A stretch of DNA of 64,000 nt from Eledone cirrhosa (taxonomy: Eukaryota), in the NCBI GenBank assembly GCA_964016885.1, contig OZ024742.1, forward strand, positions 287,370,001 to 287,434,000, given 5' to 3'. Shown in pieces: positions 1 to 64,000 of the stretch (the first letter of the stretch is position 1; every line of letters begins with the position of its first letter). The position numbers and the translations under genes were made by a program. The notes under the pieces are model-generated. The model was given only the letters and a program-made list of their open reading frames with translations. It did no database searches and was not told the DNA's origin.

Positions 1-13
1 ATATATATATATA

Positions 14-2077
14 TGGGAGGAGGTTATAGTTCACTTGAAGCATTGTGTAATGAGGTATAAACGTTAGAATATGTGTAATAAGGCCAAGACAATGCAGACA
101 TGGACATAGAAAAAAGAATGCAATAGTGAGAGATATTGATGTGAATTCGTCTTTCACCTTGAATTTATTTAAATGTCCTTAATTTTCGAGATAATATCTC
201 TTCTTCGGAGGGAAGTAAAGGTCTCAGACCAGCGTCTTTAAATTTCTAATGAAGCCATGCTGACCGGAAATAGTATAGAGTATCTGTTCTAACTTTAATA
301 TCAAAGAATTAAAATTAGGTGGGTAAAGAGTAGTCTCCCTTTAAGAGGGGTTTGTTTATGTTTTGTTTTTGTTTTTGTTGTGTTTTTTAAAATTTTATAT
401 GCGTGCCTGTATATGTGTGTGGGAGAAAGCATGAAGGTGTAGGTATGTGGGTGTGTGTGTGTGTGAGTGTGGGAAGATAGGTCTAATCGTAAAAGTGGGG
501 GGTAGGTGTTATCTCGTGTTAGAACTGGTTTTGTGTGTGTATGTGTGAGAGAGAATAAGAGGAGGTGTAAGCGTGCGTGTGTGTGGGGTGTGTAAAGTGG
601 GGCTAGAGGCCCTATCAGGTTATAAATTGGGTGTTGAGCTCTAGTCTATTATTGATTGGTGGATGTGTTCTATCTATAATGAGTGCTTCCTTGATTCTAA
701 GATTGCCGAGGTTTCTTTCCTTAGTTTCTATCCTAACTGTTATGTTTTTATCAGTGTTTTTGCATTTAACTAGGTGTTTCTTAAATGAGGAAGCGTTAGT
801 ATTGAGGTGTTCTTTTATTCTTATGTGGAGTGGTCTGGTGGTGCTACCTACGTAGAAGTTGTTGCATTTGTCACACTCTAGTCTGTAAACTACGTAAGCC
901 TGGTGGCATAGGTCTGTGTCGTTGATGGGGCAGTTGGCTAGTCTGCAGCAGTTGTCATGTCTGGTGGAGTGTCTCTTAGCTAGCCGTCCGCGCAAAGAAG
1001 AACCCGAATGGGCCAGTTGAATATCCAGACCTTCTCGTCTGATGGCTCTGCGGATGGCTGTTGTTGTTTCTTCACTGAAGTGTGGGAGCTTCAGGAAGCA
1101 AGTGTTAGTGCCTCGGGTGTGGTGTCCTCTGTTCTTTCTGGCACGGTTTGTGGTGGATGTCGTGTATCCGTTCAGTTTGAGTACTTCCAGGAAATGTGTG
1201 GTGTGTGTGTCTCGGTCTCTGGCGTCGGTGCATTTGTTCTTGATACGTGCCAGTTCGTTCTTTATGTATCCGAACTTGGCACCGAGTGGGAGGGCCGATC
1301 TGAAATGTACGAACAGGTCCCTGCTGGCGGATTTTTTATAGAAGCAGGTGTGGATGTTGCCTTCCTCTGTTACCCTGAGTTGGAAGTCCAGCAGGGATAG
1401 GGATCCGCGGTCATCGGGGTGTTCTATGCTGAACTTTATACTGGCGTCCATGCTGGAGAATGTTGTGTATATTTTCTCTGCCTCCTCACGGGATGATGTA
1501 AGGATGAGTATGTCATCTACATATCGGGTGAAGAAGGCATGGGAATGGCAGGTGTTGAGGGCTCGGCATTCTAGCTGGTTCATGTAAGTGATGGCCAGCA
1601 GGCCAGAGAGGCTGGATCCCATGGGTAATCCTGTTGTCTGTCTGTATGTGTGGTGGTGGAAGGTGAAGTACGTGTTGTCTACTGTGAAGGACAAAAGTTG
1701 GTGTATGTCCGTCGGGTGGAGGCCGTAGCAGTGGATGTTCTCTGCGACCACGCAGTCCGTCAATAAATCGACAGCTGGGTGAGCGGGGACTGTAGTGTAG
1801 AGGGAGACAACGTCGAGGCTAAAAGCGTATTTATTAAGTTTAAGTTGTTCTGGCTGGAGTTGGTGTAATCTACGTATAACTTCGGCTTCATTAGAAGTTT
1901 AAAGACGCTGGTCTGAGACCTTTACTTCCCTCCGAAGAAGAGATATTATCTCGAAAATTAAGGACATTTAAATAAATTCAAGGTGAAAGACGAATTCACA
2001 TCAATATCTCTCACTATTGCATTCTTTTTTCTATGTCCATATCTGCATTGTCTTGGCCTTATTACACATATTCTAAC

Positions 2078-2082
<5 letters not shown>
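14..2082. repeat. Inverted pseudo-LTR pair of PLE1 (about 57-257 vs 1884-2082), each with an HHR-like motif, flanked by (TA)n
   Basis: About 200 bp near-identical inverted copies. Motif CCGAAGA-A-GAGAT.att.ATCTC-GAAAATTA at 1932-1960 (+), mirrored near 180-210 (-). Stem I is weak. Confidence 0.85.
615..1890 (-). mobile_element. Penelope-like element 1: 5'-truncated ORF, reverse transcriptase plus C-terminal GIY-YIG endonuclease
   Basis: The frame continues upstream of the listed 382-aa ORF (AFSLDVVSLYTTVP). RT motifs GLPMGSSLS, FTRYVDD and LLDF. GIY-YIG VVYRLEC..C..FYVGSTTRPLHIRIKEH and terminal IKEALII...PPIN. Confidence 0.95.
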
Positions 2083-2435
<353 letters not shown>

Positions 2436-2924
2436 ATACTTGGGGAGGGTCATATATGTGTAATATTGCCAGAATTAATAACAGAACACACTCACTGTTT
2501 GGTTGGTTTTCGCTTCTGTGTCTTTTATATCGGTTAATTTAATTTATTCGGTCCTCAATGTTGCCATTGACTGACCAACGGTCAAAAATGCAGATACAAT
2601 ATAGACACAAGCACATATATATAGTTTATATACATCTGCAACATCGTCACTGGTGCTATTGTTTCCTCCCGTTGCATTGTATTTTCTACGCCATCTTTAT
2701 TTAGTCTGTTTATATATTTATTTATTTGCTTATTTTTTTGTCTTCTTTGCGCATGCGTTTGCGTGTGTGTATAGTGTTTTGTTTGATGTGTGTTCGTGAT
2801 TGCGTGACTGTGTATTGGTTAATGTATTCTATCTTTACTAGTGTGTGTTTATATGTGTTTGTTGTTATTGTGCTTGTGTATGTATTTATTTATTTATCTA
2901 TTTATTTATTTATTTATACTTCTC

Positions 2925-4825
2925 TTAGGTCAGTGTTGTTTGTTTGGGTGTTGTTATTCCATTCATTTTTTCTGTTTAGCCTTGGCCTTCTAAGTTCTAT
3001 TTCACTGGCCTCTTTGATTTGCCTATCTGCTGGGTCATTTCTATGTTTAGATATTATTCTAATTTCTATGTTGTCTATGTTACCGTCGTGTTGTTGTCTG
3101 GCATGTTCGTATAGTACTGAACCGTTTTTTTCGTCCTTTTAGTTCCCCCCAGTGTTGGTCTATCCTTTCACCTATGCTACGAGCTGTCTCGCCTATGTAT
3201 GTTGTTGTCATGTTTCTGCAAGTACCCTCTGTACATCTTATGCTATAGACTACGTTTCTAGTTTTACAGTTTATTATATGATACATTTCCTATTAGTACA
3301 GTAGGTTTTCTTAAAAGGGTAGGTTTTGCTGATCAGGGATTTTATGGTGGTTCCTGGCTTTTCTACCACCTTAATCTTTAAGTGGGTCTTTCTCAGGGCC
3401 TTTCTACACTGGTTAGCTAATTTCCCTCCAGGGGTAGCGTCCACAAACATGACACTCTGGTATCTCTGGTTGTCGTACCATGAGGTGGCTTTCCCTATCT
3501 TATGTCTAGCCCTATCTAAGCTATTCTATGATTTGCTCCTGTATAATGGACAAATTCCTTTCATGTCCAGTTCTATGAGGGTCTTATACTTCTCCGTGGC
3601 TCCTTCGTATACTCTGATTCTGTCTCTTTGGTTGTAGCCACAGAACTGCATGCGGTTGATGAAGTGTTGGATGTGTCTTTCCATTTCTGTTGGGTCGCAC
3701 ATGCGGGACACGTTCTTCATCACTCGTACCAAGTCTGCGATCAGAATATTAAACTTAGCACTACTGGACATTGCTGAGTTTTTGAGTATTAGGTATTTGA
3801 AGGCCATGGGTTTAGCATAGTGTGAGTGGAGAATTTGGGCTCTCTCGTCTATAGTGTTAATCCAGAGTTCCGTGTCTAATACAGGTAGTCTATTGTTAGG
3901 GTGTTTGGAAGGGTAGTCGATAGTTACAGTTATACTCTGGTGTATGGAATTAGCTATCTGCTGGATGCTTTCCATTGTGTTATGTTCTAAATCAAACTTG
4001 TTAGTGCTCTCTTGTGGGGATGTTCTTATAACTATATTGATATCGTCTACGTAACGAGAGTACATGATGAGGTCTATGGAGCTCTCATTAAGGAGATCTT
4101 TAAGTCTCCTTTCCCACCATACCATAAAAAGGTTGGCAACATCACCAGCTATGCTGACGCCAATGGCTGCTCCCTCGTTGAACTTGAATATGTGGCCCTT
4201 TAGGGTAGTTTTGATACTAGCCCCTATTGCATGTGCGACCATTTTTCTTACCTGATCATTGTTTTGTGGGGTCCGTATAGCTTTGGTCCACCCAATCCAC
4301 CTTCCCATGGGAGTCCTGTTAGCCATTGAGGTTATGGTGGGGGGGGGGTCTACCTCCTATGGGTCTACTGGGACAGAAACGTCTAAGGTCATGGCTGTCT
4401 AGGTAGTCAGTGTCGTAGGTAAGTCTATGTAGGAGGCCCAGTTCGTCCGTGTCGACGTGGCAGAACTCCACCTCACTCTCAATGATCACACATTTTTCCA
4501 CAGCAAAATCAATGTTAATGGATGGGTACAGTGATACCACATCCATGCTGCCTATTATGCAGTTGGATAGGTTCCTGTTTTTGTTGCACTCACTGATTCT
4601 GCTGAGGAGGTCCTCTGTACTGTCACATACATCTGGTGACATCTTGATTGTGGGGCGTATAACCATTGAGAGGAAGTAGGAGATCCTGTAGTTGCTAGCT
4701 ATATTTGCTCCACATACGGGTCTTGTTGGTGGTCCTGTTGTCGGGTCGTCGACTGTCTTGTGGTCTTTGCGGAGCCCATACAAGGGTGGTATGCCATTGT
4801 TAGACGCCTGGAAGTTGTTGGCAGT
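2925..4825 (-). pseudogene. Penelope-like element 2: frameshifted RT plus GIY-YIG
   Basis: YGLRKDHK..RPV, SMDVVSLYPSI, GAAIGVSIAGDVANLFM, YSRYVDD and LPVLD spread over several frames. GIY-YIG NVVYSIRC...YIGETARSIGERIDQH. Confidence 0.92.
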
Positions 4826-5790
4826 GCGTCACGAACGCACATCAAACAAAACACTATACACACACGCAAACGCATGCGCAAAGAAGCAAAAAATAAACAA
4901 ATAAATAAATATATAAACAGACTAAATAAGGATGGCGTAGAAAATACAATGCAACGTGGGGAAACAATAGCACCAGTGACGATGTTGCAGATGTGCAACG
5001 AAAGAATTTTGATAAACTATATATATGTGTTTGTGTCTATATTGTATCTGTATTTTTGACCGTTGGTCAGTCAATGGCAACATTGAGGACCGAATAAATT
5101 AAATTAACCGATATAAAAGACACAGAAGCGAAAACCAACCAAGCAGTGAGTGTGTTCTGTTATTAATTCTGGCAATATTACACAAATATGACCCTCCCCA
5201 AGTATAACAATATTTGCTTCGACACACGATTTCATATCAAAAACCTCGCAAAACTAATTCATCGCCGTTATGGCATTAGTTTGTGCCAAGCTGAAAGGTT
5301 ATTGAAAGACACTGTTTTCTGTTATATAAAACTACAATAACAACAGAACAAATCCGCTTCTTAAAACACTGTGTTTCCACCAAAATATACACGACAAACA
5401 TATCAAAACAAGTAAATAATGTATTATTGAACAAAACACAAGCTGAACGACTAAAACACACAATAACAGTTAATATGAAAAGAACAACATACACAAAAGT
5501 CAACGAACTTTACAGACAGAAACGCATTAACGGTAAGGAAGTGCGAAATCTTACCACACCAAACGAGAGGGATGACTTCATGAGCGTCATCCGACGTGAA
5601 ACGAAATACGCCCGAAGCGAATGCAATAGGCATTTCAATAAGAAATTAGAATGGATGAATAAGAAAAACTAGAAGAAAGAAAAATAGAATATTCTCGAAA
5701 ATACCCAGATGACATCAACAATATCCGTATGACTGATGTAGAACTACCGGAAGAATTTACCAATGACCACACAGTAAATATTTATGGGAA
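4826..5790 (+). mobile_element. Inverted pLTR of PLE2 (mirrors 2431-2800), running into the degraded ORF N-terminus
   Basis: Reverse-complement match to 2431-2800. Degenerate HHR at about 4973-5010. ATG near 5188 starts [11 protein letters not shown], followed after a frameshift by IRFLKHC...KKLEWM. Confidence 0.85.
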
Positions 5791-5899
5791 CACTTTAATA
5801 CGCCGGAGCTGTGGGTGGGCCCCATTGCGTATTATTTTTGTAAATATGACAACAATCTATCCAACCTACATACATCCTAGCCTCACATATATTTCACAA

Positions 5900-6043
5900 T
5901 TCTAATAAATAAGCGGGGAGGGTGGCAGGTGGAATGAAACTGGGGAGGAGTGTGTGGAAAAATCTGAAAAATTAATAAGCGGGGGTGGGTGGGGCGGGCG
6001 GTTATTCAAGACCTAAGAGTAATTGATATGATAGAGAGAGAGA

Positions 6044-6090
<47 letters not shown>

Positions 6091-6490
6091 AGAGACCTCC
6101 GTCGGCTTCGACGATGAGTGTTCCAGTTGTTCGAACAAGCACAACAGAACAGCTTGTTCATGAAATTAACGTGTAACTGGCTGAGTATACCACAGACACA
6201 TGTAACCTCAATGTAATTCTCAGGGAGATTCAGTATCAGAATAGTCTGAAATACTTGTACAACTCATTGATTTCAGCTGAGTGAACGTGGTGCAGTATAT
6301 AACAAGATTGCAAATCCATTTGATAAGATTTCAAACAATTGAATCTACCCGGAGATAGATAAGCAAAATTTAATAAGCAAGTGGGTGTGATGTGGAATAA
6401 AAGCAGGGGGTGGAGGCTGGAAAAAAATCTGAAAATTTAATAAGCATGAAGGTGGGGGGGGGGGGGCATTATTCAAGACCACCTGAGATT
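5900..6490 (-). mobile_element. Two partial copies of the TACTCTC-ended MITE with an intervening SINE family B fragment (about 6095-6295)
   Basis: aataagcgggg and aaaatctgaaaaattaataagc motifs shared with 21424-21873 and 59572-59949. Confidence 0.6.
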
Positions 6491-6494
6491 ACGT

Positions 6495-6680
6495 AAATTA
6501 TTGACGGACGGAAGAATGAAAACTCAATATCGAAGTAGAGTTTAAATATTCATTTATTATGGCTGAGTGACGAGCCTTGTTATTCTGGAGTCCCACCTGC
6601 GTACTCACAGAATCATCAGACAAGACTGGTGATCCTCTGAGTGTGCAGATGAAATTTTAGAGTAACAAAGCTCATCAATA
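6495..6680 (-). mobile_element. PLE pLTR fragment with a degenerate HHR (same family as 13490-13605, 14585-14960 and 16010-16165)
   Basis: Reverse complement reads CTGATGA..GGGACTCCAGAATA (GAAA mutated), and the flanks match the other copies. Confidence 0.65.
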
Positions 6681-6705
6681 GCCATATAAATGAATGTCTC
6701 TCTCT

Positions 6706-6773
<68 letters not shown>

Positions 6774-6853
6774 GAGATGAATAAATTGTGTACAATACCA
6801 GTTTCTTACCAGATGCAAAGAAGCTCGATGTATGATTTAAAAAAATTCTATAT

Positions 6854-6888
<35 letters not shown>

Positions 6889-6905
6889 AGTTGTAATACA
6901 TACTT

Positions 6906-6962
<57 letters not shown>

Positions 6963-7113
6963 CATGTGTGGTGGAACTGGGGAGGGCCAGGAGGGGTGGG
7001 GCATACCCCCACCCCACCAATATTTATCCCTAAACTACCAAAACACACATCTATTTGGATATGCGCTACTATTTATATACATATGTTTATCGCATATCGA
7101 AGTTTTCTGATCA

Positions 7114-7215
7114 TTTTAGCTAAACTAGCTATTTAGCTAAACTAGCTATTTAGCTAAACTAGCTATTTAGCTAAACTAGCTATTTAGCTAAACTAGATAT
7201 TTAGCTAAACTAAAT
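7114..7215. repeat. 17-bp minisatellite ATTTAGCTAAACTAGCT, about 6 copies
   Basis: Direct reading. Confidence 0.9.
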
Positions 7216-7539
7216 AATATACTAAATGTATAATATACTAAATGTATAATAATCTATCTAATCTAATATGGCCGAGTTTACACTCGCAAATAAGAAGAAC
7301 CAGGGCCGCCCCTACGATTTGGTGTACTCCATATGTGTTTCGGTTGCTGAATACAATCAGGGTCACTGCTTCTCCTGAAAGTCAATAGTTCTCTTCTAAC
7401 TCGAGCGGGAGCGCCTTTACATTGTCAATTTGCATTGATCATCTGCAAAGCCGCATTGTTCTCAGAACCACTACACCAGTCTTTCGATGCGTGCAGCTGG
7501 AACTACTGCCACCCATTGATATGGCAGGATTTCTTTTTT

Positions 7540-7725
7540 TTATATGGCCGTTGACTCTTATGAGTTCTTCCGCCCTTTGTCAGGTTTTGTTTTTTGTCCT
7601 ACAGGGTGTCCCAAATCACCCTCCTCTCCAAGTAAACTTGGTGGGGTTGCCGGTTTAGTCGCCGACGACCCGACCATACGACAGGTTGTATTGGGTTACA
7701 TGTTACCAGTAGCACTCAAGAGTGT
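7540..7725. repeat. Unclassified dispersed repeat (probably a LINE UTR); other copies at about 15595-15750 and, inverted, about 51660-51855
   Basis: Shared core cttggtggggttgccggtttagtcgccgacgacccgaccat. Confidence 0.7.
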
Positions 7726-8799
7726 CCTGACAAAATAATAATAATAATAACAATGAAAATTATTGTGCTCAGGTGCACTTTCCTGACACTTGTACATTAT
7801 TCTATGTACTATACATGCACCTTTGACGAGTTTTAGTGCACCGGAGCACTGTACTCATTTTCATTATTATTATTACGCACACTCACATATATATATATTT
7901 ATATTGAATATATTTATTTGATTTCTGACATAGATACAAGACCTCACATGTGATGTATAGGTGTAGATCAAAGGCTCTCAACGGGGGACATATGCCCCCG
8001 GGCGGCGTTTCGGAGCTCCAGGGGGCGTTTTGGAGCAAGGGGGCGTTAGAGGGGCATTTGAAGATTTGAGGGGAGCTGGAAGACCCTTTAGTTTGGTAAA
8101 TTTTATAAGTCATATTTGTACGTCTCTTAGACAGTGTGAATGCATTTGAATGAAGAAAACGAAGAAAATAAATAAAAGAAGCTTGTCAACGAATTCCATA
8201 GGGAGATAAAAGAAAAACAAGAAATCAAAGGAAATGAAAATAAGGACAACGTCAACTTTTACAACAGTTACAAGAACAGCTTCAACAGAAATGACAACAA
8301 AAAGAAGCAATGGTGGTGAAAGGTGTAGGTGTATACATATACATACATACGAACATACACACTCATGCATACGTACATACATACATACACACATACACAC
8401 ACACACACACACAGGCTGGCGTTAGTGTTTAACGAGGTTGAGAACCTGGTCAGCTTTCAGCCAGAGCTGTGGTATTTAATCTCCCAGGTAATAAAATCTG
8501 GAGACAATTTTCTCCTTACCCAAAAAAACCAAACAAACATAAATCATGTCAACATCCTTAAACACTTAAATATAAATGCATGTTTATATACAAATGTATA
8601 AATGCATAGCTATATACATACGTAAATGTATGTATGTATATATGTACATATGTACGTACGTATATATATATATATATATATAGTATATTAGGGAGAGGAT
8701 CAGGGGTGTATAACACTCCACTTATCCAACAGGCAGTATAAGGTTAGCTCGATGTCTGAGGACAGAGCCGTGATATAATCAATAACAAAGAACGCCTAT

Positions 8800-8876
<77 letters not shown>

Positions 8877-9257
8877 CTACATACATATATATATAATTGG
8901 AAATCAGTAAAATCGAATCTCTGGCGGTTTGCAAGTAAATTCGGCCTACTTATATGAAATGATGAGTTAGCAAAGCACTCGATAAGATAGGACCTTAGAG
9001 TAATAACATACGTTTAAATAGCTTGACGAATCGAACATTGTGGTAGGCGAAACTAACACACAATGTATACCAAAGCAACGATAGAACTAATCAGGTTGAG
9101 AAAAGTACACCTGGACAAATCAAACGAACAATCGTTTAAAGTGTCTCTTTGAATCCGAAATCAAATATCAGACTTACGTGAATGGCAAGCTCGTGGTTTG
9201 GTGATCGAACGGAGGATTCAGTTTATCAACAGGTTTTCTTTCTGCCTAGGACCGGAG

Positions 9258-9332
<75 letters not shown>

Positions 9333-9334
<2 letters not shown>

Positions 9335-9530
9335 CGGAGGAGTTGTGGTAAGGAACCAGATGGACCATAACGCACCAGAGTACTCAATACTTAGGGTAGT
9401 AGAGTGGGTAAGAGGAGAAAGTATGACCCCGACTGCAGAGCTCAAGCCGTTTCGACGGCTATTTTTGTCCAGAAATAGCCGTCGAAACGGCTTGAGCTCT
9501 GCCGTCGTGGTCATACTTTCTCCTATATAT
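9333..9530. mobile_element. Hairpin-plus-tail insertion in (TA)n; second copy inverted at 13666-13856
   Basis: About 52-bp arms (aggagaaagtatgacc...ggctattt / aaatagcc...tactttctcct) plus a one-sided tail of about 75 bp. Confidence 0.8.
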
Positions 9531-9863
9531 AAATCTACATACATATATATATATATATAGTGTAGAATCTACACTGTAGATGATTCGCCAGACACAGTAC
9601 TTGATAAGTACCTATTTTGTCGATCACGGAAGAATGAAAAGCGAAGTCTATTGCAGCAAGATTTGAACTCAGTGTTACGATATACCCCTAAATGCAACAA
9701 AGCATTTTGGTATTGGGCAAGGAAAAACATATATAACATGGAATTTGAACCTGGGTCTTAGGATTGATGTGACATGATAAAGGAAGTGATATAAACTATT
9801 TATATATAGTTCAAGACTATATTTAGAATAAGTACGTATGTCTTTAGCTATACACACACACAT

Positions 9864-9895
<32 letters not shown>

Positions 9896-10054
9896 TATAT
9901 GTGTGTCTGTATATGTAATATGCCTATGTATGTATATATATGTATATATATATATATGTATATATATAAGTATGTATATATATATATATATATTACATAT
10001 ATGTGTGTGTATATATAATATGCCTATGTATGTATATATATATATATATATATC

Positions 10055-11195
10055 ACGGGGGTAGCCATGGGTACAAGAATGGGCCCAAACTATGCCAACC
10101 TTTTTGTTGGCCATGTTGAGGCCCAAATCTTTGCCCAGTACACCGGCCCCATGCCCGAACTGTACGGTCGTTACATCTACGACTGTATCGGAGCCATGAC
10201 CCTCACCTGAGAACAGCTCGACTCCTTTCTCTCCTTCTTCTGCTCCTTCCACCCCTCCCTCCACTTCACCACCTCTATCTCCACCACCCACGTCCACTTC
10301 TTAGACATCTCCGTCGCCTTCGACCCCTCCTACCACTCCCTTGTCACCTCCGCCTTCTTCAAACCCACCGACTCCCACTCCTACCTCGACTTCACCTCTT
10401 CCCACCCTACACACACCAAACACTCTATTCCCTACTCCCAACTCCTTAGGATCCGCCGCCTCTGTAGCCGAGATGCTGACTTTGAGTCCCAGGCCCTTTC
10501 CCTAGTCAGCCATTTCATCCGCAGTGGTTACCCCCCTCTCTCGTCCACACCGCTCTCACCCGCACCCGTGCTGTCCACCGCTCCACCACCCTCACCCCAC
10601 GCCACCGCACACCCACCCACCGTCTCCCCTTCCCCATCACCTACCACCCCTCCACTATACCCCTCCACCGCACCATCCTCCGCCTCTTCTGACGCCTCCA
10701 GTCCGACCCCTCCACCTCCCACATCTTCCCAGCCCCACCACTCCCCTCCTTCAAACGCGCACGCAATCTCCGCACCCTCCTCGTCCACAGCTCCCTACTC
10801 CCCAACCCACGCTCTCCTTCCCCCGGTTCCCTTCCCTGTTCCAGGCCCCGTTGCAACACCTGTCCCCCACATCACCAACACCACCACCTTCCAGGGTCCC
10901 AACGGCCACTCTCTCTCTGTCCGGCATGCCTTCCGCTGCACCTCCTCCGTGCAGCGCAACCTACGTCGGACAGACTGGCCGTCGCCTGGCGGACCGGTTT
11001 ACCGAACACCTCCGAGATATTCGTCTCGGTGGTAGTTCCCCCATCGCCCGCCACTTTGGTGCCCCTGGACATTCCGCGCACCACTTCACAGTCTGTGGCC
11101 TACTCCAATGCCACGGAACACCCGCCACTCTCCTCAGGGTCGAACAACGAACCATCTTCACCCTACAGACCCACACGCCCCCGGCCTGAACTCCC
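10055..11195 (+). pseudogene. Penelope-like element 3 (Neptune-like): truncated, frameshifted RT plus Cys knuckle plus GIY-YIG
   Basis: GVAMGTRMGPNYANLF, RYIYD (from YIDD), FLDI, KPTDSHSYL..SSHP..TKHSIPYSQLLRIRRLCS, PCSRPRCNTC, YVGQTGRRLADRFTEH, EQRTIFTLQT. Confidence 0.92.
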
Positions 11196-12830
11196 CATCC
11201 TTATTCTTTTAGCCTTCGACCGCCCTCTCCCCACACATATCCCCCACTAACACCACTAACACACTCCTCCTTTTCACCGCCAACCCCACAACTAACAATA
11301 CTAACACCTCCACCCCACACCCGACCACCCTTCCCCAACTAACATACTAACATCCCTCCTTTCTTCTCCCCCCTCCCCTTATCACACGCACACACACACC
11401 GGTATATATATACACGCGCTCACACTAAACACACACCCTACTACCACCACTAACCCTTACCCCCACACTTCCACCCCACCACCCCGCAACTAACATCACT
11501 AACACCCCCCGACCCCACGCACACGAACACACACACCCACTTACACCACCCACTCTACACGCAACTAATATCACTAACACCCCAACCCTACGCACACGAA
11601 CACACACACCCACTTACACCACCCACTCTACACACCCTACCACCACTGACCCCCACTAACACCCGCATTCAACCCTTTCCCCACCACCAGTATACTAACA
11701 CCCACTAACACCCCCTTCACCACACACACACTCATCCAAACACGCACACACACCAGTACACTACACTCCCTCCACCGGCCCCCACACCCTTCTCTTCCCG
11801 CTCCACCCACACCCTTTCTCACACACACACACATCCCACTAACACCTCTACTAATACACCCCCCTCCTCACTCCAACTTTCACACCTACCCATTCTCTCT
11901 CCTGTCCACGCACCTCCGCACACACTGACACACCGACTTTCTTCACTTACCATTCTACCCGACTGCTGTTATGCCCTGAATCTCTGACTCCTCCCCGCAC
12001 ACACAGACACACAACCCTCCTCCTGCCTTGACCCTCTGACCACTTCCTGTTGCGTGCGCACCCCACATCTCCCCTCTTCCGACCAACCCAACCACGGATT
12101 ACACACATTAGACATCGCTCCCAAGAATCAACCACATCCCAAGGATATTACCCAGCATTCCACCACATCCTCTACGGAACTACCTTAGGGACTTACCCAC
12201 GGACATACACTCAAAAACATTTTTTTCCCTCACGCCACCTACATGCACAACACGTATAAACACCACACACACATGCGTACCACCACATATTTACACACTC
12301 AGCCTCCGGAATCCTCTCCCCCACCCCTCTGACCCCTCCCCATCAACACACGCATACACACACCGACCTACACCCCACCCCACGCACACCTTATCCTGAA
12401 CATGCAACCCCGTTCTTCCCCCAACTCTTACTTTCACATACACACACACACACACACACACGTACACCTACAGACACACACCACCTTCAGCCCTCCCCGC
12501 TCGGACACCTCGCCTCCCTCTCCCCACTCCACCCGCCACCACCCCTACACGCCCCACATCCTTCCACCACCTGTTTTACTTCATGTTTATTTTTATTTTT
12601 ATTATACTTTTATATTTAATTTCATTTGTACCGTTTCCTCTCACCCCTTTTTTCTATATGTCTCTCCACCACTCCCTACACACCCTTGGAACTCTCTTAC
12701 CACACACTTTTCACCTGAAGAAGGGCTCATGCCCGAAACGTCGTTCCCCACCACCACCCCACTCTCAAGAGCGTGAAACTAATAAACCTTTGTTCGTACT
12801 GCCTCTCTGTTTTGTTCCCGTTCAATTTTT

Positions 12831-12833
<3 letters not shown>
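11196..12833 (+). mobile_element. C-rich 3' region and pLTR of PLE3 with minimal HHR (12711-12745); related solo pLTR at about 34520-34778
   Basis: CTGAAGA-AGGGC.tcat.GCCC-GAAAC-GTC followed by AATAAA. The 34654-34690 copy reads CTGAGGA-AGGGC.ttat.GCCC-GAAACGTC. Confidence 0.8.
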
Positions 12834-12867
<34 letters not shown>

Positions 12868-12991
12868 TATGTGTGTGTGTCTGTGTGTGTGTATAATATA
12901 CATATATATATATATATGAAGTAAATATATATATATGTGTGTGTGTATGTATATATGTATGTGTGTATATATATATATATATACATACAGA

Positions 12992-13023
<32 letters not shown>

Positions 13024-13624
13024 GATAGATATATATATAGATATATATATATATATATATACCTTGAAATATATATATGTATATATATATACATATATGT
13101 ATATGTGTGTGTGTGTATATATGTATATATGTATATTTGTATATTTATGAATATACATACATACATATATATATTAATAGACACATATGTGTAATTAGAA
13201 TATTGAAACTATTTTTATAGTAGTTCCGAATTCTTTGTGATGTTAATTCGGTACATTTCCGTTTTCATATATAGGTGGCCTGCTTCTGGACTTGAACTCG
13301 GTCACTCCGTATAAGGTGAGGCAAGAATGCAGGAAAGATAAGCAGAAGGGTGAAATGGGTAAGGAACGAACTAGGAATATCTTGGAAACCACTAGGAGAC
13401 ATGAAATGTCGGTCAAGCGGTAAGCCTACAACAATCCCACTCTGAGTGCTTATACCCACGTGTGTGTTTATACGTATATGGTTGACAGGCTGAGAGAGAA
13501 GAGTACGCAATACCGAAGTAGAGATTTTATATTAATTTTTATTAAGGCTAAATAGTGAGTCTTGTTCCTCTGGAGTTTCACCTGTTTATCACAGGGTCAT
13601 CATCACTATTTGACCTTAATAAAA

Positions 13625-13669
<45 letters not shown>

Positions 13670-13852
13670 ATGTTTGACCCCGACGGCAGAGCTCAAGCCG
13701 TTTCGACGACTATTTCTGGACCAGAAATAGCCGTCGAAACGGCTTGAGCTCTACTGTTGGGGTCAAGCATTTTCCTATTACCCACTCTACTACCCTAAGT
13801 ATTGAGTACTCTGGTGCGTTATGGTCCATCTGGTTCCTTACCACACCTCCTT

Positions 13853-13910
<58 letters not shown>

Positions 13911-13914
<4 letters not shown>

Positions 13915-14170
13915 TAAAAAAAACGAAAAAGCGTTCGGAGCAAATTTTATCACGGGTAGTTCGTTCGGACACGGGTAGTTCGTTCGGAGCAATTTTATCA
14001 GTGATAAAATTTGCTCCGAACGAACTACCCGTGTCTGAAGGAACCTGTAGCCGTAGAATCAGCCAGATCCATACAGGCACCATGTCTCGAGCTACCTGCC
14101 GGCGAAACAATTGTAACACGCAATAAATTGAGTCCAGATGCATCACTGATTTTTCGTTTTTTATACTATA
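13911..14170 (+). mobile_element. Fold-back insertion with an HHR-like motif with long stem II (14030-14120)
   Basis: Inverted termini agtataaaaa..cgaaaaa / tttttcgtttttatact. cgtgt-CTGAAGG...GAAAC-aatt-GTA-acacg (A9 is G). Confidence 0.6.
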
Positions 14171-14362
14171 TACACCCTACTCTGGTGAATATTAAGTGCT
14201 AATTTTGGCATACCGCCTATGGAAGCACCATAGCTACCATTATACACAAGTATATATATATATATATATATATTGTAGTCAAAGTATGGTAGAAATGTCC
14301 AAGGGTAAGAGAACTCAGTCCATAGGACGAGTTTAGTATAAATAATTACAACAGTGACTTAA

Positions 14363-14412
14363 ACAGGTACTTTAGTTTCGTTGGGTTCCGGACCTCAACT
14401 CATTCAGCCTGT
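14363..14412 (-). ncRNA. Type I hammerhead ribozyme (variant core CUGAAUGA) in a fold-back pLTR insertion, 14273-14480
   Basis: Reverse complement: acagg-CTGAATGA-GTTG.aggtccggaacc.CAAC-GAAAC-taaa-GTA-cctgt. Confidence 0.75.
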
Positions 14413-14487
14413 CATAAGAAAAATAAAGATAAACTTTATTTTTATTTAAGTACCTGTTTATGTCACTGTTGTAATTATATATATACA

Positions 14488-14582
<95 letters not shown>

Positions 14583-14665
14583 GTATGTGGTTAACAGCTG
14601 AGAGAAAAGAGTACTCAATGCTTAAGTAGAGTTTTAATATTTATTTTTATTATGGCTAAATAGTG

Positions 14666-14720
14666 AGTCGTGTTACTCTGGAGTTTCGCCTGTTTATTAC
14701 AGGGTCATCAGACAAGTACT
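14666..14720 (-). ncRNA. Type I hammerhead ribozyme in a PLE pLTR
   Basis: Reverse complement: ttgt-CTGATGA-cCCTGT.aataa.ACAGG-c-GAAAC-tccaga-GTA-acac. Confidence 0.75.
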
Positions 14721-15078
14721 AACATTTCAATGGCAGACACACTATAAAGAGGACTTGAGGTGGAGGAAGGAGGGTTTTAATTGAGAAGGGGTGATTAAAA
14801 TAGGGCAGTGTGGGAGGTGGGGAGTTGTGTGGAAGAAGTTGATAAAGAGTAGCAGTGGGTGTAGCGATAGAAAATAGGAATTTAACTGGTCCGGTGAATG
14901 TGGGGGTAGGTGTATAGGGTGGTTAGTGAAAAATGTTGGTGGGACGGCAGGTTAAAGTGGTGGATCGAATATACATATGTCTACAATTATATGCTTACAC
15001 GCGAATATATCTGCACAGACACACATCTAAAACCACATATACAGGTGTTATATGTAAATTAATAAATATATAAATACA

Positions 15079-15176
<98 letters not shown>

Positions 15177-15189
15177 AACAAAAAAATAC

Positions 15190-15251
<62 letters not shown>

Positions 15252-15948
15252 ATATATAATGGCTGCAACAAACAGTGCTAAGAATATTGCAATCGCTTGT
15301 CAGATTACAGAAAATAGTGCACTTTTAGGCTACGGTCAGCCATACGAACCTGTAACACATCCCGAACAAGCAATGCCTGTGCTTTGAATGTTTTTTAAGT
15401 GGGGAAAGGCCTTGCACTCGGCCAATCCCACTCTCTGAGCATCGAAAACACTACCCAAAAAGGAGAACTGGTCAACATCATCGGATTCTTCTGAAGCCGC
15501 AGTTTTTTTTTCAGTTTCCCTCTCTTAGAAAGGTGTTATGACAACAACTAGGGGCCTTTCACCCAGGTGAAAAAAAAAGAAGAAAAGTACTATTTGGATG
15601 GCCATTGACTCTACCAATTTCCTCTGCCCTTTGCCGGGTCTTGTATTTTATCCCGCAGGGTGTCCAAATATCACCCTCCTCACCAAGCAAGCTTGGTGGG
15701 GTTGCCGGTTTAGTCGCCGACGACCCGACCATGAGACAGGTTGTACAGAACGACTTGACACACACACACATATATATATACATACATATATATATATAAA
15801 ATATGTAGGTTCCCAAATTGCGTCGGGGGTGGGTTAACTACAGTTAAAAAAGCTACTAAATAGTTGGTAGAGTATAAGCATCTTATCATCATATACAGAA
15901 ATGACTTCTACAGGACTAGAATTGTTTCATTCGTATGTAATCATCAAG

Positions 15949-16011
<63 letters not shown>

Positions 16012-16082
16012 GTGATGTTGACGAAGTTTAAATATTCTTTATTGTGGCTAAGGGGTGAATCTGGTTTACTCTGTGTACTCAT

Positions 16083-16139
16083 GAGTCTTGTCTGATGATC
16101 CTGTGAGTACATAGATGAAACTCTAGAGTAACATGACTC
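16083..16139 (+). ncRNA. Type I hammerhead ribozyme in a PLE pLTR
   Basis: gagtcttgt-CTGATGA-stem II-GAAAC-tctaga-GTA-acatgactc, with palindromic stem III ACTCTAGAGT. Confidence 0.8.
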
Positions 16140-16330
16140 GACACTTAGAGATAATAAAGAATACAGAATAAAGCACCAGTAATGCACTGGGGTCGATTTA
16201 ATCGACTTTTCCCTCCCCACCATATTTGTTGGACTTACTAAATCAGAAACCATTATTCTGCCTTGTGCCAAAAGTAGAAACAATTATTATTATATGTATA
16301 TATATAACATACATACATACACACGCACCC

Positions 16331-16369
<39 letters not shown>

Positions 16370-16577
16370 GATAAATCTACCAAAATAAACGGTAGTGTCC
16401 AATCCGTATGAAGAACTCAATGTAATCCAAATATAGAAGATATCATGAAAAGAGAAAATGCATTCAAAAATTAACGATAAAAATCATAGGAAAGCAGTCA
16501 AGATAAATTAATAAAAACAATGAAATAAAAACAATATAAGGAACCTGTTCTTTGTTTTTATTTCATTGTTTTTATTA

Positions 16578-16608
<31 letters not shown>

Positions 16609-16614
16609 CGTATA

Positions 16615-17200
16615 TGTAAATGGAAAAAATGAAACGAAATTTCATTTCTCACTCTTAGTACGGGTGTTACTTAAATATAAGTATGTATACGTAAATACAT
16701 ATATGTATACAGACGTACAGTAGTATGTGTATATATATACATACATGCACACATATATATATGTACGTATGGATTTACCGAGCATTTATTATAATGCTCG
16801 GTTTGTTTGTAAACAAACACACATCCCGAATTAACTCACTCGATATGCAAATTAGGCTGCTCAGGCGTTAATATGCATAAGGAAAGTATATACTTTCAGA
16901 CGTTCAATCATCTGGTAGGAAGGTATACGGTGCTGACGATAGCTAATAAGCTTGAAACTAGTACATCGTTCCTTTGTCAGTGTTGAACAAAAGGGCAACG
17001 ATGGTTGCTAAACATGTACGGCTTAATTCGGCATGTTTGTTTGTTTACAAACAAACCGAGCATTATAATAAATGTTCGGTAAATCCATACGTACATATAT
17101 ATATGTGTGCATATATGTATATATATACATACTACTGTACGTCTGTATACATATATGTATGTACGTATAAATACTTGTATTTACGTATATGTATATACAC
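16615..17200. mobile_element. Retrozyme-like fold-back element with HHR at 16928-16968 (+)
   Basis: Inverted arms about 16695-16833 and 17022-17160. cggtg-CTGACGA-tAGCT.aata.AGCT-t-GAAAC-ta-GTA-catcg. Confidence 0.75.
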
Positions 17201-17434
17201 ATAAATACATACACACAGATATATGAATATTCATGTGTGTGTGTATATTTGTAGGTATTTATACACACACACACATACACACACACGCACATACATATGT
17301 ACACACACACATATATATATATATATTTATTTCTGTTATTTTAATAAATATTTGCTCTACGGTTTTTATATATTTGATATATATTTATCCTTATCGAGCC
17401 CTCTTTGGATTTTAGTCTTCAAATTTATTATTAT

Positions 17435-17494
<60 letters not shown>

Positions 17495-17837
17495 ACGTGT
17501 GTGTGCATGTATGCGTATGTGAGTGTCTGTTCGTATACACACATATTTTAGCAATATATTTATTTATGGAATGTTCTAAAGGATGCTTAAGTACTTTATT
17601 TTATTTATAGACGCAAGCAACTGACACCGTTCCCTCTACTGTTTTGTAATTCGTGTAAATGTCTTTATCTGTGATTATGTGTGATTATGTGTGTGGCGGG
17701 TGGGTGGGTGTGTGGTGAGATAACTCACAAGTTTAACCGATCTATCACTCATTTTCTTTCTTCTAAAATTCATAAAATTGCGGGTAAATAACACACATAA
17801 GTTAAATACACAATATATATGTATGTATAAAAGTAAG

Positions 17838-17896
<59 letters not shown>

Positions 17897-17924
17897 AGAT
17901 ATGTATATATATATATATATATAT

Positions 17925-18495
17925 ACGTTATTCCGGGTTGAATCGGAGGTAACCACAGTAAGTAAGGTACTCAATACATAGCAGAGTATAAAAGTTTTAA
18001 TATTGATGAGATTCTACAGGACTAGAACTGTTTCATTCTTTAGAAATCATCAGGAATCTGGCTTTCCAAAAATAAATGTGGTATTTATAGCTCTTTTCAG
18101 GTGGTAGGAGAGGGTAGGGAGTGGGATGGGTGTAGGTCATTGGTTGATAGAAAAGGGAATTCATCAAAAGCTAATTCTTTAAAGCTATAATTTATATTTA
18201 GAGTAACAAAGGCAGAAAGAATTCTATAAACAAGTTCAGAATGGGTGCCACTCCTTATTTTTAAGTTTCTCTTAAGCTAACAATGCCTATATTTCAGGTG
18301 TCTATAAGATCGTTGGAGGTCAGTCATGGTTGATGGATTTAAAGAAAAGGGAAATTCTTTAAAAGCTAATTCTTTAAGGTTCTATTTAGAGTGACAAAGG
18401 CCGAGAGAATTCTATAGACCAGTTCAAAATATTGGGTGCCTATCATACCATTATCTTCAAGTTTCTCTTAAGCTATATTCCAGGTGTCGACAGAC
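17925..18495 (-). mobile_element. PLE 3' region/pLTR with degenerate HHR and an internal direct repeat of about 150-200 bp; relative at about 15820-15955
   Basis: Reverse complement CTGATGA-tttctaaagaat-GAAACA-GTT near 18025-18058. 18150-18305 resembles 18345-18490. Confidence 0.55.
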
Positions 18496-18518
18496 ACATT
18501 CACCCCCCCCCCATATAT

Positions 18519-18564
<46 letters not shown>

Positions 18565-18644
18565 ATATATATACATACACACATATACACATATATATAC
18601 ATATATATATATATATATGTGTATATATATACATACACACATAT

Positions 18645-18738
<94 letters not shown>

Positions 18739-18971
18739 TACATATATATATATATATACATACACACACACATATATATACATATATACACATATATATA
18801 TATATATATACATATATGTATATATATATATATACATATATATACACACATATACACACACACATATATATACACACATATACACACACATATATATATA
18901 TATACACATATATATATATACATATATATACATATATATACATATATATACATATATACACACATCTATAC

Positions 18972-19004
<33 letters not shown>

Positions 19005-19111
19005 TATACTTACATACATATACATATACACATATATACACAAACATACACATATACACATACACACATATACATAGATATATACAAATATTCATACATA
19101 TTTATATATAC

Positions 19112-19191
<80 letters not shown>

Positions 19192-19407
19192 TCACATATA
19201 CATATATATATACATATAAATATATATATATATACATATATTTACATATATCTATACATATATATATATATATATATATACATATATACACATACATATA
19301 CATACATATATATATACATATACACATATTCATACACATATATACATATATACACATACATATACATATATATATATATATATATATACATATATTTACA
19401 TATATCT

Positions 19408-19450
<43 letters not shown>

Positions 19451-19551
19451 TACACATACATACATATATATATACATATACACATATTCATACATATATA
19501 TACATATATACACATACATATACATATATATATATATATATATACATATAT

Positions 19552-19583
<32 letters not shown>

Positions 19584-19584
19584 C

Positions 19585-19840
19585 GCTCGGTATGCAAATG
19601 AGGCTACTCAGCCGATGTATACTTAAGAAAATACTATATATTTCCAACTGTTCAACAGACTGGCAGAGGTATACAGTCCTGATGAAGGGTAATGACCCAG
19701 AAACATGTTGATTGTTCTTCAAAACCAGTATTGAACAAACTGGTGACGGTCGGTCACCGACACGGCACAGCTTCTAATCATGTTTGTTTGTTTACAAACG
19801 AATGGAACATTATTATTATTGTTCGATATAACCCATACGT

Positions 19841-19883
<43 letters not shown>

Positions 19884-20000
19884 CAGTTATATATATATGT
19901 ATATTTATATATATATGTGCGTGTGTGTGTACGTATGCATTCTTACTTCTATGCATCAGCTGTGTTAGAGCGAGAAATAAAATTCTTATTTTATTTTTAT
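19585..20000 (+). mobile_element. Retrozyme-like monomer with HHR at 19673-19715
   Basis: acagtc-CTGATGA-aGGGT.aatg.ACCC-a-GAAAC-at-GTT-gattgt, then tgtttgtttgtttacaaac, and a 3' gcgag plus AT-rich hairpin and T-rich end. Confidence 0.7.
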
Positions 20001-20067
20001 GCATATATATATATATATATAACATAATGTAATAATAATATAATATATACAATATATTATAAAATAG

Positions 20068-20117
<50 letters not shown>

Positions 20118-20120
<3 letters not shown>

Positions 20121-20439
20121 AAAACAAGATGGCGTAGGACATAACAAAGGAGAGGCACAAAACAAAGAAAAGAATCCCCAGTCACTGAAGAGGTCACAGA
20201 ATGTGTGACGAAAGAACTTTGACAATATATGAACAACCGTCCGGTTATGGAACCAACCAACCAACCAACCGGAAATTTATAAATTCTTAAATTTATAAAT
20301 TTAATTTATAATAAATTGGAGTGAAAGTAACTGATGCGTGTGTTTCTTATTGGCAACATGACCCTCCCAAAGCATAACAATATCGGTTTCAACACACGTT
20401 TTCAGATAAAGAATCTTGCTAAACAAATTCAGAAACGAA

Positions 20440-20441
<2 letters not shown>
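20118..20441 (+). mobile_element. Solo pLTR of a PLE2-related family with HHR (20181-20223), in (TA)n
   Basis: gtca-CTGAAGA-gGTCACA.gaatg.TGTGAC-GAAAG-aa-CTT-tgac; matches 27310-27664. Confidence 0.85.
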
Positions 20442-20470
<29 letters not shown>

Positions 20471-20499
20471 TTATACTATTTTATAATATATATATATAT

Positions 20500-20682
20500 A
20501 ATTGTTTCTACGTAGGCACAAAGCCAGCAATTACCCAGTGCATTACTGGTACTTTATTTTATCGACCCCGTAAGGATGAAAGGCAAAGTTAACCTTGGCG
20601 GGATTTGAACTCAGAATGGCAAGGGCCGTAACTCTATGCGTCAAAGCATGGCGTCCGACCCTCTACCGATACTGCCAATCCA
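20500..20682 (-). mobile_element. tRNA-derived SINE family A (Meta-domain-like). Other copies at about 16165-16290, 24283-24420, 24908-25130, 31399-31555, 32270-32530, 35985-36120, 48975-49352 (two), 56797-57015 and 61328-61470
   Basis: ggattggcagtatcggtaga (A-box-like), gagttcaaatcc (B-box), ttgcctttcatccttacggggtcgataaaataaagtaccag. Confidence 0.85.
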
Positions 20683-20849
20683 ATATAATATTGAACTATT
20701 TTATAATATATTATAAATAATATATATATACATATATTATATTATATTATTATTACATTATATTATGTATGTATATATATATATATTAGATTATAAAATA
20801 GTATAATATATATACATATACATATATATATATACACGCAGACATATAT

Positions 20850-20891
<42 letters not shown>

Positions 20892-20946
20892 AAACGAAAA
20901 TAAGAATTTTATTTCTCGCTCTAGCACAGCTGATGCATAGATGTAT

Positions 20947-20978
<32 letters not shown>

Positions 20979-21423
20979 CTACACACATACATATATATAT
21001 AATATAATATCTATATATAATATAATAATTTTTTGTCTTTCAACCAATATATTATTCTATGAATATCTTGAATATCATTATAAACAGTGCCTAACTTTAC
21101 TTCAGAAAGTGAATGGAGAAAGCGATTTAGAGATTATAATAGATTAAAAATTGAAATTTGAAGAATGTATATTGGAAAGATGCAATGTTAGTTATATTAA
21201 AAACCTTCAAATCTTTAAGCGCGGAAACATGCATAGCCCTTCGCAAATTTATGAGAAATAAGGGTCCCGAGAGAAAATTTGCAAGGCACAACAAAACTGT
21301 TTTCAGGCCATATTAGGATGATAGCGGGCACTCCATTCAAAATTCATTTGAAATAAGGGTGGGGCGCATCAGATATTCCAAGACTTATTATGGTTCTCTG
21401 GATTCCCGGATTGTTGTATCGGC

Positions 21424-21873
21424 TACTCTCGGGTCTCGAATAATCGTCCCACCCCGCTTATTAATTTTTCAGATTTCCAACCCCCGCTTAGTGAATTGTG
21501 TTAGCTCCGGCGAAATTTTATTTTAAGTGGTAGTATATCTGCGACAATCAATTTTCCATGTACATTAAAAAACATTATACATTACAAATAAAGAACATTA
21601 CTAGAAATCCCATATGTTATAAAATAAATAGGGTGGGTTGTTGTCTCAATATGTAAACTAAACGATTAATTTTGGTTTTTAAAAAAAAAATCAACGGAGA
21701 CAACCTAGAAAAATTACCGATTTTCCAACCACCCCGCTTATTCCAGCCCTCACTTAGTCCACCCCCGCTTATTCTAACCCCTGCTCAGTTCACCCGAACT
21801 TATTCCAACCCCTGCTTACTCCACCCGCTTATTCCAACCCCTTCTTAGTCCACTATTATTTGGGACTTGAGAG
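21424..21873 (+). mobile_element. MITE (TA-flanked, Tc1/mariner/pogo-like); second copy at 59572-59949
   Basis: Imperfect TIRs tactctcgggtctcgaataat / attatttgggacttgagagta, internal similarity between copies, and subterminal cttattccaaccc repeats. Confidence 0.75.
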
Positions 21874-22603
21874 TAATAGTATCTTACCATTAGGTCTTAT
21901 AGACCTAATGGTAAGATACTATTTAAATGATTTAATTCCAGTCAGGAGCTCCAGCAATAAAGGACTTAGGAAAAATTGAATTGGTATAAAGAAAGTCACT
22001 AAACAACTGTCTAAATTGAAAAACCTGACATATTTTGAAATGTTGAGAAACTCCCTCAAATTACCAAGCTCGACATACAGATGAGTCAGACGGATATAAT
22101 ATAAAATAATAAATAGACAGTAGTAAGGGGTTTTACGTAATCTATATTCACATATTGCAGACCTTCCAGCCTTTAAAAACCCTAACAGGGAGTACCATGA
22201 AAAAAGGTGCCTCAAAACGGGGAGAAATGAGGCAAAATGGGGAGATTTTAGATAATACCCATTTTTAGCTATACCTATTTTTACAAGAGAAGACATCTCT
22301 CGCCCACCCTAAAGTGGGTGGGAGATCTCCCCGTCAGACGGGGAGAGTTGACAGGTCTAATATGGAGTGGGACCGCAGTTAAATATTGAACAAAGAGACA
22401 TTGTAAAAATATTATAACCGAGAACATGAAATACAAACTGAAGGGACAATAAAAACATGGAATAGAATGACAGGAGTGGCAGGTAGCAGCTGATTACATA
22501 ATATGATATATTTTAAAATCGGTTGCTCAAACACTGGGCGCAATTAAATGTATAATATGATAATCTTAAAGTGCACATATTTTGGTGTATCAACCACCAA
22601 AGA

Positions 22604-22972
22604 CGAATATACCCGAACGTCAGTAATACTGTATAGAAATTGCCGAATATACCCGAACGTCAGTAATACTCCATATACATTTCCGAATACCCCCGAACGT
22701 CAGTAATATTGTATAGAAATTTCCGAACACCCCCGAACGTCAGTAATACTGTATAGAAATTGCCGAATATTCCCGAACGTCAGTAATACTGTATAAAGAT
22801 TCACGAATACCCCCGAATGTCAGTACTACTGTATAGAGATTCACGAATACCCACGAACCTCAGTAATACTGTATAGAAATTCACGAATACCCCCGAACGT
22901 CAGTAATACTATATTCACGAATATACCCGAACTGGAGTAATACTGGATAGAGATTCACGAATATACCCGAAC
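22604..22972. repeat. 40-bp minisatellite (cgaatatacccgaacgtcagtaatactgtatagaaattgc), about 9 copies
   Basis: Period of 40 from 22604 to 22884, with degenerate final units. Confidence 0.9.
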
Positions 22973-23379
22973 AAGAGAAATATGAGTTTAGTAACGTCAT
23001 ATGTCTGGGTTTTACTCCTACACACACTTGCTCCAACCGACAAACGTAGGTGAATAGAAATATAAAGACTCGCGCGAAGATATTGTATCAGCTGGTATAG
23101 TATAAAGTAATTTATAAAATCGATATATATTTTTGCCCCAGGAAAAATAACCAGTTTAGGTTAAAAATCTACGATTGATTGCTACCACGTATTTATATGT
23201 TTGCTTGGCTGTTTGTTTGTGTGTGTGTGGCTGACTGGTGAAGAAGTTCGCTTTCCAGTCATGAGATACCGGGTTCGACACTACTGCTGGAGCAGTGGCC
23301 AAGGTCTGGAGTTGACTCAAGTTTTGTGATTGAAATTGAATAGATGGAAAGTTCCCGAAAACTAATCGGATGGCTTTCT

Positions 23380-23800
23380 TCACAGTTGTATAAATAACAT
23401 TACAAATATTGATGGAAATATGGGGGGAAAAAGATAAAAACAAAACCAAGCAACGAACAGAGGGTGGGTGGGTAAAGAAGGGCAGATCTGGCTGTATAGG
23501 AAAGGAAAATAGATGAATGAACAATAAATGCCATAAATAAGAGGAAATGGGGGGGGGGAGCAAGGACTACTAGCTACGGAAGAAGGGGAGTAGGAAAACA
23601 GAGAAGGTGATTGGCTCTATGCCTAGAGCTGGGTAGTGTTTCGGCTGCAACCCGCGGACAATACTGCAAAGGCATTTCCGCAGACAATGACCAGCGACAT
23701 CCGCTGCAACAGCCACCCCACCTCTCTAGGCTCCTTATTCAGTAAAGGCTGCCTCTAAAGAAGTCTAGTCTTTGTGGGTTTGAGAAAATTAGCAAATCAG
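23380..23800 (-). pseudogene. CRE-like (RLE) non-LTR retrotransposon 3' end
   Basis: Reverse complement translates EPREVGWLLQRMSLVIVCGNAFAVL, resembling the CRE C-terminal QRxSxAxxRGNA motif. Confidence 0.6.
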
Positions 23801-23829
23801 TGACAGGTGCAAATAAGATCACCAAAAAG

Positions 23830-24185
23830 TGCACCACGCCAAGCTTCTTTCACCCACAGCATTTAAAAGCTGAAGCAGAAACTGCTCAGCTGAACAAGTT
23901 CTACATTGTTTCAATGTCCTCAGTTTTCTCAGGGAGTTCTCTGAATTTGGATACAATAGTGTCTACATACCTGGTCCTGACTTTCTTATCCACCAACGCT
24001 TCCCACTTTATCTTGTTGGTCACCCTGGACCTGCCAGTTTTGTGGGCTTATTTGGCTTCAGGTAGTCTCAAGCTGTAGATAAATAGATGATGACCAGTTG
24101 ACAGCTCAGCCCCTCTCTTAACACAAATATCCAGTACTGAATCGAAGAGATCAGAGGCAATAACAAAATCAATTATTGATCTCTG
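23830..24185 (-). pseudogene. RTE (Expander/Rex3-like) LINE fragment, end of the AP endonuclease domain
   Basis: Reverse complement translates SIIDFVIASDLFDSVLDICVKRGAELSTGHHL...IKWEAL, with stops. Confidence 0.75.
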
Positions 24186-25593
24186 TACATTGACGTTCCG
24201 ATTTTGCGGAGGATCTCGGCTGTAAGGGGTCCGATGTAAGTATGCATGTGTGCATGTATGTATGCATGTATGTATGTCTGAAGGTAGTGAAATGCCAGAA
24301 TTATTAGAACGTCAGATAGAATGTGTTGAAGTATTTTCCCGGCTCTCCGCCCCCTGAGTTCAAATTCTACCGAAGTCAACTTTGATTTTCATCATTTCAA
24401 GATCAATAAATAAAGAACCAATTCAATACATACACACACACACTCCCTCTCTCACAAATGCCCTTCTGTCGCCCCCATACTCACTCTCGCTCTCAGAACA
24501 CTCAACTCCCCCTCTTTCTTTCTGTCTCTCACGCACACTTCACTCTTCTCACTCTTTCACACACACTACCTTCTCTATCACGCACACCCCTCTCTATCAC
24601 ACACTTCCTTCTCTCTCTCACTCTCTCTCTCTGTGTGTCTCTCTCTCTCTGTCTCTCTCTCTCAACCAAATGGTGTATTCAGTACTTAAATATGGCAGTT
24701 AACTCTCTATACCCTCAACGATTCAAGCTATATTAAAGTGCCATGTTTCATGTATGCAAATTTATCACATTTTTTATTGTTTTCAAGTAGCAATAAACTC
24801 TGCCACATTTAGCCCTTATTGATTATAGATTATTGAATTCGATCAGAAGAAAAGATGCAACATAAAAATACCATTAAAAATCCTCATTTTAATATATGTT
24901 TCAGAAAGCGTGGTGGATTGGCAGAATTGGTAGAGCGTCGGATAACATGATAATGCGGTATTTGTTCTGTCTCTTTACATGCTGAGTTCAAATCTCACCG
25001 AGGTGAACTTTGCCTTTCATCCTTCCGTGGTTGATAAAATAAAGTACCAGTTACGTACTGGGGTTGATTTAGGCAACTTTGTCCTTTCTCCAAATTTGCT
25101 GGCTTTGTGCATAAATTAGAATTCGATATTATAAGTTGCACTGAAAGAGGAAAAAAAAAGGAGACGGGCCCCTTTCTTTTATAAATGATAATGGGTTTGT
25201 CTTTACGAGATACAACGCCTGAGCAGGAAGTTTTTATAGAAGACCAGAATTCCCCTGTGCACACAATTCATTCCTTACCGTGACATCGTTGTTCAAGGGA
25301 AAGGCAAAGGTCAATACATCTTCGCCCCAGTGTTACCAAAACACATTTTTTCCAGCCGAGTGGACTGAATCAGCATACTCAAGGACCCACGCAGTGCTCT
25401 GTAAGAAAATCGAACTCATGACCTTAGGACCATGAGCCCAGCGCCTTAAACACTTAGCCACTTGCCTTCACATATATTTCCAACTGAGTGGACTGAAGCA
25501 GCCTGAAATAAAGAGCCTTGCTCAAGGATACACCGCACTGCTCTGTCTGGAAAACGAACTCACGACTTTACGATCATGAGCCCAGCACCATTA

Positions 25594-27696
<2,103 letters not shown>

Positions 27697-28667
27697 TAAA
27701 ATAACAGATTAAAGTTTAAGCAAAGAATCGCTGCTTTCACCCTTAACGGGATCTTCTGAAACTAACAAAGTCAATCTGTAAACGCAGAAGTGGATATTTC
27801 AAAAAACGTTGCAACCGGAGGAAGACAGGAAGACGATACTTTGGTTCGTGGAAACGTTCCCTGGCAAAGAACGGGAAAACACGAATATAATACGTCATTA
27901 ATAGGAGCGGTGAAAAACAATTACACGCAAAGACAGGACCACGTCTATGGTATAAAAGAAGTCGTAGACTAATGTTCTCTTAGGTGGTTCATAGAGACGT
28001 TCTCTGGCAATGAACGGAAAAAGCGAAGATAATACGTCATATGTGGAGCGTGGAGAACAATTGCACGCAAAGACAAATGGTATAGCTAACTAGGAAACCG
28101 AATGATTCTCCGCTTCAGAGTTAAGAATAAAGTAAATAAAATACAATAAAAAGGTAATTGAAATTAAATAAATACATACACGCGTCCAAATACGTACATA
28201 CACAAGCATACGCGAAAACACTCGCTATAGGTATACAAAACCACGTACATATAAATATGTGTGTGTGTGTGTGCGTGTATACAAATAAATAAATAATTAA
28301 ATAAACGTATATAAATAAATACGTATATAACAAGCGCACACACATACCTACATGTAAATACCCAAATGTTCGGAGACGTACGTCAACCAAAACATGTAGT
28401 ACACATACACACACCCAGCATACGTACGAACCCGCATACTCACACAGACGCAAAACTCCCGTATACACATAACCAAAAGCATATGTACCAGAATATATAA
28501 AAATATACGCCATAACATATACAATCAAATATACGTACGAGAAAGTATACGTACCTTCACAAAACATACAGGTAATATATACTTACCTATGCAAATAAGT
28601 AATGGTATAAACATAACATATACTTAGCTACCACATCAAGACGTAAAATATCCACGTATAGATCGTA

Positions 28668-30470
28668 CTATCCGTTAGGGTATAATGTGGTGCTGTAATA
28701 CAGGGTTTTGTGCAATTTATGTTTACAAGCCGAAATTGCCTCAGATTTTTTGTTTAAGATGTGGTCAGTGGTGTAGAGTATTTCCAGGGCCTCAGCGGCG
28801 CAGAGGTCACATGGTCTTTTATTTCCGTTATACGATCTAGCCCTAGCTAGGATCTCCCAGTGTAACTTATATTGTGTGTGGTTGTCTTTTAGACTCCAGA
28901 TATAAGCTGAAAGTGATGTCATATTCCTTCTTAGAGGGTAACGAAAAAAATGGGTATGCATGTAAAGACGCTGTTTGAATCTCTTGGAGGTTAACCCTAT
29001 GTAGGCCCTACGGAACGTGGGTGTTTCAACCTTACATTTGTAGACAATGTTACTAGAGAGGCATTTCCCGGATAGGGAGCAATCAACCCGATTCCTACAA
29101 TTACAGTTAGTACTAACTACAGGGTTGCACGTGTTCCTACGGCTAGGTAGTTTAGCTAAATTTGAAGCAGTGATGTTATGTGCAAGGTTAGGAGTCGTAG
29201 AGTAAGAAATTTTAATAGTATTTCTATTAAAAATTTTACTATATTTATGTGTAGGGGGAAAATGCTTCGTAATAAGGGATAGAAAGATCTTAGCTAATGG
29301 TGTGGCCACCTCCATATTATATGGTGGGTTATACCATATAATGCGACGGGATCTATTTCTTCTAGGTCTATTCTCGTACTCTGTATATGCTACCTTATCG
29401 ACAAATCCACTGCGAGCAAGAGCTTCATTGTAATACGTGGAATGGTCGTTGAAAATATGCTCGTTAGTAGATAGACGGGAAAGCCTCAACGAAACGTTTC
29501 TTACCAGGTTCTTGGTTATGCTGGCAGGATGGTTGGAATGCTTACTTATGTAATTAAGCGTATCATTCGGCTTTCTATACGGGTAATACAAGCCATTCGA
29601 TAAATTGAGGGTAACGTCGAGGTAATTAACGACCGAGAGGTTGGCTTCAACCTGTATAGAGAGGTTGAAGCCTTTAAAGAAGGCTGTGAGTTCTTTTCTG
29701 AACCTGTCGCAAGCACGAGGGCCGCACTTAGTCATGGTCAAAATACCATAATCACGGTACAAACCACCGCCCGCGTTGGGGAATTCGTCCTTGATAGAGA
29801 AAAGAAGGAAAAGGCCGATAAGATCAGTAACCTCCGAAGAATCGCTGGCGCCCATACTCACGTCGAATGGGGTACTATTGGATTTTTTAATCCAAATAGA
29901 GTCATCGAAATTAATCACCAACTTACGGGCATTGAGGATGACATCAACTTCGAAATCCTTAACCACTGTGAGTGTTTTAGCGAAATTGATAGCTCTAAGG
30001 AGAAGTGGTAAAGTGATGGAGGAGTAGAAATTATTGATGTCGAATTGGATAAAACGGCAATGTTCCTTGTTACATATGCCGTTGAACCAATCAATCACCG
30101 CGAAAGAATTGTTCCACAGTGCAAGAGGGGCCAAACTTCTAATTTCAGGTATAATTCTATCAAGAATCCTTTTACTAAGTCTACCTAAATCGGACTTCGT
30201 AGGGTTAATAAGCTGAATAGAGGGGTTGTTCGGAAAATTGGATTTGTGATCCTTCAGGGTAAAGTGGGGAGAGATAGGGTCCAGAGGTTCGGTCCGGTCC
30301 AGGATGTTGAGATCAGAGGTGATTTTAAACCCAGCATCGTTGATTTCATTGATGACGCACCGATTAGTTTTACGGTAATCCTTAGTTACAGCATTATGTA
30401 GCAGTTGATGGTAAGTACTGCGCTCCACTTGATATAGATTGCCAGTTTTGTCGAAGTGGACGTGCACGGC
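28668..30470 (-). mobile_element. Penelope-like element 4: 599-aa 5'-truncated RT plus GIY-YIG (YRDD / CNC..CPL type, possibly Nematis-like); 3' region and pLTR extend to about 27690
   Basis: DKTGNLY, TLKDHK, LINPTKS, QFDINNFYSSI, MGASDS, LYRDYG (second catalytic Asp changed to Tyr), NYLDV, CNCRNRVDCSLSGKC, IVYKC..YIGLTSKRFKQR. Confidence 0.95.
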
Positions 30471-30501
30471 ATTAGAATCCTTTTATTATTACTACTAGTA
30501 C

Positions 30502-30562
<61 letters not shown>

Positions 30563-30565
<3 letters not shown>

Positions 30566-31145
30566 ATGAAATGACAGGAGGCTGGATTTGTGTAAATCCT
30601 TGAAAGGTTTATTATACTATGATCATTTCAATGACCGGGTTCCGTATGAATCCGGTGATATCATCAGGTATTCGAAATATAATACGTGAATGTAATAGAT
30701 AAAATCCATGGGGCTGAAAATCGAGGACCCGAGGGCGACCGCTATTCTGTTCCTTCAACTTCAGCCGGTCGCCCTGGAGTGAAGGAACAGAATAGACCGG
30801 CTGAAGTTGAAGGAACAGAATAGCGGTCGCCCTCGGGTCCTCGATTTTCAGCCCCATGGATTTTATCTATTACATTCACGTATTATATTTCGAATACCTG
30901 ATGATATCACCGGATTCATACGGAACCCGGTCATTGAAATGATCATAGTATAATAAACCTTTCAAGGTTTTACACAAATCCAGCCTCCTGTCATTTAATT
31001 ATAATATTTAACTCCGTAATAGCACCACCAACTACAAAAACAAAGACGATTGAACTGCCTTACGTTGAGTACTCTCTATATCATTGCATTACGATTGACC
31101 ATACGGAATAGACCAGCTCTATACAGTGGTGAACCTCAAACCTGA
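30563..31145. mobile_element. Fold-back pLTR palindrome (arms of about 205 bp, 30563-30770 and 30795-31004) plus tail; HHRs at 30614-30671 (-) and 30894-30951 (+)
   Basis: atac-CTGATGA-tatc-ACCGG..CCGGT-catt-GAAAT-gatc-ATA-gtat; near-perfect inverted arms. Confidence 0.88.
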
Positions 31146-31146
31146 A

Positions 31147-31183
<37 letters not shown>

Positions 31184-31279
31184 TACTAAAATGAATAAAG
31201 ATGTCATGGTGTCTAAGAAATTAGAGACACGCGCGCCATATCGCATGTAATGATATATTTTTATATGTCATATATATAT

Positions 31280-31399
<120 letters not shown>

Positions 31400-31615
31400 G
31401 GGCGGTGGATTGGTAGTATCGGTAGAGGGCCTGACGCCATGCTTTGCAGCATAGAGTTGCGGCTCTTTACAGTCTGAGTTCAAATCTCGCCGAGGTTAAC
31501 TTTGCTTTCATCCTTACGGGGCCAATAAAATAAGCACCAGTAATGTACTGGGATATATATATATATACGTCTATTTATATATACGCCTATTTATATATAT
31601 ATTTTTATATATACG

Positions 31616-31650
<35 letters not shown>

Positions 31651-31889
31651 TCGTTCCTGGGGTTTTTAACCCTAGGATAGGAAAATGCTTCTCTGATGAT
31701 CTTTGCTTTTCCATTAATATCCACGTGATATCTAATGTTTTGCAACGTAAAACTGTACAGTTAGGGCCATTTGAATAGGTAAATATTTATATTATATTTT
31801 TTAATTTTGATTAATTTTAATTGTATATTAATTTTGATTTATTTTGAAAAATTGGTTGAATTTTACTTGTTCTGCTTATCTTGATATCT

Positions 31890-31949
<60 letters not shown>

Positions 31950-34374
31950 GCCTTTCCCATATAAATTCACAGAAGGGTTGTGTTGTGTTCGTGACGAAGA
32001 TAATTTCGAATGTCACCGTTCACTCCTATTAATATGTTCTGTATAACATATAGGGGATTTTTAGTTTGTAGTGCTCAGTTAAATGTGTTTTATGCCCTTC
32101 CTACAGAAAGTGATAAATGATTTAAGATTTATTAGCGCTGATAAAGCTGAGATATGCTCCAATGCACCTTAACTACGTCGTGGTTTTTTAAGAACGGGTG
32201 GGTAGACAGGTTACGGTGAAATATTCTGTTCAATTGATACGCTTCTTAATACTTCGTCGAACAAAATACTTTTCAGTATTTAATTGCGACTTTTTACGTT
32301 CAAATCCCGTCGAGATCAACTTTTCTTTCCTTTCTCCATTGATCGATACAATAAAGTAGCAGTTAAGAACTGGGGTCGATATAAATGACTCCCCTTTCCC
32401 CACTGAGTTCAAATTCCGCCGAAATCAACTTTACTTTCTATCCTTTAGAGGTCGACAAAATACCAGTTAAGTACTGGACTCGATATAATCGACTTCCTAT
32501 TTCCTCAAATTGTTGAACTTGTGCTAGACTGTTAGAAAGAACTAACTAGCCACAAACACTCCCTACACTAATATCGCCACTTCGTTCTTTTTCCCTTCCT
32601 CTTTATTTATATTTGTCTTCCCTGGCCTCATTCATATACAATCGCAACACCACCCACCATGGTTGCACACCGTACATTTTTATGGCGATTTTATTAAAAC
32701 AGCCTGTAATAAAATGTGGACAACCTTGTCTCATTTATCAACACCAAAATACAGATACAAAATATGTGAAGGAAACAAAACGAAACCACAACATATCCTC
32801 CTTCTATGAACAATAAATAGCTCAAATAATCTCACTCCTTATACGAACTATTAGATCTAATACATTAGAAAGTGAACAGAAATTGCGCCATAAAGGCTCG
32901 GCTTGCTCTCCAGGACGAAAAATAACCCCCACTTTAATTGTTACCCAATTAAAGACAATAAATATGTCCCAGAGTGGAATATAGTTCAGATATCTAAGAT
33001 AGTCAGCCACTACATTCACCTATATACTAAATATCACTGGCACGACGACAAGTGTTCCAGTTGATCCGATCAACGGAACAGCCTGTTCGTGAAATTAACG
33101 TGCAAGTGGCTGAGCGTTCCACCAATACGCGTACCTTAATGTAATTCCCAGGGAGATTCAGCGTGACACAGAATGTGACAAGGCTGCTCCTTCGAATTAC
33201 AGGTACAACTCATTTTTGCCAGCTGAGTGAACTGGAGCAACATGAAATAAAGACGCCCTCGTTAATTGTTTCTAAAAAATTTTTGCCATCTCTTTCGAAT
33301 TTATTTGCTTAATCTCTAATAATGTCAAACAGAAAAGAAAAAGAAATCTTTATTTTTGAATGTAATCTTCCCGTGATTACAAAGGAAATAAAAGCTACAT
33401 GAGCTGATTAAAAAATAAGAAAAACAAATATTGTTTGTGATATACTTGGATACATTGTCAGTGATTTTATCTTCGGTCATTGGCTGTTTCAAGTCTTTTA
33501 ACATCAAACACCCTCAGTCAGGCGACCCAACCAGGGTTGATCAAGTCACAGTTTGTGTCCAGGTACCATTACCCATTCTCTTTTCACCTCCCTTGATTCA
33601 CAGCCATCTTGATGCAACGTCTGTTAACTTGATGTCCTTTCGGTCAGCTAATATGATAGCTAACTTGATGTCCTTTCGCCTACTGGCTCTTGTGATACCT
33701 AGCCCACCACAAGTTCCGTTGAGTGACAAGCCTACAGACCCTTTATATCCCACCTCATTGGGCTTATACCTAACTTCTCAGCTGTTGTTTCATCATACTT
33801 CCACCAACTATACATATTTCGCAGTCTTCCTCTCATTGGTCCCCTCACCTTTTCAACATATAGCCTTTGAGAAGCAACTTTATATTTTTGTGCGTGTAGG
33901 GAAAATAAAGTATGTTATGTTTATTAAACCTAGATCAAGCCTGACCAAGCACATCTACGATCAAAATCATCCCAGCCAGTTTATACTTTGTATAAACTGT
34001 GTGTCTGTCTGTCTGTCTGTCTGTATGTCGGTCTGTCTGTCTGTCTGTCTGTATGTATGTATGTATGTATGTGTGTCTGTGTGTGTGCATGTGCATGATT
34101 GGAGTGACATGGGGATCTAAGTAAGCCAAAATTACCAGGTAATTTCAATTCCTGGTTGAAGTTCACTTCACTACACATTACAAATGGTCTGGGGAAAAAG
34201 GCAAACTCACACACACACATACACACGCGCGCGCACACACACACACGCACAGATACAGACGCACACAGACACAAACACACATACACATAGATACACTTAT
34301 ACACACACACACACACATGCACACACACACATGCACACACACACACACATACACACACACACATATATATATGC

Positions 34375-34500
34375 AAAAGGCAAACAGAAATAACAAAGCA
34401 AACGGCACAGTACAATGAAGAAATATATTATTAGTTTTACGCTTGATATAGTAGGGAAAGAGTCTTAACGTTTCGGATGTTAGTTCTTCATCAGAAGAAA
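34375..34500 (-). mobile_element. Short pLTR with minimal HHR-like motif; related copy at 59118-59245
   Basis: Reverse complement tctt-CTGATGA-...-GAAAC-GTT-aaga, and a shared tail cagaaataacaaagcaaacg. Confidence 0.65.
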
Positions 34501-34775
34501 TATATATATATATATATTTCTATTTCATTCCTTTTATTTTGATCATGCTTTATTTTTATTTTTATTTTTAATTTGATTCGCACCGTTTCCTTTCGCTATA
34601 TGTCTCTCCACCACTCCCCTACACACCCTTTGAACTCTGTTCCCACACACTTCTCACCTGAGGAAGGGCTTATGCCCGAAACGTCGTTCCCCACCACCAC
34701 CACACTCCCCAGAGCGTGAAATTAATAAACATTCGTTGTACTGCCTCTCTATTTTGTTCCTGTTCAAATTTTTCC

Positions 34776-34826
<51 letters not shown>

Positions 34827-35897
34827 GAGCGCTCTATGATGTAACCGATATGGTGGAGAAGAGAGGAACCAACCATGAGCTACACCCGGAAATTCCCTCT
34901 ACCATGGGGATGGAAACCCCTGACACTGGACGGACATAATAGTAACTTTCGGCAGGATAAATACGCGGAAACAAAAACTAAGATAAACCCATATTTTCCT
35001 GCACCAAATCGCTTTTGAACAGAAGCCCCCTCAATTCAATCTATACATTGACAAATTGACAATCATATGGATCATTTTGCATATATGTACTCTGTGTTTT
35101 TGCATTTATTCATTATTGGTTCTTTTCTTTTGTGTACTTTATATCTGTTTTTCTTTGGTTTTGTTCCATGTGGTGGAAATTATGACTGTGTACCAGATTG
35201 ACTACTGCCTTGAATACTGTAGTTTACCCTCCGTTCTAATGTACGGCACTATCGTTCAATATGTGGATAGTGTAACTGTGACTTTGGAACCCCTCTCAGA
35301 ACTTCTTACTTAAACATCTCTCTCCATATTATTTACTCACTTCAATCTATATGTTTTTTTACTCACCTCAATCCGGATTCTCACTTGAAAAATTTTTTAA
35401 TTTCTAATTGTTAATTTTTTAATTGTTTAATTTATAATTTTTGATTTAGGATTTTAATTTTTATTTCCAACTCTCACTCATAACTTCCAATGTAAAACCA
35501 TGATACCTAGAATTAAGTATATTTTCTCTTGGGAGTTGATGGTCAGTCGTACTGTCCATGCTTGATGAGAGGTAGTATTGTGACCTGTAAAAACTAACAC
35601 TCTCCCATCCCCTCTGGCTTTCGGCTGACTGCCACAGACGGGACGGGTAGCAGTAAACTATGGTATAAGCCTAAATGGGTCATTGTTTGGCTGAGAGGGT
35701 GAACTGACTAAGCGAATTTCGTTGAAATCTGCGGTAACTAATGGTCAACTTCCTTCGGACATGCGCCTGCGCAGACCGATGGGGGTGAATTGGTACTCAC
35801 AGGGGAACGGATGAAGAACCCAAAAGCACACACTTCGTCCGTTCCCATGTGGATTCAACTTGGATTGCCTCGGAAACATAACCTTATTATGTAACAA

Positions 35898-35971
35898 GCT
35901 GTCTGATGATGTCACGACACTCGCACACAGAACAGTGTGGCCAGTGTCGTCATTGAAATATATATCACAGC
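35898..35971 (+). ncRNA. Type I hammerhead ribozyme with extended stem II
   Basis: gctgt-CTGATGA-tgtc-ACGACACT..CACAC.agaaca.GTGTG..AGTGTCGT-catt-GAAAT-atat-ATC-acagc. Confidence 0.8.
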
Positions 35972-36341
35972 ATTATTATTAATGTTACGTCCCTTTACGA
36001 TCTGAGTTCAAATCCTGCCGAGGTTGACTTTGCCTTTCATCCTTACGGGGTCGATAAAATAAAGTACCAGTAATGCACTGGGGTAATTGATGGCCTTGTG
36101 CCAAAAGTAGAAACAATTATTATTGTTATCTTTCAAGATTGTTGCATGAGCTTTCAGTTATCCAAGTTCAGTTATTCATAAAATATATAAACAATTATAT
36201 AAAAAAAAAATGAATTATTTTCAGTTTCATTAATTGCTTTCATATTTGTGCTGACATTGTAGTTGCTTTCATATTTGTCGTGGTGTTAGGGCGGTGGATT
36301 GGCAGTATCTGAACATCTGAAACTACTTCGCTTTTACTTAT

Positions 36342-36395
<54 letters not shown>

Positions 36396-36680
36396 GTCGA
36401 TCGATTTGTTATTGATTAGGCGATACCCGCTGATGAAGCCGCATAAGCCGATTGTGCATTGTTGCATAATATATGCAGACAGATGGTGCAGTGCACCTTA
36501 CTGCTGCATTAGTGCTGCAGGAACTCGAGTCCGGGAACCTTATAGACACCTGTTTTACGTGTGTTGTGTTGAAGCAAATAACTATGTGTATACTCTGGTA
36601 ATGTATCTTACATTGCCCATTGAGTGCGCTGAGATACAACCGGTACTGGCATTGATACATATGCTGGGTCCGTCAACCCT

Positions 36681-36738
<58 letters not shown>

Positions 36739-36939
36739 CTGTGTTTGTATATTATCCCTACCGTATCTTCGTTTAGATTTGTATTTTAATTCTGAAAGAT
36801 TTCTACATAGTTAAGAAATTGTGTTGTGAACAAATCTTTCATATAAATGACAGATTAAAATTTAGAAAACAATTGCAAAGAAATGCTGTTGGGACTTTAA
36901 GCCATCATCTTCAGACTTCTCTCGTAGAAAAAGGAAAGA

Positions 36940-36970
<31 letters not shown>

Positions 36971-37042
36971 GGTATATAATTATAGTTATATTTAGACGGT
37001 TGAATAAATGATAACGTTTTACATTTGTTATGTTGGTTCGAT

Positions 37043-37475
37043 TCACGGAGGTTTGAATCTTATGAATTTAGTGGCTATTCTATGTCTGCAGAAGATAGAT
37101 CTTTCTAACTTATTATTAAGTAGCCTTTTAACATTTCTAAGGATATACAATAGCTCAAGATCACACAGCCCGCAATAGGACATCCCTGTACTATAGGTTT
37201 TAGCAGCCGACAACTTCGACCAGTTGATAGTGTAGTTAGTGTTGCTGTCCTTCAATTCCCATATTTTTCTGGCGAGGGTGGTGGAACCCATAAGTGCACG
37301 GCTTTTCATTGAGTGCCTGTGCACATACCATCTTTTCTTAAAAGAACCCGCGGTGGATCCTATGTAATTCCAGGTGGAGTTACCCGAGATGACAGTGCAC
37401 ATGTACACCAGGCTCGAATCGAGACATCTGTTCGCCAATGGGCACCTATCTGGGAGGTGACAGTTGCAGTTTGAG
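37043..37475 (-). pseudogene. Penelope-like element 5: GIY-YIG fragment (same type as PLE4); inverted partial copy from about 37480 continuing on + to about 38472
   Basis: NCNCHLPDRCPLANRCLDSSLVYMC..YIGSTAGSFKKRWYVH..CGLCDLE..CRH. 37030-37120 is the reverse complement of 37480-37572. Confidence 0.88.
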
Positions 37476-37895
37476 GCGCCTCAATAATAAGTTAGAAAGA
37501 TCTATCTTCTGCAGACATAGAATAGCCACTAAATTCATAAGATTCAAACCTCCGTGAATCGAACCAACATAACATAGCTTTAAATTAGGATACCTACTAC
37601 CCACAGATATATATTCATTAAGTATACTATATCCTTCACAAGTCTATACCACACAAATGTCTGTAAGTACCTCATCTACCAACAATCTTACTCCTTCTCA
37701 GCTGCTGCAATCATTCGATCCTAAATCCTAGTTTTTCTCATTTCACTACTACAATGTTACTTTACCTTCTTTTTGCCATAATTACAATTAGCACGCTTTT
37801 CTCTTTGCATGTATGTATATTTTTGTACGAGTGTATATTGATGTGTATGTATGTGTCTATGTACACATGCATGTGTATATGTGTGTATATATATT

Positions 37896-37944
<49 letters not shown>

Positions 37945-38311
37945 AGATATATGCGTATATTAATTCGTTAACCTCTGTATTAACTCTACAACTATTGAGC
38001 TTTGACAGTGGTCCCACTCATGTATACTGATGAAGATGAAGAGAAAGACTGTAAAAACTAGCTTATCTTTATAATTTAAAATTGATACACACTAAGATAC
38101 TTTTTGCCTTATGACAGCTGGTTTTCACGCCGTAACATTAGATACATTATATACCCCCCACCTAAGTAATGTCAGGGTCTCCTTAAATAGTTTATTGATA
38201 GCATTGTTGTAATTGTTGTTATTGTTCTAATTGAACGCCATTACTACTCCTTATAGTAGCCTGTATTTTCTTTTCTTTTCTTTTCTTGCCTGTGTATTTT
38301 CTTCATTCTCG

Positions 38312-38424
38312 CATGCTCCGAAGATCTGACTGGTTATAATTCTGTATTGGCGATCGAGTAACGCAAAATTAGGCGGATAGCGATCTCTAGACAGACCAGT
38401 TCAGCGAAACAAATGTAAGCTATG
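38312..38424 (+). ncRNA. Hammerhead-like motif with an insertion of about 60 nt in loop II (core CCGAAGA)
   Basis: catgct-CCGAAGA-tCTGACTGGT...ACCAGTTCAG-c-GAAAC-aaat-GTA-agctatg. Confidence 0.65.
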
Positions 38425-38469
38425 TGATTAAAAACTTTTTTGTATAGCAAACCATGTAAACCTTCTTTC

Positions 38470-38503
<34 letters not shown>

Positions 38504-38508
<5 letters not shown>

Positions 38509-41500
38509 AATTAAGTTAAAAATGTACATCCACATATGTATACTGAAATACTAGTATGCATATGAATACACACACGTGTACATATGTAGATGTACCGAGT
38601 TTTCACTGGTCACTTTACCGTGAGTGTCCAGCCATTCTGTATGTAAACACACAGATAAACCGGTTCTTAGAGTCATACTGGTCCTTGAGGAAACACCTTT
38701 CCTCTATTCTCCAGAAAGCCAGACAAGGAATATTGGACTAGTTTCGATGTTGTTACATCTCATCAGCAACATTTACCCATCTTCCGGCCTCTCTAGAGAA
38801 TCGTGAAAGCACATATCGTTATATGCTTTTTCTATGAAAATTAGTAGTGGGCAGACCAATTTGCATAGAGCGTGAGTACGTACCGGTTCAACGGAGACGA
38901 TAAAAACAAATAACGAAACGAAATTAAATTTCGTTTCGTTTGTAACTCACTTTTGCATGACTGACGCCTAAACAATTAAGTTAAAAATGTACATCCACAT
39001 ATGTATACTGAAATACTAGTATGCATATGAATACACACACGTGTACATATGTAGATGTACCGAGTTTTCACTGGTCACTTTACCGTGAGTGTCCAGCCAT
39101 TCTGTATGTAAACACACAGACAAACCGGTTCTTAGAGTCATACTGGTCCTTGAGGAAACACCTTTCCTCTATTCTCCAGAAAGCCAGACAAGGAATATTG
39201 GACTAGTTTCGATGTTGTTACATCTCATCAGCAACATTTACCCATCTTCCGGCCTCTCTAGAGAATCGTGAAAGCACATATCGTTATATGCTTTTTCTAT
39301 GAAAATTAGTAGTGGGCAGACCAATTTGCATAGAGCGTGAGTACGTACCGGTTCAACGGAGACGATAAAAACAAATAACGAAACGAAATTAAATTTCGTT
39401 TCGTTTGTAACTCACTTTTGCATGACTGACGCCTAAACAATTAAGTTAAAAATGTACATCCACATATGTATACTGAAATACTAGTATGCATATGAATACA
39501 CACACGTGTACATATGTAGATGTACCGAGTTTTCACTGGTCACTTTACCGTGAGTGTCCAGCCATTCTGTATGTAAACACACAGACAAACCGGTTCTTAG
39601 AGTCATACTGGTCCTTGAGGAAACACCTTTCCTCTATTCTCCAGAAAGCCAGACAAGGAATATTGGACTAGTTTCGATGTTGTTACATCTCATCAGCAAC
39701 ATTTACCCATCTTCCGGCCTCTCTAGAGAATCGTGAAAGCACATATCGTTATATGCTTTTTCTATGAAAATTAGTAGTGGGCAGACCAATTTGCATAGAG
39801 CGTGAGTACGTACCGGTTCAACGGAGACGATAAAAACAAATAACGAAACGAAATTAAATTTCGTTTCGTTTGTAACTCACTTTTGCATGACTGACGCCTA
39901 AACAATTAAGTTAAAAATGTACATCCACATATGTATACTGAAATACTAGTATGCATATGAATACACACACGTGTACATATGTAGATGTACCGAGTTTTCA
40001 CTGGTCACTTTACCGTGAGTGTCCAGCCATTCTGTATGTAAACACACAGACAAACCGGTTCTTAGAGTCATACTGGTCCTTGAGGAAACACCTTTCCTCT
40101 ATTCTCCAGAAAGCCAGACAAGGAATATTGGACTAGTTTCGATGTTGTTACATCTCATCAGCAACATTTACCCATCTTCCGGCCTCTCTAGAGAATCGTG
40201 AAAGCACATATCGTTATATGCTTTTTCTATGAAAATTAGTAGTGGGCAGACCAATTTGCATAGAGCGTGAGTACGTACCGGTTCAACGGAGACGATAAAA
40301 ACAAATAACGAAACGAAATTAAATTTCGTTTCGTTTGTAACTCACTTTTGCATGACTGACGCCTAAACAATTAAGTTAAAAATGTACATCCACATATGTA
40401 TACTGAAATACTAGTATGCATATGAATACACACACGTGTACATATGTAGATGTACCGAGTTTTCACTGGTCACTTTACCGTGAGTGTCCAGCCATTCTGT
40501 ATGTAAACACACAGACAAACCGGTTCTTAGAGTCATACTGGTCCTTGAGGAAACACCTTTCCTCTATTCTCCAGAAAGCCAGACAAGGAATATTGGACTA
40601 GTTTCGATGTTGTTACATCTCATCAGCAACATTTACCCATCTTCCGGCCTCTCTAGAGAATCGTGAAAGCACATATCGTTATATGCTTTTTCTATGAAAA
40701 TTAGTAGTGGGCAGACCAATTTGCATAGAGCGTGAGTACGTACCGGTTCAACGGAGACGATAAAAACAAATAACGAAACGAAATTAAATTTCGTTTCGTT
40801 TGTAACTCACTTTTGCATGACTGACGCCTAAACAATTAAGTTAAAAATGTACATCCACATATGTATACTGAAATACTAGTATGCATATGAATACACACAC
40901 GTGTACATATGTAGATGTACCGAGTTTTCACTGGTCACTTTACCGTGAGTGTCCAGCCATTCTGTATGTAAACACACAGACAAACCGGTTCTTAGAGTCA
41001 TACTGGTCCTTGAGGAAACACCTTTCCTCTATTCTCCAGAAAGCCAGACAAGGAATATTGGACTAGTTTCGATGTTGTTACATCTCATCAGCAACATTTA
41101 CCCATCTTCCGGCCTCTCTAGAGAATCGTGAAAGCACATATCGTTATATGCTTTTTCTATGAAAATTAGTAGTGGGCAGACCAATTTGCATAGAGCGTGA
41201 GTACGTACCGGTTCAACGGAGACGATAAAAACAAATAACGAAACGAAATTAAATTTCGTTTCGTTTGTAACTCACTTTTGCATGACTGACGCCTAAACAA
41301 TTAAGTTAAAAATGTACATCCACATATGTATACTGAAATACTAGTATGCATATGAATACACACACGTGTACATATGTAGATGTACCGAGTTTTCACTGGT
41401 CACTTTACCGTGAGTGTCCAGCCATTCTGTATGTAAACACACAGACAAACCGGTTCTTAGAGTCATACTGGTCCTTGAGGAAACACCTTTCCTCTATTCT

Positions 41501-44500
41501 CCAGAAAGCCAGACAAGGAATATTGGACTAGTTTCGATGTTGTTACATCTCATCAGCAACATTTACCCATCTTCCGGCCTCTCTAGAGAATCGTGAAAGC
41601 ACATATCGTTATATGCTTTTTCTATGAAAATTAGTAGTGGGCAGACCAATTTGCATAGAGCGTGAGTACGTACCGGTTCAACGGAGACGATAAAAACAAA
41701 TAACGAAACGAAATTAAATTTCGTTTCGTTTCGTTTCCTCAAGGACCAGTATGACTCTAAGAACCGGTTTGTCTGTGTGTTTACATACAGAATGGCTGGA
41801 CACTCACGGTAAAGTGACCAGTGAAAACTCGGTACATCTACATATGTACACGTGTGTGTATTCATATGCATACTAGTATTTCAGTATACATATGTGGATG
41901 TACATTTTTAACTTAATTGTTTAGGCGTCAGTCATGCAAAAGTGAGTTACAAACGAAACGAAATTTAATTTCGTTTCGTTATTTGTTTTTATCGTCTCCG
42001 TTGAACCGGTACGTACTCACGCTCTATGCAAATTGGTCTGCCCACTACTAATTTTCATAGAAAAAGCATATAACGATATGTGCTTTCACGATTCTCTAGA
42101 GAGGCCGGAAGATGGGTAAATGTTGCTGATGAGATGTAACAACATCGAAACTAGTCCAATATTCCTTGTCTGGCTTTCTGGAGAATAGAGGAAAGGTGTT
42201 TCCTCAAGGACCAGTATGACTCTAAGAACCGGTTTGTCTGTGTGTTTACATACAGAATGGCTGGACACTCACGGTAAAGTGACCAGTGAAAACTCGGTAC
42301 ATCTACATATGTACACGTGTGTGTATTCATATGCATACTAGTATTTCAGTATACATATGTGGATGTACATTTTTAACTTAATTGTTTAGGCGTCAGTCAT
42401 GCAAAAGTGAGTTACAAACGAAACGAAATTTAATTTCGTTTCGTTATTTGTTTTTATCGTCTCCGTTGAACCGGTACGTACTCACGCTCTATGCAAATTG
42501 GTCTGCCCACTACTAATTTTCATAGAAAAAGCATATAACGATATGTGCTTTCACGATTCTCTAGAGAGGCCGGAAGATGGGTAAATGTTGCTGATGAGAT
42601 GTAACAACATCGAAACTAGTCCAATATTCCTTGTCTGGCTTTCTGGAGAATAGAGGAAAGGTGTTTCCTCAAGGACCAGTATGACTCTAAGAACCGGTTT
42701 GTCTGTGTGTTTACATACAGAATGGCTGGACACTCACGGTAAAGTGACCAGTGAAAACTCGGTACATCTACATATGTACACGTGTGTGTATTCATATGCA
42801 TACTAGTATTTCAGTATACATATGTGGATGTACATTTTTAACTTAATTGTTTAGGCGTCAGTCATGCAAAAGTGAGTTACAAACGAAACGAAATTTAATT
42901 TCGTTTCGTTATTTGTTTTTATCGTCTCCGTTGAACCGGTACGTACTCACGCTCTATGCAAATTGGTCTGCCCACTACTAATTTTCATAGAAAAAGCATA
43001 TAACGATATGTGCTTTCACGATTCTCTAGAGAGGCCGGAAGATGGGTAAATGTTGCTGATGAGATGTAACAACATCGAAACTAGTCCAATATTCCTTGTC
43101 TGGCTTTCTGGAGAATAGAGGAAAGGTGTTTCCTCAAGGACCAGTATGACTCTAAGAACCGGTTTGTCTGTGTGTTTACATACAGAATGGCTGGACACTC
43201 ACGGTAAAGTGACCAGTGAAAACTCGGTACATCTACATATGTACACGTGTGTGTATTCATATGCATACTAGTATTTCAGTATACATATGTGGATGTACAT
43301 TTTTAACTTAATTGTTTAGGCGTCAGTCATGCAAAAGTGAGTTACAAACGAAACGAAATTTAATTTCGTTTCGTTATTTGTTTTTATCGTCTCCGTTGAA
43401 CCGGTACGTACTCACGCTCTATGCAAATTGGTCTGCCCACTACTAATTTTCATAGAAAAAGCATATAACGATATGTGCTTTCACGATTCTCTAGAGAGGC
43501 CGGAAGATGGGTAAATGTTGCTGATGAGATGTAACAACATCGAAACTAGTCCAATATTCCTTGTCTGGCTTTCTGGAGAATAGAGGAAAGGTGTTTCCTC
43601 AAGGACCAGTATGACTCTAAGAACCGGTTTGTCTGTGTGTTTACATACAGAATGGCTGGACACTCACGGTAAAGTGACCAGTGAAAACTCGGTACATCTA
43701 CATATGTACACGTGTGTGTATTCATATGCATACTAGTATTTCAGTATACATATGTGGATGTACATTTTTAACTTAATTGTTTAGGCGTCAGTCATGCAAA
43801 AGTGAGTTACAAACGAAACGAAATTTAATTTCGTTTCGTTATTTGTTTTTATCGTCTCCGTTGAACCGGTACGTACTCACGCTCTATGCAAATTGGTCTG
43901 CCCACTACTAATTTTCATAGAAAAAGCATATAACGATATGTGCTTTCACGATTCTCTAGAGAGGCCGGAAGATGGGTAAATGTTGCTGATGAGATGTAAC
44001 AACATCGAAACTAGTCCAATATTCCTTGTCTGGCTTTCTGGAGAATAGAGGAAAGGTGTTTCCTCAAGGACCAGTATGACTCTAAGAACCGGTTTGTCTG
44101 TGTGTTTACATACAGAATGGCTGGACACTCACGGTAAAGTGACCAGTGAAAACTCGGTACATCTACATATGTACACGTGTGTGTATTCATATGCATACTA
44201 GTATTTCAGTATACATATGTGGATGTACATTTTTAACTTAATTGTTTAGGCGTCAGTCATGCAAAAGTGAGTTACAAACGAAACGAAATTTAATTTCGTT
44301 TCGTTATTTGTTTTTATCGTCTCCGTTGAACCGGTACGTACTCACGCTCTATGCAAATTGGTCTGCCCACTACTAATTTTCATAGAAAAAGCATATAACG
44401 ATATGTGCTTTCACGATTCTCTAGAGAGGCCGGAAGATGGGTAAATGTTGCTGATGAGATGTAACAACATCGAAACTAGTCCAATATTCCTTGTCTGGCT

Positions 44501-45705
44501 TTCTGGAGAATAGAGGAAAGGTGTTTCCTCAAGGACCAGTATGACTCTAAGAACCGGTTTGTCTGTGTGTTTACATACAGAATGGCTGGACACTCACGGT
44601 AAAGTGACCAGTGAAAACTCGGTACATCTACATATGTACACGTGTGTGTATTCATATGCATACTAGTATTTCAGTATACATATGTGGATGTACATTTTTA
44701 ACTTAATTGTTTAGGCGTCAGTCATGCAAAAGTGAGTTACAAACGAAACGAAATTTAATTTCGTTTCGTTATTTGTTTTTATCGTCTCCGTTGAACCGGT
44801 ACGTACTCACGCTCTATGCAAATTGGTCTGCCCACTACTAATTTTCATAGAAAAAGCATATAACGATATGTGCTTTCACGATTCTCTAGAGAGGCCGGAA
44901 GATGGGTAAATGTTGCTGATGAGATGTAACAACATCGAAACTAGTCCAATATTCCTTGTCTGGCTTTCTGGAGAATAGAGGAAAGGTGTTTCCTCAAGGA
45001 CCAGTATGACTCTAAGAACCGGTTTGTCTGTGTGTTTACATACAGAATGGCTGGACACTCACGGTAAAGTGACCAGTGAAAACTCGGTACATCTACATAT
45101 GTACACGTGTGTGTATTCATATGCATACTAGTATTTCAGTATACATATGTGGATGTACATTTTTAACTTAATTGTTTAGGCGTCAGTCATGCAAAAGTGA
45201 GTTACAAACGAAACGAAATTTAATTTCGTTTCGTTATTTGTTTTTATCGTCTCCGTTGAACCGGTACGTACTCACGCTCTATGCAAATTGGTCTGCCCAC
45301 TACTAATTTTCATAGAAAAAGCATATAACGATATGTGCTTTCACGATTCTCTAGAGAGGCCGGAAGATGGGTAAATGTTGCTGATGAGATGTAACAACAT
45401 CGAAACTAGTCCAATATTCCTTGTCTGGCTTTCTGGAGAATAGAGGAAAGGTGTTTCCTCAAGGACCAGTATGACTCTAAGAACCGGTTTGTCTGTGTGT
45501 TTACATACAGAATGGCTGGACACTCACGGTAAAGTGACCAGTGAAAACTCGGTACATCTACATATGTACACGTGTGTGTATTCATATGCATACTAGTATT
45601 TCAGTATACATATGTGGATGTACATTTTTAACTTAATTGTTTAGGCGTCAGTCATGCAAAAGTGAGTTACAAACGAAACGAAATTTAATTTCGTTTCGTT
45701 ATTTG

Positions 45706-45712
<7 letters not shown>
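38504..45712. mobile_element. Retrozyme-like array: about 15.5 copies of a 465-bp HHR-containing monomer in two inverted arms (38504-41731, HHR on -; 41732-45712, HHR on +), inserted in (TA)n
   Basis: Exact 465-bp period, near-identical units, 7 + 8 HHRs, (TA)n on both sides and no coding potential. Confidence 0.92.
42115..42165 (+). ncRNA. Minimal type I hammerhead ribozyme (representative; repeats every 465 bp), predicted cleavage after C42156
   Basis: aatgttg-CTGATGA-GATGT.aaca.ACATC-GAAAC-ta-GTC-caatatt: complete core, stem I, stem II and palindromic stem III ACTAGT. Confidence 0.92.
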
Positions 45713-45746
<34 letters not shown>

Positions 45747-46814
45747 AGTAAAACAACGGAGTAAGGACTCGCGTATGTCTTATACCCCCTTTTAATGCTA
45801 AAGACTGTGCCCCTGACGACTTTTCTGAGTTTGCTGTGGTTTAATCTTAATCGATAGTGTGTGATTGATATTTGTTCACATAGATCGATTTTAAATCACA
45901 GCTAACAGTTAATGAAATGGCTCCATAAGGTCTCTTTTCATTCCATCTTGAATACATGTTCTTCTCTGTAATATGTATTTAGTATATGTACAATATACTG
46001 TGTCTTCTCTGGATATATATTTCTGTCTGTCTCTAGATAGGACGAAACATTGTCGGCTAATAAAAACTTTTGATGTATTAAAGGATTCTTTGTTTTACTC
46101 TCTTAATTTTTTGGCTCTGTTTCACTGCATTGAGCTATACCTTTTACTGTCATTTCTATAATACGAAGAGGGTGTTTGACTCAAACACGCTCCAGTATTC
46201 TAATCCTTCTAGATATATACATATATCTTCTAGTTTTGACTTAATATTGCTCTGGATACTGTCTATTGAGCTAATTTATTGAGAAGCACATAATTCAAAC
46301 ATATTCAATATGTTACATTTGTACACACACACACACACATACACACATATATATATATTCGTGCACACAAATATATGCTCACACATACAAACACATATAA
46401 CCCGAACCCAATCATATTATGAGGATAGTCAGTTCGGTGACCCACAACAATTTGTTTTGCTCTGACCTGAAGAGGGGTGTGCCCCGCCAGTTTTAATCTA
46501 CCCAAGACACCACCTCCATGATTCCATCAGGAGTTAAGGGCCTTTTACCTATGAGTGTATGTATATATAATACTCATGTATGTGTGTATGTTCTTCTGGT
46601 TTTATAATTTCACAAATTTTTACCAATAGAGAGAGAGTCGGTTTCTAACATAGACACAAGACTCTCTCATTGGAATTTACACAACATCAACTAGGTAAAT
46701 TAAGTGTGCATGCCTGCATGCATACATGTGTAGATATGGATGTTATTGTATGTGTGGATGTGGATGTTTTGAGTTGTATGTGTGCATGCTTTGTATCTGT
46801 ACATGTGTATATGC

Positions 46815-47432
46815 AGTTATTAGATGCAACATTTTTGGAATGTTTTACAAGTTTTTACTATTCCATTAATGGGTTGTACTTGTAATTTCCTAACTAGTTG
46901 TGTTCTCTCTGTTCCTGTGAAGCCTAGCTTCTCAAGATTTGTATTGAGGCAGTTACTAACATACCTCAGTGCCCCAATAATCACAGGCATAAATCTGAAG
47001 GTGTAATCAGGGTGGAGTATCTGCAGATTTCTCATCAGTTCTGCATAAATCTTTGATATTATATTGGCATCTGCTGGGCAGCTAACTTCCACTACTGTGC
47101 ATGCTTTCTTTTCCCTGTCCCATATCATAATATCTGGTCTGTTATGCCTGCACTTTATTGGGATTTTTACTGGAACATTCCTCCAGTACTTTTTCATATT
47201 ATGTATATGGATGTCTTCCACATTGCTGTAGCTTTTAATATGTTTATTATCGAGGCTATCTTTTCTACGGATTGCGTTGTACAGTGTTTTGGCCACTACA
47301 TCATGCCTCATAGGTAGATAGTACCGCGATGACATCTTTGGGCAGCTGCTGATGACATGGGTGACATCTTCGATGTCAATTCTGCAGAGTCTGCACTTGT
47401 TATCACATCTAGGTGTTTTGCCTGCATCCCTA
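46815..47432 (-). pseudogene. RLE-type non-LTR retrotransposon 3' fragment (R4/Dong-like) next to (TACA)n
   Basis: CCHC knuckle CRLC..EDVTHVISSC, RHD, RPDIMIWD..VEVSCPAD and PVIIGAL. Confidence 0.85.
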
Positions 47433-48542
47433 TCTGTATGTATGTATGTATGTATGTATGTATGTATGTATGTATGTATGAAGGGCATTGCTGTTGCATT
47501 TCCAGACGTCGAAGGTCCTCCTATGGTGCTGACATGCAGCGTCTGTGTATGTATGTATGTATGTATGTATGTATGTATGTATGTATGTACAAGAATGCAC
47601 ACTTGTGTCTGTATCAGCGATGGTGCATATATTTTCTGAAACAATATATTAGAATGTGAAAACATTAGTTCCGACCAAATATATTCAAGTATAACTTAGA
47701 GTAATTGTTCTATAGACAGGTGGCCACCCAGTTTCTGCTCTACGTAGAAAGAAACCTTCCATGGTACTCATAAAATCTCCATGACAATACGAATAATTTA
47801 GACAACGTTAACATACTAGCGGATGTTTATAATAAGCTTGATATAATTCTCTATGTTAAGAAAATTACACTTGTATGTTAATGTATGTACAGATTCGTAA
47901 CTTCTGATGGAGAAATGCTTTCGTGACATACATCCCGTCTCCAGATCTGAATAGAATCGATTTGTTTTCTTGCAGAGACGGAGAGTGGAGTGAGCGAACG
48001 ATAGAGAGGAATTGTAAGAAAGAGATATTGAGGAAGAATTGAACCCAGTATTGGACTGCTAGTTTTTTTTATCGACATCGAAAGAATGAATGTCAAAGCG
48101 TTCTATCTAATGTTCTAAACGACTCTGACAGTTCGCCATCTATGATAATTAACATAGTAATACCAAATGACTATGTTATGTAAAAGTAAGTTGAATTAAA
48201 TAGACTGTTTTTTTTAGGAAATGTATACAGGCTGTGTATACACACAGACACGCAGACAAACACACACGCGCGCGCGCACACATACACAGACACACATATA
48301 TATGTATGTGTGTTTGTGTTGGACATCCATCGGCTCCGACGTCGAGTGTTCTAGTTGATTCGATCACGGGACAGCTTGCACGCTAAATTAGAAATCCAGT
48401 GGTTGAGCATTTCATAGATATTTGTAACCTTAACTTAGTTCTCAGAGAGACACTTTAACCTCTTAGCTACCGGGAATCGAATGTTTGTGATAATACACAA
48501 CCACTTACATGAACATATCAAGAGGTTATCTCTAAAGGTGTG

Positions 48543-48832
48543 AAGGTGCGTGGCTTTCTGGTTAGGGTATTCGGCTCACGATCGTAAGGTCATGAGTTCG
48601 ATTCCCGGTGGCGCGCTGTATCCTTGAGCAAGAGACTTTATTTCATGTTGTTGCAGTCCACTCAGCTGGCAAAAATGAGTTGTAACTGTAATTGGCTGAA
48701 TTTCCCTGAGAATTAAGTTATAGGTAAGCGTGTTTGTGGAATGCTCAGCTACTTGCATGTTCATTTCACGAACAGGTTGTTCCGTTAATCGTATCAATTG
48801 GAACTCTCATCGTCGTAACCGACGAAGTACCG
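48543..48832 (+). mobile_element. tRNA-derived SINE family B; fragments on - at about 6095-6295, 25270-25590, 33040-33255, 48330-48450 and 62180-62280
   Basis: A box tggctttctggt, B box gagttcgattc, central ccttgagcaag..cagtccactcagctg, and tail catcgtcgtaaccgacg. Confidence 0.8.
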
Positions 48833-50058
48833 CTATTTCTAAAGATAGACATAGGCACGTTCCAGAAACTAGAAATACTAGAGTCTGTAAAAAGTAAATA
48901 ATTCTCTAAAGTATTTGTTAACATTAACTATTTGTATGCATGTTTTCTCACGGTAACATATTCCTTTTGATATAACAATTGTTTCTGATTTAGGCCCAGG
49001 GCCAACAATTTTGGGGGAGGGGAAAGTCAATTAAATCGACTCCAATGCATTACTGGTACTTTATTTTATCGACCCCGTAAGGATGAAAGTCACAGCTAAC
49101 CTCGGCGGGATTTGAACTCATCCTTTTGATATAATAATTATTTCTGATTTAGGCACAAAGTCAACAATTTTAGAGGAGGGGGAAATCAATGAAATCATCC
49201 GGAGTGCATTACTGGTATTTTATTTTATCGACCCCGTAAGGATGAAAGGCAAAGACAACCGGTGGGATATGAACCCAGAACGTAAAGGGCCGTAACTATA
49301 TACCACAAAGCATGTTCTCTAACGCTTTACTGACTCTGCCAATCTACCGACCTTAAATCCTTAATAATAAAAATAAACTCAACATCGATTTCCAACATAG
49401 ATTCATGACCACACATGTTTAGTGTATGGATGTAATATTGAAATGATACTTTATTCTATCGACCAAAATCGATATCGACTGTATCATGATATAAAGAGAA
49501 GTAAGATCACTTTCTTTATACATATATTTTATACCTCAATGAGAAATATGTCAATAAAAAAAAGGTGGTAGTGGTAGTGATAATTGACCCTACCCCGCCA
49601 CCTATACCTTTATGTCAATGTGACAAAATCGTTTTTACGGTGAACATACCCCTCCCAGTCGTTCAAATAGAAACTTCCCCAAACGAATAAAGTGAAAGAA
49701 ATGAGATTGTTTTTCATGCAGACAGTAATACGCTACCTTATTTCTTGGCCTAAATAATGTATTGAGAGTAAGGCCGTTCGTTTGGTCTTCTGCTGGGATT
49801 GGTAGGGGTATTGGGTTGCAAGATCACAAACCGGATATTTAACAAGGAAGTTTTATAGCGACGAACGCTGAAAAGAAAGCCACCTAAAAGCAATTGCGCG
49901 AAGTTTCGCTTGCGCATGCTCATACAGAAAGTGTTTCATCATCAATATTCTTCCCCCTCCCCCTCTCTCTACTCTCCCTCTTTTACTTTCCTTTTCCCCT
50001 ACTTCCTCTATCTACTTCTTTTATCCTTTTACTTCGCTTTCCTCTTCCCCCCCCTCTC

Positions 50059-50179
<121 letters not shown>

Positions 50180-51379
50180 TTATATGTAGGAGGTGAGTTG
50201 ATTTAAATGTTGATTTAAAACTGTTGATTTAAAACTTCACTATTCACAAGTGTTTTTTAAGCTTCATATCATGTATCCCTATTTTATCTGATGAGAACGC
50301 AGATACCATCCCATGATGATATTTGTTTTTGAAATGCACATAATAAAATACTTGGAACTCTTTTAACCATCTTTTGATCTTATATTATATATTTATATGT
50401 ATATATATATATGTATATATGTATGTACACACACGCACACACACACACATATATATATATATATCCTTCTCTCCCTCTCTCCCTCTCTCTATCATTTCTC
50501 ACCACCCCCGTTTTTTTTCTTTTCTTTATTTATTTCCTCTCGGTCTGTCTACTTCTCTACCTCTTTATCATTTTATCCCCCCTTCCCTTGTTTGTAACTT
50601 TTGAACCCTCCTTCCGAACTTATCCCACCTTACAACAACAACAACAACAACACCAACAACAACAACAATAACAACACCAACAACGATAATGACGATGACA
50701 TCAATAATAACCATTTAGCAATCTTCTATCGCTTTTCTCCTACTTTGGCTCTCTCTCTCTCTCAAAAACATATCTCTTCCTCTATAGACTATTCAATCTC
50801 TCTCCCCCCTCTCTCTCTGTCTAACCCTCCAGCCCACTTGCTCTCATTCCCTCTAAATATTTCCCGCTTTCGCTATTGTCCCCCTCTCTCCTCTCAATCG
50901 CACGCTCTCATTTTTATTTTTTCTGTGATTCACGACCTCTTACCCCATACCTCCCTCTCTCTTTATTTGTGTCTCTTTCCATAGATTCTCTCTCTCTCTC
51001 CCTCTCTCTCTCTCTTTTGGTTTACTTTCTGTTAGTCTCTTTCTCCTCTCACTTTCATCGCCCACCTTCCTCGCCTCAGCACCCCAGCTTATTGCGCAGT
51101 AAACAAATCCTCATATGAAGTCTGTGGGAGACAAATAGAGAATTACGAAAGAACATTATACCTCACCCACCTCAGCCCCTTCACCGCAACCACCACTCCC
51201 CCATCTATCACCCCACCATCACGACCGCTGCACACATAGACACAAACGCAAACATGAATGTTTCAATACACATAGTACGTTCATATCCATAAATTCAAAT
51301 AAGCTACACACACTCATATATATAAACAAATGCACACTTAATTAACAAATGATACAATTTTTGTGCACTATATAAGCTG

Positions 51380-51414
<35 letters not shown>

Positions 51415-51439
51415 GAGCATGTTTCAATGTTTGTGTTTG

Positions 51440-51471
<32 letters not shown>

Positions 51472-52306
51472 TGTATGTATGTATGTATGTATGTATGTAT
51501 GTATGTATGTATGTATGTATGTGTGCATATATGTATGCATCAATGTATGTATGTATGTATGTATGTATGTATGTATGTATGTATGTATGTATGTATGTAT
51601 GTATGTATGCATGCATGTATATATGCATGTATGTATGTGTTTATGCATGTATGTATGTTAGGTTGCTTTTGGGAGCTACTCGTAACATGTGACCTAGTAC
51701 AACTTGTTTCTATAGTCGGGTCGTCGGCAACTAAACTGGCACACCCTATCCCCATAAGCCTGCTTAGTAATGAGGGTGATTTTTAGACACCCAGCAGGAG
51801 AATAAACGAAACTCGTCAAGGGACGGTGGAACCAATGAAAGTGAATGTTCATCCAATAATGTGTGTATATGCTTGGGCATATTTATGTGTATTTAAAAGT
51901 TTATCTAAATATACGTGTTAGAAAGATACTCTTGAAATCTGATGTGTTTGAAATCTCTGACCATCTTGATCTGTGTTTGTTTAATGACTTCAATAATTTA
52001 GAGTGTGATTCTTATGATGCACAAGCATTTGTCACGTAGAAAATATGTGTAGGCACTTTTTGCACCTATATTCGTTTTAATGTTTTAACCACTTTTCCAG
52101 GGCCGAATTTAATGGGTGGGCGGGGGGGGGGGGGGCGTAAAGGAGCCAATTGCCCCAGGTCCCTTGCAGTGGAGGGTCCCACCAGCAACAGCCATACCAA
52201 TTTATTCGTGTCCTCTATCTATCTATCTACCTACCTACCAATCAATCAGTTTATTTCTATCTCTGTCTGTCTTTCTCTCTCTACCTATCTATCTATCACA
52301 GACACA

Positions 52307-52361
<55 letters not shown>

Positions 52362-52489
52362 TAGATAGTGAAATAATTTTCAAATCCTCTGCTGCTTGTA
52401 AACGAAGCTAATTTTCAAACAAAGTTAAGTTCTGTATCTTATATATGTATATATGTATATTATATATGTATATATGTATATATATTCGA

Positions 52490-52735
52490 AAGTAATGTGT
52501 TTTAATATATCCCACACGGGTAAAAATATAGGAAAATGAAGTTGAAATGCAATTGGAGTCTTTAAGAAGGTTTATTTACAATAGTTTATAACTTTTCTGG
52601 TTTCACAAGTTTCATGATTTTCAAAAGTTAAGATGGAGAGATGTGTCGCTATGTTGATTTGTAACAGTTGCCTTTTCAACTTCTTTTTCCCATATTTTTA
52701 CCCATGTGGGATATATTAAAATACCTTACATGAGA

Positions 52736-52738
<3 letters not shown>
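52490..52738. mobile_element. Degenerate fold-back pLTR insertion in (TA)n
   Basis: Inverted arms ttttaatatatcccacacgggtaaaaatat..gaagttgaaa / tttcaacttc..atattttta.cccatgtgggatatattaaaa. Confidence 0.65.
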
Positions 52739-52773
<35 letters not shown>

Positions 52774-52897
52774 ATGTGCGTGCACTCGCGCGAGAATATG
52801 CATATACGTATATGCATAAATATGTATATGTATGCATAATATGTATGTATGTATATTCATGTATGTTTATGCATGTATATATATATATATATATATA

Positions 52898-53117
52898 GTG
52901 GTAGAACACTGGAAGGTAATATCCGTAGTGGTAGAGCACTCAGTCCATGGGACGAGTTAGGTAGAAGTGGTTACACAACAATTAGTTCACCATACCGAGA
53001 ACAATTGTTTCACCTTAGCGGATCCTCAGCTCGTAATGGACATGGTTATACTAGCTGAGGATCTGCTAAGGCGAAACAATTGTTCTCGGTATGGTGAACT
53101 AATTGTGTAACCACTTC

Positions 53118-53120
<3 letters not shown>
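52898..53120. mobile_element. Fold-back pLTR with HHRs at 52996-53033 (-) and about 53052-53089 (+)
   Basis: Reverse complement cgag-CTGAGGA-tCC.gctaa.GG-t-GAAAC-aatt-GTT-ctcg; arms of about 68 bp plus a tail. Confidence 0.8.
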
Positions 53121-53201
<81 letters not shown>

Positions 53202-53359
53202 GGTGTGTATATATGTATATTTATTAAAATAACAGATGAAAGTTAAACTTTAATCTGTTATTTTAATAAATTTTGCTCTACGGTTTTATATATATTATAT
53301 ATATATATATTATCCTTATCGAGCACTCTTCGGATTTTAGTCTTCACATTTATTATTAT

Positions 53360-53462
<103 letters not shown>

Positions 53463-53508
53463 CGTATATATGTGTGTGTATATATATATACATATATATA
53501 TGTATATA

Positions 53509-54675
53509 TAAACAATTAAGTTAAAGTGTACATCTACATATGTATACGGAAGTACTAGTATGCATATAAATACACACATGTATACATATGTACATGTACC
53601 GAGTTTTTCACTAGACACTTTACAGTGAGTGTCCAGCTAGTCTGTATGTAAACAAACAGACGAACCGGGTTTTAAAGTCATACGAGTTTTCAAGGAAACA
53701 CACTTCCTCTATTCTCCAGAGAGCCAGACAGGAATATTGGACTAGTTTCGATGTTATTACATCTCATCAGCAATATATACCTATCTTCCGGCTTCTCTGG
53801 AGAATTGTAAAAGCACATATCGTTATATGCTTTTTCTATGAAAATCAGTAGTGGGCAGACTAATTTGCATAGAACGTGAGTCATTGTACGCGCCGGTTCA
53901 GCGGAAACGATAAAAACAAATAACGAAACGAAATTAAATTTCGTTTCGCTTCTAACTCACTTTTGTTTACATACATCTAACTCGTCTGTTTGTTTACATA
54001 CAGACTAGCTGGACACTCACTGTAAAGTGTCTAGTGAAAAACTCGGTACATGTACATATGTATACATGTGTGTATTTATATGCATACTAGTACTTCCGTA
54101 TACATATGTAGATGTACACTTTAACTTAATTGTTTAAGCGTCAGTCATACAAAAGTGAGTTAGAAGCGAAACGAAATTTAATTTCGTTTCGTTATTTGTT
54201 TTTATCGTTTCCGCTGAACCGGCGCGTACAATGACTCACGTTCTATGCAAATTAGTCTGCCCACTACTGATTTTCATAGAAAAAGCATATAACGATATGT
54301 GCTTTTACAATTCTCCAGAGAAGCCGGAAGATAGGTATATATTGCTGATGAGATGTAATAACATCGAAACTAGTCCAATATTCCTGTCTGGCTCTCTGGA
54401 GAATAGAGGAAGTGTGTTTCCTTGAAAACTCGTATGACTTTAAAACCCGGTTCGTCTGTTTGTTTACATACAGACTAGCTGGACACTCACTGTAAAGTGT
54501 CTAGTGAAAAACTCGGTACATGTACATATGTATACATGTGTGTATTTATATGCATACTAGTACTTCCGTATACATATGTAGATGTACACTTTAACTTAAT
54601 TGTTTAAGCGTCAGTCATACAAAAGTGAGTTAGAAGCGAAACGAAATTTAATTTCGTTTCGTTATTTGTTTTTAT
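53509..54675. mobile_element. Second, diverged retrozyme insertion (470-bp monomer; about 1 unit on -, about 1.5 units on +); HHRs at 53730-53782 (-) and about 54333-54385 (+)
   Basis: Colinear with the 465-bp unit and has the same termini. atattg-CTGATGA-GATGT.aata.ACATC-GAAAC-ta-GTC-caatat. Confidence 0.92.
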
Positions 54676-55019
54676 GTATATATATTTATTTATTAAAAGA
54701 ACAGATTAAGGTTTAAGCAAAGAATCGCTGCTTTCCCCTTAACGGGATTTTAGTCTTCACATTTATTATTACTATATATAGATACACAAACACACGCATG
54801 CACATACATACATATTCATATACTGTATATATACAAAAACGTTCCTCCCGTGATCAGCCGATCTTACATATACAAAATGGCTGGCAATAACATGAAACCA
54901 AGAAAAAAGTGTCTTAAAAAAATTGCCTTAAAAAAATTGCCTTTTGGTTTAATGTACTTGATTATTCATCAAAATCTGAATGATTTTTCGTAAATATTTT
55001 TTGATAAAATTCTTATGTG

Positions 55020-55785
55020 GTCAGAACTTATCGGTAGAGCGTCAGACACCATGCTTTGCAGCTTAGATTTATGGCCCCTTTCGCTCTGAGTTCAAATCCC
55101 ATCGAGATTAACTTTGCCTTTCATCTTCGATAAAATAAAGCACCAGTAATGCACTGGGGTAATTGCTGGCCTTGTGCCAAAAGTAGAAACAATTATTATT
55201 GTTATCTTTCAAGATTGTTGCATGAGCTTTCAGTTATCCAAGTTCAGTTATTCATAAAATATATAGACAATTATATAAAAAAAAAATGAATTATTTTCAG
55301 TTTCATTAATTGCTTTCATATTTGTGCTGACATTGTAGTTGCTTTCATATTTGTCGTGGTGTTAGGGCGGTGGATTGGCAGTATCGGTAGAGCGCCGGAC
55401 AACATGCTTTGCGACATACAGTTTCGGCCCTTTACATTCTGGGTTCTAATCCTGCCGGTTAACATTGCGTTTCAGCCTTACGAGGTCGATAAAAAAAAAA
55501 GTATCAGTAAAGCACTGGGGCTCGATTTAATCGACTTTCCCCTCACCCACAAAACATTGTTGGCTTTGTACGTAAATTAGAAACCATTATTTATGGGTGG
55601 ATTGGCAGTATCGGTAGAGGGTCGGACGCCATGCTTTGACGCATAGAGTTACGGCCCTTGCCATTCTGAGTTCAAATCCCGCCGGGGTTAACTTTGCCTT
55701 TCATCTTTACGGGGTCGATAAAATAAAGTACCAGTAATACACTGGGTAATTGCTGGCCTTGTGCCTAACGTAGAAACAATTATTT
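55020..55785 (+). mobile_element. Cluster of three family-A SINEs
   Basis: Three A-box/B-box/core units starting near 55020, 55365 and 55595. Confidence 0.8.
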
Positions 55786-56074
55786 ATGGTGATGTATTTG
55801 TGGTGATGTAGTTGCTTGGTTTTTTTGGTGATTTTGTAATTACATTATGATTTAGTGGGAATATTGTAGTTGCTTTCTCATATTTATTTCTAGTTTTTGG
55901 AATTTTGTGTGTTCCAGTTTATTATATTAAATGTAAGCATAAAACATTTCCAGGAGTGTCCAATGCTCTTATCTCACTTTTCGAGTTCAGTTCGTATTTT
56001 CTCTTTAACAACAGAAGAGTAAAACATTGCACTCAAATACTGTTTGTAGAGTCAAAATTATATATATATAGATA

Positions 56075-56509
56075 TACTAATAGGCCCGTCCGGCTGGCGC
56101 TCGGCTAGGTATACCTGCCCCCACCACTCCACTGCAAAGATACCACACACCCTCCTGTGTCACATTGTCCTTCCGACTATCTCTCTCTCTCTCTCTCTCT
56201 CTCTGAATAACTAACACTTTAATTGTATCTCTCTCTGTCTAACGGCTGTCTAACGGCCTATCTCTCTCCTTCCCCCCCCCTCTGTTTTTCTGTCTCTCTA
56301 TGAAGATGTGTGTGTGTAGTTTTCCTAATCTTTCTCTCTCTCTCTCTCTTTCTCTCTCTCTCACTCTCTCTCTCTCTATGTGTATATATTGAAGAGAGAT
56401 ACGGAAACTAAAACAGTGTTGTCATGTAGAGTGAATAGCGACAGAGAGAGTAAAGCAGTTAAATTATAGAGAAGGGGAATGATCTTACATACATACATAT
56501 AAAGTATAC

Positions 56510-56582
<73 letters not shown>

Positions 56583-56676
56583 TGTTTGTGTATGTGTGTA
56601 TGTGCATGTGTGTGTCTGTGTGTTTTGATTTGATGTTATCCGGCAATTGGCGAAATCAGGTGTGAAAGTATGTCTA

Positions 56677-56733
<57 letters not shown>

Positions 56734-58237
56734 TATGCGAGCGACGACAGAAAAAGTGTGTGGGATACATACATTATTATATTTGTCTGTATTGAGAGCG
56801 GTGAATTGGCAGTATCGGTAGAGGGTCGGACGCCATGCTTTGCAGCATAGAGTTACGGCTCTTTATGATCTAAGCTCAAATCCCGCCGAGGTTAACTTTG
56901 CCTTTCATCCTTATGGGGTCGATAAAATAAAGTACCAATCACGCACTGGGGTCGATTTAATCGACTTTCCCCTCCCCCCAAATTACTGGCCTTGTGCTTA
57001 TATAAGAAACCATTATATTTGTCTGTATTATCGTTCTGCAACCATACCTGCTTGCCCGTCCCTCTGTTTCGCTTTCCCTGTCTCCCTCTCTCTCCTCTCT
57101 CCTCTCTCTTTCTTTAGATGTGTGTGTGTAGTTTTCCTAATCTGTCTCTCTAAGAGGGTTGCCTTTTGATGTATGTATTACCTGCTTGTGTGTTGACCCA
57201 ATTTGAAGGAGGTTATCCTTTTGAAATAAACATACATACGGCGCTCATCTCTATGTTGATATATGATATAAATAATGGGATTGATGAGTTAATATCTGTA
57301 TACAATAACTACAACGGTACGTGATGGGGCCCACCCACAGCTCCGGTGGACAGAATGGAGAAAGCGTTTCACCGGAGGACGGCAAGGGAGACGCGCTGGA
57401 AAAGCCACTCCAACTCACACCTGCGGCTGGCCAGCTCAGCACCTATGGTGGTGAATAAGGAGGTAGCCCTGGGGCCGAGGACACCAGAAGTCTCCACTGC
57501 CAGGGATACGACCGCAAACCTGTCGGAGAACGACCGGTATTTGAGGAGTTTGGCCTCCTCAGCCCGACGTGCAGCAAAACCTGGTTATATATTGATATAT
57601 TGAAGGTAGATACGGAAAGTAAAAGAGTGTTGTCATATAGAGAGTGAAGAGAGACAGAGAATAAATCAGTTAAATTATAGAGAGGGTGAAAGAGGGAGAG
57701 AGAGATAGAGAGACGACGCTCAGCTTTATAATATTAGAGAGTGACAGAGAGACAGAGAGAGTAAAGCAGTTAAATTATAGAGAGGGGGAATGATCTATTA
57801 TAGAGAGAGGGAAGAGCGACGGAGAGAGTAAAGCTAAAAAACTATAGGGAGGTGTGTAGGATACATACGTGTTGACCGAAATTACATACGACGCTAATCT
57901 CTACGGAAAGTAAAAGAGTGTTGTCATATAGAGGATGAAGAGAGACAGAGAATAAAGCAGTTAAATTATAGAGAGGGTGAAAGAGGGAGAGAGAGAGAGA
58001 GAGAGAGAGCGAGAGCGAGAGCGAGAGAGAGAGAGAGAGAGACGACGCTCAGCTTTATAATAATTGAGAGTGAAGAGCGACAGAGAGAGTAAAGTACTTA
58101 AATTATAGAGAGGGGGAATGATCTATTATAGAGAGAGGGAAGAGCGACGGAGAGAGTAAAGCTAAGAAACTATAGGAAGGTGTGTAGGATACATACATAA
58201 TACATACACATGACACTCAGCTTTATAATATTATAGA
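56075..58237 (-). mobile_element. Composite non-autonomous Helitron-like element with nested SINE and CRE fragment
   Basis: Minus-strand start TCTATAATATTATAAAGCTGAG, GC-rich terminal stem then TTAG near 56075, and internal tandem duplications at about 57600-58200. Confidence 0.55.
57265..57587 (-). pseudogene. CRE-like retrotransposon 3' end; a short 3' copy also at about 5800-5850 (+)
   Basis: Reverse complement PGFAARRAEEAKLLKY..LAVETSGVLGP..WLFQRVSLAVLR*NAFSIL. Possible TSD tat(g/a)ttgatatat at 57252-57264 and 57588-57600. Confidence 0.8.
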
Positions 58238-58686
58238 TAATATTAATAATAACGGATTATTTCGAAATTTTGCCGATGTTAATGGCTTAACAATTTTCAG
58301 GATCCAACCGTATTGTAGAAACTTCTAAATAAATATTCATTATTAATATTAAACCTCTCTATATAAATGGAAGCTGTCTGTATATACATCTGCTTTGCAC
58401 CCAGGAATTAGAAAACTAACAGCCACAAAACATATATTATTATTCCCCATCACGCAGGTCAGGTTGTGCTAACATTTAATATGATGTATAAAATAGTAAT
58501 TTATATAAAAACTAACTGTTTGTATTTCTGTATACACACGCGCGCACACACACACAAATATATATATATAGGTATTAGAGCTTCCGATTCCAGTGTCAGA
58601 ATGGAACATTCCTTGAGCTGATCGGCATTGAAACATATGTAATATGTTATTAAATATGTATATGACGCAACACTAATTCTTTGTTC

Positions 58687-58719
<33 letters not shown>

Positions 58720-58726
<7 letters not shown>

Positions 58727-59036
58727 AAAAAAAGATGAAATCGAAAATGCAACAGGAGTCTTATTTTTTTAAAAAATATATATATTTATTTGGTTCCTTT
58801 ACCGGTTTCGAAACCGTATATGACAACATGACAACACTCTCTATATGACAACACTCTTTTACTTTCCGTATTTACCTTCCTTTACCGACTGCGAAACCGG
58901 TAAAGGAACCAAATAAATATATATATTTAAAAAAAAATAAGACTCCAGTTGCATTTTCGATTTCATCTCTTTTTCTTTATACTTTCACTCGTGTAGGACA
59001 CCTCGGTTATTTTTCAATTTGTAAAGAAACCCTCAC

Positions 59037-59042
<6 letters not shown>
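58720..59042. mobile_element. Fold-back pLTR (arms of about 90 bp, truncated within the HHR) with templated filler and tail
   Basis: Arms 58720-58810 and 58892-58981. The right arm begins at cGAAAC-cg-GTA. Confidence 0.8.
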
Positions 59043-59123
<81 letters not shown>

Positions 59124-60100
59124 GTAAACAGAAATAACAAAGCAAACGACACACTACATTGGAGAAATATATTAGTTTAACGCTTGAAATAGCAGGAAAA
59201 GATTCTTAGCGTTTCGGACACTAGTCTTTCATCAGAAGATAGAGTTATAAATAGATAGATAAAGAGTGAGAACGAGGAAAAAGAGAAAAGAGAGGAGACA
59301 AAAACACGCCAAAAACGATGACAGAAATTATAAACTGTAAAATCAAATATATAATTGCGAGTTCGAATCCTTCGCGCACCACGAAAGAATTTTGCTCATT
59401 ATAAGTGATTCGTTGCATAAAGGCATAAGGCGATCCTAAAATAGAGGCTATGGAGTATCCCAGAGTAAAAAAAAAAATCGAAAATCGAAAATCAGAAGGG
59501 TTCGAATCTTGTCAAATGTGCTGTGCTGGTATGTTCCAGCCATGTTATATTACTGGTTCATATATTGATTTTACTCTCAGCTCTCGAATAATCATGCCCT
59601 ACTAATTTTTCAGATTTTTTCCACCATCCCCCGCTCTTATTCCACCCCGCTTATTAAATTTTGCTAATCTATCTCTGGCGCAATTATTGCGACTATTAAT
59701 TTTCTTTATACATTAAAAAAACATTATACATGATAAAAAAAAAAGTACATTACTAGAAACCCCATACATTTTAAAATAAATAGGATGGGTAAACTAAACA
59801 ACTAATTCTGGTTTAAAAAAAAAAATCAATAGAGACAAACTAGAAAAATTACCAATTTTCCAACCCCCTGCTTATTCACCCCTCCCCCTCGCTTATTCCA
59901 ACTCCCCCACTTATTCCATCCGCATTATTATTTGGGACCCGAGAGAGTACTTAATTAAGTTGGACACACCATTTTGTAGAGAATAAACACCGTTCTATTA
60001 AATAAAATAAACGGCGAGACGAGATATGTCGGTACGTATTCGTAACATTTATTTATAAAAAAATAGTTTCCCATTTTCATACAATTGTTTACATTGATAT

Positions 60101-61328
60101 ATACATTAGGGAACACAGCCGGACTCATACATTAGGGAACTCATACGTACACATACATTAGGGAACACAGACGTACTCATACATTAGGGAACACAGACGT
60201 ACTCATACATTAGGGAACTCATACGTACACATACATTAGGGAACTCATACGTACACATACATTAGGAAACACAGACGTACACATACATTAGGGAACACAG
60301 CCGTACTCAAACATTAGGGAACTCATACGTACACATACATTAGAGAACTCATACGTACACATACATTAGGGAACACAGACGTACACATACATTAGGGAAC
60401 TCATACGTACACATACATTAGGGAACACATACGTACACATACATTAGGGAACACATACGTACACATATATTAGGAAACACAGCCGTACTCATACATTAGG
60501 GAACTCATACGTACACATACATTAGGGAACACATACGTACACATACATTAGGGAACACAGACGTACACATACATTAGGGAACTCATACGTACACATACAT
60601 TAGGGAACACATACGTACTCATACATTAGGGAACACAGCCGTACTCATACATTAGGGAACTCATACGTACACATACATTAGGGAACACATACGTACTCAT
60701 ACATTAGGGAACTCATACGTACACATACATTAGGGAACACATACGTACACATACATTAGGGAACACAGACGTACTCATACATTAGGGAACTCATACGTAC
60801 ACATACATTAGGGAACTCATACGTACACATACATTAGGGAACTCATACGTACACATACATTAGGGAACACAGCCGTACTCATACATTAGGGAACTCATAC
60901 GTACTCATACATTAGGGAACACAGACGTACTCATACATTAGGGAACACAGACGTACTCATACATTAGGGAACTCATACGTACACATACATTAGGGAACTC
61001 ATACGTACACATACATTAGGGAACACATACGTACACATACATTAGGGAACACAGACGTACTCATACATTAGGGAACTCATACGTACACATACATTAGGGA
61101 ACACATACGTACTCATACATTAGGGAACACAGCCGTACTCATACATTAGGGAACACAGCCGTACTCATACATTAGGGAACTCATACGTACACATACATTA
61201 GGGAACACATACGTACTCATACATTAGGGAACACAGCCGTACTCATACATTAGGGAACACAGCCGTACTCATACATTAGGGAACTCATACGTACACATAC
61301 ATTAGGGAACACAGACGTACTCATACAT
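60101..61328. repeat. 26-bp minisatellite ATACATTAGGGAAC(A/T)CA(G/T)(A/C)CGTAC(A/T)C, about 47 copies
   Basis: Direct reading; one TTAGGG per unit. Confidence 0.95.
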
Positions 61329-61697
61329 GGTTTCTGATTTAGGCACAAGGCCAACAATTTTAAGGAGGGGGAAAGTCGATTAAGTCGACTCCAGTGCATT
61401 ACTGGTACTTTATTTTATCGACCCCGTTAGGATGAAAAGGAAAGTTGACCTCGGCGGGATTTGAACCCCAGAACAGGAGCAACTTTGTAACTAACTTTCA
61501 TAACACAAATGTCTTTGTATTTGTTATTTTCAACCTCACCCATATGACGTCTATCTACTAAATAGGGCTCAAGGTTTTAAGACTAACTGAACCCCACTCC
61601 CGCCCATGATAGTTATGCTGACAAGCACGAGTAAGGCAGTTAACCTCTTTTTACTCGAAAGTAAACAAATCCTTTAGGATACTCAAACAGACACATA

Positions 61698-61734
<37 letters not shown>

Positions 61735-61783
61735 GATAGATGTACATACATTTATATATATGCATATATTCATATATATAAAT

Positions 61784-61877
<94 letters not shown>

Positions 61878-62799
61878 TTGTATGCATACTCACATACACA
61901 CACAATATATATATATATATATTATATATATTATATATATAACTACATTTATGTATACGTAAATGAAATACGTATGTGGAAAAAGTGACGGGATTGTTTA
62001 TAGGATCCTACAATATCTCACTTATTTAATTACATTTATTTATTTGTATGTATACATATGGGCGCATATGGGCGCATATGGGTACATATGGGTATATAGG
62101 GATACATAGGGGTACATAGGGGTACATTCAAGGTCTATTATACATAAGGAATTAGATGACCCATAGTCGATTTTGACAATGAATGTTCTTTCAACGGAAC
62201 AACCTGCTGATGAAATTAACGTGTATCTCTTAACACATTTCTCAGGGTGATTCTGCATGATACAATGTGTGACAAGTTAGTTACTTTGAAATATAGTTAC
62301 AGTCCATCTGGTGGACTTGCAAACAGTTTCCTTCTGCATAAGTTCATTCATAAGACTTGACTCCAACCCGAGTCTATAGTGAATGACACTTGCCCAAGAT
62401 ACCACACCATGTGGTGGGATATATCTCATCTTCCTTCAGTATTCAGTATTTAAATTGTGTTTATTTTATTGACCACAGAAGGATAAAAGACGTTGTCTTT
62501 TTTTTTTTACTTTATTTGAAATATTCCAGGATAAAAGTCCAATACAAAAAGTCGCAGGAGAAAAAGTAACATTATCATTATCATGAACAAAGGTTTTCGT
62601 GAGTTTGAGAAAGTACCAGATTGATGGCTGGCTCAAATAAGACCGCCGAAACTGTAATATGGTGAGAGGAATGAACAAGAACGGGTTAACAAAGGACGCA
62701 TTCAGGCCTTAGGTAGTGGGACCTCTTCCAAAGATATATTGCAGTCTCTATTTCATGTCGAAAAAAACTGGCGATGGGTCTGCGGCTTGTCCTGTGAGG

Positions 62800-63750
62800 C
62801 ATGAGATGAACGCATAAAGATTATGTTCTGAGAAGATGGCATTGGTTAGCTTAGTATCTACGGTTATTTTAAATCCTAAGTTACTAAAAGTAAGTAGTAG
62901 TTCTTTGCGGAAATTATCCACAGAATGTCCGTTGTCGTCATAGAATACTGCCAAACCATCATCGCGATAGAGACCAATAGTCTAGTTGGGGAATTTTCCT
63001 TTAAGGATATGAAGGATAAAAGTCCAAGCAAATTGCGCACACCGGCAGTATGAAATGATCCCATATACATAGAAAGTATCTTCTGGGTTTGATTTTTTAA
63101 CCCAGGTTATCTCATTAGTAAATAGGAGGGTCTTTCTGGCGTGCGTCATGAATTATATTTCTTGGTCAGTAATTGAACCAAATCCGCAGGTGGACTCCAG
63201 AGCCTTAGCTAATAGTGAACTAGTGATGGAGGTATAAATGTCTGTTATATCGAATTGTGTAAACCTCACCTTATATTTCTCTGGAATATCATTAAACCAA
63301 CCTATTAGAATTCTTCCACTGCAAGTGATCAGTATTATTCTTAAAGGGCGGTGGATTGGCAGTATCGGTAGAGGGTCGGACGCCATGCTTTGCAGCACAG
63401 AGTTACGGCCCTTCATGGTCTGAGTTCAAATCCTGCCGAGGTTAACGTTGCCTTTCATCCTTACGGGGTCGATAAAATAAAGTTCCAGTAATACACTGGG
63501 ATAATTGCTGGCTTTGTGCCAAAAGTAGAAACAATTATTCTTAATAAGTGTATTTATCTCTCTTAATATCTTCTTACAGGCTAATATTATTTCGGTTCTT
63601 GTGGGGTTAATTAATTTACGAGTGGGTCTGTTATTAAAGTCCAGTTTATGATCTTTCAGGTGATGTAAGCATTACGTTTAAGCAAGGTTTTCGGTTCTAT
63701 TATCTCTTACGATGCGCTTAGCTTCATCATTAATTTACATTCCTATTGGT
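62800..63750 (-). pseudogene. Penelope-like element 6: decayed RT (PLE4 type) interrupted by a SINE
   Basis: LKDHK..KLINPT, WFNDIPEK..FTQFDITDIYTSIT, MGSF and YRDDGLAV in shifting frames. Confidence 0.8.
63345..63533 (+). mobile_element. Family-A SINE with 11-bp target-site duplication
   Basis: attattcttaa at 63334-63344 and 63534-63544. Confidence 0.9.
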
Positions 63751-64000
63751 TCTCTGATTTGTTTTGGTGAGTTTCCAAATAACGTTGGGGTCTACTGGCC
63801 GTGGCACATTGTTTTTCCACCCTTCCAACAAGAAGTAATGTCAAAGAGACCATCATTGGCAACATGTTGTGCCTTCTATGATGACTACTAAGACGAGCTT
63901 CATTGAGGCACACTCAAAGCACATGAATATATATATATATGTACACATTTCTTCTAGTTTATTTTACACCTAATTCTGTTTAGTTGACTGTATATCTGGT

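Follow-up and report, generated by a model that had tools for sequence, protein, structure and literature searches.

Putative editing scars and coupled insertion ends suggest a circular RNA template for a hammerhead retrozyme array in Eledone cirrhosa

The tandem array at 38504..45712 of the window (the whole stretch of 64,000 nucleotides of Eledone cirrhosa contig OZ024742.1 analysed here) appears, with reasonable probability, to have been copied from one ADAR-edited, probably circular, monomer RNA of a non-autonomous retrozyme mobilised by a Penelope-like element (PLE). The architecture of the insertion, its end points, its A>G pattern and the conservation of its fold are read directly from the sequence, and this explanation accounts for them best. 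The retrozyme class and its link to PLEs have already been published. In a literature search that covered few subscription journals, we found neither a paper describing editing scars in PLEs or retrozymes nor a report of coupled insertion ends.

Repeat unit and insertion architecture

The unit is 465 bp long and tandemly repeated, contains no open reading frame of 110 aa or more, and contributes 15 hammerhead cores to the array. A search with the core pattern gave 3,222 matches in the 3.0-Gb assembly, compared with none for the reversed control pattern. Unit position 1 was placed at window position 42157, directly 3' of the predicted cleavage site. The main features are the following:

38504..45712, no single strand: family 1 insertion, two divergent arms of the 465-bp unit
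38473-38505 and 45710-45744: (TA)n flanking the array
38504..41731, minus strand: left arm with 6.9 units; its outer end is the "short" start site, unit position 232
41733..45712, plus strand: right arm with 8.6 units; its outer end is the "long" start site, unit position 301
42026..42033, plus strand: ATGCAAAT, octamer-like motif
42063..42086, plus strand: hairpin aaagcatata/tatgtgcttt, upstream of the basal stem
42091..42186, plus strand: basal stem domain with the hammerhead; arms 42091-42109 and 42169-42186, 18 pairs, bulge at 42103
42114..42166, plus strand: whole type I hammerhead, from sequence
42114-42125 with 42157-42166, plus strand: stem I, with a UA bulge at 42117-42118
42126-42132 and 42147-42149, plus strand: hammerhead core, with stem II at 42133-42146
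42150..42155, plus strand: ACTAGT palindrome replacing helix III (ACATGT in family 3)
after C42156, plus strand: predicted cleavage, from sequence and alignment
42383..42457, plus strand: "tail" between the fixed end points (unit positions 227/232 to 301), holding the hairpin 42417-42445
53509..54675, no single strand: second family 1 insertion, about 89% identical, the variant of the preliminary description
53509-53965, minus strand: its minus arm, ending at position 232
53984-54675, plus strand: its plus arm, ending at position 301
16617..17187, no single strand: family 2 copy, same inverted layout
19586..19924, plus strand: family 3 copy

By its sequence, the unit of the array can be classed among the metazoan non-LTR retrozymes, with insertions of PLE type. 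It forms tandem non-coding units a few hundred bp long with one predicted type I hammerhead each, and family 1 is dispersed, multicopy and apparently devoid of coding capacity; the RT plus GIY-YIG reading frame of an autonomous PLE is absent from the unit, which has no ORF. The homologous family 2 has a 424-bp unit, 25,333 pattern matches and 290 identities to family 1 over the whole unit, and family 3 has 269 pattern matches, including a few variants of family 2.

The geometry of insertion was assessed in 121 family 1 insertions from 139 merged stretches, at loci chosen non-randomly (by best hit or first listing), with the copies projected on the window unit by BLAST. The insertions comprise 80 closed two-arm, 37 single-arm, 2 open and 2 complex cases. 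In 72 of the 80 closed two-arm insertions one end falls at 296-302 and the other at 225-232; among the remainder none is long/long, one is short/short and seven have one other end. Such strict pairing of one long with one short end suggests that both primings took place on one RNA. The fixed ends are abutted by (TA)n in 181 of 193 cases, and in contigs of one public run (X1) loose (AT)n ends occur at 42383 and 42457. The homologous end pair of family 2 is 221/277, and the same layout is seen in approximately 17 of 20 insertions, as judged by eye. The inner ends, in turn, are spread uniformly along the unit (160 ends, p=0.48), with one of the 160 at the cleavage site (expected 1.0), and 135 of the 160 arms exceed 305 nt, i.e., they are longer than a cut monomer allows. 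These arm lengths and the uniform inner ends rule out a linear cleaved monomer as the template.

Tandem plus inverted insertions with a tail at one end, and AT-rich or (TA)n targets, are the hallmarks of PLE mobilisation, and judging from these hallmarks family 1 is likely a non-autonomous retrozyme mobilised by a PLE. In the window and in 170 screened loci, no partner PLE joined to the units (tblastn with seven window ORF fragments; low-stringency blastn) and no sequence in common with an autonomous PLE's pLTR was found. The window does harbor a PLE fragment at 615-1898 (minus strand), a 427-aa open frame with RT and GIY-YIG domains, which has no sequence link to the retrozyme. A second, 604-aa PLE-like frame with no Pfam hit lies at 28668-30482 (minus strand), beside a small inverted hammerhead element (30626-30939) whose stem II, like that of family 2, has U·U at its base.

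Arrays are also enlarged by local DNA duplications, visible as block repeats; only such local blocks were seen, and regular higher-order periodicity across both arms, as from a multimer circle, is absent. An older array (L190/L230, G000:C1 about 95.644-95.657 Mb), which is open at either end and has at least 27 units, contains a block duplication of roughly 10 units, a satellite-like growth of a retrozyme arm. In L037/L041/L048, alternating units lack 38 bp of the TA-rich hairpin. At further loci (L045, L097, L105 and L139/L228) family 1 units directly adjoin family 2 or another subfamily, or are nested with them, which suggests either a switch of template or insertion of one into the TA-rich hairpin of the other. 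Elsewhere in the window, a small inverted element at 52990-53120, with two hammerhead-like cores and the palindrome ACAATTGT, represents a further family; additional hammerhead-like cores of several unrelated families lie at 12715, 14684, 16092, 20185, 26833, 27393, 34471, 34658 and 59212, and a 26-bp minisatellite of 47 copies occupies 60101-61328.

Just upstream of the basal stem, families 1, 2 and 3 all have the conserved ATGCAAAT followed by a TATA-like hairpin; in family 1 the motif is intact in 113 of 117 insertions. Motif and hairpin together could possibly form an internal promoter. An snRNA-type promoter has been reported for newt satellite 2 (PMC2220036). We rejected a promoter of this type, built from an octamer and a PSE as in host snRNA genes: the upstream regions of host U2 genes (four inspected, two aligned) gave no convincing match and no fixed octamer, and the best match to the unit, at 11 points, was at chance level.

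Probable editing scars and the template of the array

Compared with each of its four nearest insertions, the window array shows nine differences, and all nine are A>G on the ribozyme strand. They are present in all 15-16 copies and in both arms, and the combination is absent from every other locus checked. The sites are as follows:

42103, 42114, 42122, 42208, 42209, 42259, 42273, 42389 and 42401, plus strand: array-wide A>G set (in the comparison with one of the four nearest insertions, unit position 70 takes the place of 42103 as the ninth site)

Two marker pairs within the set are private to the array: all 16 assembly matches to 52G/53G and all 15 to 233G/245G lie inside it, and contigs of four public runs (their kind unrecorded) have A at those of the marker sites that they cover.

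The tally was extended to 117 insertions, one of a duplicated pair having been left out. Among changes shared throughout an insertion, 42 are A>G (25 of them called from only 2-3 copies) versus 9 T>C, compared with 53 versus 94 among single-copy changes (p=1e-8); the T>C excess of the latter, on the ribozyme strand, comes mainly from older insertions. Without the two most edited insertions the shared changes still number 26 A>G versus 9 T>C. At least one insertion-wide A>G change occurs in 21 insertions, and two further insertions are heavily changed, one with 7 such changes and the other (L342) with about 9. None of the 42 insertion-wide A>G changes is preceded by G (background 18%), compared with 17 of the 53 single-copy A>G changes; 27 of the 42 follow U, and 15 are followed by G (background 18%). 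ADAR enzymes prefer G as the 3' neighbour. Being strand-specific and clustered, with 5' G avoided and 3' G favoured, the pattern matches that of a putative ADAR-edited template, and read as such the scars imply a past RNA stage of the element. The host genome has ADAR genes, one exon of which is 95% identical to an Octopus vulgaris ADAR2-type editase. In family 2, a replicate of 35 insertions, mostly picked for near-identity, yielded 3 A>G and no T>C among 20 shared changes.

Gene conversion in a DNA satellite, with hairpins and A>G changes arising from DNA-level processes or assembly error, would also yield identical copies, as seen in young arrays, and AT-rich palindromes are strand-symmetric. 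We consider this explanation very improbable, since the insertions are dispersed and their fixed ends coupled, the A>G bias follows the ribozyme strand in both arm orientations as well as the ADAR neighbour rule, and the single-copy mutations are free of A>G bias.

A more serious alternative dispenses with the circle: an edited unit was inserted and expanded by unequal DNA exchange, and an uncleaved multimer transcript was then twin-primed. The local block duplications inside arms are in line with this course of events, as is the spread of edited alleles to several insertions, and a PLE assayed in vitro used unprocessed RNA, hammerhead cleavage being unnecessary (PMC11167929). However, the assembly contains no donor with the window marker pairs. 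Moreover, linear multimers that were edited and then copied should carry edits unit by unit, matching by unit index across the two arms. In 67 regular two-arm insertions, 289 testable variants are confined to a single arm; of the others, 1 is out of register and 25 are in register. Of the latter, 23 lie at positions 214-218 and were dropped as an alignment artefact of terminal copies, and the remaining two are not A>G, so that no unit-specific A>G is in register across the arms. Three or more unit-specific A>G changes were found in only 3 of 705 copies, all in one chimeric locus, leaving no clean unit-specific cluster. By comparison, 26 A>G changes are common to all copies of both arms. In addition, positions 233 and 245 fall between the start sites, and on a linear dimer each of these rare edits would therefore have to have occurred two times. 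All told, we regard the alternative without a circle as unlikely.

Array-wide A>G changes that are not unit-specific suggest that a single unit templated each edited array. Such a single-unit template would be either a circle or an earlier one-unit insertion expanded in DNA, and on the pattern of the scars we think it rather likely that it was circular RNA. The double edit 368G+382G is common to four insertions, which indicates that an edit can be inherited; given such inheritance, the window array could also derive from a homogeneous donor array absent from the sample.

Conservation of the fold and differences between the window variants

The preliminary description had interpreted the base changes between the window unit and the 53.5-54.7 kb variant as structure-preserving, and as a sign of selection on an RNA rather than of a DNA satellite. 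Its structural observations are borne out. The hammerhead sits on an 18-bp stem that includes three G·U pairs and a single bulged base (G42103). In the variant, G-C replaces two of the basal-stem G·U pairs and A replaces the bulged G; stem I has A-U in place of the G·U (42122), and loop II reads AATA instead of AACA. The core CTGATGA...GAAACTAGTC is identical in the two, and both extra hairpins are present (42063-42086, and 41952-41980, recurring at 42417-42445). All of these swaps are one-sided transitions and not covariation; the variant also has an A>T at the seventh stem I pair (giving T·T) and a 1-nt deletion, neither of which had been listed. In the alignment, stem I extends beyond the UA bulge via RGG/CCU. 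The palindrome that replaces helix III likely mediates the pairing of two ribozymes in a dimeric form.

The plus-strand domain folds better than its shuffles (z -3.8 for the window unit and -6.6 for the variant, with 0 of 200 shuffles as stable), whereas the minus strand of the window unit shows no excess folding (z -0.6). No Rfam family matched the unit at gathering level; Hammerhead_HH9 scored 35.7 bits (E 4e-7), under its cut-off of 52.

Within family 1, the two basal-stem G·U swaps separate subfamilies, the G·U pairs being kept in 52/117 and 55/117 insertions; loop II alternates between 57 and 59 insertions, and the bulge is G in 35/117. The G of the stem I G·U, by comparison, occurs in only 2/117 insertions and belongs to the nine array-wide A>G changes. 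It is likely an editing scar and, as such, a weak sign of selection: A>G turns an A-U pair into G·U, so editing alone mimics a structure-preserving swap with no need for selection.

It might nevertheless be argued that the variant differences are mainly compensatory and were kept by selection on RNA structure. In the helices of the preliminary description, spread alleles (those in at least three insertions) break pairs in 3 of 14 cases, compared with 84 of 125 single-copy changes (p=0.001). Over the whole unit the figures are 24/86 and 281/589 (type-stratified p=0.012). Two-sided changes also occur within family 1, namely A-U to U-A in stem II (22 insertions) and A-U to G-C in hairpin 36-45 (13 insertions). 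The excess, however, resides mostly in A/G changes, which editing biases. Without them, the helices give 3/7 versus 70/90 (p=0.06) and the whole unit p=0.056; C/T changes alone show no difference in either (1/3 versus 12/32, and p=0.6). One common subfamily, moreover, has an A·C mismatch in the long basal stem (16-17 insertions). Invariance of the core within family 1 is non-significant (0/86 versus 10/589, p=0.25) and partly built in by the pattern-based sampling. Selection within family 1 thus appears weak once A/G changes are removed.

Between families, the signal is stronger. In an alignment of 19 hand-picked domains of 217 distinct ones, whose rows form three clusters and represent few independent events, 20 of 36 pairs change on both sides, including 5/10 in stem I, 3/5 in stem II and 1/3 in the palindrome; 85% of cells are paired, versus 33-42% when the alignment is slid. 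The covariation score was reached by 0 of 500 shuffles and the pair count by 46 of 500. The outermost and uppermost pairs of the long stem fail in this register in families 2 and 3, and its inner part covaries. The predicted hammerhead fold is conserved by covariation between families.

Predominantly compensatory selection would account for this between-family conservation and not for the private changes of the window array, and is rather doubtful as an explanation of the latter; it complements the editing-based reading. The claim of a hammerhead retrozyme with an RNA stage, rather than a plain DNA satellite, is upheld, and the fold is conserved across homologous families; the variant swaps themselves are weak evidence of selection. 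The fold is conserved at depth, and the swaps between the two window variants are probably in part editing scars.

Proposed mechanism and comparison with known systems

In the mechanism that we propose, multimeric transcripts would self-cleave via dimeric hammerheads and be ligated into unit circles, part of which ADAR would edit. A Penelope-type GIY-YIG/RT complex would nick both strands in (TA)n, and the same RNA would be primed at two places, unit positions ~301 and ~230. Reverse transcription from each start would run past the ligated cleavage site a variable number of times, with the two cDNAs joining at random points. Local DNA duplications within the arms may follow, and edited units may found small lineages. 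As a general statement, that octopus retrozyme arrays are rolling-circle reverse transcripts of single ribozyme-made circles, twice primed by one Penelope-type complex and barcoded by ADAR edits, we favour this model slightly.

The edits would serve as barcodes of single molecules and the coupled end points would fix the geometry of priming; together they make a circle template and PLE tandem-plus-inverted insertion testable both from genomes and with a defined 465-nt RNA. If the model is true, barcoded rolling-circle arrays would be genomic proof of a circular intermediate, and RNA editing would be a heritable mutator that drives subfamily evolution and imitates structure-preserving selection. 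In heavily editing hosts, G·U/Watson-Crick swaps in elements can reflect mutation bias and call for caution.

Metazoan non-LTR retrozymes consist of low-GC units without coding capacity, arranged in tandem, each containing a single type I hammerhead, and are present in thousands of copies (PMC7229834; bioRxiv 10.64898/2026.07.22.740005). Their mobilisation by PLEs was proposed by Cervera & de la Peña 2020 (PMC7229834) and by Li, Clavereau & Pollet 2026 (bioRxiv 10.64898/2026.07.22.740005). In the sections of these two sources drawn on here, circular RNA as the template of retrotransposition is a proposal, and reverse transcription of circles into tandem cDNA is put forward in the Discussion of PMC7229834. 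Like the elements described there, the window family is low in GC and has a stable predicted circle. Its unit of 465 bp is slightly above their range of 150-450 bp, and it shows inverted two-arm insertions with coupled fixed ends and putative ADAR scars, neither of which is described in those sections; the words "octopus", "cephalopod" and "inverted" have no occurrence in PMC7229834. Expression has been shown for metazoan non-LTR retrozymes, whereas the window family is known here from its sequence.

EN+ PLEs form tandem and inverted, 5'-truncated copies with a tail at one end in AT-rich or (TA)n targets, and have two internal RT start sites, both DNA strands being extended (PMC11167929; PMC8557442). 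The window family shares with them the inversion, the one-sided tail, the AT-rich target and, apparently, the two RT start sites. It differs, as far as the cited descriptions go, in having no ORF, a tail of 69-74 nt versus 30-40, and arms that reach 18 units.

Metazoan type I hammerheads whose helix III is a palindrome of 1-2 bp act as dimers (PMC4209133). The predicted ribozymes of the window families resemble them in a helix I of 6-7 bp, a short helix II, the palindromic ACUAGU/ACAUGU and covariation between families, and differ from those reported there in that families 2 and 3 have U·U or A·A in place of the usual G10.1-C11.1 pair. As in ADAR-hypermutated RNA viruses (PMC5630973), the A>G changes are clustered and avoid a 5' G; unlike the viral changes described, they appear to have been fixed in host chromosomal DNA through reverse transcription, and are repeated in every unit.
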